A DNA stretch of 10,951 nt from a virus. Location of the stretch: the IMG/VR virus record IMGVR_UViG_3300045988_174840; one strand, 5' to 3'. The notes under the pieces were generated by a model that did not search any database, had not been told where the DNA came from, and saw only the letters and a list, made by a program, of their open reading frames with translations. The position numbers were made by a program, and so were the translations under genes. Shown piece after piece: positions 1 through 10,951 of the stretch. How positions within the stretch are numbered: position 1 is the first letter of the stretch; each line of letters opens with the position of its first letter.

Positions 1-1
1 C

Positions 2-211
2 ATAGCTATCATCTACTTCTAAAGCGTGCTTCATTTCATAAGCCATGAAAAGACCTACTATGAAGCTAACTATTATTATAGATATAACTGATGCTACCCA
101 AAGCGATAAACCAAAAGCACAACTTATAATAAGTCCAAGACAATAAATCCCTCCAAGATACAACATAATTGTTCCCAATATGCAAGCAATCTCCATTAAA
201 AAGAAAAACAT
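2..211 (-). CDS. Partial (3' end off the window) small hydrophobic membrane protein with 2 predicted TM helices. It is not in the supplied ORF track because no stop lies in the window.
   Basis: ATG at 211..209 is preceded by GAAGGAGAAAATTAAA (strong SD, 8-nt spacing). The minus frame stays open to position 2. Translation is MFFFLMEIACILGTIMLYLGGIYCLGLIISCAFGLSLWVASVISIIIVSFIVGLFMAYEMKHALEVDDSY..., two long hydrophobic stretches. Confidence 0.45.
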   Translation of the reverse strand, partial: MFFFLMEIACILGTIMLYLGGIYCLGLIISCAFGLSLWVASVISIIIVSFIVGLFMAYEMKHALEVDDSY

Positions 212-232
212 TTTAATTTTCTCCTTCTCATT

Positions 233-529
233 TTATTTTATTTCCTCCATCATCATATCTCCGTCATAAAGGATATATTCTGGCGGAGTATGTGGAAAGA
301 AAAATTCTTTAATTTGTTCAATCTCTTTTATTGTAATACCCGGCTTAAAATCTCCTGAAAGTGTAACTGCCGCCAGTGTTTCAGCGTCAGTAATCTCAGT
401 GTAATTATACCAGTTTTCTGCTTTTGCTTTAAAATTTGCTTTTAAATCTAAAGTTAGCGGGAAACCCTCTAATTTAAAAAAAGTTTCAATTTTTTTCATT
501 GTAGCTTCGATCAGTTTTGTGTTTGTCAT
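233..529 (-). CDS. Hypothetical protein of about 98 aa. The ORF track extends it to 535, but the ATG at 529 has the better SD spacing.
   Basis: Complete ORF. GAGG lies 2 nt from the 535 ATG and 8 nt from the 529 ATG. Its own TGnTATAAT promoter is at 559-587. No motif recognised. Confidence 0.6.
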   Translation of the reverse strand: MTNTKLIEATMKKIETFFKLEGFPLTLDLKANFKAKAENWYNYTEITDAETLAAVTLSGDFKPGITIKEIEQIKEFFFPHTPPEYILYDGDMMMEEIK

Positions 530-607
530 ATGCATTACCTCTTTCTTTTGATATGTTTATTATATCATAAATTTTAAAAATAATAAAGTATATTTCTTTT
601 ATTAAGA

Positions 608-658
608 TAAAAAAAATTATTATAATTAAGCAGTATTTTATACTGCTTAATTATAATA
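608..658 (-). terminator. Rho-independent terminator for the AAA ATPase gene
   Basis: Perfect 18-bp stem (618-635 pairs with 641-658, loop TTTTA). On the minus-strand RNA it is followed by AUUUUUUUUAUC (plus 606-617). It lies 16 nt after the stop at 674. Confidence 0.7.
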
Positions 659-673
659 TAAAATAAAATTAAA

Positions 674-1786
674 TTAAAGTGCATAATGAATTCTTTCACT
701 AGGAATTTTTTTAATCAGCATATATTCTGGTTTTGCAGAAATATATTTATTGTAAAGCTCTAAGCTTTGTTTAACTTCTGAATCATTTAAGCTTTCATTA
801 ATAACACACTGTAAAGATTTACCTGGAATAATACAGCCATGTTCTTTATTGTAAATAGCATCTTTTGGGTTGAAAGTACACATTAGTACGTCAAACTTAA
901 AAACGCTATCTTCAAATTCATAGATTCTGCTCTTATTATCAAACATATCTACTAAACAATGGGGACATTCCGCAATAGCTCCATTCGAAAAATGAATAGT
1001 TAAATTATAATTATCACCAGTAAGATGCAAAATATTCAAATCTTTAATAGCCTCTTCAAAAGTTTCTTCGTTTTGTAATTCAAAAGCAATGGCTCTTAAA
1101 CAATCATAATTCAAATATATTTTTTCTGAAAAACTAATTATTTTATCAATTTCTTTATATTGAGATTTTAAGAGATGATCTTCCATATACTCACGAATTT
1201 CCTCTGGGGTCGGATATTCAAAGCGGAAGTGATAATGAAAACGCCCTGGTCTATTAACTAAATAATTATTTAATCCTGTTAAAATATTACAAGTAATAAC
1301 AAAAAGTTTTTTACCCATGGCTATTCCATCAAACAAACTTAGCAATTCTGTTTGAGCTTTTTCATTTCCACTTCTGGAAAAAGTCTTATCAAATTCATCA
1401 AAAAGAATTATCACTTCTTGATTAATAGAGTTAAGATAACTTGCTATACCAGGTATATAGTTATTGACAATAATAATTGGATAACCTTTTTTAATACCTT
1501 CAATAGCAAGAAGTTTTGAGAATAGAGATTTACCAATCCCTTTATCCCCGCTTAATATAACTCCTAAGTTGCGGTCAAACTTAGCGTAAGACCTTAGTAC
1601 TTTCTGTACTTTTGATAAATGGACACCATAAATTTTTTCATTTACTTTAATTTCTGCATATTTTTCTAAAGAAAAACCAGAATTGGGATTAAAACAAACT
1701 TGATACGATTGCGGCGGGAGTTGCGTATAAATTTGCATACTGTCATCATAAATTTTAAAGTTATTTCCAGTATTTATTGCTCTCAT
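674..1786 (-). CDS. Classic-clade AAA ATPase (370 aa) with an uncharacterised Cys-containing C-terminal extension of about 130 aa
   Basis: Walker A GDKGIGKS. Walker B IILFDEFD. Sensor-1 ITCN. Second region of homology VNRPGRFHYHFRF, the RPGRF hallmark of FtsH/Cdc48/Vps4-type AAA. SD AAAGGAA. Own promoter TTGATT-17-TATAAT at 1811-1839. Confidence 0.85.
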   Translation of the reverse strand: MRAINTGNNFKIYDDSMQIYTQLPPQSYQVCFNPNSGFSLEKYAEIKVNEKIYGVHLSKVQKVLRSYAKFDRNLGVILSGDKGIGKSLFSKLLAIEGIKKGYPIIIVNNYIPGIASYLNSINQEVIILFDEFDKTFSRSGNEKAQTELLSLFDGIAMGKKLFVITCNILTGLNNYLVNRPGRFHYHFRFEYPTPEEIREYMEDHLLKSQYKEIDKIISFSEKIYLNYDCLRAIAFELQNEETFEEAIKDLNILHLTGDNYNLTIHFSNGAIAECPHCLVDMFDNKSRIYEFEDSVFKFDVLMCTFNPKDAIYNKEHGCIIPGKSLQCVINESLNDSEVKQSLELYNKYISAKPEYMLIKKIPSERIHYAL

Positions 1787-1810
1787 AAAGTATTCCTTTC
1801 TTTTATTTAT

Positions 1811-1839
1811 ATTATAGTATATTTTTTTAAAAAAATCAA
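1811..1839 (-). promoter_or_regulatory. Sigma-A type promoter (TTGATT-17 nt-TATAAT) for the AAA ATPase. Its -35 overlaps the stop codon of the SprT-like gene.
   Basis: The reverse complement of 1811-1839 reads TTGATT tttttaaaaaaatatac TATAAT. Confidence 0.6.
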
Positions 1840-2342
1840 TTCCAATTTTGCACGATTCTCAGAGGAGCGTTACAACAACCAGAAGCCAAAGCACTTTCTC
1901 CTCTTGTTAAAGAGGAAGAAACATCTCCACGAGCTACTAGTTTACCGCATTTTTTGCAATAGATTTCATACTTATACAGATCACGATGAGGTTTCCATAT
2001 CTGTCTTTCCGCGAATCGTTTAGGATTTTTAATTCCCATTCTTCGCATCTCTGCTTTCCAATACATATCATGACCATGAGGTTTTCCAGTATCCCATATT
2101 ACAAAAGCATGAGCCAATTCATGCATTGTCGTAGTAATAATTGCTTCTTTTGTTCCAAATTTTAATAATTTTTCAGAAAATTCAATAGATTCAATGTTCA
2201 TAGTACGATCATTTGTATGTTCAAATACAACTCGACCTAACATAGTAACTAAATTAGGATTAATTACGATTGGACAGTAAATTGTTTTATTTCTTTCTTT
2301 TGCGATATAATTACATAAGCTAAGCATTTCTTTTTCAGTCAT
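1836..2342 (-). CDS. SprT-like zinc metalloprotease (168 aa): HExxH domain plus C-terminal zinc ribbon
   Basis: TMHELAHAF (HExxH) is followed by the downstream His/Asp of SprT/Wss1-like folds. The C-terminus has CKKCGK...GCCNAP (a Cys4 ribbon). The gene lies directly upstream of the AAA ATPase on the same strand. Confidence 0.75.
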   Translation of the reverse strand: MTEKEMLSLCNYIAKERNKTIYCPIVINPNLVTMLGRVVFEHTNDRTMNIESIEFSEKLLKFGTKEAIITTTMHELAHAFVIWDTGKPHGHDMYWKAEMRRMGIKNPKRFAERQIWKPHRDLYKYEIYCKKCGKLVARGDVSSSLTRGESALASGCCNAPLRIVQNWN

Positions 2343-2406
2343 ATATTATATACCTCTTCATATTTTATTTTATTTCATTTCAATAGAGAATTACAGTATT
2401 AATTCT

Positions 2407-2426
2407 TAGTTAATTGTTATTAACTA
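2407..2426. promoter_or_regulatory. 20-bp palindrome TAGTTAAT-TGTT-ATTAACTA between the divergent SprT-like and HTH genes. Candidate operator.
   Basis: Perfect 8-bp inverted arms seen directly in the sequence. It sits in the divergent promoter region. Confidence 0.35.
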
Positions 2427-2509
2427 TATAACTTTTTTCTTTTAATATATATATTATATTATAATTTTATAAAAAAATCAATGAGAAATTATCGGCAAGT
2501 AGTTAAATA

Positions 2510-2538
2510 TTGAAAAAGTATAAAAAATATGTTATAAT
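2510..2538 (+). promoter_or_regulatory. Sigma-A promoter TTGAAA-17-TGtTATAAT for the small HTH gene
   Basis: TTGAAA is at 2510-2515 and TG-extended TATAAT at 2533-2538. The ORF-track start at 2510 is the TTG of this -35 hexamer. Confidence 0.6.
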
Positions 2539-2572
2539 ATTTAATATAAACAAGAGAAAAGAGGACACGGGA

Positions 2573-2749
2573 TTGACAAGAGAAGAATTAAGTGCGGAAT
2601 TGGGTATAAGTGAGAATAGAATATTACGTCACTGGCGGGAAGTGTGTAATAGCTATGAGCGGATTGGGATTAAGTTGATTAAAAGAGGGAAGGGAAAAAA
2701 CGCGGAGTATGGTATTTTAAAAAAAGACGAGACTATAGCAAGATTTTAG
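2573..2749 (+). CDS. Small HTH DNA-binding protein (58 aa) with a TTG start. The ORF-track N-terminus at 2510..2572 is promoter sequence, not coding.
   Basis: The SD AAAGAGGA (2557-2565) sits 7 nt before the in-frame TTG at 2573. Product MTREELSAELGISENRILRHW..., a helix-turn-helix pattern. Confidence 0.5.
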   Translation: MTREELSAELGISENRILRHWREVCNSYERIGIKLIKRGKGKNAEYGILKKDETIARF

Positions 2750-3253
2750 GTGTAGGTGAGGGTATTTATGGTAACGGTTGAAAATACAGATGGGACTATA
2801 GATGTGTATGGTAATCTTGGTTGCGTAATCATATAAATATAGAGCGAAACAAAAGAGAAAGAATCGGGGAATTATGTAAATATTTTATTTCTGGAAAAAT
2901 ATGTGGCGGCAAGGAGAAAATTTTAATAAAAGATATTGATAATAACTATACTAGATGTCTTTCATATGAATCGGAATAAGAAGAGGAGTTTGTTGCGGAT
3001 GAAGCTGGATATAAAGATCTTTGAAGTAAGAATTGCCGCATATAAAAAATAGAGGATTTTCTTTGGAGAGAATTTTAAGATAAGAGGATATTATGACGAG
3101 AAAAGTTTAACTGTTTTGTTGAAAGACGAAATTAAATGTCGAAATGTACACTTTTTCAACAAAATTGTTAAAAAAATATGTTTATATTAAAAGGACGAAA
3201 TTTGTTAAGTTTCTTCCAAAAATTTTAAAGAAAAGTGAAAGGAGTTTAACAAA

Positions 3254-3868
3254 ATGGAAAATTTAACGAATATAATGTATTTATATCTATTGATTCATCA
3301 AGGACATTTTGAAAAGGTGAATTATAGTAAGATATCTAAAGAGTTAGGTGTAACTAGACAAACACTATCAAAACAATATAATTCATTACTAGATAATGAA
3401 ATGATAATAAAAGATGATTTTGGTTTTATTAAAGTTAAAGAAGTTTTAGAATTTGATGAAGAAGATTTAGAAATTATTAAAAATAAAATAGTAGAATATC
3501 CTTCTTCTTATATTGGATATTTACTATTAAAAAGAAGATTATTATACGAAACAGATGCTTCTATTTGTAGTATACTAAAGATAAGTGAAAAATTTATTAA
3601 GAATTATCAACAAAAAATTATTTTTGATAAGAATAATGGAGAAGAAGATGTAGTAAACTATATATATGCTATTGTTTTAAATAAAGAAATAAAGTACGTA
3701 GGTTCAACAGAAGATTTAATAAACAGGATACAAATTCATTGCAATAAAAGAAAGTTTTTAGCAGAGAATAATTTTATTATTTTAGAAAAATGTTCGAGGA
3801 AGAATAGATTTGATAGAGAATCTTTTTATAGAAAGTTATTTAATCCAGAATGGAATACAATTATTTAG
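3254..3868 (+). CDS. Fusion protein: N-terminal winged-HTH + C-terminal GIY-YIG nuclease domain (204 aa)
   Basis: SD AAAGGAG is 9 nt upstream. The N-terminal NYSKISKELGVTRQTLSKQYNSL is wHTH-like. The C-terminal NYIYAIV...KYVGSTEDLINRIQIH...FDRESFY...NPEWN matches GIY-x(10)-YIG with the conserved Arg, His, Glu and Asn. Confidence 0.75.
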   Translation: MENLTNIMYLYLLIHQGHFEKVNYSKISKELGVTRQTLSKQYNSLLDNEMIIKDDFGFIKVKEVLEFDEEDLEIIKNKIVEYPSSYIGYLLLKRRLLYETDASICSILKISEKFIKNYQQKIIFDKNNGEEDVVNYIYAIVLNKEIKYVGSTEDLINRIQIHCNKRKFLAENNFIILEKCSRKNRFDRESFYRKLFNPEWNTII

Positions 3869-3879
3869 AGGAAGGAAAA

Positions 3880-4239
3880 ATGGAAACTAGAGAAAATCAA
3901 AAGGTGGTTACAACTATGAAAGCTTTACATGACAGTAATAATTTATATTCTCCAGTTAATATTGAAGCAGCAAGTAAAGCAATGTCTTTGTTAAAACCTA
4001 ATACTTTTAAAATTTGGTTTTATTTAGGAAAAAACCAAGATCAATATACTTTTGCATTATCTAAAATAGATGTTATGAAATTTTGTAATATATCGCGGTC
4101 TACTTATTTATCTTCTATAAAGGAATTGATTGATACACATTATCTAGTTCCAGATAAAGATGGCTCTAATCATTATAATTTTTATGAATTTCCTCAAGAA
4201 GTAGAAGATGATTTGATTATAACAATAAATAAAGGATAA
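3880..4239 (+). CDS. Winged-HTH DNA-binding protein (119 aa), a possible origin-binding or regulatory protein
   Basis: GAGGAAGGAAAA precedes the ATG at 3880; the ORF-track start at 3850 lies inside the upstream gene. FKIWFYLGKNQDQYTFALSKIDVMKFCNISRSTYLSSIKELIDTHYL resembles replisome-organiser/Rep-type wHTH. The iteron region begins 10 bp after its stop. Confidence 0.65.
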   Translation: METRENQKVVTTMKALHDSNNLYSPVNIEAASKAMSLLKPNTFKIWFYLGKNQDQYTFALSKIDVMKFCNISRSTYLSSIKELIDTHYLVPDKDGSNHYNFYEFPQEVEDDLIITINKG

Positions 4240-4249
4240 AATAAAGATA

Positions 4250-4289
4250 GGTATAATTTTAATACCCTTAAGGGTATTAAAATTATACC
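4250..4289. repeat. Perfect 18-bp inverted repeat GGTATAATTTTAATACCC-TTAA-GGGTATTAAAATTATACC (an iteron core in inverted orientation)
   Basis: The arms 4250-4267 and 4272-4289 are exact reverse complements. Confidence 0.9.
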
Positions 4290-4291
4290 TC

Positions 4292-4318
4292 AGTGGTATT
4301 AAAATTATACCAGAAATA
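4292..4318 (+). repeat. Iteron-like 27-bp direct repeat AGTGGTATTAAAATTATACCAGAAATA, copy 1. The core GGTATTAAAATTATACC also occurs at 4273-4289.
   Basis: Identical to 4466-4492. Both copies are followed by similar AT-rich TATATTATA tracts. Confidence 0.85.
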
Positions 4319-4338
4319 ATACATATATTATATTATAA

Positions 4339-4406
4339 AAGAAGTAATTTCATTACTTCGTATTCAAGCACTTCGTGCTTTCATACTCGTAATGAAATTA
4401 CTTCTT
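4339..4406. repeat. Large composite palindrome: 18-bp outer arms AAGAAGTAATTTCATTAC / GTAATGAAATTACTTCTT enclosing an inner hairpin AGCAC-TTC-GTGCT
   Basis: The outer arms 4339-4356 and 4389-4406 are exact reverse complements. The inner hairpin is at 4367-4379. Confidence 0.85.
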
Positions 4407-4465
4407 AGCCGCCGATAATTTTGCAAAATGTCGAAAAAGTGTAACACAATATAATATAATATAAT

Positions 4466-4492
4466 AGTGGTATTAAAATTATACCAGAAATA
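4466..4492 (+). repeat. Iteron-like 27-bp direct repeat, copy 2
   Basis: Exact copy of 4292-4318, 174 bp away. Confidence 0.85.
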
Positions 4493-4545
4493 TTACATAT
4501 TATACTATATTATATTATATAACTATTATATAATAATAATAATAT

Positions 4546-4582
4546 AGGTAATGTATCATACCTTCGGTATGATACATTACCT
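4546..4582. repeat. Perfect 17-bp-stem hairpin AGGTAATGTATCATACC-TTC-GGTATGATACATTACCT (a UUCG-type loop)
   Basis: Exact inverted repeat. It lies at the boundary between the AT-rich origin-like region and the purine tract. Confidence 0.85.
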
Positions 4583-4599
4583 TAGTGTAAATTAAAATG

Positions 4600-5400
4600 A
4601 AGAGTTTTATGCGGGGTGGGGTATTTAGTAGTTGAATCCGCTTTGTTTTAGAGGGACTCTTGTTTAATTTTAAAATGTCAAGGAACGTTTTAAAAAATGA
4701 TTTGAAAATTTTAAGGTTTAAGTAAATTAGGAAAGTTTTTCGGAAGGCATGAGAAAAAGTAAGAAAAGAAGTATGGTATATTTAGAGAATGGCAAAGAAT
4801 ATTACTGAATAATAACAAAGAGTTAGAGAGTTTTGTTAAAAACGAGTTATGGTTTTTTGGTTAGAAAAGTGTGGAAGAGGGTATTTAAATTATAAGAGAA
4901 GTATGGGAGTGCGGAATTGAATTTAATTAAAGTGCTTCCGCATTTAAAAAGCAAGGTTAAATAAAAATTGCGGGTTACAGAATTGCTTAAATAAAATTAT
5001 TAAAATTTTGCGTGAGGAGTTTGATTTTGGAGAGAATTAAGGGTAGCTTTAATAAAATATAAAGATTGGATTAAAGGTGCGTAAGGTTAAGATAATAAAA
5101 TATTTTAGAATTAGAGGGAATTGATGATAGGTTAATAAAAATAATAAGACTGAGTAAAGAGAATTTAATGTTTGGATTAAGAGAAAGTATAAGTTAGATT
5201 AAGAGAGAAGAAGGTTGAAGTATATAAAATAATAAGCGGAAGTGAGGATTTTGAGATTGGGTTAAGAGAGGAGTGAGATTAGAGTGAGAGAGCGTAGAAT
5301 TGGAGTGTAGAGAGGATGAGAGTGAGGCGTGAGTGGAGAAAGGATAGAGCGAGGCTGAAAAAATGCGAGAAAAAGGTGAAAAAAATTGTGAGAGTGAAGT
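4600..5400 (+). repeat. ~800-bp non-coding tract that is almost cytosine-free on the + strand (G/A/T only). It carries degenerate GATTAAGAGAG-type repeats.
   Basis: By eye there are about 40 C in about 800 nt, against abundant G. The motif (G/A)GATTAAGAGAG(G/A)AG recurs near 5068, 5174, 5196 and 5258. There is no SD-led ORF of meaningful length. Confidence 0.8.
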
Positions 5401-5430
5401 GCTCAGCCTCACTCTCCCTATCCTACCTCA
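5301..5430. repeat. Long imperfect inverted repeat GAGAGGATGAGAGTGAGGCGTGAG / GCTCAGCCTCACTCTCCCTATCCTACCTC at the 3' end of gene 5438..5833. Candidate terminator or structured element.
   Basis: Arms at about 5301-5330 and 5401-5430 pair over about 20 bp with one bulge. The strand composition flips exactly here. Confidence 0.5.
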
Positions 5431-5437
5431 GAGCTCT

Positions 5438-5833
5438 TTATACGAGCCCAGAGAGGATTTTTCTAATAATTTCATCATCTGATAAAGCTTTTTCATTCTC
5501 CCGTTTTACATCTCTTTTTAAATCTGTATCTACTCTTTTAATTCCAAATGATCTTCCCCTTGGAATATCACCCATTTTACCAAAAGCTTCAATAGTCTTT
5601 TCCATCTTAGTAAACTCTGTCATAAGATTTTTTCTATCCTCAGCAGACTCTTTTTTATCAATAGCTCCAAGAGCAATTCCATACGCTACAAACGCGTCAA
5701 CCAATTTGTTTCTCGCATCTACAATCGCCTTTGTGCGGGTTTCCTTAGTCTGCTCCGCCTCGATTTCAGCTCTTACCGCCTTAAGAATTTCATCTGTTGT
5801 TTTGCCTTCTGCGATCATTCTTTTAATATCCAT
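5438..5833 (-). CDS. Hypothetical alpha-helical protein (131 aa)
   Basis: SD AAAGGAGA is 7 nt before the ATG. Its own promoter lies at 5881-5909. Codon usage is visibly GC-richer (GCG/GCC/CGC) than neighbouring genes. No motif recognised. Confidence 0.65.
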   Translation of the reverse strand: MDIKRMIAEGKTTDEILKAVRAEIEAEQTKETRTKAIVDARNKLVDAFVAYGIALGAIDKKESAEDRKNLMTEFTKMEKTIEAFGKMGDIPRGRSFGIKRVDTDLKRDVKRENEKALSDDEIIRKILSGLV

Positions 5834-5880
5834 AGTATGTTCTCCTTTTGAAATGTTTATTTGTTTTTCTTTATGTATAT

Positions 5881-5909
5881 ATTATATCAAAAAATTATAG
5901 AAAATTCAA
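5881..5909 (-). promoter_or_regulatory. Promoter TTGAAT-17-TGaTATAAT, proximal promoter of gene 5438..5833
   Basis: The reverse complement reads TTGAAT tttctataatttttga TATAAT. Confidence 0.55.
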
Positions 5910-6023
5910 AGGGGAAGACATCTTTCTAGCTATTGTTGGGCTTAATTAGTTTCCAAAAATTTTAAATGAGATAAGGCTCGACGTAAAAATGGAAGGCGGA
6001 AAATAAAAATGGCTTTTTTTACT

Positions 6024-6052
6024 ATTATATCATATATTTTGTTAAAAATCAA
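6024..6052 (-). promoter_or_regulatory. Promoter TTGATT-17-TGaTATAAT with no ORF directly downstream; reads into the long leader towards gene 5438..5833
   Basis: The reverse complement reads TTGATT tttaacaaaatatatga TATAAT. Confidence 0.5.
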
Positions 6053-6187
6053 GCGGAGAGAGGTGAGGTATGTTAAAATTGCGGGATTCTAGAGTAGTGA
6101 TTCAAAATTCCAAACATCTAGGAAAAAAGCCCATATAGGCGATCTTTGTGGTAGGTCGGATCCGAGTCCTTTGAACTCGGACCGCTG

Positions 6188-6216
6188 ATTATATCACAGC
6201 CGCCGCGTTTTGTCAA
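6188..6216 (-). promoter_or_regulatory. Consensus promoter TTGACA-17-TGaTATAAT. Its transcript would begin at the 6154-6185 hairpin.
   Basis: The reverse complement reads TTGACA aaacgcggcggctgtga TATAAT. Confidence 0.6.
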
Positions 6217-6435
6217 TAGGCAAATTATATAAATTTTTCATTATTTTTTTAGTAATATTGCACAAAAAGTCATTTTTACCAAAAATTTCATTAAAAATAG
6301 GATTTTTTTTGGTAAAAATGACTAAAATAAATAAAAATGTACAAAAAAATAGCCAAAAACCGCGTAATTTTTGGCTATTTTATATAGAATATAGAATTTT
6401 ATTGAATTTTTATAAGAAATTTTAGTTATTTTGTA

Positions 6436-6472
6436 TAGAATAGTCAGAAATGTAAATTTTCTGACTATTCTA
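6436..6472. terminator. 15-bp perfect hairpin TAGAATAGTCAGAAA-TGTAAAT-TTTCTGACTATTCTA, 27 nt after the stop of gene 6499..6900. Possible terminator. Two further inverted repeats lie upstream at 6268-6323 and 6350-6377.
   Basis: Exact inverted repeat. The T-run is modest (AATTTTTAG on the + side), so the terminator function is uncertain. Confidence 0.4.
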
Positions 6473-6498
6473 CGTAATTTTTAGTTACCTTGAACTGC

Positions 6499-6900
6499 TT
6501 ACTCCTCTACAGCTTCCTCTTCCTCTTCCTCTTTTGCAAGAGAGAAATAAGGAACTCTTTTTTCAACTGTTCTAACTACCTCTCCAGATTCGATAAGCTG
6601 TTTAAGAAGAGCCGATAATTTCTGAGAAGAAAGTTTACTCATTTCAGAGTTTTCCTTAATCATGGTTGAAACTGTAACAGGTTTATCAAATAACTCCAAA
6701 GCTACAAGAATAAGTTTTTTGACTTCCTCATTTTCTTTCTGGTTTTTGGTTTTTTTACCGCTGGAAGATTTTTTATTCAACAGCTCGATTTCATGTCTGA
6801 GAAAGTTAAGTGCTTCTTCTTTTGGTTCAAAGCTACTTTCTTCCAGAAAAGCACTGATAGTTTCAAACCAATCTTTTTTTGTCATTTTGTCTTTCATCAT
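6499..6900 (-). CDS. Winged-helix-like protein with a poly-Glu C-terminal tail (~133 aa), paralog A. Start is ATG 6900 (or 6897); the ATG at 6906 is too close to the SD.
   Basis: The C-terminal 85 aa (KPVTVSTMIKENSEMSKLSSQKLSALLKQLIESGEVVRTVEKRVPYFSLAKEEEEEE) are about 85% identical to 8803..9210. Helix-turn-helix-wing pattern. Promoter at 6934-6962. Confidence 0.75.
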   Translation of the reverse strand: MMKDKMTKKDWFETISAFLEESSFEPKEEALNFLRHEIELLNKKSSSGKKTKNQKENEEVKKLILVALELFDKPVTVSTMIKENSEMSKLSSQKLSALLKQLIESGEVVRTVEKRVPYFSLAKEEEEEEAVEE

Positions 6901-6933
6901 ATTCATTACCTCTTTCTTTCTTTTGATATATTT

Positions 6934-6962
6934 ATTATAGCATACTTTTTTGTTTTTGTCAA
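6934..6962 (-). promoter_or_regulatory. Consensus promoter TTGACA-17-TGcTATAAT followed by the conserved leader ATATCAAAAGAAAGAGG
   Basis: The reverse complement reads TTGACA aaaacaaaaaagtatgc TATAAT. Confidence 0.6.
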
Positions 6963-6978
6963 TTACTTTTTTTATTTT

Positions 6979-7182
6979 TTAATTTTTTCCAAGATACTCT
7001 TCAAGATGCTCGTTTAAGAAATTTATAGTTTCATCCAACCCGCAAATCTCACAAAAGTTTTTAAAAGCTTTTTCAAGTTCTTTTTTTCTAGTTGCTTTTA
7101 TTAATTTAATACAACTCTCATAATCTTCTTTTGTAATAACAAAAGGAACGCATCCATCTTTTTTCAATGTAAATTTTTCCAT
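6979..7182 (-). CDS. Hypothetical small protein (67 aa, several Cys)
   Basis: SD AGAGAGG is 9 nt before the ATG. Promoter at 7215-7243. Confidence 0.55.
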   Translation of the reverse strand: MEKFTLKKDGCVPFVITKEDYESCIKLIKATRKKELEKAFKNFCEICGLDETINFLNEHLEEYLGKN

Positions 7183-7214
7183 TTTTATTTGCCTCTCTTT
7201 CTTTTGATATATTT

Positions 7215-7243
7215 ATTGTATCACATCTTTTGACTGCTGTCAA
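7215..7243 (-). promoter_or_regulatory. Consensus promoter TTGACA-17-TGaTACAAT
   Basis: The reverse complement reads TTGACA gcagtcaaaagatgtga TACAAT. Confidence 0.6.
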
Positions 7244-7249
7244 GCACTT

Positions 7250-7669
7250 TTATAAAATATTTTCAGCTTTTAAGTAATCTCTATAGGAAATATAGCCATT
7301 TTCCGCGAGCCACCTATCACAAGCGTTGGATTCTCTCCAATAATACTCCTCCCAGACTGGAAAAGTTATTATTATTTTATCACTTTCTTTTTTAAGAATA
7401 GTAATAATTGTATTAATACAATGTCCTTTACCCTCAAGCCATTCCTTGAAAGTAACCTTTTCTGCCGCTTCAAACGAAATTGTAAATGAGAAATTAAGCT
7501 CTTTTCCTTTTTCTGTGAGAAAATCAGTTAAATAATTTACAAACTCTTCTTCCTCATAGTTACTTTCGTCCAGCAGTGGAGTTTCTAAAAAATGCTCATT
7601 TGCTGGATTATAAAATCCATTTCTTTTGATGTCTTCAATTAACATTTTAACAACTTTTTCAATTTTCAT
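7250..7669 (-). CDS. Hypothetical acidic protein (139 aa)
   Basis: SD AAGGAATGGGA. Promoter at 7705-7733. Glu/Asp-rich; no motif recognised. Confidence 0.6.
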   Translation of the reverse strand: MKIEKVVKMLIEDIKRNGFYNPANEHFLETPLLDESNYEEEEFVNYLTDFLTEKGKELNFSFTISFEAAEKVTFKEWLEGKGHCINTIITILKKESDKIIITFPVWEEYYWRESNACDRWLAENGYISYRDYLKAENIL

Positions 7670-7704
7670 TTTATCCCATTCCTTCTTTTGATTTTTGTAA
7701 TATC

Positions 7705-7733
7705 ATTATATCAAATTTAATTTGGTTTGTCAA
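7705..7733 (-). promoter_or_regulatory. Consensus promoter TTGACA-17-TGaTATAAT
   Basis: The reverse complement reads TTGACA aaccaaattaaatttga TATAAT. Confidence 0.6.
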
Positions 7734-7840
7734 GTGTTTTTTATTTTTTTATAAGGTTTTCGCATAACACTTGACCAAAAGCATTTCCTTATTATTTTCT
7801 ATTGACATAATCTCAAATTGATTTGATTTTGTCAAGTCTT

Positions 7841-8164
7841 TTAAAAATAACTTCCTAAGCTTGTAATAAAAGTGCTTTCTACAATAAGTTTATTATTTAT
7901 ATAATAAGTAAAAGCAATAGAAGTTACATAAACAGCCAGACCTAAGAGTGAACTTTCAAAAGCACATTCCTGAGAGATATTAAATTTATAGTTTTTATGT
8001 TTAGGATTTTCTTTTAAGAAATTGAAAACAGTCTCGCCTAAACAATCGCCTTTATTATTCATTTCCATGTAATTATGTCTTTCAGAGTTCCAAAAACCGT
8101 GACTGTCTAAAAAATCATAAAGGTCTGCCATTGTCTCCTCAAACATTGTTAAATCGTTTGCCAT
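7841..8164 (-). CDS. Hypothetical small acidic protein (107 aa) with a GFW motif and a hydrophobic C-terminus
   Basis: SD AGAGG is 8 nt before the ATG. Promoter at 8200-8228. It shares the L-D-L-x3-GFW-S-E/D motif with 9361..9636. Confidence 0.55.
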   Translation of the reverse strand: MANDLTMFEETMADLYDFLDSHGFWNSERHNYMEMNNKGDCLGETVFNFLKENPKHKNYKFNISQECAFESSLLGLAVYVTSIAFTYYINNKLIVESTFITSLGSYF

Positions 8165-8199
8165 ATTAAATACCTCTTTCTTATTTATTTTATGTATAC

Positions 8200-8228
8200 A
8201 TTATATCAAAAGAAAAAATAAAAGTCAA
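8200..8228 (-). promoter_or_regulatory. Promoter TTGACT-17-TGaTATAAT
   Basis: The reverse complement reads TTGACT tttattttttcttttga TATAAT. Confidence 0.6.
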
Positions 8229-8419
8229 TGGCATTTTGCACAAAGTATAATAAAATATTTTGTCTATTTTGACTATTGACAAGTTTAGCATTGTGCATAA
8301 CAGAGAAAATTGGCGAATTTTGATATAAATTTTTGTTCATTTTACCTATTGACAAAGAATTTTGTGCAAAACAGAGAATTTTGGGATAAAAAATTTTTTA
8401 TTTTTGTGCATTTTTTCTC

Positions 8420-8448
8420 TTGACAAAATTGTTAGCGTGTGATATAAT
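8420..8448 (+). promoter_or_regulatory. Consensus promoter TTGACA-17-TGaTATAAT on the + strand. It forms the left arm of the 8420-8513 palindrome and has no ORF downstream.
   Basis: TTGACA at 8420-8425, 17-nt spacer, TATAAT at 8443-8448. Confidence 0.55.
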
Positions 8449-8457
8449 GGATATTTC

Positions 8458-8480
8458 GGTCGCCTTGATCCAAGGCGACC
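8458..8480. repeat. GC-rich perfect hairpin GGTCGCCTT-GATCC-AAGGCGACC at the centre of the promoter palindrome
   Basis: The 9-bp arms are exact reverse complements. It sits at the predicted +1 of both flanking promoters. Confidence 0.85.
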
Positions 8481-8484
8481 CGCT

Positions 8485-8513
8485 ATTATATCACACTTTC
8501 GGGTGCTTGTCAA
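8485..8513 (-). promoter_or_regulatory. Consensus promoter TTGACA-17-TGaTATAAT on the - strand. It forms the right arm of the palindrome and points toward the small-gene array.
   Basis: The reverse complement reads TTGACA agcacccgaaagtgtga TATAAT. Confidence 0.55.
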
Positions 8514-8802
8514 TAGGCAAAATAAACAAAATTAAAAAATTTTTGAGCATTATCTTTGTTACATTTTCACAAAATTATAGACTGGAACTCTTTGTGCAAC
8601 AATACCAAAATTATAAAAATTTTTTAGCTATTTTTTGTAATTTATGTACATTGACTTTTTTGTTCTCTGGTATTTTTGAATAAAAAACATCCCTCCAGCA
8701 GCGGATTTTTTGTGCAAAAAGTAGAAAAAAAAATGCACAAAAAGGAGGACGGATTTTGTGCAATCCGCCCTCTTGACAAGGTTTATAAGTTACTTTTTAG
8801 TT

Positions 8803-9210
8803 TTACTCTTCTTCCTCAACTTCTTCTTCTTTTGCAAGAGAAAAGTAAGGAACTCTTTTTTCAACTGTCCTGACCACTTTGCCTGCCTCAATCATTTTTT
8901 TCAACAGTGCAGATAACTTCTGAGAAGAAAGCTTACTCATTTCGGCGTTCTCTTTAATCATTGTAGTTACCGTGACAGGTTTACCAAACAGCTCTAAGGC
9001 AATTCCAATAAGTTCCATAAGCTCCTCATTTTCTTTAATGTGAGCTGTTTTCTTTTTGCCTGGTGCTGAAGATTTCTTATTTAACAGTTCAATCTCGTGA
9101 TTGATGAAGTCAAGTGTTTCTATTTTTTTGTCAAAGTTTTCGGTTTTTTCTACGATGCCAACCAGCAGTTTGAAAAAGTCTTTTTTTGTCATTTTTGTTG
9201 TGTTTGTCAT
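8803..9210 (-). CDS. Winged-helix-like protein with an acidic C-terminal tail (135 aa), paralog B
   Basis: SD AAGAGGA is 8 nt before the ATG. Promoter at 9323-9351. The C-terminus KPVTVTTMIKENAEMSKLSSQKLSALLKKMIEAGKVVRTVEKRVPYFSLAKEEEVEEEE matches paralog A. Confidence 0.75.
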   Translation of the reverse strand: MTNTTKMTKKDFFKLLVGIVEKTENFDKKIETLDFINHEIELLNKKSSAPGKKKTAHIKENEELMELIGIALELFGKPVTVTTMIKENAEMSKLSSQKLSALLKKMIEAGKVVRTVEKRVPYFSLAKEEEVEEEE

Positions 9211-9255
9211 AATTAAATTCCTCTTTTCTTTCTTTAAAAATTTTTTTGGTGGCTT

Positions 9256-9292
9256 GCGGTCGGTGGTCGATTTTGCCGACCAACCAAACCGC
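9256..9292. repeat. Imperfect GC-rich stem-loop GCGGTCGGTGGTCG-ATTTTGC-CGACCAACCAAACCGC in the 5' leader of gene 8803..9210
   Basis: Seen directly in the sequence. It shares the CAGCGG-GGTC...GACC theme with the hairpins at 6154-6185 and 8458-8480. Confidence 0.6.
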
Positions 9293-9322
9293 TGAAATTA
9301 TTTACTACTTTGTTACAATACT

Positions 9323-9351
9323 ATTGTACTACTTCTTTTTACTTTTGTCAA
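9323..9351 (-). promoter_or_regulatory. Consensus promoter TTGACA-17-TACAAT followed by the palindromic TTGTAACAA leader element
   Basis: The reverse complement reads TTGACA aaagtaaaaagaagtag TACAAT agtaTTGTAACAAag. Confidence 0.6.
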
Positions 9352-9360
9352 GCACTTTTT

Positions 9361-9636
9361 TTATTTTTTTTGTTCCCACAAAACTACTTGAGTCATAGGC
9401 TTGTTATTTTCAATCCAAGCAAGGGAAAAAGCTACGATGTTAAAAGGATGCTCAAGAAATTCGATATAATCAATATCAAATTCAAAATCCCATTCTTTTT
9501 GATAAGATTCTAACAAGCTATTGATAGCGTTATAGCTATAAGTATAACTATAACTATCACTGTCCCAAAAACCTGCTTTTATTAAGTCATCTTCTAAACG
9601 ATTTAAAATTTTTTCTAACATTATTATCACCTTCAT
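9361..9636 (-). CDS. Hypothetical small strongly acidic protein (91 aa) with a GFW motif
   Basis: SD AAGGAAA is 9 nt before the ATG. Probably co-transcribed with 9699..10073, since no separate consensus promoter was found. Confidence 0.55.
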   Translation of the reverse strand: MKVIIMLEKILNRLEDDLIKAGFWDSDSYSYTYSYNAINSLLESYQKEWDFEFDIDYIEFLEHPFNIVAFSLAWIENNKPMTQVVLWEQKK

Positions 9637-9649
9637 TCAATGTTATTTC

Positions 9650-9678
9650 CTTGCTACCGCTTAATAAGCGGTAGCAAG
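9650..9678. repeat. Perfect 11-bp hairpin CTTGCTACCGC-TTAATAA-GCGGTAGCAAG between genes 9699..10073 and 9361..9636. It overlaps the SD of the downstream gene.
   Basis: Exact inverted repeat. The 3' arm on the minus RNA ends in CAAGGAAAT, which is the SD of gene 9361..9636. Confidence 0.8.
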
Positions 9679-9698
9679 TTTATTAAATTATTTAGTTT

Positions 9699-10073
9699 CT
9701 ATTTCTTTTTTGGCGGTCGATGCTTAATCAAAGAAATTGAATACTCGGACTCACCGATTTTGAAAGTAATTTCTTTTTGTGGATTTGCGATTGCTACACT
9801 TTCAAAGTCCATTTCTTCATTTTCTTTTAAGTAGCTTGCTAAAATCTCAATAATTTTAACTTTTTCTGCATCAAGTTTGATTTCACGCTTTTTCGTGCTT
9901 TTTTTCTCTGGTGTACTCTGGACATAATTCTTAATGCCTTTAGCCTTAATCTCCATTTCTGCCATTTCAAGAGCTTCCTCTTTTGTTACGGGTTCTCCAT
10001 CCGCTTCAAATTCTTTCATAAGCTTAATAGCAAGCTTTTCGATTGCATCTGCGGTCACTGTTGTTTTAGCCAT
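9699..10073 (-). CDS. Hypothetical protein (124 aa), Lys/Glu-rich
   Basis: ATG at 10073 with an AAAGGATG-type SD about 11 nt upstream. Promoter at 10122-10150. Confidence 0.55.
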   Translation of the reverse strand: MAKTTVTADAIEKLAIKLMKEFEADGEPVTKEEALEMAEMEIKAKGIKNYVQSTPEKKSTKKREIKLDAEKVKIIEILASYLKENEEMDFESVAIANPQKEITFKIGESEYSISLIKHRPPKKK

Positions 10074-10096
10074 GTTACATCACATCCTTTTTAAAA

Positions 10097-10160
10097 TTTA
10101 CTATTAACTTGTTACAATGGTATTATATCGCACCTTAGCTTAAAAGTCAAGCATTTTCGT
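10097..10160. repeat. Perfect 64-bp direct repeat, copy A (promoter + leader + last 5 codons of the exonuclease gene)
   Basis: Identical to 10888-10951 at an offset of 791 bp. Confidence 0.9.
10122..10150 (-). promoter_or_regulatory. Consensus promoter TTGACT-17-TATAAT plus a TTGTAACAA leader, lying within the 64-bp direct-repeat copy A. Its -35 overlaps the exonuclease stop codon.
   Basis: The reverse complement reads TTGACT tttaagctaaggtgcga TATAAT accaTTGTAACAAg. Confidence 0.6.
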
Positions 10161-10857
10161 GTAATTCTTTTCTTTTTTTCTGCGGCAGTCTCCAACATGA
10201 CGGCTTAATACTTCTATCCATTTTTTTATGCTGGTCAAAACATTTTTTCATAATTTCAATTTCAATTTTTACATCTTCTAAACCTGTATGAGATTCTACA
10301 AAATCAATATTCTTTTTAATATATTTATAGCATACCTCAGCGTTAGTTAAAAGATTGCCTTTTTCAGACTCAAATCCGTTTTTCTCAGCAAATTTGATAT
10401 AGGTGTTTGTACTTAAAATCATCTGGCAAGCCATATTCCAAATACAAAAATATTCTGTGCCATAAGGGAAAAACCAGCGAATAAAACTTTTGCTATGGTA
10501 TCTAATAGCATTGTTTAATGCTTTTCTATCAAAATTCATATTGTAAGCACCAACTTTTTTCACATTATATTCTTTCATGTCTGCAAACATCTGTTTTCTA
10601 ATATTGAAGATGCTTTTCATGGTTCTTTTTCCGCTTTTTAAATCATCCCAATATTTTGGGATTTTTTTAGCGTAGTAGGCACTATTCATAGCTTCTTTCA
10701 AGTCAATAAATGTCTCAGCGACTACAAAGCTTCTTTCGGTGACAATGTTACCGTGTCTATCTGCAATAGCATAACCAATATCATAAGGGATTGGCTCATT
10801 TACACTATTCGCAGTTTCTGTATCCAATACCATGAAAAACTCTTTTCTTCTACTCAT
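10147..10857 (-). CDS. DEDDh (DnaQ-like) 3'-5' exonuclease, ~236 aa. Start is ATG 10857; the ORF-track start at 10872 is a TTG with no SD.
   Basis: Exo I MVLDTETAN. Exo II VGAYNMNFDRKAL. Exo III HTGLEDV (H-x4-D). GAGGAAA lies 6 nt before ATG 10857. Promoter copy B is at 10913-10941. Confidence 0.8.
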   Translation of the reverse strand: MSRRKEFFMVLDTETANSVNEPIPYDIGYAIADRHGNIVTERSFVVAETFIDLKEAMNSAYYAKKIPKYWDDLKSGKRTMKSIFNIRKQMFADMKEYNVKKVGAYNMNFDRKALNNAIRYHSKSFIRWFFPYGTEYFCIWNMACQMILSTNTYIKFAEKNGFESEKGNLLTNAEVCYKYIKKNIDFVESHTGLEDVKIEIEIMKKCFDQHKKMDRSIKPSCWRLPQKKRKELHENA

Positions 10858-10887
10858 TTTTGATTTCCTCAACTTTCATTTATTTTT

Positions 10888-10951
10888 TTTACTATTAACT
10901 TGTTACAATGGTATTATATCGCACCTTAGCTTAAAAGTCAAGCATTTTCGT
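10888..10951. repeat. Perfect 64-bp direct repeat, copy B (runs to the window edge); contains promoter 10913-10941 for the exonuclease gene
   Basis: Identical to 10097-10160. It includes ...TCAAGCATTTTCGT, the stop codon plus C-terminal codons of an exonuclease-like ORF, which implies a further homologous gene end just beyond the window. Confidence 0.85.

Follow-up and report, generated by a model that had tools for sequence, protein, structure and literature searches.

What would a small phage protein that joins a winged helix to a GIY-YIG nuclease domain be doing beside a set of iterons? This question is raised by a 10,951-nucleotide stretch of viral DNA (referred to here as the window), in which an open reading frame on the + strand (3254..3868) encodes such a protein of 204 amino acids. 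The gene is preceded by an AGGAG ribosome-binding site 8-9 nt before its start and is called identically by independent gene callers on more than 20 metagenome contigs. Pfam and AlphaFold divide the product into a winged helix (aa 1-61), an HTH-like middle domain (69-127) and a GIY-YIG domain (134-204), which bears out the description in an earlier note on this DNA of an N-terminal wHTH followed by a C-terminal GIY-YIG core. The profile search and the structure prediction that this note had proposed as checks both agree with it: PF01541 (GIY-YIG) matches residues 136-198 at 28.5 bits (E 1.9e-6; gathering cut-off, 22.6 bits), and the AlphaFold model (mean pLDDT 82.8) contains the beta-beta-alpha-beta-alpha core at 135-195 (strands 135-142 and 145-152, helix 155-165, strand 174-180, helix 182-195), with a local pLDDT of only 55-81. 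The motif set is complete (Y136-I-Y138, Y148-V-G150, R158, H162, E189, N201) and its residues are invariant in the close clade. The winged helix at 1-61 is modelled with a pLDDT above 90 and dominates whole-chain fold searches, in which GIY-YIG structures were not ranked; every HTH model falls below threshold on the window protein itself, and the wHTH assignment comes from the structure model and from family-level HTH matches. Judged by its sequence, the protein is probably an active nuclease. The helical, HTH-like third domain (approximately residues 69-127), which lies between the winged helix and the nuclease, had been missed in the earlier note.

A tblastn search of 50,697 phage records with the 204-aa protein returned no match, and scans of IMG/VR with broad family alignments gave, where they matched, one locus each. 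The family known so far comes from metagenomic phage-like contigs alone and comprises 63 clusters. The domain order was sought in these other genomes, as the note had advised: 42 clusters contain both halves, 7 are N-terminal-only and 14 are C-terminal-only, which suggests that the halves are modular. PF01541 matches 16 of 22 family members; the catalytic set is kept in 18, and Arg, His and Glu are lost in the other 4. The N-terminal winged helix resembles in sequence the type used by phage replication initiators. HTH_24 and HTH_36 each match 14 of the 22 members (best E 9e-11 and 3e-7, respectively), phrog_270 ('replication initiation protein') matches 7 (best E 7e-8), phrog_678 ('O-like') 6 and phrog_186 ('DnaD-like') 5. 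A long Rep protein with the same N-terminus is absent among the 63 family hits. Constraint is strongest on the nuclease domain (dN/dS 0.16-0.24 for the GIY domain; winged helix, 0.3-0.5, and middle domain, 0.9-1.1, in distant pairs), and the recognition helix (G-x-T-R-Q-T-x-S-K) is nearly invariant family-wide.

These figures bear on whether the protein might be mainly a regulator of transcription or replication, its HTH part acting on promoters of the surrounding gene island or competing at the origin and its nuclease being a minor add-on, an idea to which we give little credence. HTH-only versions do exist (a 131-aa protein in the related locus L015 and the 7 N-terminal-only cluster representatives), two homologs carry JGI labels as ArsR- or GntR-type regulators, and four members are catalytically dead; I-TevI, for its part, doubles as an autorepressor. 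However, the nuclease domain is the best conserved and most constrained portion and the full catalytic set persists in 18/22 members. Moreover, the DNA ahead of the gene shows no operator-like repeat: AAATGTCGAAA, the only motif to recur, is present there and within the repeat region, and its 2 copies are at chance level, being equalled in 36 of 200 shuffles.

Against the PDB, the family profile finds T4 endonuclease II (DenA, 2wsh) at E 2.4e-6, well ahead of UvrC (0.07), Eco29kI (0.19) and I-TevI (0.24). This closest solved relative by profile is also phage-encoded, and it shares the IYAI...YVG/YIG, R...R and NPxWN motifs with the 204-aa family. It differs in being a stand-alone enzyme (a 143-residue chain in 2wsh) without HTH domains, in having a long insertion that is missing from the minimal GIY-YIG domain described here, and in its task, the bulk breakdown of cytosine-containing host DNA. 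A comparable early or middle nuclease degrading host or foreign DNA, with HTH domains that add affinity, would suit the surroundings of the gene, where many small early-type genes are grouped in a block and each has a promoter to itself. We nevertheless consider it improbable. A defined target is to be expected for a protein with two DNA-binding domains and a recognition helix that is invariant, whereas EndoII has no sequence-specific HTH, and the synteny with iteron modules would be left unexplained. No evidence was obtained for a protective modification of the phage DNA. In recoded relatives, the homologous gene has in-frame TAG codons that the flanking early genes do not have, which suggests delayed rather than immediate-early expression.

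The domain order, which the earlier note took to be unusual, has precedents. A wHTH fusion with the DNA-binding domain before the nuclease was listed in 2006 (PMC1564403); the wH-GIY-YIG type IV enzymes Ahi29725I and Apa233I, which act on Dam-methylated DNA and cleave it close to G6mATC, have the winged helix first and the GIY-YIG domain last (PMC11037411); and ICP1 Odn, encoded in less than 700 bp, consists of a RepA_N-like iteron-binding domain and a C-terminal T5orf172 nuclease (PMC8263062). The two type IV enzymes, compared here by description, are defence enzymes of Acholeplasma that recognize 6mA through a DpnI-like winged helix. Despite the shared order, it is highly improbable that the 204-aa protein is likewise a modification-dependent enzyme sensing methylated adenine in foreign or host DNA: no DpnI-type winged helix is among the matches listed from the PDB sequence and fold searches, the N-terminus instead resembling an initiator-type wHTH, and the setting is a phage early operon by iterons, not a bacterial defence locus. 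PADLOC, run for defence systems, gave no meaningful match.

Odn cleaves the origin of a satellite and requires its iterons to do so (PMC8263062). Like Odn (226 aa), the 204-aa protein is a small phage protein with an N-terminal domain of initiator or origin-binding type and a C-terminal nuclease of the GIY-YIG superfamily in which the catalytic Arg and Glu are kept; the likeness extends to an evolutionary tie to homing-nuclease genes and to the swapping of replicon modules, which for Odn is observed around its target. There are also differences. The Odn nuclease belongs to T5orf172 (PF10544), whereas the 204-aa protein carries a PF01541 domain of the classical kind that is nearest to T4 EndoII; PF10544 gives no match to the 204-aa protein at E <= 1, and alignment of the family profile with ICP1 ORF88 (Odn) by hhalign gives a Prob of 0.3%, which is no detectable homology. 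At its N-terminus, Odn shares 42% identity with RepA from the satellite that it attacks, whereas the 204-aa protein does not mimic the 119-aa winged-helix protein encoded next to it (hhalign Prob 52%, 19% identity, a generic wHTH likeness). Finally, the Odn gene lies at the ICP1 CRISPR-Cas locus and the 204-aa gene beside the iterons of its own genome.

The free-standing homing nucleases (T4 Seg proteins, I-TevI, I-BmoI and the ICP1 T5orf172 HEGs), abundant in large virulent phages, offer a further parallel in their modular DNA-binding and nuclease halves, their position at exchange boundaries and their degeneration or loss in some lineages. In the T5orf172 homing nucleases, DNA-binding domains are paired with the nuclease domain, and phage nuclease genes mark the boundaries of genetic exchange while their DNA-binding domains are shuffled (PMC10448857). 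However, I-TevI and the Seg proteins begin with the nuclease and end with NUMOD, zinc-finger or HTH modules, the reverse of the order seen here, and the 204-aa protein scores 15.7 bits against TIGR01453, for which the cut-off is 56. The DNA-binding domains of the T5orf172 HEGs are mostly zinc-finger (CapR-type). Classical homing genes are also sporadic, whereas the 204-aa family is syntenic over deep divergence.

What kind of element carries this gene? The window is part of a phage genome of approximately 133-137 kb, seen in metagenomes only, and represents the early-gene arm of this gut phage of about 135 kb, whose AAA ATPase is 44% identical to its counterpart in Enterococcus Herelleviridae. 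Megablast of the entire window against phage and plasmid collections returned no match, and Rfam and tRNA scans of the window gave nothing above threshold. A plasmid replicon is ruled out by the contigs, which are 133-137 kb long and carry phage genes. The earlier statement that the architecture is not that of a standard plasmid Rep stands, but the plasmid Rep is the wrong frame of reference for a phage of this size. The adjoining iteron region might still bring to mind a plasmid-type or rolling-circle initiator; this is scarcely credible for a ~135-kb phage and for a 204-aa protein with no Pfam or NCBIfam match to Rep_3, RepA_N or HUH. It is further disfavoured because rolling-circle initiators depend on a covalent tyrosyl intermediate, which GIY-YIG enzymes do not form when they hydrolyse DNA.

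Within the window, early genes on the - strand diverge from a + strand island, and the GC skew changes sign at about 2300. At the head of this island, where transcription diverges, lies a sigma-70-like promoter (TTGAAA-17-TGnTATAAT, 2510..2538, + strand) with 11 of 12 consensus positions and an extended -10 element. The first island gene (2573..2749, + strand) encodes a small HTH protein of about 58 aa, starting at TTG 2573 and with HTH matches below threshold; the mechanical ORF start at 2510 falls within the promoter, and a homolog occupies the equivalent position in L009. The 204-aa gene is co-transcribed within the island with the gene of the 119-aa protein (3880..4239, + strand). This second stand-alone wHTH gene of the earlier note is real, although its start is ATG 3880 and not 3850. 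Its product is a winged helix by structure model, and HTH_36, sub-threshold on the window protein, matches 7 of 7 family members tested at E <= 0.05 (best 2.3e-4). With the model as query, a fold search yielded weak, generic and non-discriminating wHTH matches (E >= 0.08), including RctB domain 1, a DnaD-like primosome protein and TubR. The 119-aa protein is 59-79% identical in relatives with the same iteron sequence, and protein and iterons are co-conserved in L009, L014, L015 and L016; it is a probable iteron binder.

The iterons themselves follow directly. The 17-bp sequence GGTATTAAAATTATACC occurs in four exact copies, at 4250 (inverted), 4273, 4295 and 4469, against a chance expectation of 0.01; none of 200 shuffles reaches four, which confirms the iteron region proposed earlier. 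Copies 1-3 (4249..4311) are spaced by 22-23 bp and followed by an invariant CCAGAAATA(A/T)TACA motif, which is kept in L009, L014, L015 and L016, and the first two copies together make up a perfect 21+21 bp palindrome (4249-4290). Next come a hairpin (hairpin 1, 4339..4406) seen in the sequence as an 18-bp outer stem with an apical AAGCAC-TTCG-GTGCTT mini-hairpin, and a promoter-like site (4431..4460, + strand; a consensus match only, at 10 of 12 positions) that reads rightward into iteron 4 and whose TGTAACACAATATAAT block is kept in L015. Iteron 4 and an AT-rich tract of variable length (4469..4545), a candidate unwinding element with ATATTAC and ATA unit indels among near-identical genomes, precede hairpin 2 (4546..4582), a perfect 17-bp stem with a 3-nt loop. 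Simple terminators were considered for the palindrome and the hairpins and rejected: the stems are GC-poor and have no proper T-runs, and the palindrome is built from two iterons.

An iteron-type origin typically has three or more direct repeats in phase with the helix, next to an AT-rich tract and to the gene of a cognate DNA-binding protein, and the locus shows this anatomy. The stretch 3880-4590 is comparable to lambda O/ori, SPP1 G38P/oriL and plasmid Rep/iteron systems in the succession of a small winged-helix gene and 17-bp iterons at about two-helical-turn spacing, with an AT-rich tract and a promoter reading in. Two features set it apart from these systems: the 119-aa protein is a DNA-binding domain alone, without the helicase-loader or oligomerisation part of their initiators, and an extra nuclease gene is not a feature of their operons. 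We infer that the repeat region is an origin, and the comparative data strengthen this proposal.

If so, the neighbouring enzyme could be a nickase for the phage's own origin or hairpins, binding in or near the iteron, AT-rich and hairpin region and nicking an extruded hairpin or cruciform, or the duplex, so that the nick or break provides a 3'-OH for (re)starting replication. We regard this as the main rival to the reading favoured below, possible but rather unlikely. The gene is linked to iterons and hairpins in 3 of 3 lineages, whatever the iteron-binding protein, and the adjacent region has canonical origin anatomy. The hairpin stems are maintained by compensatory changes: a C-G pair of the hairpin 1 stem has become T-A in L012 and L013. 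Equivalent hairpins with different stem sequences occur in L014 and L015, and the apex motif of hairpin 1 recurs in L016 and L033. The loop of hairpin 2 is found in both orientations (TTC or GAA) among relatives, near-identical genomes included, a flip/flop that opening and copying of the hairpin would be expected to produce. The strong purifying selection on the nuclease domain also fits, and some GIY-YIG enzymes, such as Slx1, are structure-selective. In a narrower and unlikely version, the GIY-YIG domain, tethered by the initiator-type winged helix, would act on hairpins or cruciforms as a nickase of the phage's own origin and nick the conserved GAA/TTCG-tipped palindromes beside the iterons; replication would start from the nick or the unfolded hairpin, and the flip/flop loops would be explained.

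Other observations fit poorly with an enzyme needed at its own origin. L015 retains the partner gene and the iterons, while its 131-aa HTH-only protein cleanly lacks the nuclease domain; in L016-L018, an unrelated 183-aa protein replaces the 204-aa protein altogether; the catalytic Arg, His and Glu have disappeared from 4/22 members; and hairpin 1 is wholly missing from L006. Loop inversion can also arise nuclease-free, by template switching at palindromes. To our knowledge, there is no GIY-YIG replication initiator, and a literature search turned up none. Of the options listed in the earlier note, the origin-specific endonuclease and the mobile homing nuclease are favoured by the evidence, whereas the nicking initiator is the least supported, given the loss of the nuclease domain in L015, the catalytic loss in some members and a recognition helix that is invariant next to unrelated iterons.

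The last point emerges from the comparison of relatives. In three lineages, the 204-aa gene adjoins iteron modules of three unrelated kinds. The first, in the clade of the window, consists of the 119-aa wHTH protein and GGTATTAAAATTATACC. The second is characterized by AAATTTGCAAA-type repeats in L021, L022, L025 and L026, which in L021 and L026 lie beside a DUF6291+HTH_7 protein. The third, in L029, combines AAATGGTCAAAAATTTCTAT with a tandem winged-helix protein; L031 has a partner of similar tandem winged-helix type, on a contig too short to show repeats. In L033 the gene order is rearranged. A possible trace of exchange is found between the window and L011: the identity is 84-87% until the nuclease gene reaches its 3' end, where it steps up to 99-100%, a level that extends through the 119-aa gene, iterons 1-3 and hairpin 1. 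The 119-aa proteins are 100% identical and the 204-aa proteins only about 89%. From the alignment of this one pair of lineages, the step looks like a conversion tract.

These data lead us to favour, tentatively and with somewhat less than even confidence, the reading of the 204-aa protein as an Odn- or homing-like nuclease built on an initiator-type winged helix, which would cut the origin-like DNA of competitors and thereby drive module exchange. The N-terminal domains would anchor the protein at a specific DNA site, and the tethered GIY-YIG domain would nick or cut the DNA close to it by the chemistry customary for GIY-YIG enzymes, using one metal ion held on Glu189 and the tyrosine of the GIY motif as base, with the assistance of Arg158 and His162. 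The target would be the origin-like DNA of a co-infecting relative, a satellite or another competitor, and repair from the nuclease-carrying genome would favour inheritance and exchange of the linked iteron/initiator module. The protein would then not be the replication initiator of the phage.

An Odn- or homing-like nuclease is consistent with the PF01541 score above the gathering cut-off, the retained catalytic residues and the constraint on the nuclease domain, with the initiator-type N-terminus seen in the PHROG and HTH_36 matches and with the Odn precedent. The three unrelated iteron modules beside one gene, the rearranged L033 and the identity step towards L011 point the same way, and the domain loss in L015 together with the catalytic loss in 4/22 members is decay typical of homing-type genes. 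Somewhat at odds with it is the nearly invariant recognition helix, since the three lineages have no common DNA motif: the regions flanking the gene share A/T low-complexity words only. Neither mimicry of the iteron binder nor detectable homology to Odn or T5orf172 is observed. The gene is syntenic across phages that are just ~30% identical and is present on every contig read of near-identical phage, whereas classical homing genes are more sporadic. Purifying selection and the linkage to iterons and hairpins would equally fit a role at the phage's own origin.

Should the Odn- or homing-like reading be true, Odn would not be a one-off: phages would have a recurring strategy of fusing an initiator-type origin-binding domain with a nuclease of GIY-YIG type, represented in abundant gut phages by a separate family. 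One orthologous nuclease beside three unrelated sets of iterons and binding proteins would also provide a concrete case of a nuclease gene located where replicon modules are swapped and perhaps driving these swaps. Action at the phage's own origin would instead make this the first GIY-YIG enzyme to take part in initiating replication, and nicking of the hairpins would represent an undescribed way of starting replication in large virulent phages, a job otherwise done by HUH or parvovirus-type nickases. Under both readings, the family supplies small nickases or cleavases that are modular and directed by sequence, and the locus marks a likely replication origin in a phage group without a cultured member.

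Beyond hairpin 2, a purine-rich tract depleted in C on the + strand (4590..5437) extends to a convergent gene on the - strand. Gene callers place no gene in it on 8 contigs; its GC skew reaches +0.74, and between 4700 and 5400 the count of C is just 1-4 per 100 nt. From its synteny alone, this tract appears to be a member of the same module, and it is 86-94% identical to the corresponding tract in L011.

The ORF at 3254-3868 (+) was called identically across all contigs read, and profile and structural evidence together establish the domain architecture of its 204-aa product (HTH-GIY-YIG). Pfam recognises GIY-YIG at the C-terminus (28.5 bits, against a gathering threshold of 22.6), and in the AlphaFold model (mean pLDDT 82.8) residues 1-61 form a winged helix, three helices at about 69-127 pack into an HTH-like bundle, and residues 135-195 have beta-beta-alpha-beta-alpha topology. 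The earlier note had described a wHTH and GIY-YIG fusion followed by a stand-alone wHTH gene and an iteron region, and Pfam, family profiles, models and a repeat count bear out each of these elements. The winged helix of the window protein is sub-threshold in the profile search but evident across the family, where HTH_24 and HTH_36 are each matched by 14 of 22 members. The full GIY-YIG catalytic set is present (Y136-I-Y138, Y148-V-G150, R158, H162, E189, N201), and the closest solved structure to a profile of the 22 members is T4 endonuclease II (2wsh, E 2.4e-6), with far weaker matches to UvrC-N, Eco29kI and I-TevI. An EndoII-like nuclease acting on host DNA is one role compatible with this kinship, and in our judgement an improbable one. 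A family profile search against 1.84 billion cluster representatives returned 63 clusters at E <= 1e-3 (29 at E <= 1e-10), of which 42 have both halves, 7 the N-terminal half only and 14 the C-terminal half only, the half-only clusters including some fragments. The catalytic set is retained in 18 of 22 aligned members, with Arg, His and Glu lost in four (P0009, P0032, P0039, P0041). The family is so far known only from metagenomic phage-like contigs, and literature searches yielded no description of it.

Across related metagenome loci, the nuclease gene is consistently linked to iteron and hairpin modules, the iterons being of three unrelated kinds. Two loci of the window's own clade, L009 (52% identical) and L014 (43-44%), have the same order of HTH-GIY-YIG gene, 119-aa protein gene and iterons; the 119-aa protein is 72-79% identical there, far above HTH-GIY-YIG, and the iteron sequence is unaltered, so this protein is the probable iteron binder. 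In a second subfamily (30-36% identical), the order in L021 and L026 is HTH-GIY-YIG, a 66-aa gene, a DUF6291+HTH_7 protein (52 bits) and AAATTTGCAAA- or AAATTTGTAAA-type repeats, followed in L021 by long hairpins and in both loci by the same convergent - strand gene; repeats of these types also follow the HTH-GIY-YIG gene in L022 and L025. In the third subfamily, L029 has the gene, six AAATGGTCAAAAATTTCTAT copies, a 209-aa tandem winged-helix partner (ScpB-like phrog_3396, 1.6e-7) and five more AAATGGTCAAAAATTTCTAT copies; the L031 partner matches DnaD-like phrog_186 (3e-9) and several Rep PHROGs. L033 shows yet another arrangement of the same parts. Adjacency to three unrelated iteron modules strengthens the view of the repeat region as origin-like and shows that replicon modules were exchanged beside an orthologous nuclease gene. 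The nuclease domain is dispensable in some lineages: in the same clade, L015 retains the iterons and a homolog of the 119-aa protein (59%) behind a 131-aa HTH-only homolog ending exactly where the nuclease domain would start, and in L016-L018 an unrelated 183-aa protein occupies the HTH-GIY-YIG position. Such loci might suit a regulator with an accessory nuclease, which we regard as improbable; among four orthologs, dN/dS is 0.16-0.24 in the nuclease domain, 0.3-0.5 in the winged helix and, in the distant pairs, whose dS approaches saturation, 0.9-1.1 in the middle domain. Constraint is thus strongest on the nuclease, whose active site is intact and constrained, and the middle domain evolves fastest.

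The 119-aa gene (3880-4239, +, start ATG 3880) encodes a winged helix by model; HTH_36 is matched by all seven tested family members (E <= 0.05), the window protein itself falling below the gathering score. Downstream follow iterons, a long hairpin 1 (4339-4406), a promoter-like site (4431-4460), a fourth iteron, an AT-rich tract and hairpin 2 (4546-4582; perfect 17-bp stem, 3-nt loop). The iteron GGTATTAAAATTATACC occurs in four exact copies against 0.01 expected by chance, three of them at 22-23 bp spacing; copies 1 and 2 together make a perfect palindrome of 42 bp. In L012 and L013 a C-G pair of hairpin 1 is replaced by T-A, a compensatory change. In the otherwise near-identical L006 everything between iterons 3 and 4 is missing, hairpin 1 and the promoter-like site with it (L006 about 11060-11110, equivalent to window 4312-4484); recombination between directly repeated iteron+CCAGAA units could account for this, as could assembly collapse. 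The hairpin 2 site is also found in L001-L008 and L011-L013; 7 loci have a TTC loop and 5 its exact inverse, GAA, and genomes that encode an identical 204-aa protein include both. This flip/flop polymorphism suggests repeated opening and copying of the palindrome, or template switching. It also allows a less usual version of an enzyme that nicks the phage's own origin, a somewhat unlikely role; literature searches retrieved no GIY-YIG enzyme acting in replication initiation. At the hairpin apex, a mini-hairpin, AAGC(A/G)C-TTCG-G(T/C)GCTT, is conserved in the window (4366-4381), L016 (about 1455-1475) and L033 (about 6560-6680), also where another iteron-binding protein is present; on the opposite strand in L016 and L033 the motif reads GCGAAGC, a sequence that forms an unusually stable DNA mini-hairpin and occurs at some ssDNA phage origins. 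Beyond hairpin 2, about 850 nt (4590-5437) contain no called gene and are purine-rich on the + strand, with GC skew up to +0.74 and, at 4700-5400, only 1-4 C per 100 nt. This tract shares 86-94% identity with the L011 lineage, matches nothing in Rfam and may represent a non-coding RNA or an R-loop-prone leader; L014 (2300-2700) and L016 (1520-1800) have comparable tracts, poor in C, after their hairpins.

The domain order, which the earlier note had considered unusual, is indeed opposite to that in I-TevI and in the Seg proteins, and TIGR01453 reaches only 15.7 bits (cut-off 56). It is not new, since Odn, the wH-GIY-YIG enzymes and a wHTH fusion already on a 2006 list (PMC1564403) precede it. 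Odn, the origin-directed nuclease of Vibrio phage ICP1, joins a RepA_N-like iteron-binding domain to a C-terminal T5orf172 nuclease of the GIY-YIG superfamily and cuts a satellite's origin iteron-dependently (PMC8263062), and T5orf172 homing nucleases pair shuffled DNA-binding domains with the nuclease domain and are located at exchange boundaries (PMC10448857). Odn differs from the present family in having no homology to it beyond superfamily motifs (hhalign Prob 0.3%), and Pfam finds no T5orf172 match in the 204-aa protein. Ahi29725I and Apa233I are wH-GIY-YIG type IV restriction enzymes (PMC11037411); a comparable restriction function is very improbable here, and a DpnI-type winged helix is absent among the matches listed in PDB sequence and fold searches. 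Nucleotide identity between the window and L011 is 84-87% over 3500-3800, 99-100% over 3800-4400 and then 84-88%. The near-identical block (L011 10550-11150) has its left edge at the GIY-YIG coding region's 3' end; it takes in this end of the nuclease gene, then the 119-aa gene, and also iterons 1-3 with hairpin 1. It looks exchanged or converted, and the nuclease gene forms its boundary. We tentatively favour an Odn- or homing-like role, in which an initiator-type winged helix would tether the enzyme to DNA and the nuclease would cut origin-like DNA, presumably of co-infecting relatives or parasites, and would promote exchange of the replicon module linked to it. The N-terminus is only generically similar to the 119-aa family (hhalign Prob 52%, 19% identity), so the nuclease is not expected to recognise the iterons beside it, and no DNA word common to the flanks of the three lineages was found as a candidate target of the invariant helix. 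In some relatives TAG is a sense codon, Gln by alignment (L021 5997-8075, L029 5001-6425, L031 1031-2612); in-frame TAGs in the HTH-GIY-YIG gene, its partner genes and the second GIY-YIG gene of L021, with none in the flanking - strand small genes, hint at delayed expression.

The window comes from an uncultured phage of ~135 kb and is its early-gene arm, as contig sizes, promoter-rich small genes and the relatives of its ATPase indicate. An identical 204-aa protein is encoded by contigs in many metagenome assemblies; these contigs measure 74-137 kb, with five at 133-137 kb, and the gene's place differs between them, as expected of a collapsed or permuted phage genome. The many short - strand genes each have their own TTGACA/TATAAT-type promoter, these promoters constituting repeat families D2-D8, and a strong ribosome-binding site. 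The divergent AAA/nSTAND3-like ATPase upstream of the + strand island (674-1786, -; phrog_2376, E 6e-102) is 44% identical to an Enterococcus Herelleviridae (Kochikohdavirus) ATPase and 43% to that of an uncultured human-faecal phage, and is the sole gene of the region with clear cultured-phage relatives; megablast of the window found no similar DNA in phage and plasmid collections. The 133-137 kb contigs and the Herelleviridae-like ATPase rule out a plasmid, and a plasmid or rolling-circle Rep is hardly credible. A 139.6-kb contig with a relative was binned as an "uncultured Bacilli" MAG. G+C is 21-40% per 500-nt segment, mostly 25-33%, and GC skew changes sign at the edges of the + strand island (2573-4239), which lies between two - strand gene blocks and starts behind a promoter rated good (2510-2538). 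A SprT-like metalloprotease gene (1836-2342), divergent and upstream of the island, occurs in duplicate in the L011 lineage. Conservation within the island is lowest at 2750-3253 (69-80% identity to L011), where genes are few; the L009 equivalent has three additional genes (81, 127 and 98 aa), and the 52-aa ORF at 2821-2979 may be what is left of the Cys-rich 81-aa protein. Paralogous 135-aa acidic-tailed proteins are encoded at 6499-6906 and 8803-9210 (-; 226 nt at 77% identity), and gene content between them differs across otherwise similar contigs (L001-L013), which marks this stretch of small early genes as variable. An exact 64-nt direct repeat (10097-10160 and 10888-10951, the second copy reaching the window end) holds a promoter-like TTGACT...TATAAT (-) and flanks a DEDD-type exonuclease-like ORF (10147-10872; phrog_20187 at 5e-60; phrog_192, 'DNA polymerase exonuclease subunit', at 2e-6).

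What the first reader, a model, noticed from the sequence alone, without database searches (positions are those of the whole stretch)
4250..4590. Iteron-plus-palindrome cluster immediately after two wHTH genes: putative replication origin or other protein-recognition locus
What the sequence shows: the 17-mer GGTATTAAAATTATACC occurs three times in direct orientation (4273, 4295, 4469) and once inverted (4250), forming a perfect 18-bp inverted repeat centred on TTAA. Two of the copies are part of a perfect 27-bp direct repeat and an imperfect ~45-bp one. Between and after them lie poly-AT runs, a 68-bp composite palindrome (4339-4406) and a perfect 17-bp hairpin (4546-4582). Established knowledge: direct 17-22-bp iterons plus AT-rich DNA next to a gene for a wHTH initiator is the canonical theta-plasmid or phage origin layout. 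The region starts 10 bp after the stop of a wHTH gene. Alternatives are a resolvase res/dif-like site or a partition centromere.
Basis: partly seen in the sequence, partly recalled or inferred. Interest (0 to 1): 0.6.

Follow-up and report, generated by a model that had tools for sequence, protein, structure and literature searches.

The report
Likely phage replication origin with iterons
The repeat-and-hairpin cluster is real and is most likely the replication origin of a common, uncultured ~133-kb human-gut phage, built like the classic phage lambda origin and placed just after the gene for its small origin-binding protein.

Summary
The window holds four exact copies of one 17-mer, a 42-bp perfect palindrome, a 27-bp exact direct repeat, a 68-nt composite hairpin and a 17-bp perfect hairpin. 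None is expected by chance.

Each 17-mer is a dyad site (GGTAT-N7-ATACC). The first three are spaced 22-23 bp apart, starting 10 bp after the stop of a 119-aa winged-helix gene. That protein belongs to a large family (1,703 cluster representatives). Most sampled members match phage families annotated as replication initiation, O-like or DnaD-like loader proteins.

About ten independent lineages share one order:
- family gene;
- 3-8 lineage-specific dyad repeats;
- an almost invariant 11-mer, GAAATATTACA, with ATAWTACA repeats in a 93% AT tract;
- a long, perfectly paired hairpin of non-conserved sequence.

In two long-form relatives, the repeats and the same 11-mer lie inside the gene, just after the winged-helix coding part, in two different reading frames. 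That is the phage lambda O/ori layout and argues against a simple operator.

Replication function is inferred, not shown; I put it at about 0.65. The main rival is an operator/promoter array for hairpin RNAs (about 0.15). This is a new member of a known kind. An adjacent 790-nt cytosine-depleted non-coding stretch remains unexplained.

The parts
3880..4239 (+). Gene for a 119-aa winged-helix protein (start METRENQK). It is a stand-alone homologue of the N-terminal origin-binding domain of phage O-like/DnaD-like replication initiators and the presumed binder of the 17-mers.
   Evidence: Pfam HTH_36 only at E = 0.005, below the curated cut-off. The family profile finds 1,703 cluster representatives. 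Of 89 members, 61 hit PHROG 270 'replication initiation protein' and only 1 hits a transcriptional regulator. The structure model is a winged helix with an N-terminal strand, pLDDT 71.6. The PDB fold search gives only generic winged-helix matches.
3254..3868 (+). Gene for a 204-aa protein: an N-terminal HTH module plus a C-terminal GIY-YIG nuclease domain. It overlaps the start region of the next gene. Its role in the module is unknown.
   Evidence: GIY-YIG at E = 1.9e-6. The N-terminal ~125 aa is shared with L019, L020 and L021. The nuclease domain is absent in L021, and an unrelated HNH gene takes this position in L029. No detectable relation to the winged-helix protein (hhalign probability 2%).
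4250..4266 (.). Binding-site repeat 1 (GGTATAATTTTAATACC): dyad GGTAT-N7-ATACC with its centre inverted relative to repeats 2-4.
4273..4289 (.). Binding-site repeat 2. Together with repeat 1 it forms the 42-bp perfect palindrome 4249-4290.
4295..4311 (.). Binding-site repeat 3, 22 bp after repeat 2. It directly abuts box 1.
4312..4338 (+). Box 1 (AGAAATAATACA, one mismatch to the family 11-mer) plus an AT tract (93% A+T). Presumed unwinding element of origin unit 1.
4339..4406 (.). Composite hairpin/palindrome: 18-bp perfect outer stem, conserved internal loops (CTTCGTATTC / TCATACTCG), 6-bp inner stem, TTC loop (CGAAG on the minus strand).
   Evidence: DNA folding gives -21 kcal/mol, z = -9.5. 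Equivalent hairpins with unrelated stem sequences occur in L019, L021, L022/24/25 and L043. All 124 of 124 pairs are Watson-Crick, with no G-T. A C-G to T-A double change separates L027 from the window.
4407..4416 (+). G+C-rich block AGCCGCCGAT directly after the hairpin. Similar blocks (GCGGGCGGAT, GGCCGCGGAG, GGCGCCCGGAT, TACGGAG) follow the hairpins in relatives.
   Evidence: Read directly from the sequences. Not tested statistically.
4431..4460 (+). Sigma-70-like promoter (TCGAAA-18-TATAAT, 10 of 12 matches). Its start point would fall on repeat 4. The sequence block is shared with L021 and L027.
   Evidence: It is absent from variant L037.
4469..4485 (.). Binding-site repeat 4, part of a 174-bp duplication of repeat 3 plus box.
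   Evidence: L037 lacks exactly one 174-bp unit.
4486..4545 (+). Box 2 (AGAAATATTACA; exact family 11-mer GAAATATTACA at 4487-4497) plus a 60-nt tract of 93% A+T with ATATTAC-type short repeats. Presumed unwinding element of origin unit 2.
   Evidence: The ATATTAC copy number varies among strains.
4546..4582 (.). Perfect 17-bp hairpin with a TTC loop. On the minus strand the apex reads CCGAAGG.
   Evidence: The loop is flipped to GAA in strain L035. CCGAAGG is the mini-hairpin of the RSF1010 ssiA priming signal according to PMC13037366.
4600..5389 (+). Adjacent 790-nt non-coding stretch depleted of cytosine on the + strand (C 4.2%, purines 66%). Whether it belongs to the origin (for example as an R-loop or primer transcript) or is a separate non-coding RNA is unknown.
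   Evidence: No Rfam match.
5390..5416 (-). Intrinsic terminator of the convergent minus-strand operon. It marks the right border of the non-coding region.

Best explanation
The cluster is the replication origin (ori) of a ~133-kb gut phage, and the 119-aa winged-helix protein encoded just upstream is its origin-binding protein.

Proposed mechanism, all inferred:
- Dimers of the protein occupy the four 17-bp dyad sites (GGTAT-N7-ATACC). The first three sites sit about two helical turns apart.
- This complex stresses the DNA next to the last site, where the conserved 11-mer GAAATATTACA and the ATAWTACA repeats form a 93% AT unwinding element.
- Transcription reading through from the upstream operon, or from the local promoter at 4431-4460, may help opening.
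- Once the DNA is single-stranded, the long perfect palindromes fold into hairpins. Their minus-strand apexes (CGAAG, CCGAAGG) resemble the stable GNA mini-hairpins of known priming signals and could direct primase or replisome loading.

The window carries two tandem origin units (repeat + box + AT tract + hairpin) produced by a 174-bp duplication.

Shown here: the sequence anatomy, its conservation across lineages, and the family relationship of the protein. Inferred: protein binding, DNA melting, priming, and replication itself.
For: 1. The repeats are real and confined to one cluster.

2. The protein family is tied to replication.
- The profile of the 119-aa protein finds 1,703 cluster representatives, many with the domain at the N-terminus of 200-340-aa proteins.
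- Eight of 10 long members, and 61 of 89 sampled members, match PHROGs annotated 'replication initiation protein', 'O-like' or 'DnaD-like helicase loader'. Only 1 of 89 matches a transcriptional regulator.

3. The same order recurs in many lineages: family gene, then 3-8 dyad repeats at about 22 bp with lineage-specific sequence, then an AT-rich tract, then a hairpin. It is seen in L019, L020, L021, L022/24/25, L027, L043, L040 and L044/45. The more distant clade L028-31 keeps the gene, the repeats and the box but has no composite hairpin.

4. The repeat sequence changes with the protein clade (GGTATTAAAATTATACC; GGTATATTAAATTTTA; GTGGTTTAAGTTTTAAATAAC; CGTTAT-N11-ATAACG; CCCCCCAATGGGGGG). This fits specific recognition by the protein.

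5. The 11-mer GAAATATTACA is exact on the sense strand at the 3' edge of the repeat array in 12 of 17 loci. About 0.34 exact copies are expected in the 136-kb pool.

6. In long-form relatives L042 and L039 the repeats and this 11-mer lie inside the gene, just after the winged-helix coding part. The 11-mer is read in two different frames (R-N-I-T versus E-I-L-Q), so it is conserved as DNA. [quoted passage not shown]

7. In ~24-kb phages (L044/45) this protein is the only one in the early region matching any replication family.

8. The hairpins keep their structure but not their sequence. All 124 of 124 pairs are Watson-Crick with no G-T, a loop flip occurs in L035, and a double compensatory change occurs in L027. 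These point to selection on DNA palindromes.

9. No plus-strand terminator lies between the strong promoter at 2510-2538 and the cluster.
Against: - No experiment or replication-related read-out (marker frequency, whole-genome skew) was available.
- The window protein itself falls below the Pfam cut-off (E = 0.005) and hits no PHROG directly. The link to initiators is transitive, through its family, and the PHROG labels are themselves predictions.
- The protein has no C-terminal helicase-recruiting domain, and no helicase, primase or loader gene lies within about 8 kb.
- The PDB fold search gave only generic winged-helix matches, with E about 0.1.
- The sites are dyad-symmetric like ordinary operators. 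A -10-like hexamer sits at a fixed position in the box. In clade L028-31 a gene follows 70-90 nt downstream in the same direction.
- Element L043 also carries a separate 230-aa initiator-like gene, so short forms might be accessory proteins.
- The composite hairpin and the local promoter are missing from strain L037. They may therefore be dispensable, unless that gap is an assembly collapse.
Confidence: 0.65

Rival explanations
1. Operator array plus promoters. The winged-helix protein is a transcription factor bound to four dyad operators. The last operator overlaps a promoter whose -10 element lies in the conserved box. The products are short hairpin RNAs and/or the long purine-rich non-coding RNA, or a protein gene in other clades.
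For: - Each site is a 5-bp inverted repeat separated by 7 bp, typical of dimeric regulators.
- A -10-like hexamer (TACAAT, TATAAT or TACATA) sits 8 nt after the last repeat in all close loci. The inferred start point lies about 6 nt before the hairpin at 4339.
- The promoter-like site at 4431-4460 is conserved, and its start would fall on repeat 4.
- In L028-31 a gene in the same orientation begins 70-90 nt after the box.
- In L021 and L022 a hairpin followed by a T-run lies after the box.
Against: - No usable -35 element sits at a consistent distance (my reading).
- The box and repeats lie inside long-form genes, in two reading frames.
- 61 of 89 family members match replication-initiator families and only 1 matches a regulator family.
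- No further sites exist elsewhere in 11 kb.
- The hairpin stems have 0 G-T pairs in 124, and a loop flip is tolerated. That is unusual for a selected RNA.
- No Rfam match.

The two readings are not exclusive: lambda also needs transcription at its origin.
Confidence: 0.15
2. Packaging or genome-end signal. The repeats are binding sites of a small-terminase-like winged-helix protein (like cosB/Nu1), or they mark a terminal-repeat boundary, with the neighbouring nuclease helping to cut.
For: - Four assemblies end in or just after the repeats: L020, L023, L026 and the 137-kb L027.
- A nuclease gene (GIY-YIG or HNH) precedes the winged-helix gene in several clades.
- The phage is related to Herelleviridae, which have long terminal repeats (for the relationship; the terminal repeats are from my own knowledge).
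Against: - Six contigs of 74-135 kb run straight through the locus at different internal positions. The contig breaks are explained by the 27-49-nt direct repeats.
- No terminase is present in the window.
- The small phages L044/45 have their own small and large terminase genes about 2 kb further on.
- Family members match initiator families, not terminase families.
Confidence: 0.05
3. Partition centromere bound by a TubR/ParB-like winged-helix adaptor.
For: - Weak fold and sequence resemblance to TubR, with E 0.2-0.5.
- Clustered repeats next to the gene.
Against: - No ParA, ParM or TubZ-type NTPase gene was identified next to the gene in any locus examined; the Pfam and PHROG annotations seen covered only part of the neighbouring genes.
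- The resemblance is no better than to many other winged-helix proteins.
- The repeats and box lie inside the coding sequence in long forms.
Confidence: 0.04
4. Ends of an insertion element, or a res/dif-type recombination site.
For: - Inverted and direct repeats are present.
- The distant-clade loci carry integrase and invertase genes some kilobases away.
Against: - None of the ten largest ORFs scanned in the window is a transposase or recombinase.
- The repeats are clustered on one side of the gene and do not bracket a unit.
- The same locus is stable across strains. The only variation is loss of one tandem unit.
Confidence: 0.02

Closest known systems
Phage lambda origin (ori-lambda) with the O initiator; also Stx phages
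   Same: - Several initiator-binding repeats followed by an AT-rich tract next to the last repeat. The number of repeats varies between relatives: 4 in lambda, 6 in Stx phages (PMC7466680).
- The cis elements are tied to the coding region for the N-terminal DNA-binding domain. In the long-form relatives L039 and L042 they lie inside the gene, as in lambda.
- Family members match 'replication initiation O-like' PHROGs.
- From my own knowledge: lambda repeats are also dyad-symmetric, a palindrome follows the AT tract, and transcription near the origin activates it.
   Different: - Here the protein is only the N-terminal-domain homologue (119 aa), and the origin lies after the stop codon.
- No P-like loader gene is adjacent.
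- The sequences are unrelated to lambda.
- An 11-mer (GAAATATTACA) is shared across clades that have different repeats.
- The hairpins are much longer (15-19-bp stems).
RSF1010/R1162 oriV (RepC iterons, AT-rich segment, ssiA/ssiB hairpins for RepB' primase)
   Same: - The order is repeats, AT-rich segment, then large palindromes.
- The hairpin apex CCGAAGG at 4546-4582 (minus strand) is the same mini-hairpin sequence reported in ssiA. GCGAAGC apexes occur in relatives (PMC13037366).
   Different: - No RepC, RepA or RepB' homologues were detected.
- The hairpins here all have the same orientation relative to the gene rather than lying on opposite strands.
- Priming at these hairpins has not been tested.
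Vibrio PLE satellite origin with RepA_N initiator, and the ICP1 phage nuclease Odn
   Same: - Semi-palindromic repeats form the origin and are read by the initiator's N-terminal DNA-binding domain.
- Odn combines a DNA-binding domain with a GIY-YIG-superfamily nuclease domain, the same domain order as the 204-aa protein encoded just upstream here (PMC8263062).
   Different: - The nuclease's N-terminal module here shows no detectable similarity to the winged-helix protein.
- The nuclease is encoded beside the repeats in the same genome, not in a rival genome.
- No evidence that it cuts this site.
pAMbeta1/Inc18 theta replicons (RepE); from my own knowledge, not checked here
   Same: - The origin lies immediately downstream of the initiator gene.
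- Read-through transcription supplies the primer.
- A hairpin primosome-assembly site (ssiA) lies a short distance downstream.
   Different: - RepE is a large monomeric protein with a single site, not an array of dyad repeats.
- No homology was tested or seen.

Membership tests
Lambda-type (O-like) phage replication origin | Adjacent initiator with an N-terminal winged-helix origin-binding domain of the O-like/HTH_36/DnaD-like group | tested here: met
   Met indirectly. The window protein alone is sub-threshold (HTH_36 E = 0.005). Its profile joins a family of 1,703 representatives, and 61 of 89 sampled members hit replication-initiator PHROGs.
Lambda-type (O-like) phage replication origin | Three or more repeated initiator-binding sites in helical phase | tested here: met
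   Four exact 17-mers. The first three are spaced 22-23 bp apart and the fourth lies 174 bp further on. 0 of 200 shuffles match this. Relatives carry 3-8 sites.
Lambda-type (O-like) phage replication origin | AT-rich unwinding tract flanking the proximal repeat | tested here: met
   4312-4338 and 4486-4545 are 93% A+T and abut repeats 3 and 4. The conserved 11-mer lies at that edge in 12 loci.
Lambda-type (O-like) phage replication origin | Origin located inside the initiator gene, between the domains | tested here: not met
   In the window the cluster starts 10 bp after the stop codon. The feature is met in the long-form relatives L039 and L042.
Lambda-type (O-like) phage replication origin | C-terminal domain of the initiator that recruits the helicase loader | tested here: not met
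   The protein has 119 aa and a single domain. The gene downstream in clade L028-31 is unrelated to the C-terminal parts of long forms.
Lambda-type (O-like) phage replication origin | The protein binds the repeats and the fragment supports initiator-dependent replication | not testable with these tools
   Needs EMSA or footprinting and a replication assay.
Iteron theta plasmids (Rep_3/RepA type) | Rep protein with two winged-helix domains (Pfam Rep_3 or relatives) | tested here: not met
   No Rep_3 or other plasmid Rep family among the Pfam hits. No megablast match to 72,556 plasmids.
Iteron theta plasmids (Rep_3/RepA type) | Purely direct 17-22-bp iterons bound by monomers | tested here: inconclusive
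   Three copies are direct and one is inverted. Each copy is internally dyad-symmetric, and clade L022 has them all in the opposite sense.
Single-strand initiation (ssi) / G4-type priming hairpins | Stable hairpin with a GNA triloop closed by C-G (GCGAAGC or CCGAAGG) on the template strand | tested here: met
   The minus-strand apexes are CCGAAGG (4546-4582) and CGAAG (4339-4406). GCGAAGC occurs in L019, L021 and L022/24/25. The motif is defined in PMC13037366.
Single-strand initiation (ssi) / G4-type priming hairpins | Primase starts synthesis at the hairpin | not testable with these tools
   Needs a priming assay.
Intrinsic transcription terminators | G+C-rich stem followed by a T-run on the transcribed (+) strand | tested here: not met
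   The scan finds no plus-strand terminator in 2300-5500. The hairpins score only on the minus strand.
Known RNA families (Rfam 15) | Covariance-model match | tested here: not met
   No match within 4240-5437, even at E up to 1.
Type III (TubR/tubC) or other partition centromere | Partner NTPase gene (TubZ, ParA or ParM) in the same operon | tested here: not met
   None in the window or in the neighbouring genes of any locus, as far as those genes were annotated. Resemblance to TubR only at E 0.2-0.5.
cos/pac packaging site | Adjacent terminase genes and/or fixed genome ends at the site | tested here: not met
   No terminase in the window. Six contigs of 74-135 kb cross the site at different internal positions.
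Insertion sequence ends | Transposase flanked by the repeats, with target duplications | tested here: not met
   No transposase. The repeats are clustered and do not bracket a unit.

The most novel reading that the evidence does not exclude
The locus may represent a portable minimal replicon used across uncultured gut phages and integrative elements. It would consist of:
- a stand-alone O-type N-terminal domain that reads clade-specific dyad repeats;
- a universal 11-mer, GAAATATTACA, with ATAWTACA repeats, acting as a common melting or loading signal. This could be read by the invariant N-terminal NQK arm of the protein or by a host factor;
- perfect palindromes with GNA mini-hairpin apexes that serve as primase entry sites;
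- in the 133-kb phage, an adjacent 790-nt cytosine-depleted segment that is transcribed into a purine-rich RNA, forming a stable R-loop that primes or licenses replication.
Probability: 0.15. Interest if true: 0.6.

Novelty: new member of a known kind. Interest (0 to 1): 0.4.

Why it matters
- It gives a concrete, testable origin and origin-binding protein for a prevalent but uncultured ~133-kb human-gut phage. A neighbouring protein of this phage is indexed in 340 blocks of the public collection.
- It provides a simple sequence signature (family gene, dyad repeats, GAAATATTACA) that could annotate origins for a protein family with about 1,700 cluster representatives.
- Such minimal replicons are useful starting points for vectors in hard-to-manipulate gut bacteria.
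- They also help in reading replication activity from metagenomes.
- The design itself is classical, so the conceptual surprise is modest.

Tried and rejected
- **Stop-codon recoding.** Recoding TGA or TAG opens no ORF in 4240-5437. Recoding TAA gives only minus-strand artefacts in this AT-rich DNA. The region is non-coding.
- **Known RNAs.** No Rfam match in the region at E up to 1, and no tRNA in the window.
- **Close DNA relatives.** Megablast of the window against GenBank phages and PLSDB plasmids found nothing. tblastn of the winged-helix protein and of two family members against phages also found nothing. No characterised phage could serve as an anchor.
- **Chance copies of the 17-mer.** Of 18 viral contigs with one exact copy, only one is a true relative; the rest share no proteins with the window.
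- **Solved structures.** Foldseek against PDB gave only generic winged-helix hits at E of 0.08 or worse. Profile searches of PDB sequences gave nothing significant.
- **'Split O gene' idea.** I tested whether the gene after the repeats in clade L028-31 encodes the missing C-terminal domain. It shows no similarity to long-form members.
- **Odn-like mimicry.** I tested whether the HTH-GIY-YIG protein copies the initiator's DNA-binding domain. hhalign probability is 2%.
- **Synteny with Herelleviridae.** The region around the homologous ATPase in an Enterococcus phage holds tRNA and terminase genes and is not informative.
- **Formal covariation counting.** MAFFT could not keep the unrelated stems in register, so I counted the pairs with a script instead.
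- **A sigma-70 promoter with its -35 in the last repeat.** The spacing and the hexamers are not consistent across loci.
Full report
**Observation**

- The 17-mer GGTATTAAAATTATACC occurs exactly at 4273, 4295 and 4469, and inverted at 4250. None of 200 shuffles reached this count.
- The degenerate dyad GGTAT-N7-ATACC finds only these four sites in the window.
- Copies 1 and 2 form a 42-bp perfect palindrome at 4249-4290.
- A 27-nt exact direct repeat lies at 4292-4318 and 4466-4492, inside a 49-nt repeat of 86% identity, 174 bp apart.
- The composite hairpin 4339-4406 and the 17-bp hairpin 4546-4582 fold far better than shuffles, with z from -8.3 to -9.5.
- The tracts after repeats 3 and 4 are 93% A+T.

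**Context**

The window is phage-like. It carries an ATPase (PHROG 2376, E = 6e-102), a SprT-like protein and an exonuclease. The ATPase is about 44% identical to those of ~140-kb Herelleviridae.

A neighbouring protein is indexed in 340 blocks of the public collection. Human-gut contigs of 132-135 kb carry the whole locus at different internal positions. The genome is therefore about 133 kb, and the locus is not a fixed assembly end.

The repeats lie in a small plus-strand island at 2343-5437, inside otherwise minus-strand genes. This island contains:
- a strong promoter at 2510-2538;
- a small HTH gene;
- an HTH-GIY-YIG gene at 3254-3868;
- the 119-aa winged-helix gene at 3880-4239;
- 1.2 kb without ORFs under any stop-codon reassignment.

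The minus-strand operon arriving from the right ends at a terminator at 5416-5390.

**The protein**

Alone, the protein only reaches HTH_36 at E = 0.005. A profile built from it and five homologues finds 1,703 cluster representatives. About half are stand-alone proteins of 105-140 aa. The rest are 200-340 aa with this domain at the N-terminus.

Eight of 10 long members, and 61 of 89 sampled members, match PHROGs annotated replication initiation protein, O-like initiator or DnaD-like helicase loader. One of 89 matches a transcriptional regulator.

The predicted fold is a winged helix preceded by a strand. PDB comparisons are non-specific.

**Comparative anatomy**

Relatives were recovered from viral, metagenome and genome collections. 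The order is the same in all of them. The sequences were read.

| Loci | Repeats after (or in) the family gene |
|---|---|
| Window, L019, L020, L027 | GGTATTAAAATTATACC |
| L021 | GGTATGAAAATTRKACC |
| L022/24/25 | Same site, opposite sense |
| L028-31 | GGTATATTAAATTTTA-like |
| L043 | GTGGTTTAARTTTTAAATMAC |
| L042 | CGTTAT-N11-ATAACG |
| L040/44/45 | CCCCCCAATGGGGGG |

The repeats number 3-8 at about 22-bp spacing. After them comes an AT-rich tract and then, in most lineages, a hairpin. Clade L028-31 has no composite hairpin.

At the 3' edge of the repeats, the closer subfamily carries the 11-mer GAAATATTACA. It is exact in 12 loci, against about 0.34 copies expected in the 136-kb pool. 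Two to four ATAWTACA repeats usually follow it.

**The decisive observation**

In the long-form genes of L042 (212 aa) and L039 (341 aa), the repeats and the same 11-mer lie inside the coding sequence. They sit directly after the winged-helix part and are read in two different frames, so the 11-mer is conserved as DNA. [quoted passage not shown] It is hard to reconcile with a plain promoter or operator for a downstream gene.

In ~24-kb phages (L044/45), this protein is the only early-region product with any replication-family match.

**The hairpins**

Composite hairpins with the same architecture occur only in this intergenic position. The architecture is a 13-19-bp outer stem, conserved internal loops, a short G+C-rich inner stem and a 3-nt loop. 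They are present in the window, L019, L021, L022/24/25 and L043.

- Their stem sequences are unrelated between loci.
- All 124 pairs examined are Watson-Crick, with no G-T.
- Strain L027 shows a C-G to T-A double change in the stem.
- Strain L035 has the loop of the 17-bp hairpin flipped from TTC to GAA.

These properties fit selection on DNA palindromes rather than on an RNA.

On the minus strand the apexes read CGAAG and CCGAAGG in the window, and GCGAAGC in relatives. These are the stable GNA mini-hairpin motifs described at the phage G4 priming site and in the RSF1010 ssiA signal recognised by RepB' primase (PMC13037366). This is a lead, not a test.

**Strain variation**

- L037 lacks exactly one 174-bp unit: repeat 3, box 1, the composite hairpin and the promoter-like site.
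- L035 has an assembly gap in the same place.
- The ATATTAC repeat number varies between strains.

The window thus carries two tandem origin-like units. The second unit (repeat 4, box 2, AT tract, simple hairpin) may be sufficient. An assembly collapse cannot be excluded. The contigs that end in the repeats (L020, L023, L026, L027) are explained by these repeats.

**Mechanism proposed (inferred)**

- Dimers of the winged-helix protein fill the phased dyad sites.
- The adjacent conserved AT-rich box opens, possibly helped by read-through transcription. No plus-strand terminator lies between 2510 and the cluster.
- The exposed palindromes fold and could guide priming.

**Rivals**

An operator/promoter array for hairpin RNAs is the main alternative. 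It is supported by the dyad symmetry of the sites, a fixed -10-like hexamer in the box, the promoter-like site at 4431-4460, and the downstream gene in L028-31. It fails on the in-gene cases and on the family annotation.

Packaging site, partition centromere and insertion-element ends lack their defining partners.

**Verdict**

This is a real, conserved protein-recognition locus. It is most probably a lambda-like replication origin served by a stand-alone N-terminal-domain initiator (confidence about 0.65). It is a new member of a known kind and of moderate interest. The adjacent cytosine-depleted 790-nt stretch (C 4.2%) is unexplained and may deserve its own follow-up.

Noticed in passing
window 4600-5389 (also L019 2270-2900, L022 1640-1895, L024 1290-1545, L021 6610-7000): A 790-nt non-coding stretch is extremely depleted of cytosine on the + strand: C 4.2% (2.6% over 5000-5389) against 14.7% for the window, with purines at 66-71%. 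It has no ORF under any stop-codon recoding and no Rfam match. The composition is conserved in relatives, and near-identical strains differ only by scattered SNPs. It could be a long purine-rich non-coding RNA or an R-loop-forming segment. The density of GGA and Shine-Dalgarno-like motifs is 2-3 times that of the rest of the window.
   Followed up: partly
window 2750-3253: A second purine-rich stretch (C 7.3%) without an ORF of 60 aa or more lies between the small HTH gene and the HTH-GIY-YIG gene. A motif GAGGGTATTTA recurs at about 2758, 4608 and 4878, and after the hairpins in L019 and L021.
   Followed up: no
window 3254-3868: This protein has an N-terminal HTH module and a C-terminal GIY-YIG nuclease domain, with apparently intact GIY/YIG, Arg, Glu and Asn motifs. 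It is encoded directly before the origin-binding protein. The nuclease domain is absent in L021, and an unrelated HNH nuclease gene takes this position in L029. The domain order is the same as in the origin-directed nuclease Odn of phage ICP1 (PMC8263062).
   Followed up: partly
L035, L037, L034 and L027 versus window 4292-4582: Natural or assembly variants: L037 lacks exactly one 174-bp unit; L035 has the 17-bp hairpin's loop inverted (TTC to GAA) and an N-gap over the composite hairpin; L034 and L035 carry an extra ATATTAC repeat; L027 has a compensatory C-G to T-A change in the hairpin stem.
   Followed up: partly
L042 2889-3527 and L043 2894-3262: These genes contain in-frame TAG codons where the database proteins have glutamine. 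These elements therefore appear to read TAG as Gln (stop-codon recoding).
   Followed up: partly
L020, L023, L026, L027 (contig ends): Four independent assemblies, including a 137-kb contig, break inside or just after the repeat cluster. One scaffold has an N-gap there. The repeats are an assembly hazard.
   Followed up: yes
window 6499-6906 and 8803-9210 (minus strand): Two paralogous 135-aa acidic proteins share the C-terminal part ...KPVTV.TMIKEN.EMSKLSSQKLSALLK...VEKRVPYFSLAKEEE. A homologue is present in L019. There are no family matches.
   Followed up: no
P0010 (478 aa): One family member carries two tandem copies of the winged-helix domain, followed by a long acidic tail.
   Followed up: no
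L019 1700-2230: An extra 99-aa ORF is inserted after the hairpin. It is surrounded by several 10-bp-stem hairpins with GAA loops (TTAGTCAACT-GAA-AGTTGACTAA twice, plus related GGGCAACTGAAAGTTGTCC and GGACAACCGAAGGTTGCCC).
   Followed up: no
window 2510-2749: The strongest sigma-70-like promoter of the region (TTGAAA-17-TATAAT, with TG) lies at 2510-2538, inside the mechanically called 79-aa ORF. The real gene probably starts at the TTG at 2573 and encodes an HTH protein of about 58 aa.
   Followed up: no
L021 7000-8300: Downstream of the origin-like region in this relative, the base composition changes abruptly. About 450 nt are C-rich and G-poor, then about 800 nt are G+C-rich with repeated CCATATG-containing units. 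There is no obvious ORF.
   Followed up: no
L043 1643-2335: The same small integrative element carries the short-form gene with the full repeat/box/hairpin array and also a separate 230-aa initiator-like gene (PHROG 4707, E = 4e-27). Short forms may therefore work alongside a second replication protein.
   Followed up: partly

Follow-up and report, generated by a model that had tools for sequence, protein, structure and literature searches.

Rut regions are part of Rho-dependent terminators such as lambda tR1, and some 80 nt, rather than 800, are required for a rut site. The pre-early (first-step-transfer) segment of T5 ends in a non-coding region of repeats and palindromes, the "injection stop signal." Origins primed by R-loops are known from T4 (oriF and oriG), ColE1, and the ori of lactococcal phage c2, while iteron origins combine a Rep protein with direct repeats and an AT-rich stretch. 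Rho-dependent termination has been reviewed elsewhere (PMC12360218, PMC6144790). The locus described here is a non-coding tract of about 0.8 kb within a window of 10,951 nucleotides (IMG/VR record IMGVR_UViG_3300045988_174840) from a Herelleviridae-like gut myovirus with a genome of about 137 kb. A literature search found no earlier description of such a tract.

As in rut regions, the minus-sense RNA of the tract is untranslated, C-rich, G-poor, and unstructured, and lies past a presumably transcribed gene, with hairpins of a putative pause or termination type following; unlike rut regions, the tract is about 10 times longer, is conserved in primary sequence, and contains phased A/T tracts and direct repeats. 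The comparison with ROOL and GOLLD RNAs (Herelleviridae, phages of Lactobacillales) is one of size and place, a non-coding element of 0.6 to 0.8 kb a few kilobases upstream of the phrog_2376 ATPase gene, and in Enterococcus phage 156 a ROOL RNA (262 bits) and tRNAs occupy the position upstream of this gene. Identity with ROOL or GOLLD was nevertheless rejected, as the tract gave no covariance-model match at E ≤ 10, shows no covariation, and has no tRNAs nearby, and its three-letter composition cannot form their ornate G-C-rich folds. By analogy with the T5 injection stop signal, the tract may be viewed as a long, conserved non-coding repeat/palindrome region closing some 9 to 10 kb of small early genes of host-takeover type. 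The T5 region is not known to be short of one base, nor are SPO1-like myoviruses known to take their DNA into the cell in two steps. As at iteron origins, direct repeats and an AT-rich stretch lie beside wHTH genes, but the true iterons are outside the tract on a separable cassette and the repeats of the tract are degenerate 10-12-mers. The tract shares with R-loop origins a non-template strand rich in G and poor in C and a non-coding location between gene blocks, but a hybrid is favored in only 200 of the 800 nt, and no promoter or downstream unwinding element was identified for it.

The composition of the tract was determined from exact base counts. On the plus strand, positions 4590 to 5389 contain 33 C in 800 nt (4.1%, versus 15.5% for the remainder of the window; P = 6e-25 by a binomial test), and given the 246 G+C sites of this interval, the probability of 33 or fewer C is 1e-33. 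For 4600 to 5400, the counts are A 317, C 33, G 217, and T 234. With 27% G and 66.5% purines, 4590 to 5389 is both the lowest-C and the highest-G 800-nt window of the whole sequence, and the GC skew within the tract ranges from +0.58 to +0.90. The C depletion over about 800 nt claimed by the sequence-only reading was thereby confirmed, its estimate by eye of about 40 C being slightly high. It had also placed an abrupt flip of the skew at an inverted repeat at 5301 to 5430. The flip is real and occurs at about 5395 to 5405, at the hairpin at 5390 to 5416, where a 13-nt inverted repeat (5346 to 5358 and 5403 to 5415) is present; the longer repeat, however, is imperfect and not kept in relatives. 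Among the 100-nt windows of two relatives (20 kb each) that have two or fewer G on the gene-sense strand, just one, an AT-rich stretch in L033, falls outside the tract, and in the relatives L026 and L027 the composition is kept or more extreme, with 1 G per 100 nt in the minus sense. Deamination of C to T was rejected as the origin of the skew because T in the tract is below the window average and the enrichment is for purines, not for T.

A protein-coding gene, standard or recoded, was also rejected: no long ORF was found in any of the six frames of the tract, no period-3 peak was observed, and the indels of 1, 2, and 11 nt among relatives do not preserve a frame. No plus-strand ORF of at least 40 aa occurs between 4240 and 5315, and the sole minus-strand ORF (72 aa, 5194 to 5412) is of low complexity and falls in the indel-rich end. 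The sole short SD-like ORF (19 aa, at 4750) has poor SD spacing and its frame is broken by a 2-nt indel in L041. The earlier call of a non-coding tract with no SD-led ORF was thus borne out. Rfam searches, for which recovery of ROOL in Enterococcus phage 156 served as the positive control, gave three sub-threshold chance matches for the whole window at E ≤ 1, all outside the tract, and only hairpin-type noise for 4200 to 5500 at E ≤ 10; no tRNAs were found in the window. Sponge RNAs for CsrA, for the ribosome (SD), or for anti-SD were rejected since SD-like and GGA motifs are not enriched, with GGA and GGAG/GAGG/AGGA at or below the dinucleotide-shuffle expectation and GGAGG occurring 0 times. 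The GCG contexts of the rare C's raised the possibility of a cluster of Chi sites, which was rejected, as the single exact AGCGG is not conserved in the alignment of relatives.

The tract was present in all 13 distinct relatives retrieved and was full-length in each, even where the flanking protein is only 63 to 65% identical. In region A (4590 to 5000), 15% of the columns are variable versus 32% at synonymous sites of the adjacent gene (P = 7e-4), and nucleotide identity is 92 to 93% where that of the flanking gene is 81 to 83%. Region B is close to the synonymous rate (24% versus 32%; P = 0.17); it has 5 C in 290 nt, and 54 of its 70 variable columns are A/G. Region C has 60% variable columns as well as indels and includes a TRF array at 5358 to 5391. 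Indels are few in regions A and B, and substitutions over the tract are mostly A<->G (C<->U in the minus sense). BLASTN of 4240 to 5440 against phage and plasmid collections gave no match, and the exact core GCGGGTTACAGAATTGC was found in IMG/VR only in the two contigs already known. The one match of a 24-nt invariant core in GTDB genomes was within a hydrolase-like ORF and was discarded as chance. No remote homologue was detected with nhmmer or at 80 loci with ATPase homologues (46 to 56% identity), where tracts of extreme composition were mostly coding. We regard the tract as a non-coding element that is specific to one clade and maintained by selection. Since it encodes no protein, nearly lacks C, and is conserved above the neighboring genes, it is probably functional. 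This agrees with the earlier view of an asymmetry far beyond ordinary skew that suggests function, as the tract is kept in every relative with its 5' half under strong conservation.

The tract is located at a 3'-3' junction between leftward small early genes with consensus sigma-A promoters and a rightward HTH/GIY-YIG island. Minus-strand promoters of the form TTGACA-17-TGnTATAAT lie upstream at 6216, 6962, 7733, and 8513, and the promoters driving the adjoining 131-aa gene are predicted at 5909 and 6052; the tract itself contains no promoter that equals these in quality. The 131-aa protein has no Pfam match, no PDB relative, and a weak MotA-like PHROG match (E = 0.004); its AlphaFold model is helical and of low confidence (pLDDT 64). 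All three hairpins flagged in 2300 to 6100 (5416-5390, 4582-4546, and 4290-4249) have a T-rich tail on the minus strand, as has the hairpin at 4339 to 4406, which was read from the sequence. At the site of the 5390-5416 terminator, L026 and L027 have a different hairpin and a T run.

On the other side, the iteron/palindrome zone (4249 to 4582) physically abuts the tract. This contiguity had been pointed out in the sequence-only reading, but in evolution the two are separable: the GGTAT-N7-ATACC iterons (4250 to 4485) and the 204-aa and 129-aa HTH genes form one cassette, which occurs in phage L018 without the tract, while the tract-bearing L027 lacks part of the iteron zone. As judged from these sequences, the iterons belong to a mobile island separable from the tract. 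In IMG/VR, the iteron GGTATTAAAATTATACC gave mostly chance matches, L018 alone being informative; matches in L010 and L016 lie within coding sequence of an apparently TAG-recoded phage and that in L009 concerns tracts among small ORFs, and these were set aside. A peptide-pattern search of IMG/VR for the 129-aa gene gave no relative confirmed by tblastn; L018 carries a homologue at the DNA level. The link to Rep/Par iterons that had been proposed was not supported, as the cassette occurs without the tract in L018 and the tract contains no true iterons. Nor does the tract resemble an iteron origin or Par centromere array: proper direct repeats are lacking and the linkage to the HTH genes is not stable. 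Near-identical direct repeats of 17 to 22 bp were absent from 4600 to 5290 by repeat search and TRF, which revealed only degenerate 10-12-mers.

Table 1. Coordinates of the tract, its subregions, and associated features (positions in the window)
Feature	Position	Strand	Basis or remark
Whole tract	4583..5389		Non-coding; C 4%; base counts; no ORF, tRNA, or Rfam match; kept in 13 distinct relatives
Region A	4583..5000		Most conserved part; T and A phased at 10.3 bp
Region B	5001..5290		Degenerate direct repeats, AT block + purine box; changes nearly all A<->G
Region C	5291..5389		Fast-evolving, indel-rich GAGTG/GTGAG runs, then (GTGAAAAAA)n of variable copy number
Boundary hairpin	4546..4582		17-bp perfect arms, 3-nt loop; structure conserved, sequence not
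Mini-hairpin GCGG...CCGC	4611..4641		Holds 4 rare C's; varies only in L040, at first stem base
Mini-hairpin GCGGAA...TTCCGC	4911..4941		Conserved; 6 rare C's (5 in stem arms, C4935 in loop)
Two overlapping AT blocks, TAAATAAAAT / TTATTAAAAT	4988..5006	+	Largely conserved in alignment
AT block TTAATAAAAT	5049..5058	+	Invariant in alignment
Purine box TTGGATTAAAGG, degenerate copy	5066..5077	+	Motif scan
AT block ATAATAAAAT	5092..5101	+	Nearly invariant; first base varies A/G
AT block TTAATAAAAA	5132..5141	+	Motif scan and alignment
Purine box TTGGATTAAGAG	5172..5183	+	Motif scan
Purine box TTAGATTAAGAG	5194..5205	+	Motif scan
Purine box TTGGGTTAAGAG	5257..5268	+	Motif scan
Terminator hairpin of leftward 131-aa gene	5390..5416	-	T7 run 4 nt past stem; imperfect
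131-aa early gene, always adjoining tract	5438..5833	-	Context

We hypothesized, with a probability of roughly 30%, that the tract is a directional transcription barrier acting at the RNA level. Leftward RNA polymerases would start at the strong sigma-A promoters, and some would pass the imperfect terminator at 5416-5390. Their read-through would produce an untranslated, nearly unstructured minus-sense RNA with 27% C and 4% G, presumably an ideal substrate for Rho, which would release the polymerases. The hairpins at 4582-4546, 4406-4339, and 4290-4249, whose T-rich tails are also on the minus strand, may serve as a back-up. Rightward transcripts, being G-rich and C-poor, would be immune to Rho. 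The composition, the lack of coding capacity, the conservation, the scarcity of RNA structure, and the placement of promoters and hairpins are shown by the sequences, whereas transcription of the minus strand, the presence of Rho in the host, and its action at the tract are inferred. The supporting data are as follows. A rut site calls for RNA that is rich in C, poor in G, and little structured over a minimum of about 80 nt, and the minus-sense RNA has this composition over 800 nt and, with an MFE of −40.8 kcal/mol, is the least structured 800-nt window on either strand (others, −74 to −198). The tract is free of ORFs and lies downstream of the minus-strand 131-aa gene with its strong predicted promoters, the terminator hairpin being in between. 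The substitution bias also counts in favor, changes in the minus sense being mostly C<->U and seldom A->G (124/532 versus 24/268 columns; P = 4e-7), as does the arrangement in relatives, where the phrog_2376 ATPase gene is ringed by RNA genes all co-directional with it, which corresponds to the minus strand here. Against the barrier, the tract is 800 nt long where a rut site requires about 80, and region A, distal in the minus sense, is conserved above synonymous sites where composition alone predicts no such conservation. The phasing of T at 10.3 bp and the scarcity of indels are left unaccounted for, and no minus-sense promoter was found within it. The purine-rich sense strands, the same substitution bias, and the G.U pairing of variants in the GC mini-hairpins point to the plus sense instead, and plus-sense RNA probably crosses the tract as well. 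The candidates named in the sequence-only reading (a protein-binding array, a long RNA, or structural DNA) include the barrier and its main rivals, but no choice was made among them.

The scarcity of indels and the phasing would fit a site of nucleoprotein assembly on the DNA, such as an origin, a packaging or terminal-repeat boundary, an ejection-stop signal, or a curved regulatory region, and this is a possible though doubtful interpretation. The phased A/T tracts and the repeats of AT block and purine box would, just as tentatively, wrap or align a protein, with the strand asymmetry arising as a by-product of an asymmetric motif being directly repeated. The 10.3-bp period of T in 4601 to 5000 is the strongest T signal in the window and recurs in L001, L026, L027, and L028; A is in antiphase to T, as W lacks a period. 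The TTAATAAAAT-like blocks (five to six) and the TTRGRTTAAGAG boxes (three to seven) occur in one orientation, and there is hardly any variation in the AT blocks, in contrast to the spacers. The box TTRGRTTAAGAG is exact at 5172, 5194, and 5257 and degenerate at 5066, 5082, 5105, and 5279, all on the plus strand, and GTGAG and GAGTG occur 6 times each versus 1.5 expected (z of about 4). The recurring units described earlier are therefore present and all on the plus strand, but they are weak and mostly degenerate: over the whole window, TTRGRTTAAGAG-type matches number 13 versus 6.8 expected, which is marginal. Repeats alone would also be insufficient, since the asymmetry is equally strong in the non-repetitive region A. 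Furthermore, the free exchange of A and G alters the type of base pair and would harm sequence-specific binding, and the sole adjacent DNA-binding genes sit in the separable mobile island. The early block of about 9 kb is bracketed by the tract and a second non-coding region of 1.27 kb (L033 256 to 1523) with TGTCAATAGG repeats and AT microsatellites, a layout reminiscent of pre-early or terminal-repeat modules in T5 and SPO1. The ends of many contigs fall at 4400 to 4580, which could suggest physical genome ends. This was rejected because complete contigs of 134 to 138 kb carry the tract internally, and palindromes, AT repeats, and strain variation explain the breaks better.

The direction of the skew and of the substitutions would fit a functional molecule of plus sense, purine-rich and C-poor, which would be either a long non-coding RNA or the transcript of the island operon extended far at its 3' end. 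Such an RNA, which we consider unlikely but worth retaining, might be antisense to the early genes, or it might bind some factor of the host. It would resist Rho because it lacks C, and since it could pair only through A-U and G.U, A<->G changes would be neutral and U would be conserved. In this genome, every gene has its sense strand on the purine-rich side, and the skew of the tract has the sign of every sense strand in the window but is more extreme. R<->R changes outnumber those of the Y<->Y type, a pattern shared with third codon positions on the sense strand of the flanking gene, and conservation falls 5' to 3' in the plus sense from region A to region C. Variants in the hairpins at 4911 to 4941 and 4740 to 4765 form G.U pairs in the plus sense and A.C mismatches in the minus sense. 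A strong plus-strand promoter is present at 2510 to 2538 (11/12 with TG), and no canonical plus-strand terminator was found between the island and the tract, so that island transcripts probably cross the tract. The sequence TTTAGA-18-TAAAAT at 4647 to 4676, invariant though only weakly promoter-like, was taken as support too. Expression of long non-coding RNAs close to tRNA genes is reported for Herelleviridae (PMC10383478), which was also counted in favor. However, the plus-sense RNA did not fold better than shuffles (z = −1.5), and RNAalifold of the relatives gave no compensatory pairs inside the tract, only one-sided G.U<->A-U exchanges. True compensatory pairs were confined to the boundary hairpins: in that at 4546 to 4582, a compensatory T>A/A>T was observed in L026, the entire stem is swapped in L027, and the loop flips TTC<->GAA between near-identical genomes. 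The conserved sequence holds no strong promoter, and the transcript, with no terminator, would run head-on into the early genes. The missing enrichment of SD-like and GGA motifs and the lack of an Rfam family at E ≤ 10 likewise count against this RNA.

An improbable interpretation is that the tract encodes an RNA of some 0.8 kb that uses a three-letter alphabet, either a minus-sense, essentially G-free decoy or its mirror image, a C-free antisense RNA. The decoy would be a structure-free RNA made in bulk from the consensus early promoters that soaks up or misdirects a host factor with affinity for single-stranded pyrimidine RNA. Rho would be the most plausible target, and the decoy would contribute to host takeover. 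The mirror-image RNA would be Rho-proof. A second tract lacking one base, in this case T, was observed in a distant relative (L078 132 to 718). This hints that non-coding tracts with one base missing may be a recurrent, so far undescribed feature of phages.

Less probable still is a functionless remnant, a decayed slippage or expansion product of a C-free purine-rich unit that stays purine-rich because mutations are mostly transitions and the relatives are close. The variable copy number of short units in region C, the near-synonymous rate of region B, the similar allele-frequency spectra of C/T and A/G columns, and the lack of a remote homologue outside one narrow clade would all fit such a remnant. 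They are opposed by the conservation of region A beyond synonymous sites and by the full length kept in every relative. T->C changes (A->G in the minus sense) are also rare, being about 2.6-fold under-represented, and virulent phages rarely keep 0.8 kb of non-coding DNA. R-loop-primed replication, in which a purine-rich plus transcript would hybridize to the pyrimidine-rich template beside the AT-rich 4440 to 4545, gained no specific support and is very improbable: the strongly positive skew, the adjoining unwinding-like zone, and a hybrid favored by about 25 kcal per 200 nt at 5201 to 5400 (nearest-neighbor energies, with parameters after Sugimoto 1995 and SantaLucia 1998; within the tract, the plus-sense hybrid beats duplex DNA in region C only) are set against 600 nt that are thermodynamically neutral, similar values in ordinary genes, a near absence of G runs, the lack of a convincing plus promoter, and an AT-rich zone that lies upstream rather than downstream and is partly missing in L027.

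The significance of the tract lies in its being kept, in conservation beyond synonymous sites over half its length, and in the exclusion of a single base on one of its strands. A directional Rho-based insulator would show how early modules under strong transcription are kept apart from their neighbors in SPO1-like phages and would extend Rho-dependent control to a phage group in which it is unstudied. A three-letter RNA or decoy would represent a new kind of phage non-coding RNA. More such elements might be sought as long non-coding windows with one base below 5%. Either way, the tract is a clearly delimited element, open to testing, in myoviruses of the human gut that form an abundant, uncultured clade.

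Exact counting over 4600-5400 gave A 317, C 33, G 217, and T 234. In the tract proper, the non-coding stretch counted as 4590-5389, cytosine made up 33 of 800 positions (4.1%), compared to 15.5% elsewhere in the window (binomial P=6e-25), and conditional on the 246 G+C positions of the tract the probability of 33 or fewer was 1e-33. No other 800-nt window of the sequence has less C or more G, and its GC skew of +0.58 to +0.90 drops to -0.48 within 100 nt of position 5400. The sequence-only reading, which had claimed C depletion and an abrupt skew flip by eye, was thus borne out on both points. Simple C-to-T deamination was ruled out as the source of the depletion since the plus strand is 66.5% purine rather than T-rich. 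The tract had also been called non-coding, and this was upheld: no plus-strand ORF of at least 40 aa, no tRNA, and no period-3 signal were found in it, and Rfam gave no match at E<=1 across the window or at E<=10 across 4200-5500. The sole minus-strand ORF of the tract (72 aa) is of low complexity and lies within the indel-rich end.

Conservation was assessed from 14 distinct tract copies, the window and 13 relatives. In L026 and L027 the flanking protein is 63 to 65% identical (81 to 83% at the nucleotide level), while identity is 89% over the tract and 92 to 93% over its section 4590-5000. Their composition is more extreme, the complementary strand having 1 G per 100 nt across 300 nt. Fourfold sites and third positions of conserved codons in the neighboring 131-aa gene served as a synonymous proxy; conservation was significantly above this proxy in region A (P=7e-4), and no significant excess was found for region B (P=0.17). 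A/G variation occurred in 124/532 purine columns and C/T variation in 24/268 pyrimidine columns (P=4e-7), with few transversions, from which it was deduced that the purine/pyrimidine class is kept at each position and C is still excluded. The allele-frequency spectra of C/T and A/G columns gave no visible difference as a sign of selection against new C's. As the asymmetry is equally strong in the nonrepetitive region A, a single-strand property appears to be maintained, most simply a property of RNA.

Features of the tract and its surroundings
Feature	Position	Strand	Observation
Region A (5' part of tract)	4590-5000		variable columns 15%
Region B (middle part)	5001-5290		variable columns 24%
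Region C (3' part)	5291-5389		variable columns 60%; indels, GTGAAAAAA units change copy number
131-aa gene, fourfold sites and third positions of conserved codons			variable columns 32%
131-aa gene, codon positions 1 / 2 / 3			variable columns 29% / 30% / 48%
Mini-hairpin GCGG...CCGC	4611-4641		conserved, holds rare C's
Mini-hairpin GCGGAA...TTCCGC	4911-4941		conserved, holds rare C's
GGTAT-N7-ATACC sites/palindrome	4249-4290, 4295-4311, 4469-4485
AAA ATPase		minus	phrog_2376, E=6e-102
SprT-like protein		minus	tract neighbor
DnaQ-like exonuclease		minus	phrog_20187
Island	2510-4239	plus	small HTH proteins, 204-aa HTH+GIY-YIG protein
Hairpin and T7 run	5416-5390	minus	3' end of 131-aa gene
Hairpin	4582-4546	minus	terminator-like per scan
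Hairpin	4406-4339	minus	T-rich tail also on minus strand, from direct reading of the sequence
Hairpin, perfect 42-bp palindrome	4290-4249	minus	terminator-like per scan

As judged from sequence searches, the tract is restricted to this clade. An nhmmer search over 80 loci with 46 to 56% identical ATPases returned no homologue, and these loci held no comparable non-coding tract apart from one different case. This is L078 132-718, a GC-rich non-coding stretch in which some 550 nt are built from A, C, and G, with T at 2%. It adjoins a tyrosine-recombinase-like gene, comes from a phage with a 49% identical ATPase, and does not resemble the present tract in sequence.

The adjacent iteron zone (4249-4582) is a module separate from the tract. 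GGTAT-N7-ATACC occurs four times in 4250-4485 and never in shuffles; these sites and the 42-bp palindrome probably serve as operators for HTH proteins of the island. The unrelated viral contig L018 carries the sites, homologues of the 204-aa and 129-aa proteins, and a similar long hairpin, followed downstream by a different HTH gene, different repeats, and no tract; L027 has the tract and lacks part of the AT/iteron zone. The L018 occurrence suggests that the HTH/GIY-YIG genes and their sites form a mobile cassette. The compound hairpin at 4339-4406 (68 nt, with an inner GCAC-TTCG-GTGC stem-loop of the UUCG type) is kept in L027 despite differing adjacent sequence. The structure of the boundary hairpin (4546-4582) is preserved by compensatory changes, and its loop (4563-4565) reads TTC or GAA among genomes otherwise 97 to 99% identical (e.g., L037 and L031), which indicates a small DNA-level inversion, as by hairpin- or cruciform-mediated strand switching.

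The ATPase and exonuclease are 44 to 45% identical to Enterococcus Herelleviridae proteins, and close relatives of the window are contigs of 129 to 138 kb from human-gut samples. Many small ORFs near the tract also lie on the minus strand. To its right, consensus minus-strand sigma-A promoters (TTGACA-17-TGnTATAAT, extended -10, 12/12 matches) are found at 6216, 6962, 7733, and 8513, with further promoters at 5909 and 6052; the minus strand of 5881-10941 has 40 promoter-like sites versus 21 expected, unusually dense and ahead of small genes. We take this array to resemble the early or host-takeover modules of SPO1-like phages. The island has a strong plus-strand promoter at 2510-2538, which places the tract between convergent units. 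The unusually strong GC skew of the island genes (2400-4240; +0.43 to +0.65, versus 0.1 to 0.37 for minus-strand genes in their own sense) is consistent with a background positive plus-strand skew on which coding skew is superimposed. A candidate small RNA or leader, about 70 nt long (fold -24 kcal/mol, z=-1.75), lies in the ORF-free minus-strand segment 6216-6105: downstream of a perfect consensus promoter (TTGACA-17-TGATATAAT) come an 11-bp stem-loop and then a weak hairpin plus a T6 run. The intergenic stretch 5834-6498 (665 nt) is 89 to 96% identical across relatives, above the flanking genes. The paralogous 135-aa genes at 6499-6906 and 8803-9210 (about 72% nucleotide identity) encode winged-helix-like cores with poly-glutamate C termini, and no family match was found for either.

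It was tentatively concluded, with a probability of about 0.3, that the tract is a directional transcription barrier. Polymerases transcribing the early genes leftward would leak past the suboptimal 5416-5390 terminator, whose T run begins 4 nt after the stem, and the leaked RNA, untranslated, C-rich, G-poor, and structure-free, would be a canonical Rho substrate, with the hairpins bearing minus-strand T-rich tails beyond the tract as a back-up. Rightward RNA, being C-poor, would be Rho resistant. The minus-sense RNA is the least structured of the 800-nt windows on both strands (MFE of -40.8 kcal/mol versus -74 to -198). Composition, lack of coding capacity and of structure, the promoter/hairpin layout, and conservation are the observed grounds; minus-strand transcription, Rho in the host, and its action are presumed. 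The barrier does not account for the need for 800 nt, the conservation of region A, or the helical phasing of T.

This phasing, a 10.3-bp periodicity of T in 4601-5000 with A in antiphase, is the strongest T signal of the window and recurs in four relatives. Together with co-oriented repeats it favors a DNA-level assembly site, a possible alternative. The repeat units of the sequence-only reading exist but are weak; TTRGRTTAAGAG is exact at 5172, 5194, and 5257, four other copies are degenerate, and all lie on the plus strand. GTGAG and GAGTG are enriched about 4-fold. Five or six TTAATAAAAT-like blocks in a single orientation (4988, 4997, 5049, 5092, 5132, and about 5222) belong to the best-conserved portions of region B, with intervening purine spacers toggling between A and G, and the rare C's concentrate in small conserved GC hairpins. 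An assembly site would also suit an early block of about 9 kb flanked by two long non-coding regions. The second (L033 256-1523, 1.27 kb, at the opposite end) combines a consensus promoter and (ATA)n microsatellites with five to seven TGTCAATAGG...ACAAA repeats, which occur in both orientations; it may represent an origin, a promoter cluster, or the boundary of a terminal repeat.

A plus-sense long non-coding RNA is a slightly less likely candidate. The skew and substitution bias are like those of a sense strand, conservation declines 5' to 3', and hairpin variants are G.U compatible. The plus-sense fold (MFE of -119 kcal/mol) was no better than shuffles (z=-1.5), RNAalifold on the plus strand found solely G.U/A-U exchanges, with true compensatory pairs in two boundary hairpins alone, and SD-like and GGA motifs were not enriched in the tract. 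In Enterococcus phage 156, a same-strand ROOL RNA (262 bits) and a tRNA cluster precede the homologous ATPase, and the tract occupies the same general position; no tRNA or ROOL was found within 10 kb in the tract-bearing clade. The full-length ROOL of phage 156 (L004 1903-2479; LR031359.1, about 138655-139231), upstream of its tRNA cluster and ATPase, lacks GenBank annotation. In other relatives, tRNAs, RAGATH-27, or HEARO surround the ATPase and run in its direction, and for Staphylococcus Herelleviridae a review reports that long non-coding RNAs are abundant close to tRNA genes (PMC10383478). In a chance match, the IMG/VR contig L010 (3500-4400), in-frame TAG codons inside an apparent gene suggest a TAG-recoded phage.

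Both remaining readings rank below these three: a functionless repeat remnant is unlikely, and an R-loop origin, for which the plus-sense RNA:DNA hybrid beats duplex DNA in 5201-5400 only (by literature nearest-neighbor parameters), is very improbable.

No description of such a tract was found in database families, annotated records, or the papers retrieved. If it is a transcription barrier, it would be an unusual, oversized, and sequence-conserved form of an element type already known; a three-letter RNA or a decoy, by contrast, would be of a new type.

Follow-up and report, generated by a model that had tools for sequence, protein, structure and literature searches.

The window, the whole 10,951-nt stretch of viral DNA that we analysed, contains the distal ~5 kb (the distal third) of a ~13-kb, ~27-gene array of small, fast-evolving genes in an uncultured gut phage of ~135 kb (related contigs, ~133-141 kb). 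With a probability of about 0.7, this region is part of an immediate-early, host-takeover-type module of a large phage that is transcribed by the sigma-A RNA polymerase of the host; the promoters, the gene structure, the coding constraint, the conserved architecture and the turnover of cassettes are observed, while early timing, use of the host polymerase and products acting on the host are what we infer. Judged by its architecture, the block is ordinary in kind: most genes have their own near-perfect host-type promoter, as in the early 'host-takeover' modules described for large phages of Gram-positive bacteria. In addition, it harbors an undescribed strand-specific element in which a convergent or reverse-oriented consensus promoter is joined to a covarying GC hairpin, and which the sequence-only reading had overlooked.

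Promoters and probable transcript units

On the minus strand between positions 5401 and 10951, nine promoters match TTGACA-17-TATAAT in at least 11 of 12 positions, all of them with a spacer of 17 bp (Table 1). The number expected by chance is far lower (mean 0.17, maximum 2 in 300 first-order Markov simulations), and the near-consensus promoter array previously noticed in the sequence is therefore real. The TG-extended −10 box, which had been ascribed to almost every gene, occurs in five of the eight gene promoters and is lacking in the remaining three. A promoter together with a strong ribosome-binding site in register precedes 8/9 of the ORFs. Three promoters with a 12/12 match, two of these nine (8513 and 6216) and one on the plus strand (8420), drive no ORF and had been overlooked as well, which indicates that the array is about more than expressing proteins.

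The genes had also been described as monocistronic. Instead, they are stacked promoter by promoter, o9361 lacks its own promoter, and a terminator-like hairpin followed by a U-run is found at three places only. Away from the terminators, the next −35 box begins 6-20 nt past the preceding stop codon, and the TGA stop codon of the exonuclease gene even falls within the next −35 box. As the promoters are co-oriented and terminators are rare, transcripts would nest, and downstream genes would sum the output of the upstream promoters. The three terminators would divide the array part of the window into three units.

Table 1. Features of the array part of the window (o, ORF; P, promoter; z, z-score of hairpin folding).
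Feature	Position	Strand	Remarks
Exonuclease promoter	10913..10941	-	TTGACT-17-TATAAT, 11/12; family B leader follows
TTGTAACAA copy	10900-10908	-	in exonuclease leader
64-nt perfect duplication	10097..10160 and 10888-10951	-	promoter + family B leader; includes two of three TTGTAACAA copies
DEDDh-type 3'-5' exonuclease	10147..10872	-	241 aa; motifs DTE, NMNFD, HTGLED readable
P10150	−35 at 10150, −10 ending at 10122	-	inside duplicate 10097..10160
o9699	9699..10073	-	124 aa, pI 6.6; matched no family; relatives L007 and L015 have homologs
Hairpin, 13 bp	9650..9678	-	between o9699 and o9361; no U-run on array strand; z −6.6
o9361	9361..9636	-	91 aa, pI 4.40; 'GFW/Y-motif' acidic paralog family
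Promoter	9323..9351	-	TTGACA-17-TACAAT, 11/12; 112-nt leader follows, hairpin ~9256-9292
Third TTGTAACAA copy	9310-9318	-	in leader of promoter 9323..9351
o8803	8803..9210	-	135 aa; three N-terminal helices, C-terminal winged helix, poly-Glu tail
Intrinsic terminator	8745..8772	-	downstream of o8803; loop contains TGCACAAA; z −4.0
Orphan promoter	8485..8513	-	12/12, array direction; transcript would begin with GC hairpin
Palindromic GC hairpin	8458..8480		GGTCGCCTTG-ATC-CAAGGCGACC, between two convergent promoters; z −4.5 / −4.1 per strand
Reverse promoter	8420..8448	+	12/12, TG-extended; points against array
Tandem copies of reverse-promoter upstream module	8243..8419	+	~73 bp apart; TTGACAA ... 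TTGTGCA; no usable −10
o7841 promoter	8200..8228	-	11/12, TG-extended
o7841	7841..8164	-	107 aa, pI 4.71; acidic paralog family
Weaker promoter site	7807-7835	-	10/12; additional to o7250 promoter
o7250 promoter (P7733)	7705..7733	-	12/12, TG-extended
o7250	7250..7669	-	139 aa, pI 4.75; member of acidic paralog family with net charge −10; homologs form just 3 clusters
o6979 promoter	7215..7243	-	11/12, TG-extended; begins 6 nt past o7250 stop codon
o6979	6979..7182	-	67 aa, pI 5.8
o6499 promoter	6934..6962	-	12/12, TG-extended
o6499	6499..6906	-	135 aa; second winged-helix paralog, acidic tail
Intrinsic terminator	6337..6390	-	downstream of o6499; 16-bp stem, then U7; z −4.6
Orphan unit	6123..6216	-	12/12 promoter 6188-6216, hairpin 6157-6184 (z −2.8), U-run ~6123
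o5438 promoter	5881..5909	-	TTGAAT-17-TATAAT, 10/12, TG-extended
o5438	5438..5833	-	131 aa, pI 8.8; last array gene; homologs in this clade only
Terminator-like hairpin	5390..5416	-	array end; z −0.5, no better than shuffled; G-poor stretch next

Proteins encoded by the array

The 'nine or more' small genes noted before comprise eight minus-strand ORFs of 67-139 aa, while the ninth is the exonuclease. This protein matched phrog_20187 (E 4.8e-60) and phrog_192 (E 2.3e-6) and is 45% identical to the 'exodeoxyribonuclease' of Enterococcus phage H1. The ORFs are truly coding and under purifying selection, as seen from the third-codon-position bias in comparisons to 80-98%-identical relatives: mismatches numbered 80 at the third vs 11/9 at the other codon positions for the exonuclease gene, and 90 vs 22/7 for o9699. 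The two paralogs o6499 and o8803 share 70% identity (alignment E 5e-57) and carry poly-Glu tails of varying length, and their earlier assignment as winged-helix proteins is supported at fold level. By alignment of the o7841/o9361 family to that of o7250 (hhalign probability 75%, E 2.5e-5), all three belong to a single acidic family as divergent paralogs. Small proteins of the array occur in this clade only; o7841 has only four representative homologs among 1.8 billion proteins, and the structure predicted for o7250 is a low-confidence model that matched nothing.

An alternative that we regard as unlikely, yet as the most serious one, is that of an anti-defence island, in which most of the small proteins would inhibit restriction, CRISPR or other immunity, some of them as DNA mimics. 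The placement of the genes under strong promoters in an array of early type fits this reading, as do the fast gene turnover and the paralog families, both expected of arms-race genes, the variable poly-Glu tails, and the pI of 4.4-4.75 of three proteins. Moreover, the module of phage SPO1 includes the acidic DNA mimic Gp44 (PMC8208478). However, the proteins had been described as acidic, and calculation bears this out clearly for 4/9 only: apart from those three, the pI values are 5.2, 5.8, 6.6, 6.8, 8.8 and 9.4. Their D+E content of 12-21% is nearly offset by K+R. Net charges range from −10 to +14 across the nine proteins; the acidic ones reach just −5 to −10, with half of the set being neutral or basic. 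No match to an anti-defence, anti-restriction, anti-CRISPR or DNA-mimic family was found in the general libraries Pfam, PHROGs, NCBIfam and PDB sequences, and the suggested ArdA/Ocr-like character is not borne out. The low-confidence model of o7250 speaks neither for nor against a role in anti-defence. The window proteins share with ArdA and Ocr that some are acidic, but they are far less so, and none matched ArdA, Ocr, KlcA or similar proteins.

Hairpin units and leader sequences

The GC hairpin between the convergent promoters shows covariation at family level, and all copies of the element outside the model-building set (21/21) are antisense to the array. In distant relatives, conservation of the module is highest at the reverse promoter together with its upstream region 8377-8419. 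The second orphan unit, at 6123..6216, is a candidate ~60-nt small RNA by its sequence layout and is conserved in relative L007 at position 13493. Such units would fit a predominantly non-coding role of the promoter density, that is RNA polymerase capture, small RNAs or transcription-primed replication origins with the ORFs being secondary: three 12/12 promoters have no ORF, hairpins are flanked by convergent promoter pairs, and the units that they form show both conservation and strand specificity. We nevertheless consider this very improbable, since nearly all ORFs combine a promoter with a strong in-register ribosome-binding site and are conserved as proteins under purifying selection.

Two leader families with putative operators had been proposed. 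Family B stands: TTGTAACAA occurs three times (expected 0.20), each time 4 nt past the −10 box. As to family A, just three genes (535, 6906, 7182) have the exact ATATCAAAAGAAAGAG leader, and the other claimed members do not; those with starts at 5833 and 8164 have in common a distinct leader, (a/g)tatacataaa. A role of TTGTAACAA as co-regulatory operator is not supported, because it is absent from the promoters of relatives with a 52-70% identical exonuclease protein, being lineage-specific, and because two of its three copies stem from a recent duplication. TGATAT-N-ATATCA fares no better, as its TGATAT half is the TG-extended −10 box itself, while ATATCA accompanies only a minority of the array promoters in each lineage (3/20, 4/26, 7/29 and 0/17) and is part of a promoter-proximal start-region consensus that the SPO1 early promoters share.

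Phage setting and known early modules

The same array is present in many uncultured gut phage contigs of 130-141 kb each. In complete-genome-sized contigs, ~27 co-directional genes spread across ~13 kb, followed by an opposite-strand island and then by SprT and an AAA ATPase. All homologs are located on phage-like contigs of this size, and the 'phage early region' part of the sequence-only reading accordingly holds. Homologs were also checked for chromosomal metabolic operons, the refuting observation set beforehand, and none was located in one. The architecture is common to distant relatives, Enterococcus phage H1, SPO1 and phage K. The promoter consensus recurs in the relatives, with 26, 29, 20 and 17 array promoters in L007, L008, L017 and Enterococcus phage H1, respectively, and with up to 30 array-strand promoters per 12 kb in MAG-binned relatives. 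The gene content turns over between 91-95%-identical genomes. L005 is missing the o7250 cassette, with P7733 fused to o6979 within the shared leader; L004 is missing 6987-8176 and has its o9361-like gene at another place. Cassettes would be gained, lost and moved through recombination in the shared promoter/leader sequences. The host is probably a low-GC Firmicute in the gut. The evidence on the phage family diverges: the exonuclease has its nearest relatives in the unclassified, siphovirus-like EF1/H1 group (PMC10607447), the ATPase, of a type widespread across phage families, in Herelleviridae.

Moron-like accessory genes, which a temperate phage would express as a prophage to the benefit of its host, would likewise have their own promoters. 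This reading is very improbable, since neither integrase nor repressor was seen in 20-kb contexts, the relatives known from culture are lytic phages of Enterococcus, and homologs were not found in isolate chromosomes but in MAG contigs only (with inconsistent taxonomy, one contig being 142 kb). The leading region of a plasmid or conjugative element with early anti-defence genes, which had been proposed as well, shares with the window dense promoters and small genes on one strand that would be expressed first from entering DNA; this formal likeness aside, it is effectively refuted, as no nucleotide match to plasmids (or phages) was found, the 130-141-kb contigs of relatives have the gene content of phages, a cultured relative encodes terminase, tail proteins and tRNA arrays, and the array promoters are of the ordinary double-stranded sigma-A type and not folded single-strand promoters.

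The immediate-early, host-takeover-type reading is best compared to SPO1, where 26 genes form 12 operons in two convergent blocks and encode small, early-produced proteins from promoters and ribosome-binding sites typical of high expression (PMC6873191; see also the 1998 study cited in PMC7414437 and PMC6873191). Both comprise ~12-13 kb of mainly small genes of unknown ancestry that are rich in sigma-A consensus promoters and have strong ribosome-binding sites, and hairpins occur early in some transcripts. The SPO1 host-takeover promoters have 'aaaaagtgTTGACA...TGTGcTATAATaaatttATCA' in common with those of the window and are of nearly the same design, including 'aaaagtg' ahead of −35, the TG-extended −10 box and the start region 'aaAt(a/t)tATCA'. 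The window array differs in being unidirectional, with nearly every gene self-promoted; a place in the terminal repeat, early timing and shut-off of the host are demonstrated only in SPO1, and the phage of the window is at most a putative member of Herelleviridae. In the long terminal repeat of Staphylococcus Kayvirus phage K, 21 small genes are co-directional, and an orphan consensus promoter with GC hairpin lies directly before the next promoter (KF766114 position 6189). This corresponds to the small RNA snc003 detected by RNA-seq (PMC9241854), and its layout matches that of the orphan P6216 unit. Phage K has, however, only 7 array-strand consensus promoters in 12 kb, and model R1 found no reverse-oriented hairpin units in it. 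As the window proteins show no similarity to SPO1 gp37-60 or the phage K terminal-repeat proteins, these comparisons are by architecture, not homology. Sigma-A-like TTGAC...TATAMT promoters also drive the early genes of Listeria phage CKA15, where genes are gained and lost mainly near the genome ends (PMC12282133).

Beyond the array end, the non-coding zone 4249-5400 contains palindromes and is of skewed composition. Coliphage T5, a large siphovirus-type phage, similarly has a repeat-rich non-coding zone following its pre-early (first-step-transfer) DNA, in which very strong sigma-70 promoters drive small genes for host shut-off and anti-defence; two-step DNA entry and a terminal repeat have no sign in the window.

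Taken as a host-takeover-type module, the array would work as follows. Upon DNA entry, host sigma-A RNA polymerase would recognise the promoters without a phage factor, each being of maximal-strength design (A-rich upstream tract, TTGACA, 17-bp spacer, often TG-extended TATAAT, conserved AaATATA(T/C)A start region) and followed by a short leader in which AAAGAGAGG is a strong ribosome-binding site. Among the products besides the DEDDh-type exonuclease, the two winged-helix proteins with poly-Glu tails would represent the conserved core of such arrays, while the clade-restricted small proteins, three of them in one acidic family, presumably bind host or defence targets.

A stacked array of consensus promoters

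Nine minus-strand ORFs, each named by its lower coordinate, lie between positions 5438 and 10872 of the window (G+C about 29%); eight of them comprise 67-139 aa and one comprises 241 aa. This strand was scanned with the pattern TTGACA-N16-18-TATAAT, and the background was estimated by simulating the strand 300 times under a first-order Markov model. Between 5401 and 10951, nine minus-strand sites matched at least 11 of the 12 hexamer positions, all nine with a spacer of 17 bp, compared to a simulated mean of 0.17 and a maximum of 2; a second, built-in promoter scan recovered the identical sites. A start codon follows 30-45 nt downstream of six of these sites, with a purine-rich ribosome-binding site in between, and a seventh gene-linked site, P9351 (promoters being named by the start of the -35 box), is located 112 nt upstream of o8803. 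Since nine sites stand against at most two in the simulations, and most of them have a ribosome-binding site and start codon in register, the promoter array proposed from the sequence alone is real and far beyond chance. Array leaders carry AAAGAGAGG at their end, 6-9 nt before the ATG.

The genes had also been described as monocistronic, which does not agree with their layout. o9361 lacks a promoter of its own and comes after o9699 across a 13-bp hairpin (z -6.6). Several promoters are separated by 6-20 nt from the stop codon before them, and the stop codon of the exonuclease gene falls within a -35 box. Hairpins with a U-run behind them are present at three places of the array, and no further ones were found. 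The missing promoter, the short gaps and the three U-run hairpins therefore indicate that co-directional, stacked promoters feed three terminated units. Three 12/12 promoters without an ORF had been overlooked, at 8513 and 6216 on the minus and at 8420 on the plus strand. The very stable hairpin in the gap between o9699 and o9361 (9650-9678) has no U-run on the array strand and might serve in processing or stabilisation, or as an opposite-strand terminator. The leader of o8803 (9211-9322) is unusually long at 112 nt, with a GC hairpin followed by A7T5, and that of its paralog o6499 measures 32 nt; this may point to gene-specific post-transcriptional control.

Coordinates of promoters, hairpins and motif copies in the window and in the related loci L017 and L007
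Feature	Sequence	Positions	Strand	Remark
Promoter of o5438	window	5881-5909	minus	10/12, TG-extended, also 30-45 nt before the start codon
Hairpin with U-run	window	8745-8772	array strand	terminator-like
Hairpin with U-run	window	6337-6390	array strand	terminator-like
Hairpin with U-run	window	5390-5416	array strand	stability no greater than that of shuffled sequence
TGCACAAA copies	window	6259, 8237, 8361, 8403, 8591, 8709, 8734, 8755		motif count
Convergent promoter pairs in the full array (n = 3)	L017	6886-6981, 7040-7143, 10698-10791
Hairpin loops	L007	3427-3482, 5786-5833, 6949-7004, 8109-8167, 9845-9891, 11537-11592, 12464-12521

Two leader families had been proposed. For family A, the exact motif is present at three genes only, while two other genes carry a different common leader. 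Family B was borne out: TTGTAACAA, located 4 nt after the -10 box, occurs three times compared to 0.2 expected, two of the copies lying inside a 64-nt perfect duplication. The proposed role of TTGTAACAA as an operator did not hold, as comparison with the promoters of relatives restricted the motif to the close lineage. The same applies to TGATAT-N-ATATCA, whose left half is the TG-extended -10 box. Its ATATCA half lies at most 14 nt from the -10 box at a minority of array promoters in four lineages (3/20, 4/26, 7/29 and 0/17), and because this half belongs to a start-region consensus common with phage SPO1, dyad symmetry is not the conserved feature. A better operator candidate, as judged from motif counts, is TGCACAAA, which is present eight times compared to 0.47 expected, each copy within the two non-coding stretches of the window. 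Copies are found in the o8803 terminator loop and at a distance of about 15-25 nt before hairpin-type promoters, and the motif is likewise enriched in the related loci L017, L008, L010 and L016.

Proteins encoded by the array

The array products had been called acidic, which is correct for o9361, o7841 and o7250 (pI 4.4-4.75) but not for the other six (pI 5.2-9.4). Calculated over the nine ORFs, D+E account for 12-21% of the residues and are nearly balanced by K+R, so that 'charged' describes the proteins better than 'acidic'; half of them are neutral or basic. Substitutions show a third-position bias in all ORFs, which is weaker in o5438, o7841 and o6979.

o6499 and o8803 are paralogs with 70% identity and belong to a winged-helix family of 421 members, every one from this phage clade. 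Several distant arrays hold two to four copies of the family; otherwise, they have only the exonuclease in common, together with o9699 in two arrays. In the family alignment, the N-terminus is helical and is followed by a basic linker, a C-terminal domain that is conserved, and about 6-45 residues of poly-Glu tail. In the AlphaFold model of a paralog (pLDDT 75.6), the C-terminal part consists of helices at residues 81-87 and 96-109 followed by strands at 112-117 and 120-125. Foldseek matched this model to Z-alpha, MarR and ArsR domains with a probability of 1.0 but E-values of only 0.02-0.1; the target-normalised TM-score of these matches was 0.8-0.87 at an rmsd of 1.5-2 A. Matches to Pfam (HTH_24, weak, and DUF4777) remained below threshold. 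The C-terminus of both proteins is thus modelled as a helix-turn-helix with a beta-hairpin wing, a predicted DNA-binding domain. o9699 was considered as a distant relative of this family (blastp E 0.014-0.03) but discarded at a profile comparison probability of 0.5%.

A second group comprises o7250 (7250-7669), o7841 (7841-8164) and o9361 (9361-9636), which have an N-terminal 'L.D.L...GFW/Y' motif in common. As o7841 and o9361 are connected via an intermediate sequence (E 6e-8), and hhalign relates the profile of these two to the o7250 family (probability 75%, E 2.5e-5), the three appear to form one divergent paralog family, which includes three of the four most acidic small proteins of the window. 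Deep searches did not reach beyond close relatives within the phage clade (three clusters for o7250, four representatives for o7841, and sequences all at least 63% identical for o5438), and therefore no function is transferable to these three proteins. Searches of all small ORFs against Pfam, PHROGs and NCBIfam gave sub-threshold noise only, among which we count a MotA-like match of o5438 to phrog_1345 (E 0.0037); a PDB sequence search with four small ORFs and the exonuclease gave no significant match. The latter, o10147, likewise had no Pfam match, but matched phrog_20187 (E 4.8e-60) and phrog_192, 'DNA polymerase exonuclease subunit' (E 2.3e-6). Its translation carries the three Exo motifs DTE, NxxFD and Hx4D, and o10147 is accordingly assigned to the DEDDh type of 3'-5' exonucleases.

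The sequence-only reading had suggested anti-defence proteins and DNA mimics. No match of Ocr or ArdA type in Pfam, PHROGs or NCBIfam at E <= 0.1 passed the curated cut-off, and the strong net negative charge of such mimics was not found among the array proteins, the extreme being o7250 with a net charge of -10 (pI 4.75). The model of o7250, the only acidic ORF modelled, was poor (pLDDT 62; best Foldseek match E 0.12). These searches identified neither an anti-defence family nor a DNA-mimic fold or solved relative, the structural one being limited to this low-quality model, and an anti-defence role of the array proteins is unproven. A resemblance to plasmid leading regions had also been suggested and is wrong: nucleotide searches of plasmid collections gave no match for the window, and the surrounding context is that of a phage. 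The other half of that interpretation, a phage early region, is probably right. The earlier observation was largely right, and its interpretation is wrong on the plasmid-like character and the operators.

Relatives, cassette exchange and known early modules

A nucleotide search with the whole window against plasmid and phage collections gave no match. At the protein level, the exonuclease is 45% identical to a gene product of the Enterococcus phages H1, EF1 and VRE9, and the adjoining AAA ATPase is 44% identical to its counterpart in Enterococcus Kochikohdavirus. An assignment to the Herelleviridae would be tentative, as the ATPase family spans many phage families and the exonuclease is closest to EF1/H1. 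Phage EF1 is unclassified, phage H1 encodes a tail protein of 2673 aa without any sheath being annotated, and the EF1 group has been proposed as a separate family together with the gut phage phAss-1 (PMC10607447). The exact o8803 protein occurs on 132 contigs that measure up to 139,486 bp. The window genes form, in five long contigs, the last third of a run of about 13 kb with some 27 co-directional small genes; beyond it follow an opposite-strand island of variable content and then SprT and the ATPase.

The array design also occurs in relatives whose exonuclease is only 52-70% identical and in phage H1. Consensus promoters number 20 in the array of L017, 26 in L007, 29 in L008 and 17 in H1, and these have a consensus in common: an A-rich upstream tract, TTGACA, an A-rich spacer with frequent TG extension, TATAAT and AaATATATaAa. 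Compared across these sequences, the array architecture is conserved although the genes are not. A winged-helix profile scan of 185,579 species genomes returned 14 loci, none of them outside metagenome-assembled bins, whose taxonomy is inconsistent; a 142-kb contig is among them, and the loci have up to 30 promoters per 12 kb on the gene strand. As none of the 14 lies in a chromosomal operon, the sequence-only reading was not contradicted by homologs in chromosomal metabolic operons. Array-bearing phage contigs (L025-L038) were found in MAGs labelled Erysipelotrichaceae, Prevotellaceae, Treponema, Alphaproteobacteria and others. Most likely these are mis-binned viral contigs, and the MAG labels are therefore no reliable guide to the host.

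Genomes that are 91-95% identical differ by entire promoter-gene cassettes, with the junction within common leader sequence. The close relative L005 lacks o7250 and the next promoter, and P7733 is joined to the o6979 leader within the common 'atcaaaag' (window 7206-7651 compared to L005 13139-13222). In L004, 6987-8176 and 9370-9695 are missing, and an o9361-like gene is present elsewhere. Common regulatory sequences therefore also serve as recombination points.

In SPO1, the host-takeover module consists of small genes that are made early, have the promoters and ribosome-binding sites of highly expressed genes, and in several cases stop host functions (PMC6873191, PMC7414437). The window array likewise has sigma-A consensus promoters, strong ribosome-binding sites and mostly small genes, and the SPO1 promoter design ('aaaaagtgTTGACA...TGTGcTATAATaaatttATCAgg', then a leader hairpin) is strikingly like that of the array, although consensus sites are fewer in the SPO1 region. 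The early genes of Listeria phage CKA15 have sigma-A-like promoters, and gene gain and loss are concentrated towards the genome ends (PMC12282133). When all window proteins were compared by tblastn with SPO1 1-14000 and phage K 1-12000, no match had an E-value below 0.68, and none of these proteins shows homology to gp37-gp60 of SPO1 or to the terminal-repeat proteins of Kayvirus. By analogy, the array would work like the modules of SPO1 and phage K, to which it does not belong by homology. We infer early expression and host shut-off by the array products from the promoter type only. The array has the design of the early host-takeover module of large Gram-positive phages, here extended to a widespread, uncultured clade of gut phages of about 135 kb.

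The only hint of a terminal-repeat location is that three IMG/VR contigs of close relatives stop at window positions 4402, 4509 and 5356. An AT-rich zone (4249-4560) holds a 17-bp hairpin, repeats of GGTATTAAAATTATACC and a palindrome pair of 21 nt that is perfect (AGGTATAATTTTAATACCCTT); together with these contig ends, it may represent the boundary of a repeat, an origin or a break in the assembly. Past the last array gene (4700-5400), the array-sense strand has 1-4% G and 21-40% C over about 700 nt without an ORF. This G-poor, C-rich stretch is kept in L007 (14401-15000) and L008 (16700-17500), and its composition makes it a candidate Rho-utilisation site. Three products are encoded in the opposite-strand island (2510-4239, plus): an HTH protein, a GIY-YIG nuclease with an HTH, and a protein similar to HTH_36. 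Because its gene content varies among otherwise near-identical genomes (L017 compared to L018/L019), a mobile homing-endonuclease cassette is suggested.

Promoter-hairpin units

Within 8389-8544, two 12/12 promoters (8420 and 8513) converge, with predicted start sites about 20-25 nt apart. The GC hairpin between them (8458-8480) is palindromic and has z-scores of -4.5 and -4.1 on the two strands. In distant relatives, the constant part is a promoter directed against the array, followed by RGAAATTTCGG and a GC stem of 10-14 bp, and this reverse unit sits just downstream of a forward terminator. Alignment of 17 hairpin copies gave a consensus stem of 10 pairs with compensatory changes at seven. 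A covariance model built from this alignment identified 10 more copies in L007, L008 and L016 (E <= 0.013) and 11 in independent loci (E <= 0.01), and all 21 copies outside the training set lie on the strand opposite to the array. A reverse promoter with the covarying hairpin occurs 3-10 times per array in relatives, some copies of the unit being without a -10 box. The units have no counterpart among the Rfam 15 families: nothing relevant was found in the window (E <= 1), and one tRNA only in 71 kb of relatives.

A function as terminators was rejected, as most copies have no U-run on either strand. CRISPR-repeat mimics were discarded on account of stems of 10-14 bp whose sequence varies among copies in one genome. 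Nor does the convergent pair form one long palindrome or a MITE: complementarity is confined to the hexamers and upstream A/T tracts and does not extend to the spacers, and in distant relatives the reverse half alone is present.

It is possible, if rather improbable, that these promoter-linked GC hairpin units, many of which face a second consensus promoter, constitute an undescribed class of phage regulatory element across the early arrays of this gut phage clade. Candidate roles are hairpin-capped antisense RNAs that time early-gene shut-off, insulators separating transcription units, or transcription-primed replication origins; possible partners of the units are the TGCACAAA motif, which is clustered, and the conserved winged-helix paralogs. 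In L007 and the window lineage, a hairpin unit lies 55-300 nt downstream of winged-helix genes, an arrangement that is not clear in L008 and L016; we regard this linkage as a lead.

Several further observations concern these units. Stems of the L007 hairpins differ within the genome, and the loops keep AGAG-N-AGCG(T/C). Two of them contain TAGCGT, which we take to be the loop consensus of ssoA-type single-strand origins. At 8243-8419, the upstream module of the reverse promoter (TTGACAA ... TTGTGCA) is repeated in tandem copies about 73 bp apart without a usable -10 box; these may be pseudo-promoters or protein-binding sites. A second type of unit, at 6123-6216 on the minus strand, consists of the orphan 12/12 promoter P6216 with a GC-rich spacer, a hairpin and a U-run, without an ORF. 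It runs with the array, is conserved in L007 (13493) and is laid out like snc003 of phage K, a small RNA seen by RNA-seq (PMC9241854).

The array as such is a known design of small, quickly exchanged genes, each with a near-perfect host promoter, and is not new in kind; the promoter-hairpin units may be the sole part of the region that is. The array supplies clade-restricted small proteins as candidate inhibitors of host processes or defences, among them the three-member acidic paralog family and the conserved winged-helix protein with its acidic tail, and offers natural sigma-A promoter and leader cassettes that are compact and very strong. It also provides a clear case of common regulatory sequences serving as recombination points in cassette exchange, and its strand-specific promoter-hairpin units could give new insight into the switching or insulation of early modules.

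Follow-up and report, generated by a model that had tools for sequence, protein, structure and literature searches.

Analysis of the roughly 600-bp intergenic hub at 8215-8800 suggested that it is probably an early transcription control node of a large lytic-type phage, built from copies of one stereotyped promoter cassette whose promoters and start sites are predicted from sequence. The window, meaning the whole stretch of 10,951 nucleotides that was analysed, is the small-gene early region of an uncultivated phage of ~135 kb related to the gut phage phAss-1. The window sequence sits on phage-like contigs of ~132–139 kb whose proteins are similar to those of the gut phage Phass-1/phAss-1 and of large Enterococcus phages, and at least four such hubs lie within 20 kb of the same phage. 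The cassette, the spacing of its box and its hairpin are found again in this phage's other hubs and in the distant relatives L015 and Phass-1, with 13 of the 25 TTGTGCA sites of Phass-1 falling within 125–135 kb of its 136-kb genome. The host is presumably Gram-positive. The whole window had no megablast match among plasmids or phages, Pfam and PHROGs searches with the small ORFs returned almost nothing, and no repressor or integrase was seen. A scan of genome contigs for the cassette gave mostly chance matches across phyla, together with phage-like contigs binned into Clostridia MAGs; a conserved Fibrobacter promoter found in the scan proved unrelated, and some apparently chromosomal Clostridia promoters carry the box (L185/L257, L201). 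TAG recoding was observed in some of the ~130–200 kb gut and rumen phages of the clade, which is large and undescribed.

The first-pass annotation had reported that the hub is dense in two short motifs and had named a shuffled-sequence control as the result that could overturn this. The control was run and the density held: TTGTGCA occurs 8 times between 8237 and 8762, against a mean of 0.24 in dinucleotide-preserving shuffles of 8215-8800 (maximum 3; 0/2000 shuffles reached the observed count), and TATTGACAA occurs 3 times in 8215-8800, against 0.018 in such shuffles (0/2000). Over the whole window, 9 TTGTGCA copies were counted on both strands, with 1.08 expected and 0/200 whole-window shuffles reaching 9. 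Maximal-order Markov k-mer enrichment was uninformative. The reported copies are present, with positions that were off by 0–7 nt (8369 becomes 8362, and 6270 becomes 6259-6265). The corrected positions are as follows.

8237-8243 (-), 8291 (+), 8362 (+), 8404 (+), 8592 (+), 8710 (+), 8734-8740 (-) and 8756 (+): TTGTGCA copies of the hub, counted on both strands
6259-6265 (-): the ninth TTGTGCA, outside the hub
8273-8282 (+), 8346-8355 (+) and 8507-8516 (-): copies of CTATTGACAA

The copy at 8417-8426 reads CTCTTGACAA instead of CTATTGACAA. The second motif does not stand as a separate element, TATTGACAA being simply the extended consensus -35 of the promoter cassette; the shorter TTGACAA has 13 copies in the window, most of which are -35 boxes of gene promoters, and is not specific to the hub. 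The hub, its flanking genes and a sister cassette in the next hub (5834-6498) are laid out as follows.

7841-8164 (-): 107-aa gene downstream of the hub, without a family match
8200..8243 (-): box-type promoter of the 107-aa gene, with the box at 8237-8243, the -35 TTGACT at 8223-8228 and the -10 TATAAT at 8200-8205
8257..8312 (+): decayed cassette u1, with the degenerate box TTGTCTA at 8260-8266, CTATTGACAA at 8273-8282 and no -10
8331..8391 (+): decayed cassette u2, a tandem copy of u1, with TTGTTCA at 8333-8339 and CTATTGACAA at 8346-8355
8404..8448 (+), antisense to the flanking genes: perfect box promoter P3 (predicted), with the box at 8404-8410, the -35 at 8420-8425 and TGTGATATAAT at 8438-8448
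8449-8457 (+): leader GGATATTTC
8458-8480 (+): GC-rich hairpin GGTCGCCTTG-ATC-CAAGGCGACC between the P3 and P4 start sites, with a perfect 10-bp stem and a 3-nt loop
8485..8529 (-), in the gene direction and head-on to P3: perfect promoter P4 (predicted), with the -10 at 8485-8490 (TGTGATATAAT to 8495) and the -35 at 8508-8513
8592..8656 (+): distal-type box TTGTGCAACAATACCAAAA starting at 8592, then a degenerate cassette
8710..8740 (both strands): convergent inverted box pair, TTGTGCA 8710-8716 (+), 17 nt, TGCACAA 8734-8740
8745..8778 (-): intrinsic terminator of the 135-aa gene, with a stem-loop at 8772-8745 of 11 pairs, then a T-run (terminator scan and fold)
8803..9210 (-): 135-aa winged-helix gene upstream of the hub; the sister hub likewise has a paralog upstream of it, at 6499-6906
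6159..6265 (-): sister cassette, with TTGTGCA at 6259-6265, the -35 at 6211-6216, the -10 at 6188-6193 and the GC hairpin at 6183-6159

The promoter scan revealed sigma-70/sigma-A-type hexamers 16–18 bp apart in P3 (8420-8448(+)) and P4 (8513-8485(-)), both 12/12 with TG, and in the promoter of the 107-aa gene (8228-8200(-)), 11/12 with TG. The box is located 9 nt upstream of the -35 in P3, which is conserved in L011, L020 and L021, and 8 nt upstream of it in the promoter of the 107-aa gene, which is followed by a ribosome-binding site and ATG (L001 10983+); P4 carries a degenerate box, TTGTTTA, at 8523-8529. The predicted start sites of P3 and P4 are ~22 bp apart, on either side of the 10-bp GC hairpin, and a long imperfect inverted repeat is formed by 8389-8426 and 8507-8544; the palindromic promoter pair previously noticed in the middle of the hub is real. 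Five promoters scoring 12/12 with TG lie in 5800-10951, including the head-on pair of the hub; the sister cassette promoter also scores 12/12 and is conserved in L023. The two repeated units with TTGTGCA(A/T)AACAGAGAA were likewise recovered, at 8289-8307 and 8360-8378 (84%), and are contained in a ~73-bp tandem duplication (8243-8282 / 8316-8355). In u1, the place of the -10 is taken by TTGTGCA at 8291-8297 and AACAGAGAA at 8299-8307, and the promoter scan found no acceptable -10 at 16–18 nt; u2 continues with TTGTGCA at 8362-8368, AACAGAGAA at 8370-8378 and TTTGGGATAAAA at 8380-8391, and its TTYGGGAT motif is a clade-wide inter-box motif. The degenerate cassette after the 8592 box consists of TTTGTAA at 8634-8640 and TTGACT at 8651-8656, without a good -10, and the distal form 'TTGTGCAAYAHTACYAAA' is also present in L015 and hub D. 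The pair at 8710-8740 folds as a 10-bp hairpin only because of its two boxes, and the loop of the terminator carries TTGTGCA at 8756-8762(+), followed 10 nt later by TTGACA at 8773-8778(+). The u1, u2, 8651 and 8773 copies have a -35 only and no -10, and some boxes abut a hairpin with a -35 but no -10, which a pure promoter model leaves unexplained. The hub is non-coding, with single-base indels among close relatives, and a tRNA scan of the region found none.

Comparison of the cassette copies revealed a stereotyped order of TTGTGCA, 9 (8–10) bp, (CTA)TTGACA(A), 17 bp ending in TGTGn, TATAAT and GGA, with the consensus form TTGTGCA-N9-TTGACA-N17-TGnTATAAT. Judged by its bases, the cassette would be a near-perfect host sigma-A/sigma-70-type promoter preceded by a G/C-containing box that is conserved at about -52 to -46. 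It is present in at least 120 stretches of viral contigs, and among 165 non-redundant cassette promoters, 90 run directly into a GC-rich hairpin and 52 are predicted to drive mRNAs. A TTGAC[AT] follows the TTGTGCA box after 8–10 nt in 15 of 55 cases, compared with 19 of 7555 for permuted 7-mers. The G, G and C of the box are invariant across the copies, and conservation extends to otherwise unconstrained positions, namely TT at +9/+10 of the box (1.2–1.8 bits) and TgTGg before the -10. Among 227 upstream regions, an inverted partner box is located exactly 23 bp (47 regions) or 33 bp (33 regions) upstream; these two distances differ by one helical turn, a spacing that points to a dedicated factor binding the DNA. 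The fixed box-to-(-35) distances and the exactly placed partners are in line with the earlier suggestion of a multi-site operator, something more than a simple promoter.

It is possible, though we consider it the less probable reading, that the cassettes are chiefly portable recombination substrates between small accessory genes, like the PeSL elements, and that the hub is the scar of repeated exchanges; this would be compatible with a control node. The tandem duplication and decay inside the hub fit such exchanges, as do the exact 64-bp promoter repeat that flanks the 241-aa gene (10097-10160 and 10888-10951) and the near-identical contigs whose gene content appears to differ exactly at intergenic cassettes, and PeSL elements provide a precedent (PMC2839356, PMC4122927). 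Exchange, however, leaves unexplained the box-to-(-35) distance, the partners at 23/33 bp, the covariation of the stems and the strict orientation of the hairpins, which argue for selection on function in place.

The hairpin at 8458-8480 matches the covariance model R1 of the hairpin family with 30.6 bits (E 1.9e-7). In the family alignment, 82.9% of the cells are paired, compared with 64.3% in shuffles (0/500) and 31–50% in slid controls, and 51 double-change cells were found, compared with 20 (0/500); the alignment was made from copies selected as folding, which inflates the percentage paired and not the double-change count relative to controls. The stem sequence is free while its pairing covaries, as in the compensatory T:A to C:G change of L020, and the leader GGAAAWTT and the CG...CG base of the stem are conserved. 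The hairpin begins 0–9 nt past the -10 and is thus predicted at or near +1. In the window, L001, L014 and L015, every R1 match of E<0.01 runs antisense to the genes around it; matches in the Phass-1 genome are confined to the early region. On the far side of the hairpin, a head-on promoter is present in 25/84 units, and an A-run with a hairpin, which is the upstream terminator reversed, in at least 24/84; in L015, the predicted transcript passes through an A-rich linker and then runs along the upstream terminator in reverse (z -4.3 and -6.7). In the face-to-face units the second promoter starts inside the stem, with leaders of 1–4 nt. The central hairpin has no T-run on either strand and is therefore not a canonical terminator, lacking a U-tract; the features of an intrinsic terminator were found at 8772-8745(-).

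These units could alternatively be genes for short abundant ncRNAs of ~40–90 nt, made from a very strong promoter, stabilised by a 5'-terminal GC stem-loop and merely regulated by the boxes, an explanation we regard as rather unlikely. The RNAs would act either in trans, for instance by decoying a defence sensor or nuclease of the host, or in cis, being antisense to the upstream mRNA at its 3' end and terminator. The covarying stem of free sequence, its position just after the -10, the conserved leader and stem base, the strict antisense orientation and the L015 arrangement, a typical sRNA architecture, are all consistent with this. Yet the stems differ between copies within one genome, making a sequence-specific trans target unlikely, and the second promoters that start inside stems and the variants without a -10 next to the hairpin also speak against it, as does the absence of an Rfam match: nothing came near threshold in the window, nor in L015, L029, L032 and L134. 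A sub-threshold match to the Rfam family cow-rumen-3 (29.7 vs 86.7 bits) lies elsewhere and was dismissed. We also rejected a tRNA-like minihelix, a CRISPR-repeat mimic and an Frpo-like ssDNA promoter as readings of the hairpin, given stems that differ between copies, no T-loop or consistent CCA, and no ssDNA stage.

With respect to the box, its fixed distance of 9 bp from the -35 would also fit direct contact by RNA polymerase. That the host polymerase itself contacts TTGTGCA, as an UP-element-like or second -35-like site, appears unlikely to us, even though over 100 promoters keep the distance, the box looks like an inverted -35 plus one base (TTGCACA vs TTGACA) and the Clostridia promoters mentioned above share it. 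UP elements are A/T-rich tracts at -40 to -60 that alpha-CTD contacts; the cassette carries TTGTGCA there, with its invariant G, G and C, and the phage's other gene promoters do have A-tracts at that position. Boxes also occur without any -35, inside spacers, in the terminator loop and in the inverted pairs at 23/33 bp. In L014, the box is replaced by GTGTAAA (12 copies vs 3.0 expected; 0/300 shuffles) and the -35/-10 and hairpin are kept, which argues for a phage-specific factor rather than the polymerase itself.

A weak candidate for the TTGTGCA-binding factor is the family of 135-aa paralogs, which are winged-helix proteins according to structure prediction. The AF2 model (pLDDT 77.8) has an H-T-H and beta-wing fold (H81-87/H96-108/E112-125), and Foldseek matched it to MarR, ArsR, HxlR and Zalpha structures (prob ~1, E ~0.02), with no match in Pfam. 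The family co-occurs with the cassette at about 50 of 120 loci. The two are discordant in L014, which has three 135-aa copies and no TTGTGCA, and in Phass-1, which has boxes and only a weak 135-aa homologue at ~92 kb (E 2e-5); the alignment further revealed a nearly identical recognition helix in box-plus and box-minus lineages. A hairpin promoter follows the 135-aa gene in only about half of the cases, and the supposition that it always does was dropped. A Z-DNA-binding role was rejected as well: a hand alignment to human ADAR1 Zalpha showed no conservation of the key helix-3 residues Asn and Tyr, and the stems depart from strict CG alternation, so the match was taken as generic fold similarity.

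The same gene figures in a reading of the hub as a transcription-primed replication origin, in which the boxes would be iterons for the adjacent winged-helix initiator, the AT tracts would unwind and a stable R-loop, formed over the GC patch by the strong promoters, would prime synthesis in both directions. We consider this improbable. The repeated boxes, direct and inverted, do stand at helical spacings, a winged-helix gene lies directly upstream of both window hubs and likewise in L014 (2/3) and L015, and a GC island lies between convergent promoters within 29% GC DNA, with A5T6 tracts beside the cassettes. Nevertheless, iteron-type origins number one or a few per replicon, hubs number at least four in 20 kb and cassettes run to dozens per clade member, the box at 9 bp also precedes the 52 ordinary mRNA promoters, 135 aa is far below the size of known iteron initiators, the hairpin needs pairing and not just GC content, and no replication gene was detected adjoining the hubs. 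The earlier proposal of a partition centromere of plasmid type, or of a region controlling conjugative transfer or replication, draws on short-repeat density and is very improbable: the 17 ORFs of the window, flanking genes included, contain no ParA/ParB, relaxase, T4SS or Rep family, which speaks against both ParABS and an oriT, no plasmid matched, the context is phage-like contigs, the hub is not unique, and its repeats are tied to promoter hexamers.

Within the control node, we propose that TTGTGCA(A), a near-palindromic 8-mer, would be the operator of a clade-specific DNA-binding factor, which may contact or occlude RNA polymerase at -49 and may bind cooperatively to the partner boxes, which lie on the same helix face at a distance of 23 or 33 bp. 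Box-bearing promoters would then form a promoter class with its own timing. With start sites ~22 bp apart, occupancy of P3 and P4 should be mutually exclusive, so that the head-on promoters could not both be occupied; together with the hairpin they may act as an insulator isolating the 135-aa transcription unit from the 107-aa unit, and the outward antisense promoter would yield only a short RNA with a stable 5' stem-loop. A bolder and more tentative possibility is that the promoter-box-hairpin unit is an undescribed clade-wide phage regulatory element, comprising an operator/factor pair (TTGTGCAA boxes phased at 23 or 33 bp) and a family of very short, structure-conserved RNAs from head-on consensus promoters, for boundaries between early units or for decoy or antisense roles in host takeover. 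If so, gut and rumen viromes already show more than 100 members; literature searches found no description of the element, full-text search for TTGTGCA giving primer noise only.

The phAss-1-related phages of ~130–200 kb in gut and rumen have not been cultivated and hardly any of their early genes carry an annotation, and the cassette serves as a sequence handle for locating their early regions and transcription units. It also predicts a specific DNA-binding regulator that could be retrieved with a defined probe. The cassette may further be a source of compact, very strong promoter and insulator parts, which should probably work in hosts of the Clostridia type. The many pairs of head-on consensus promoters, with start sites ~22 bp apart on the two sides of a hairpin, are an unusual design, which would offer a clean system for promoter competition and transcriptional interference.

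Among known systems, the T4 MotA box replaces the -35 (at -30), and the phi29 p4 sites (A2c/A2b/A3) are A-tract inverted repeats at -82. The cassette resembles both in that a short box at a fixed distance from the core promoter would mark a temporal class, in the divergent promoters of a compact region, and in the proposed mechanism of a small phage protein beside RNA polymerase, but its -35, unlike that of MotA promoters, is intact and consensus. Among the window proteins, the only signal of homology to MotA or p4 was a match of the 131-aa protein to a MotA-like PHROG family, which is below significance (E=0.0037). Early RNAs of the Bacillus phage SP82, with their 5'-terminal stem-loop stabilisers, and the lambda nut and HK022 put sites have promoter-proximal RNA hairpins that precede the genes they serve. 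The predicted transcript here similarly has a stable hairpin near the 5' end of a strong early-promoter RNA, whereas its unit points away from the genes, towards the terminator of the preceding gene.

In coliphage 186, face-to-face pR and pL have start sites 62 bp apart and form a single lysis-lysogeny switch with CI/Apl (PMC3675496, PMC5001618). The hub is similar to the 186/P2 arrangement in its close convergent promoters, expected to interfere, ringed by repeated putative operator sites for a small phage regulator, and differs in the ~22-bp separation, the consensus strength of both promoters, the hairpin between them and the many units per genome. In the PeSL elements of T4-like phages, the stem-loop is the terminator of the upstream gene and is followed by a co-directional early promoter (PMC2839356, PMC4122927). 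The cassette shares with them a short, conserved and repeated host-type early promoter with a stem-loop, located between small accessory ORFs of apparently plastic regions of a large phage genome, and duplicates that flank genes. The hairpin unit, in contrast, has no stem-loop terminator upstream of a co-directional promoter; its hairpin comes after a consensus promoter or between two that face each other, runs strictly antisense to the genes and has no U-tract, and the cassette, from another phage clade, adds the TTGTGCA box with its phased partners.

Analysis of the spacer at 8165-8802, which separates two minus-strand genes for a 135-aa protein (8803-9210) and a 107-aa protein (7841-8164), revealed a local excess of two short motifs. 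The 10.9-kb window contains nine copies of TTGTGCA where 1.08 would be expected (nine were reached in 0 of 200 shuffles), and eight of them fall within 8237-8762. When just the hub (the motif-rich part, 8215-8800, 29% G+C) was shuffled 2000 times with dinucleotides preserved, TTGTGCA averaged 0.24 copies with a maximum of 3, compared with the eight observed, and TATTGACAA averaged 0.018 compared with three. The motif density claimed by the first-pass annotation therefore exceeds what shuffled sequence yields. Its motif coordinates were accurate to a few bases, and the hub does contain the tandem units, the palindromic promoter pair and a TATTGACAA copy in reverse complement.

TATTGACAA corresponds to the -35 hexamer together with its conserved flanks, and TTGACAA is present in 13 copies in the window, mostly at gene promoters. 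TTGTGCA is a box separate from the -35. The two are joined in a cassette consisting of the box, 8-10 bp, a consensus -35, 17 bp and a -10, and the hub and a sister hub are built from such elements:

Predicted elements of the hub and the sister hub
8200-8243, minus strand: box promoter of the 107-aa gene
8257-8312 and 8331-8391, plus strand: the two copies of a ~73-bp tandem duplication
8404-8448, plus strand: perfect box promoter P3, then the leader GGATATTTC and a hairpin at 8458-8480
8485-8529, minus strand: perfect promoter P4 with a degenerate box
8592-8656: distal-type box and degenerate cassette
8710 and 8734: convergent box pair
8745-8772, minus strand: terminator of the 135-aa gene, its loop carrying a box, then TTGACA
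5834-6498: sister hub, downstream of a 135-aa paralog, with a cassette at 6188-6265 (minus strand) and a hairpin at 6159-6183

Each copy of the duplication carries a degenerate box (TTGTCTA or TTGTTCA) and CTATTGACAA, with TTGTGCA(T/A)AACAGAGAA in place of the -10; the latter sequence also adjoins hairpins in other phages (L037, L045, L064 and L115). P3 and P4 face each other, P4 directed towards the 107-aa gene and P3 back into the 135-aa gene, with predicted start sites ~22 bp apart. Given standard polymerase footprints, their open complexes would overlap, so that only one promoter would be occupied at a time. In the sister hub, three AT-rich long hairpins (GTCATTTTTACCAAAAA/TTTTTGGTAAAAATGAC, AGCCAAAAA..TTTTTGGCT and TAGAATAGTCAGAAA..TTTCTGACTATTCTA) lie at 6268-6376 and 6436-6472, downstream of the 135-aa paralog; they are terminator-like and kept in locus L023.

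We consider it fairly probable that early-promoter cassettes are arrayed in the hub to form a control and boundary node. A putative factor would bind the phased boxes and set the activity or timing of the promoter class, the head-on consensus pair with its hairpin would separate two transcription units, and P3 would yield only a short RNA bearing a 5' hairpin. The alternatives considered below partly overlap with this reading, and the confidence attached to each does not sum to one. The first of them, an additional role as PeSL-like recombination cassettes, is a tentative possibility.

The cassette is clade-wide, with more than 100 members. In a 20-kb locus of the same phage (L001), 20 TTGTGCA copies are grouped in four long intergenic hubs, and the box is also found in the distant relative L015. 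Of the 25 box copies in the complete genome of the gut phage Phass-1, 13 lie in a 10-kb stretch close to one end that holds small early genes. Across L001, L015 and Phass-1, 15 of 55 boxes stand 8-10 nt upstream of TTGAC[AT], compared with 19 of 7555 permuted 7-mer occurrences. A scan of IMG/VR with the pattern TTTGTGCA-N6-CT-N-TTGACA matched at least 120 stretches on contigs of 4-200 kb and 28-62% G+C, with stereotyped flanks. The consensus of 118 non-redundant copies is aAa.T-TTGTGCA-atTTg.CTa-TTGACA-Aa-...-TgTGg-TATAAT-.gaa, in which positions left free by the search pattern reach 1.2-1.8 bits. Many of the loci encode homologues of window proteins (among the matches listed, 47 have one of the 241-aa protein, ~50 one of the 135-aa protein and 23 one of the 124-aa protein), indicating that they belong to relatives of the window's phage. 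Another promoter class, TTGACA-(T/C)AAAAAAATTTTT(G/A)TGA-TATAAT-ATATATAGAAAGTGAG, which is highly uniform, is present in Phass-1 upstream of genes and tRNAs and adjoining the box-promoter region (10168-22980 of L016, the reverse complement of Phass-1 110950-135976), which suggests several temporally distinct classes.

Analysis of 165 non-redundant box promoters having a -10 indicated that 90 run within 0-9 nt into a GC-rich hairpin (dG <= -12 kcal/mol over the first 48 nt), 52 lead to a ribosome-binding site and start codon, and 23 to neither. The leader of the hairpin unit is conserved (GGAAAWTT), and the stem starts and ends with CG, often with CCAAA as its 3' flank, while its sequence varies (84 copies have 58 different 6-nt stem bases). 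Pairing covers 82.9% of cells in an alignment of 28 sequences, compared with 64.3% in shuffles (0/500); the former percentage is inflated because the copies were chosen for folding. Double-change cells number 51 compared with 20 (0/500), and pairing drops to 31-50% when the partner is slid by 1-3 columns; choosing copies that fold does not account for compensatory changes being in excess of both controls. In L020, one of the close relatives of the window, the hairpin of the hub itself carries a double change from T:A to C:G. R1, the covariance model built from the alignment, scores 30.6 bits at 8448-8490 (plus strand). Its matches with E<0.01 in the window, L001, L015 and the related phage L014 are all antisense to local genes, and in complete Phass-1 the model matches the early region only. 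It is rather unlikely that the hairpin RNAs themselves, acting as antisense or decoy sRNAs, are the functional product. Beyond the hairpin, a second head-on promoter is found in 25 of 84 copies and an A-run plus hairpin in at least 24 of 84, the latter predicted to be the upstream gene's terminator read backwards. Variants in L036, L049, L059, L127 and L134 have a box and TTGACA, then 6-8 nt (AAAATTCG) and a GC hairpin, with no -10, and are not explained by a pure promoter model. A similar but sense-oriented GC-rich hairpin (GCGGTTTGGTTGGTCGGC-aaaat-CGACCACCGACCGC, AATTTCA before and ...CCACCAAAAAAA after) is located at 9246-9290 (minus strand), in the 5' leader of the 135-aa gene ~30 nt past its promoter (-35 at 9351).

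The spacing of the boxes points to a protein. Among 227 non-redundant upstream regions, the start of an inverted partner, TGCACAA, precedes the proximal box by exactly 23 bp in 47 cases and 33 bp in 33, two distances that differ by one helical turn; few partners lie at other distances. A strict divergent -35 accompanies only about a quarter of the partners, which are therefore not simply boxes of a second promoter. The box itself forms an 8-mer that is nearly palindromic (TTGTGCAA / TTGCACAA), and the 33-bp class has a further conserved motif, ATTTYGGGAT (window copy at 8380-8388). L014 (IMGVR_UViG_3300045988_168065) retains consensus promoters and hairpin units without TTGTGCA, and its hubs (e.g. 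9310-9335, 10440-10530, 13000-13045 and 14155-14465) are packed with GTGTAAA(G) (12 copies compared with 3.0 expected, 0/300 shuffles), which looks like a lineage-specific swap of the box. This swap, the box's G/C content and the boxes away from any -35 argue that a dedicated putative DNA-binding factor would read the box, and against direct, UP-like polymerase contact, which is improbable.

The 135-aa proteins, labelled winged-helix in the first-pass annotation, have no match in Pfam or PDB sequence searches. AlphaFold2 on a 15-sequence alignment (pLDDT 77.8) gave a model with a helical part at the N-terminus and a winged helix at the C-terminus, and Foldseek matched this model to MarR, ArsR/SmtB, HxlR and Zalpha domains (E ~0.02, probability ~1), so the label is supported. 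They are a weak candidate for the box-binding factor, because L014, which lacks TTGTGCA, encodes three copies whose helix 3 is almost identical, Phass-1 has boxes with its sole detectable homologue (E 2e-5) at ~92 kb, and a hairpin promoter follows within 1.2 kb for only about half of the homologues.

The context of the window is a phage, not a plasmid. Plasmid and phage records gave no DNA-level match to it. The 135-aa protein is encoded on 132-139 kb metagenomic contigs among dozens of small ORFs without Pfam match, the 241-aa and 370-aa proteins share ~45% identity with proteins of ~140-kb Enterococcus phages, and the 241-aa protein shares ~30% with Phass-1 (phAss-1, 136 kb, 'code 15 clade'), whose description makes no mention of promoters or repeats (PMC10607447). 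Almost every small window gene has its own near-consensus TTGACA-17-TATAAT promoter, a pattern that would be that of an early or host-takeover region. A transcription-primed origin at the hub is very unlikely. The partition or transfer/replication role raised by the first-pass annotation found no backing among the 17 window ORFs, none of which a family search matched to ParA/ParB, relaxase or Rep families, and a centromere or oriT is highly improbable. A bacterial-genome scan for the cassette returned mainly cross-phylum chance matches, phage-like contigs in Clostridia MAGs and a Fibrobacter promoter, and a Clostridia-type host is therefore only loosely indicated. The Fibrobacter promoter, TTTGTGCA-gtgaaCCTA-TTGACA-...TTGTGCA(T/C)-TATATT, is common to L146, L152, L167, L174, L188, L204, L213, L221, L225, L236, L237 and L252, upstream of a repeated gene family; it shows the cassette's box-to-(-35) geometry in an unrelated phylum and has a further TGTGCA directly adjoining its -10. 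The nearest named relative, OQ749652, belongs to the 'Caudoviricetes code 15 clade' with TAG recoded and suppressor tRNAs, so an alternative genetic code may be required for calling late-region ORFs in the window's phage; the window's early region has no sign of recoding.

Further features were observed elsewhere in the window. A ~1.2-kb non-coding stretch (4240-5437), conserved in L023 on the opposite strand, holds a perfect 21+21-nt palindrome at 4249-4290 (AGGTATAATTTTAATACCCTT/AAGGGTATTAAAATTATACCT), repeated GGTATTAAAATTATACC units, long hairpins at 4335-4405 and 4545-4585, and a ~600-nt purine-rich strand at 4600-5300, and might act as an origin, as a packaging site or as the target of a homing endonuclease. 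The opposite strand at 3254-4239 carries a gene for a 204-aa GIY-YIG endonuclease-like protein (Pfam E 1.9e-6) as well as an HTH-like ORF of 129 aa; its polymorphism among the otherwise near-identical contigs L001-L010 (205-aa, 204+119-aa or 213-aa versions) suggests a mobile homing-endonuclease cassette. An identical 64-bp sequence is directly repeated at 10097-10160 and 10888-10951; it contains a promoter TTGACT-17-TATAAT and leader, flanks the 241-aa exonuclease-like gene (phrog_20187) and looks like a duplicated promoter cassette of a kind that might mediate gene shuffling.

The cassette matches no Rfam 15 family, and we found no description of it in the literature. Its nearest described counterparts include box-defined promoter classes such as those of T4 MotA and phi29 p4. 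They also include the PeSLs of T4-like phages (PMC2839356, PMC4122927) and the face-to-face promoters of phage 186 (PMC3675496). From all three the cassette differs in a defining feature, and we regard it as a phage promoter/stem-loop regulatory cassette of predicted function, with an unusually rich and well-conserved architecture.

Follow-up and report, generated by a model that had tools for sequence, protein, structure and literature searches.

Predicted face-to-face promoters around a GC-rich hairpin form a repeated cassette in the putative early-gene regions of large gut phages

Features of the Locus

In the window (the whole stretch of 10,951 nt that was analysed), an array of small genes read from the minus strand is interrupted at 8420-8513 by an intergenic element in which two predicted promoters face each other across a GC-rich hairpin, one oriented with the genes (P_fwd1) and one against them (P_rev). 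In order along the window, the features of the element and its surroundings are:

6159-6216, minus strand: half cassette, made up of a P_fwd1 paralogue (6216-6188) and its own 9-bp 5' hairpin (6183-6159)
7841-8164, minus strand: small putative early gene of 107 aa with no family match, downstream of P_fwd2 and, via a leader of ~310 nt, of P_fwd1
8200-8228, minus strand: P_fwd2, proximal promoter predicted from its sequence (TTGACT-17-TGaTATAAT), with a TTTGTGCA motif upstream
8256-8283 and 8329-8356, plus strand: two extra ~72-nt tandem copies of the P_rev upstream/-35 module, with the -10 box missing
8378-8419, plus strand: P_rev upstream region, with a TTTGTGCA motif at 8403-8410 and a conserved TTTyGGGAwAAA (GGGATAA at 8383-8389)
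8420-8448, plus strand: P_rev, predicted sigma-A type promoter (TTGACA-17-TGaTATAAT), oriented against the genes
8458-8480, either strand: 10-bp GC-rich stem with a 3-nt loop, a 5'-proximal hairpin common to both predicted transcripts
8485-8513, minus strand: P_fwd1, predicted sigma-A type promoter (TTGACA-17-TGaTATAAT), oriented with the genes
8507-8544, minus strand: P_fwd1 -35 box and upstream module TTTTGTTTATTTTGCCTATTGACAA, repeating in inverted form the module that precedes the plus-strand promoter, as the inverted repeats and the family alignment show
8743-8776, either strand: terminator hairpin of the upstream gene (8803-9210, minus strand), with a stem of 11 pairs (8772-8745) and the tail CTTTTTGTGC

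The sequence-only reading of this DNA had described two consensus promoters facing each other, and every part of that description is present: on the plus strand TTGACA at 8420-8425, a 17-nt spacer, TGa at 8440-8442 and TATAAT at 8443-8448, and on the minus strand TTGACA at 8513-8508, a 17-nt spacer, TGa, and TATAAT at 8490-8485. Both promoters reach a consensus score of 12/12 with an extended -10, and exact TTGACA-N17-TATAAT occurs five times in the window compared with none in 200 dinucleotide shuffles. The complementarity reported between the arms is exact (8437-8448 and 8485-8496, 12 nt at 100%), and the inverted symmetry is longer than had been seen, joining 8389-8426 to 8507-8544 over 38 nt at 84%. 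The statement that the spacers do not match applies to the first 10 nt of each 17-nt spacer and fails for the last 7 (GTGTGAn), which belong to the 12-nt repeat. The minus-strand promoter does point into the array of small genes, as had been stated. Judged by their boxes, both arms are ordinary double-stranded promoters for the host primary sigma factor.

Transcription from P_rev is predicted to start at ~8454-8456, 2-4 nt ahead of the hairpin, and that from P_fwd1 at ~8477-8479, at the base of the hairpin, with a GC-rich discriminator (AGCGGG). B. subtilis Chi (AGCGG), which follows the -10 of the promoters at 8513 and 6216, was rejected as a functional candidate since it is missing in other family members. 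The P_rev spacer is G-rich and semi-conserved in the family (AAATTGcTGGCGgGGTG), the module at 8507-8544 has the family consensus tTTGTCAATAGgcAAAATnCACAAAA on the plus strand, and the GGGA motif, read on the other strand, lies upstream of a second gene-direction promoter in relatives. A regulator could bind at the G-rich spacer of P_rev and at the two motifs, TTTGTGCA and GGGA, and such binding would change the mechanism proposed below.

Between the promoters, the hairpin arms GGTCGCCTTG (8458-8467) and CAAGGCGACC (8471-8480) enclose an ATC loop and form seven G-C pairs; the GC hairpin noted earlier at this place is confirmed, with a stem of 10 bp instead of 9. On the gene side, P_fwd2 precedes the leader of gene 7841-8164 and its Shine-Dalgarno sequence, and in relatives the equivalent promoters stand directly after a CCCGAAA-TTTGTGCA motif. 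The extra tandem modules (8256-8356) are kept in two relatives (L001 and L002) and absent from most other family members, and are therefore specific to the window lineage. On the opposite side, the terminator at 8743-8776 has a good T-run on the minus strand and a poor one on the plus strand, and is the first hairpin in this window predicted to be able to stop plus-strand transcripts from P_rev. No good plus-strand terminator was found within 170 nt of P_rev in the window, and the terminator of the upstream gene lies ~230 nt from the cassette here, and at ~300 nt in the window lineage, compared with within ~10 nt of the cassette in most relatives. The half cassette was found by nhmmer (match 6150-6229, model positions 100-179) and carries tttgcctaTTGACA and tgtgaTATAATnAGCGG upstream, as in P_fwd1, with the opposing promoter absent. 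The exonuclease gene is bordered by a perfect repeat of 64 nt.

A Family of Cassettes with a Covarying Hairpin

The window element is one copy of an intergenic cassette of ~180 nt that is present at 3-5 copies per 10 kb, and likewise 3-5 per locus, too many for a replication origin. Perfect face-to-face promoter pairs were found in at least 120 IMG/VR stretches, and among them a distinct class stands out by a strong GC hairpin and -10 boxes that are 36-39 nt apart. In fetched loci totalling 1.15 Mb, a profile search with nhmmer recovered 59 distinct full copies, of which 25 had not been chosen by the search pattern; the family search selected perfect promoters in both arms and the other copies share contigs with those selected, so that the sampling is not independent. 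All copies within a locus share one orientation, the genes run in the direction of P_fwd in the window, in L111 and in phAss-1, and an ORF preceded by a Shine-Dalgarno sequence lies on the P_fwd side in ~40 of 57 copies. The recurrent order in early regions is terminator, P_fwd1, hairpin, P_rev, P_fwd2.

The distance between the -10 boxes is 36-39 nt in 49 of 55 copies, and both spacers are 17 nt long. Within the family, conservation is highest for P_rev (-10 TATAAT in 53 of 55 copies, including copies outside the search-pattern selection), while the -10 of P_fwd1 is TATAAT in 35 copies, TAAAAT in 11 and TATACT in 9, with the -35 and the TG fixed. A bidirectional terminator adjoins the cassette in most copies; by a strict terminator criterion, a canonical plus-direction terminator is present in only about half of the P_rev units. 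The RNA predicted from P_rev has a modal length of 105-108 nt in full cassettes and of ~55-75 nt in units lacking P_fwd1, and in such minimal units nothing but an A-rich linker stands between the 5' hairpin and the terminator, so that a seed for trans action is not apparent. Half cassettes with either promoter alone occur, and the face-to-face arrangement is therefore not obligatory. Compared with L001 and L002, which are 94% identical to the window, gene content next to the cassette differs, with a breakpoint in the P_fwd2 promoter-leader module (one case); at the locus of gene 7841-8164, both relatives carry different sequence from the breakpoint in the leader. No published description of the cassette family was found in the literature on face-to-face or convergent phage early promoters, on SPO1 host-takeover promoters, or on phAss-1.

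Pairing within the hairpin is kept among family copies while its sequence varies. Counted on a 6-pair core helix, 79.6% was paired compared with 62.9% in shuffles, the covariation score was 0.448 compared with 0.174, and none of 500 shuffles scored as high; slid controls were 32-50% paired, although the helix had been picked by eye from the sequences, a choice that somewhat favours it over the slid controls and of which the shuffle control is independent. RNAalifold predicted no structure on the inter-promoter alignment because MAFFT had put the stems out of register, and the core helix was therefore named by eye and counted. The 43 distinct inner hairpin sequences of the family have a mean folding energy of -16.8 kcal/mol. 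This comparative evidence marks the GC stem-loop as a selected structure, and the asymmetry between G-U pairs (25/532) and A-C pairs (13/501) is too weak to tell which strand's RNA is selected. Rfam 15 returned only sub-threshold chance matches at the cassette in the window and in L111, L076, L099 and L126, and a tRNA scan found none. A CRISPR-repeat mimic (an RNA anti-CRISPR) was rejected, since the sequences flanking the hairpin do not resemble repeats and one genome contains different hairpins, as was an N4-type hairpin promoter, the stem and loop sizes of which are different.

Phage Context and Restriction to Early Regions

ORFs of the window match phage families (phrog_2376 at 5.7e-102 and phrog_20187 at 4.8e-60), and homologues are present in 394 phage records. 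Copies of the cassette are also present in phAss-1, a gut phage with a complete genome, and in many IMG/VR contigs of 80-200 kb. Within the phAss-1 genome it is found only at 128.9-135 kb and at 0.5 kb, regions that hold about half (22) of the consensus-like promoters. A megablast search of the whole window against phages gave no match, nor did blastn (word size 11) of 8340-8560 against 72,556 PLSDB plasmids, and a domain scan of 10 ORFs revealed none of the relaxase, ssb, psiB or ardA kinds. By its gene matches the replicon is a large phage, and by its distribution the cassette belongs to the early-gene region of large, phAss-1-like gut phages of Bacillota of roughly 80-200 kb. In the uncultured large gut phages of the phAss-1 type, a cassette that marks the immediate-early region would provide a sequence signature for finding that region.

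A Probable Role in Promoter Competition and Insulation

The anatomy, conservation pattern and hairpin covariation of the cassette, its phage context and its restriction to early regions are shown by the comparisons above; where the transcripts begin and end, and how strong the promoters are, is predicted from the sequence. The cassette is probably a modular unit of ~180 nt placed between co-directional immediate-early genes, in which both arms act as double-stranded promoters and P_rev serves as a competing antisense promoter. P_fwd1 would fire with the genes and P_rev against them, toward the terminator of the upstream gene. As the predicted starts are only ~23 bp apart, two polymerases could not occupy both promoters at once; the promoters would consequently compete, and polymerases leaving one would run over the other. 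The hairpin lies within the first few nucleotides of both predicted transcripts, so that each RNA would have a protective hairpin at its 5' end. The product of P_rev in most relatives would be no more than a two-hairpin RNA of ~70-110 nt ending at the bidirectional terminator of the upstream gene, a picture that appears to hold for the relatives and not strictly for the window copy. Acting in cis through promoter competition and head-on collision with polymerases reading through the upstream terminator, P_rev may insulate and tune each early gene unit, while the hairpin may stabilise the RNAs and the conserved modules may double as recombination points for gene shuffling. More tentatively, P_rev, the 5' GC hairpin and the bidirectional terminator may together be a dedicated minimal transcription unit of a kind new among phage regulatory elements, working either as a collision insulator of each immediate-early gene or as the source of a flood of very stable two-hairpin RNAs, with P_fwd1 gated by competition. 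If true, this would be the first natural genome-wide viral use of built-in antisense promoters as insulators.

Elements of the competition and insulation model have counterparts elsewhere. Head-on collisions of RNA polymerases together with a nascent stem-loop lead to bidirectional termination (bioRxiv 10.1101/2022.10.23.513370). The cassette resembles the convergent genes resolved in this manner, as well as engineered gene-tuning antisense promoters (PMC4731013), in that an opposed promoter lies beside a bidirectional stem-loop terminator; those, however, are cellular convergent genes or synthetic E. coli constructs, whereas here a minimal unit is repeated through a phage early region and collision would be its presumed role. 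As cited in PMC3997798, 5' stem-loops stabilise mRNAs in E. coli (ompA/papA) and B. subtilis (the aprE leader), and the cassette likewise has a stable hairpin a few nucleotides from the 5' end of its predicted transcripts. Unlike in aprE, ompA and papA, one palindromic hairpin would serve two opposed transcripts, with stabilisation as a prediction. The design is compact, with two consensus promoters, one common palindromic 5' hairpin and an adjoining bidirectional terminator, and it is testable in vitro and reusable in synthetic biology for Gram-positive hosts.

Alternative Explanations

Rather than acting in cis, P_rev could drive a small, stable, trans-acting ncRNA (the 5' GC hairpin plus the terminator hairpin), which might, for instance, titrate a host protein or defence system in the manner of a decoy or sponge, or pair as antisense RNA with the 3' end of the upstream mRNA. 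The unrivalled conservation of P_rev, the two-hairpin RNA of ~55-110 nt predicted in many copies, the repetition of the unit within each genome, always in the early region, and the structural selection of the hairpin are consistent with such an RNA. It is nevertheless rather unlikely, as the hairpins differ among copies of one genome and the linker is an A-tract only, leaving no conserved single-stranded seed or protein-binding sequence. Additionally, no Rfam family matched the cassette copies searched, and the window copy is without a nearby terminator.

Alternatively, the cassette could be a recombination module in which repeated promoters let early genes swap, with the face-to-face geometry a by-product of joining modules in both orientations. 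As a full account this is fairly improbable, for it leaves unexplained the fixed 36-39 nt geometry, the covariation of the hairpin and the stronger conservation of the antisense promoter. Several features do speak for it: highly similar cassettes recur on the flanks of small variable genes; gene content beside them differs between relatives that are 94% identical, with the breakpoint in a promoter-leader module; half cassettes and extra partial modules exist; and the 64-nt perfect repeat surrounds the exonuclease gene. Recombination at the modules is compatible with promoter competition and insulation and not opposed to it. The closest parallel is with the PeSLs (promoter-early stem-loops) of T4-type phages, which the abstract of PMC4122927 describes as composite terminator/promoter sequences, with no mention there of an antisense promoter. 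The PeSL (PMC2839356, PMC4122927) is likewise a short composite of terminator and early promoter, repeated many times between small variable early genes of a large lytic phage and read by the host primary sigma factor, and close relatives differ in gene content at these motifs. Unlike a PeSL, the cassette is larger (~180 nt), contains a strongly conserved facing antisense promoter with a covarying GC hairpin between the two, and has a promoter consensus of the Bacillota type with a TRTG -16 region, and the hosts differ; the likeness is one of analogy, drawn from descriptions.

A role as a supercoiling helper, in which P_rev, divergent from P_fwd2, would create local negative supercoiling on injected linear DNA and so boost the gene-direction promoter, is distinctly unlikely. 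Geometry is all that speaks for it: P_rev and P_fwd2 lie back to back in nearly all copies, with the -35 of P_fwd2 ~65 bp away and a conserved shared upstream region, and a short terminated transcript would minimise the cost. In the window, however, P_fwd2 is ~190 bp from P_rev because of the inserted modules.

As a fallback, the sequence-only reading had proposed a convergent-promoter switch of the kind formed by pR and pL of coliphage 186. The part of this proposal that survives is the double-stranded pair with both arms conserved as promoters, and it is closer to the truth than the single-strand reading discussed below; the switch itself does not survive, there being no lysis/lysogeny switch and many copies per genome. 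As in 186 pR/pL and P2 Pe/Pc, the promoters are close and facing (predicted starts ~8455 on the plus strand and ~8478 on the minus strand), and transcription from one would interfere with the other. In coliphage 186, a single copy is located at the lysis/lysogeny switch under the control of CI, each promoter drives an operon, and the start sites are ~62 bp apart. In the cassette, by contrast, the predicted starts are ~23 bp apart, many copies are present per genome, and P_rev would drive only a short RNA toward a terminator. A bistable switch of the 186/P2 type, with promoters for alternative programmes and a repressor bound to the conserved spacer, TTTGTGCA and GGGA motifs, would accord with the overlapping footprints of the facing promoters and with the conservation of motifs outside them, and GGGATAA equals the operator heptamer of Reg576 from plasmid p576. 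However, that operator has the TTATCCC heptamer twice in direct orientation, with 2 bp between the copies, and adjoins the -35 box (PMC6294495). Here the heptamer is single (8383-8389, minus strand), and its three occurrences in the window compared with 1.09 expected are not an enrichment, so that a Reg576-type operator was rejected. With 3-5 copies per 10 kb between co-directional genes, only a terminator downstream of P_rev, and no integrase or repressor module seen in the window, such a switch is very unlikely.

The principal proposal of the sequence-only reading was an Frpo-like ssDNA promoter of a conjugative leading region, the arms of which pair on single-stranded DNA; the single duplex promoter so restored, with its spacer bubble, would transcribe early genes ahead of second-strand synthesis. 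The single-strand promoters Frpo1 and Frpo2 of the F plasmid leading region, reportedly described by Masai and Arai in 1997, resemble the cassette in that an imperfect inverted repeat of some length is predicted to fold, as a single strand, into a stem holding the -35 and -10 boxes, with small early-acting genes downstream. The predicted fold is indeed exactly such a hairpin: 8415-8520, the segment singled out for folding, reaches -22.9 kcal/mol (z = -5.8), and 8385-8548 folds as one long hairpin with a 10+10 spacer bubble at -37.2 kcal/mol (z = -8.3), with none of 200 shuffles as good. While the anatomy of the arms is real and far beyond chance, the idea that they are meant to pair fails in comparison with relatives. 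Pairing between the arms is 63.7% compared with 63.6% in shuffles (a level reached by 216 of 500 shuffles; 54 arm pairs, 34 distinct copies), and the covariation score is 0.128 compared with 0.124 in shuffles (34 distinct copies), so that nothing of the palindromic symmetry is conserved beyond the shared promoter consensus. The two arms are conserved asymmetrically, the gene-direction -10 drifting to TAAAAT or TATACT, uncompensated, while the other arm stays TATAAT, and many copies are single-armed.

Each arm alone also appears to be a complete duplex promoter (12/12, with a 17-bp spacer and a TG extension), and the replicon is a phage with no plasmid match. Tailed dsDNA phages deliver duplex DNA, which further counts against a promoter dependent on single strands. 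Frpo is active while the transferred DNA is single-stranded and falls silent once it has become dsDNA (PMC9849209), a behaviour that would confine its working promoter to the intrastrand stem. The cassette differs from Frpo1 and Frpo2 in lying on a phage and in having arms that are complete duplex promoters without covariation, and no PLSDB plasmid carries its sequence, in a comparison that consisted of the PLSDB blastn search, with F-type plasmids assumed to be included. With no conjugative context and no conserved symmetry, the grounds that the sequence-only reading had itself named as decisive against it, a single-strand promoter is extremely improbable. Head-to-head copies of one promoter module mimic the picture of an ssDNA promoter; a long predicted single-strand hairpin containing -35 and -10 boxes is therefore no evidence for one, and covariation across relatives separates the two cases. 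Between the window and L001/L002, one two-sided change (A8442G with T8491C) keeps a pair between the arms, as an ssDNA promoter would require, but the neighbouring change G8439A is uncompensated.

Anatomy of the element

Two face-to-face promoters are present in the window, one on the + strand at 8420-8448 (P_rev, directed against the genes) and one on the - strand at 8513-8485 (P_fwd1, directed with them), both TTGACA-17-TATAAT with a TG extension, as the sequence-only reading had claimed. Exact TTGACA-17-TATAAT occurs five times in the window (29% GC) and never in 200 dinucleotide shuffles. The central stem-loop at 8458-8480 has 10 bp rather than the 9 bp proposed, and the inverted symmetry of the arms extends further than described, comprising 8389-8426 / 8507-8544 (38 nt, 84%) and a second block at 8437-8448 / 8485-8496 (12 nt, 100%). 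As single-stranded DNA, 8385-8548 folds as anticipated into a single long hairpin, interrupted by a 10+10 bubble at the spacers (-37.2 kcal/mol, z = -8.3). This anatomy is real and non-random. Predicted transcription starts (~8455 on +, ~8478 on -) each lie 0-4 nt from the base of the common stem. Related parts of the window are as follows.

8228-8200, - strand: window copy of a second forward promoter (P_fwd2)
8256-8356: two extra copies of the upstream module, without a -10 box, inserted between the cassette and P_fwd2 in the window's lineage
6159-6216: half cassette, P_fwd1 and hairpin with no P_rev

A cassette family in phages

Scanning IMG/VR for perfect face-to-face promoter pairs returned at least 120 stretches and, among the matches listed, several unrelated recurrent classes, so such consensus pairs are common in phages. 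One large class among these matches, with -10 boxes 36-39 nt apart and a GC hairpin that is strong, occurs in contigs of 28-48% GC, several of which carry two or more copies. Its alignment shows common sequence well beyond the two promoters, in this order (window + orientation):

TTTyGGGAwAAA
AAATTTGTGCA-N8-CTC
TTGACAAAAT
semi-conserved G-rich spacer
TATAATGG
aAAtTTCGG
hairpin
CCGnC
opposite -10 box and TG
10 variable nt
TTTGTCAATAGgcAAAATnCACAAAAAA

Besides the promoter boxes, the G-rich spacer, TTTGTGCA and GGGA are conserved, and in most loci a hairpin between an A-run and a T-run directly follows. In the fetched loci, 1.15 Mb in all, an nhmmer profile of the alignment recovered 59 distinct copies of full length, 25 of them outside the perfect-promoter selection, with 3-5 copies per 10-14 kb locus in a single orientation throughout. 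Further classes among the matches listed (L019, L026, L042, L045, L060, L071, L073, L074, L091; L007, L017, L043, L048, L087, L089, L107) include one with -10 boxes spaced 45-46 nt apart and an AT-rich stem-loop, ATACTAAGA...TCTTAGTAT, and one with operator-like palindromes (TTACGG-N5-CGTAA) as spacers.

Megablast of the window against GenBank phages gave no match, and the 221-nt element matched only the gut phage phAss-1 in a blastn search of the phage collection. The window ORFs are phage-like in sequence: a 370-aa ATPase resembles phrog_2376 (5.7e-102) and has tblastn matches in 394 phage records, and a 241-aa exonuclease-like protein resembles phrog_20187 (4.8e-60) and matches ~140-kb Enterococcus phages and phAss-1. 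L001, L002 and L036, which are IMG/VR contigs 80-97 kb long, share ~94% identity across 8177-9369, with the element intact in all three. In the complete phAss-1 genome (135,976 bp) the profile matches only 128.9-135 kb and 0.47-0.55 kb, a single region spanning the record's ends, which holds 22 consensus-like promoters on the - strand (about half of the genome's) and 2 of the 3 that the genome has on the + strand. Because it is confined to this promoter-dense region, the cassette is placed as an immediate-early-region feature. One deposited phAss-1 CDS (L126 4323-5279, record 130698-131642) spans a cassette on the strand opposite to the exonuclease-like match, and the record's early-region ORF calls look unreliable. 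The phAss-1 paper does not mention promoters or repeats, our literature search found no description of the cassette, and Rfam gave no family match at the cassette in the window, L111, L076, L099 or L126.

Conservation of the hairpin and of the arms

In the 55 copies with both arms, the P_rev -10 box is TATAAT in 53. That of P_fwd1 varies: 35 copies read TATAAT, almost all of them from the perfect-promoter selection, 11 read TAAAAT and 9 TATACT. Every copy retains the P_fwd1 -35 box and a spacer of 17-18 nt, nearly all retain TG, and the P_fwd1 variants are changes tolerated in a working promoter; no compensating change occurs in the P_rev arm. Over 54 position pairs in 34 distinct copies, pairing of the arms stood at 63.7% versus 63.6% in column shuffles (216/500 equal or better), with a covariation score of 0.128 versus 0.124, so arm complementarity, which had been expected to be conserved as a palindrome, is fully explained by the common promoter consensus. 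Between the window and L001/L002 there is one two-sided arm change (A8442G with T8491C), read as coincidence or local gene conversion; the adjacent G8439A is uncompensated.

The six-pair core of the central stem is 79.6% paired (62.9% in shuffles; 32-50% in slid controls), with two-sided changes in 33 cells versus 11.5 and a covariation score of 0.448 versus 0.174, and none of 500 shuffles reached the observed value on any of the three measures. The inner hairpin has 43 different sequences in the 55 copies (mean -16.8 kcal/mol). The stem thus covaries and the arms do not, which marks the central hairpin, and not the long fold of arm on arm, as a selected structure.

Orientation and possible roles

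Genes run in the P_fwd1 direction in the window, L111 and phAss-1. On that side a Shine-Dalgarno-preceded ORF lies ≤330 nt away in ~40 of 57 copies; past the GGGA motif come a second forward promoter (CCCGAAA-TTTGTGCA-N9-TTGACA-17-TATAAT/TATACT), a leader and a start codon. On the opposite side the terminator of the upstream gene adjoins the cassette in most copies, and thus P_rev always points against the genes and into the upstream terminator. With terminators called strictly, roughly half of the P_rev units would terminate within 170 nt, and the predicted RNA has a modal length of 105-108 nt. In the window, the first candidate is the hairpin at 8743-8776, with nothing good before it and a poor + strand T-run. 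Many units lack P_fwd1: in these, P_rev and the 5' hairpin are joined by an A-rich linker of 5-15 nt to a terminator hairpin, with nothing else present (predicted RNAs ~55-75 nt); copies with only P_fwd1 and the hairpin also occur.

The antisense promoter is conserved; what it does we infer. Bacterial RNA polymerase covers about -55 to +20, so the two open complexes, overlapping by ~18 bp, would be mutually exclusive. The initial transcribed region is AT-rich after GG for P_rev and GC-rich, being the stem itself, for P_fwd1, and P_rev should therefore open more easily. The two promoters would compete and interfere. P_rev may also act in cis at the terminator, head-on against readthrough polymerases; single-molecule and transcriptome work attributes bidirectional termination to head-on polymerase collision together with a nascent stem-loop (bioRxiv 10.1101/2022.10.23.513370). 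The 5' hairpin might protect the RNAs from both promoters, by analogy with 5' stem-loops that do so in B. subtilis and E. coli (cited in PMC3997798). A cis role is favored over trans base-pairing for P_rev because the minimal units hold only two hairpins and an A-tract; a decoy function of its RNA is possible.

Comparison with known systems

In its role in the genome the cassette most resembles the PeSL cassettes of T4-type phages, likewise promoter-terminator units, and in one case (window versus L001/L002) a gene-content breakpoint between 94%-identical relatives lies at the present cassette, in the P_fwd2 leader. The abstract of PMC4122927 on PeSLs mentions neither a conserved antisense promoter nor a common covarying hairpin, both of which occur here. 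Convergent promoters of the 186 type with interference, the fallback of the sequence-only reading, were right in kind, with the likeness to 186/P2 limited to face-to-face geometry. Its main proposal, an Frpo-like single-stranded DNA promoter of a conjugative region, is refuted at the family level, failing on context, folding dependence, conserved pairing and plasmid similarity: the context is phage, each arm is by sequence already a full duplex promoter, the arms do not covary, blastn of the 221-nt element against 72,556 plasmids found nothing, and Pfam found no conjugation or leading-region domains in 10 window ORFs. GGGATAA at 8383-8389 (TTATCCC on the - strand) is identical to the heptamer in the operator of the Reg576 repressor of Bacillus plasmid p576 (PMC6294495), but here it is single, not dual as in p576, and not enriched, and an operator of that type was rejected. 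The cassette is a variant on known kinds of phage regulatory cassette with an unusually economical design; the family is noteworthy to phage-transcription specialists and easily tested, and overturns nothing established.

Additional observations

The motif TTTGTGCAA has four exact copies (8361, 8591, 8709, 8755) and variants within non-coding 8165-8802 (640 nt), some distant from any -35 box, and could be a protein-binding site. In GC-richer relatives (L111, L076, L053, L034, L099; e.g., L111 ~7000-7330), many cassettes are followed by tandem promoters in the gene direction, each leading into AATGTCAAGAGGGrA and then, ahead of the following promoter, a GC-rich spacer of ~100 nt that appears structured; these units may be small RNAs or leaders. 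A second promoter class in the window (6934-6962, 7215-7243, 7705-7733 and others), with A-tract upstream regions and the common leader TATAATaaatatatcaaaagaaagaaagagg, is distinct from the cassette's TTTGTGCA-type promoters. A perfect direct repeat of 64 nt (10097-10160 / 10888-10951), carrying promoter TTGACT-17-TATAAT and leader, flanks the exonuclease-like gene (10147-10872), which thus looks enclosed by identical regulatory modules. Paralogous 135-aa genes at 6499-6906 and 8803-9210 (226 nt at 77% identity) encode acidic C-terminal tails and matched nothing in Pfam or PHROGs. The ORF-poor 1.2 kb at 4240-5437 contains long AT-rich palindromes (4249-4290, 4546-4582), each with arms resembling GGTATAAT, and a repeat of 49 nt (4278-4326 / 4452-4500).

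Follow-up and report, generated by a model that had tools for sequence, protein, structure and literature searches.

Promoter-bearing 64-bp direct repeats around a single predicted DEDDh exonuclease gene in an uncultured gut phage

The exonuclease gene and its flanking repeats

The DNA presented here comes from an uncultured gut phage of ~135 kb, which is AT-rich (29% GC, a value shared by the window, that is, the whole stretch of 10,951 nucleotides that was analysed). In this region, small genes are arrayed in a single direction, and a near-consensus TTGACA-17-TATAAT promoter and a strong ribosome-binding site (RBS) precede each of them, at intervals of ~250-400 bp; relatives with ~70% identity in the exonuclease have arrays of the same layout. 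It is probably an early, accessory region, the timing being suggested by analogy. The genes of concern are all encoded on the minus strand, and the features are as follows.

10888-10951, minus strand: copy B of the repeat, predicted promoter of the exonuclease gene, from about -46 to +19 of the predicted start
10941-10936, 10918-10913 and 10908-10900, minus strand: parts of copy B, namely the -35 TTGACT, the -10 TATAAT and TTGTAACAA
10864-10870, minus strand: RBS of the exonuclease gene, GAGGAAA, read from the sequence and lying outside the repeat
10147-10857, minus strand: gene for a 236-aa predicted DEDDh (DnaQ-fold) 3'-5' exonuclease, single copy, assigned from motifs and fold
10097-10160, minus strand: copy A of the repeat, predicted promoter of gp124 (the 124-aa gene), overlapping the exonuclease stop codon
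10150-10145, 10127-10122 and 10117-10109, minus strand: parts of copy A, namely the -35, the -10 and TTGTAACAA
9699-10073, minus strand: gp124, 124 aa, of unknown function, downstream of copy A
9310-9351, minus strand: diverged third member of the promoter sub-family, TTGACA-17-TACAAT-agta-TTGTAACAA, upstream of the 135-aa gene at 8803-9210
6906-6999, minus strand: another promoter/leader/RBS module, present once here and twice in most sister genomes

The stretches 10097-10160 and 10888-10951 are identical in 64 of 64 bp at an offset of 791 bp, exactly as an earlier sequence-only reading of this DNA had it. For comparison, the longest exact repeat in 200 first-order Markov simulations with the window's composition had a mean length of 14.7 bp and a maximum of 19 bp. 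The outer edge of copy B (10951) is also the final base of the window; no repeat was detectable at the window's opposite end. The whole window had no matches in Rfam (gathering threshold) or in a tRNA scan, and comparison of the region's DNA with the GenBank phage and PLSDB plasmid collections gave short weak matches or none.

Each copy spans from 10 bp 5' of the -35 through about +19 and carries, on the minus strand, TTGACT-17-TATAAT, which agrees with the consensus at 11 of 12 bases and is properly placed before the exonuclease gene and gp124, respectively. The promoter that the same reading had proposed for each copy is supported from the sequence, and on the basis of consensus match and position both copies are predicted to be active. 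In three promoters, a palindrome, TTGTAACAA, lies 4 nt past the -10 and is invariant across lineages. The motif TTGTWACAA occurs at three sites in the window (10109-10117, 10900-10908, and 9310-9318) against 0.21 expected, two of the three stemming from the duplication itself. The leader closest to the TTGTAACAA type is the TGTAAACAA leader, found before genes of the 135-aa family in relatives. At -7.7 kcal/mol, the fold of the 64-nt module is not notably more stable than those of shuffled sequences (z = -0.13), which leaves no significant stem-loop, and no terminator was called between the exonuclease gene and the promoter of copy A. As for the inverted repeat over the -35, stems of 5-6 bp were as common in shuffled controls, while stems of at least 7 bp were found in ~6% of the region's promoters versus 1% in controls.

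Copy A and the exonuclease gene overlap. The start of the gene in public gene calls is the ATG at 10857, and its TGA stop codon (10149-10147) sits within the -35 of copy A. The conserved part of the protein ends in ...KKRKE(L/M) and the tail beyond it differs between lineages; in the window this tail, HENA, and the stop are encoded by copy A. The repeat had been described as holding the last five codons and the stop, which is right for Glu-Asn-Ala and the stop but not for five codons, as only two of the three bases of the His codon are included.

The proposed DEDDh exonuclease identity was borne out by motifs and by fold. Thirty-five homologs sharing 66-93% identity with the query were aligned, and the residues D12, E14, D110, H190, and D195 are invariant among them. 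D12 and E14, in VLDTETAN, form the D-x-E of motif Exo I; N106, F109, and D110, also invariant, form the N-x2-3-F/Y-D of Exo II; and H190 and D195, in HTGLED, form the H-x4-D of Exo III that characterises the "h" subtype. The AF2 model (pLDDT 82, pTM 0.79) was matched by Foldseek with probability 1.00 to 8h18, RNase T, Orn, REXO2, and ExoI (TM 0.45-0.53), and it also resembles the exonuclease domain of DinG. Compared with solved DnaQ-family structures, the predicted model has the RNase H-like alpha/beta fold. At the sequence level, the protein matches the profile phrog_20187 (1e-59), annotated as of unknown function, and, weakly, phrog_192, "DNA polymerase exonuclease subunit" (3e-6). There was nothing in Pfam at E<=0.01, nothing meaningful in NCBIfam, and no PDB entry by sequence at E<=10. 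The protein is like RNase T, oligoribonuclease, ExoI, the Cas2-fused DnaQ domain (8h18), and the N-terminal domain of DinG in its catalytic DEDD and His residues and in its predicted fold, but differs from these DnaQ-like DEDDh enzymes in belonging to a separate phage family, phrog_20187, with TM values of ~0.5 and no Pfam, NCBIfam, or PDB sequence match. With ~3950 homologs in a large protein collection, this identifies a large DEDDh family, invisible to Pfam and conserved beside a nucleotidase-like gene.

Several further features of the array and of the clade were recorded. Consensus promoters placed face to face, with TTGACA-17-TATAAT on each strand, usually with an extended TG, and with their -10s 36-38 bp apart, occur in the window at 8420-8513 and 6140-6216, as well as in L021, L025, L029, and many loci to L086. 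They enclose a hairpin of 6-11 bp that is GC-rich in this 29% GC genome and has no ORF downstream, in an asymmetric layout, TATAAT-GGAAATTTC-hairpin-CC-ATTATA. The hairpins were folded copy by copy, the stems being out of register in the MAFFT/RNAalifold alignment. Among 26 distinct copies, present at 4-6 per 10 kb, the stem sequences differ and the pairing is preserved, and the feature extends to phages whose exonucleases are only ~40% identical. It had no Rfam match and no obvious match in the literature. The hairpin might act as a very small RNA, as a roadblock or insulator for transcription, or as a sink for RNA polymerase, and these face-to-face promoters may perhaps be more novel than the 64-bp repeat.

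An ORF-free gap of 640 bp (8165-8802) contains eight of the nine TGCACAA heptamers of the window; over the whole window 1.15 would be expected, and none of 200 shuffles reached nine. The heptamers in the gap are mostly present as TTTTGCACAAAA, and three copies of TTGTCAATAGnnAAAATnnACAAAA are found there too; the TGCACAA and TTGTCAATAGnnAAAATnnACAAAA repeats look like iterons or regulator-binding sites, judging by their sequence. Next to this gap is one of two paralogous 135-aa genes (8803-9210 and 6499-6906, minus strand), which share a 226-nt DNA repeat with 77% identity. The family is multi-copy in relatives, and six of seven members stand behind a promoter with the TGTAAACAA leader, akin to TTGTAACAA. 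On the opposite strand, an ORF at 3254-3868 (plus) resembles an HTH and GIY-YIG nuclease protein (Pfam 1.9e-6); near it, sister genomes differ, having a variant of 204 or 205 aa that is accompanied in some of them by a 119-aa partner. Beyond it, ~1 kb (4240-5190) has no convincing ORFs and holds a spacer-less perfect palindrome of 21+21 nt (4249-4290), a 17-bp hairpin (4546-4582), and 49-nt direct repeats (4278/4452). The small-gene array ends with an AAA/nSTAND3-type NTPase (370 aa, 674-1786, minus strand) and a SprT-like metalloprotease (168 aa, 1836-2342, minus strand), and L006, one of the sister genomes, encodes a further SprT-like protein of 121 aa.

Gene order beyond position 10951 and in relatives

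The locus was followed past the end of the window in 25 contigs from other assemblies. Ten were reached via the exonuclease protein, ten via gp124, and three by a scan of the JGI metagenome_contigs with a 50-nt core of the repeat, which returned these three contigs only, all in the normal arrangement. The other two, L033 and L035, are diverged lineages reached through proteins 91-93% identical. Many of the contigs measure 90-139 kb, and both MEGAHIT (k119/k141) and SPAdes assemblies are represented. Many public metagenome contigs, some of 90-137 kb, encode a protein identical to the 236-aa exonuclease.

In every case (25 of 25), the order was a HAD-like gene, an ORF of 59-61 aa, the repeat, the exonuclease gene, the repeat, and gp124. 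The first of these encodes a HAD/5'-nucleotidase-like (NT5C-like) protein of 157 aa, and the second, small and Cys-rich, is unrelated to the exonuclease and lies in a different reading frame. The length of the repeat varies from 61 to 64 bp across the contigs. Within the lineage of the window, the length is 64 bp exactly, with copy B starting directly after the TAA stop codon of the 59-aa ORF and copies A and B diverging beyond the base equivalent to 10951. By tblastn, each locus has one exonuclease gene (26 sequences, ten of the loci searched within 10 kb on each side). The sequence-only reading had placed a second gene with the same 3' end just past copy B, as part of a tandem array of exonuclease-type cassettes, and neither the gene nor the array was found: extension past 10951 revealed no exonuclease paralog. 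Since in these contigs the repeat stops at the base matching 10951 and the gene before it is unrelated, only the promoter has been duplicated.

Both copies lie deep inside long contigs produced by several assemblers, and because MEGAHIT k119/k141 and SPAdes assemblies all show the repeat, it is not an artefact of one assembler. The window most likely ends because the assembly broke at the repeat, the assembler being unable to extend through sequence already used. The short Logan contig L035 likewise begins at the edge of the repeat, a second case of the same break.

The wider family dates the repeat. In five relatives with ~70% exonuclease identity (L021, L025, L029, L091, and L040), the promoters on either side of the exonuclease gene are unrelated to each other, and the duplication is therefore limited to the clade with at least 91% identity in the exonuclease protein. 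Some of these ~70% relatives have a terminator after the exonuclease gene, and their gp124 homologs are found in other locations, behind different promoters. The closest cultured relatives are Enterococcus phages of ~134-142 kb with ~45% exonuclease identity, which show a similar order of HAD-like hydrolase, hypothetical gene, and "exodeoxyribonuclease"; in Enterococcus phage H1, the gene annotated "exodeoxyribonuclease" lies beside the HAD-like gene without the repeat. Judged from these gene orders, the HAD-exonuclease neighbourhood predates the repeat, which argues against the arrival of the exonuclease as an inserted cassette. As to whether copy A or copy B is ancestral, no close promoter was found among 146 ranked from the ~70% relatives (best 27 of 52 positions outside the hexamers, mean 18), and those that precede the exonuclease gene were not regularly closer to the module than the others.

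More distant relatives are found in the phAss-1 group of gut phages, a group reported to recode TAG stop codons (PMC10607447); the genes of the window read normally in code 11. The metagenome-assembled genome (MAG) labels of related contigs conflict (Clostridium, Prevotellaceae, Erysipelotrichaceae, Treponema, and others), and, being mutually inconsistent, they point to no one host; the host is probably a member of the Bacillota.

Copies A and B evolve in concert

Within a genome, copies A and B differ at no position in the window, at two in L033, and at six in L035, while the modules of the window differ from those of L033 and L035 at 8-10 positions. The exonuclease DNA of these two lineages is 83-85% identical to that of the window. 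The bases in question change together: at column 8 of the alignment, copies A and B read T/T in the window, C/C in L033, and G/G in L035, and columns 19 and 24-27 likewise co-vary in both copies. Moreover, the variants G22A and G28A are carried by copy A in some genomes of the window's species and by copy B in others. Copy A of L035 carries a patch, AAGTAGTA, identical to the member at 9310-9351. The two copies thus evolve in concert, and gene conversion within the promoter sub-family would be the most economical explanation. The recombination between copies anticipated in the sequence-only reading is accordingly supported by the concerted evolution and the shared variant bases, as far as can be judged from sequence patterns.

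Elsewhere in the region, cassettes have been gained and lost. In pairwise comparisons of 21 near-identical sequences, pairs of aligned segments were sought with an overlap in the shorter genome and additional DNA between them in the longer, and ~30 distinct cassette insertions or deletions were found, most with overlaps of 50-105 nt that correspond to promoter/leader/RBS modules. The module at 6906-6999 illustrates how a cassette is gained or lost between promoter repeats. Most sister genomes have there a 62-aa gene between perfect repeats of 66 bp, in a unit of 282 bp (13886-14233 in L001), and this cassette is missing from the window and from L009, where one copy of the repeat is left, and from L017, which has a larger deletion at this place. 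Loop-skipping by a low-k assembler could mimic the deletion of the 62-aa cassette in the window; several of the other events are seen in k119/k141 assemblies, at repeats shorter than k. Long perfect promoter repeats, of 40-74 bp, are present in other relatives too.

No genome without the exonuclease cassette, or with the cassette duplicated, was found among the 25 contigs. Junction scans of viral_contigs gave zero for deletion and zero for duplication or circle, and zero also for the normal junction used as a positive control, the phage being absent from that collection.

Explanations for the repeat and likeness to known systems

Taken together, the observations are very probably explained by one promoter module that occupies two adjacent positions around a single exonuclease gene and is homogenised by recombination, with the window ending at an assembly break. 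The module would have been copied into two adjacent intergenic positions, so that copy B would drive the exonuclease gene and copy A gp124, and copy A would abut the exonuclease coding sequence closely enough to supply its final four residues and stop. Recombination between the copies (gene conversion) would keep them near-identical, and similar homology among promoter modules would provide the sites of cassette gain and loss elsewhere in the region. The contig would have stopped where a short-read assembler met repeat sequence that it had already traversed.

Two other explanations bear on the end of the window. If the 791-bp unit of promoter and exonuclease gene were repeated head to tail, with a second gene past 10951, a collapsed tandem duplication would also yield a window that ends at the repeat. 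This is very improbable, given that the 25 other contigs all run into the unrelated 59-61-aa ORF and the HAD-like gene, that each locus has a single exonuclease gene and the identity within the window's own lineage stops at the base matching 10951, and that k119/k141 assemblies cross both copies unbranched, which a duplication junction would prevent. The position of copy B at the extreme end of the window could also suggest a chimeric contig end that is absent from the genome; since both copies are found deep in long contigs from many samples and different assemblers, this is almost certainly not the case.

The bracketing of a single gene by direct repeats might also reflect a mobile cassette, in which site-specific or transpositional insertion of the exonuclease gene duplicated the 64 bp as an att-like or target duplication. 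However, the unit has no recombinase or transposase, only the exonuclease gene; at 64 bp, the repeat far exceeds a target-site duplication and constitutes an entire promoter; none of the 25 contigs has an empty site; and the exonuclease gene is beside the HAD-like gene in distant relatives that have no repeat, such as Enterococcus phage H1, so it is ancestral at this position. We give this origin as little credence as the head-to-tail array. Selection would account for the likeness of the copies in another way, were these and the member at 9310-9351 the operator-bearing promoters of one regulon, kept alike without gene conversion. Candidates for the operator are TTGTAACAA, located at the start site, and GCTTGAC...AAGC, which covers the -35. 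The constant 4-nt distance of the former from the -10 in three promoters and its invariance in all lineages would fit, as would the palindrome over the -35, perfect in L033 and L035, and the HTH-like ORFs nearby, at 2510-2749, 3254-3868, and 3850-4239 on the other strand and with weak matches. Against this, the co-variation includes spacer and upstream bases with no palindromic pattern, identical rare variant bases switch between the positions of copy A and copy B, the 5-6-bp stem over the -35 is no commoner than in shuffled controls, and no regulator was identified. Selection of this kind is therefore unlikely to be the explanation, and homogenisation of a duplicated promoter module by recombination is preferred.

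Large Bacillota phages offer a parallel in layout. The "host-takeover module" of SPO1 and the early regions of similar phages are dense in one-directional small genes of unknown function, all or nearly all of which have their own strong promoter for the host sigma factor and a strong ribosome-binding site. The likeness of the present array to the SPO1-type module is one of layout alone, and early timing is suggested here by analogy.

A closer comparison is with the PeSLs (promoter-early stem-loop cassettes) of T4-like phages (Arbiol et al. 2010, PMC2839356; Comeau et al. 2014, PMC4122927), in which orphan genes lie between consensus early promoters and are shuffled by way of them, homologous recombination between modules being the proposed mechanism (PMC2839356, PMC4122927). 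As in PeSLs, sigma-70-consensus promoter modules are repeated in a plastic region rich in small orphan genes, the stop codon of the preceding gene marks the start of the module (it abuts copy B and lies inside copy A), and single genes lie between two modules, with gene and one module replaced by a single module in close relatives. Indel breakpoints also fall in modules here, in the 62-aa cassette and ~30 other events, none of them seen for the exonuclease cassette. Unlike PeSLs, the 64-bp module has no significant stem-loop or terminator (z = -0.13), the phage is a ~135-kb gut phage with a probable Bacillota host, unrelated to T4, and the concerted evolution and near-identity of two specific copies are not a described PeSL feature. 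The module therefore resembles PeSLs in the recombination sense and stands outside the class as defined. It is rather doubtful, with a small chance of being right, that the exonuclease unit is itself an active PeSL-like mobile cassette, in which recombination between the copies would release a 791-bp circle of one promoter and the exonuclease gene. Any member of the promoter sub-family, such as that at 9310-9351, could then serve as a site of re-entry for the circle; neither loss nor a circle of the cassette was seen in the 25 contigs.

For the reading of assembled phage genomes, a perfect repeat that touches the end of a window is to be taken first as an assembly break, and no second gene is hidden here. 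For the biology of these phages, the promoter modules would double as expression signals and as tracts of homology for the shuffling of accessory genes. Detailed accounts of such shuffling come mainly from T4-like coliphages, and its occurrence in an abundant, uncultured gut lineage of ~135 kb suggests that it is general. Were the exonuclease unit an active mobile cassette of the PeSL-like kind, promoter-borne gene mobility together with the concerted evolution of promoters would act as a general driver of the turnover of accessory genes in this large clade.
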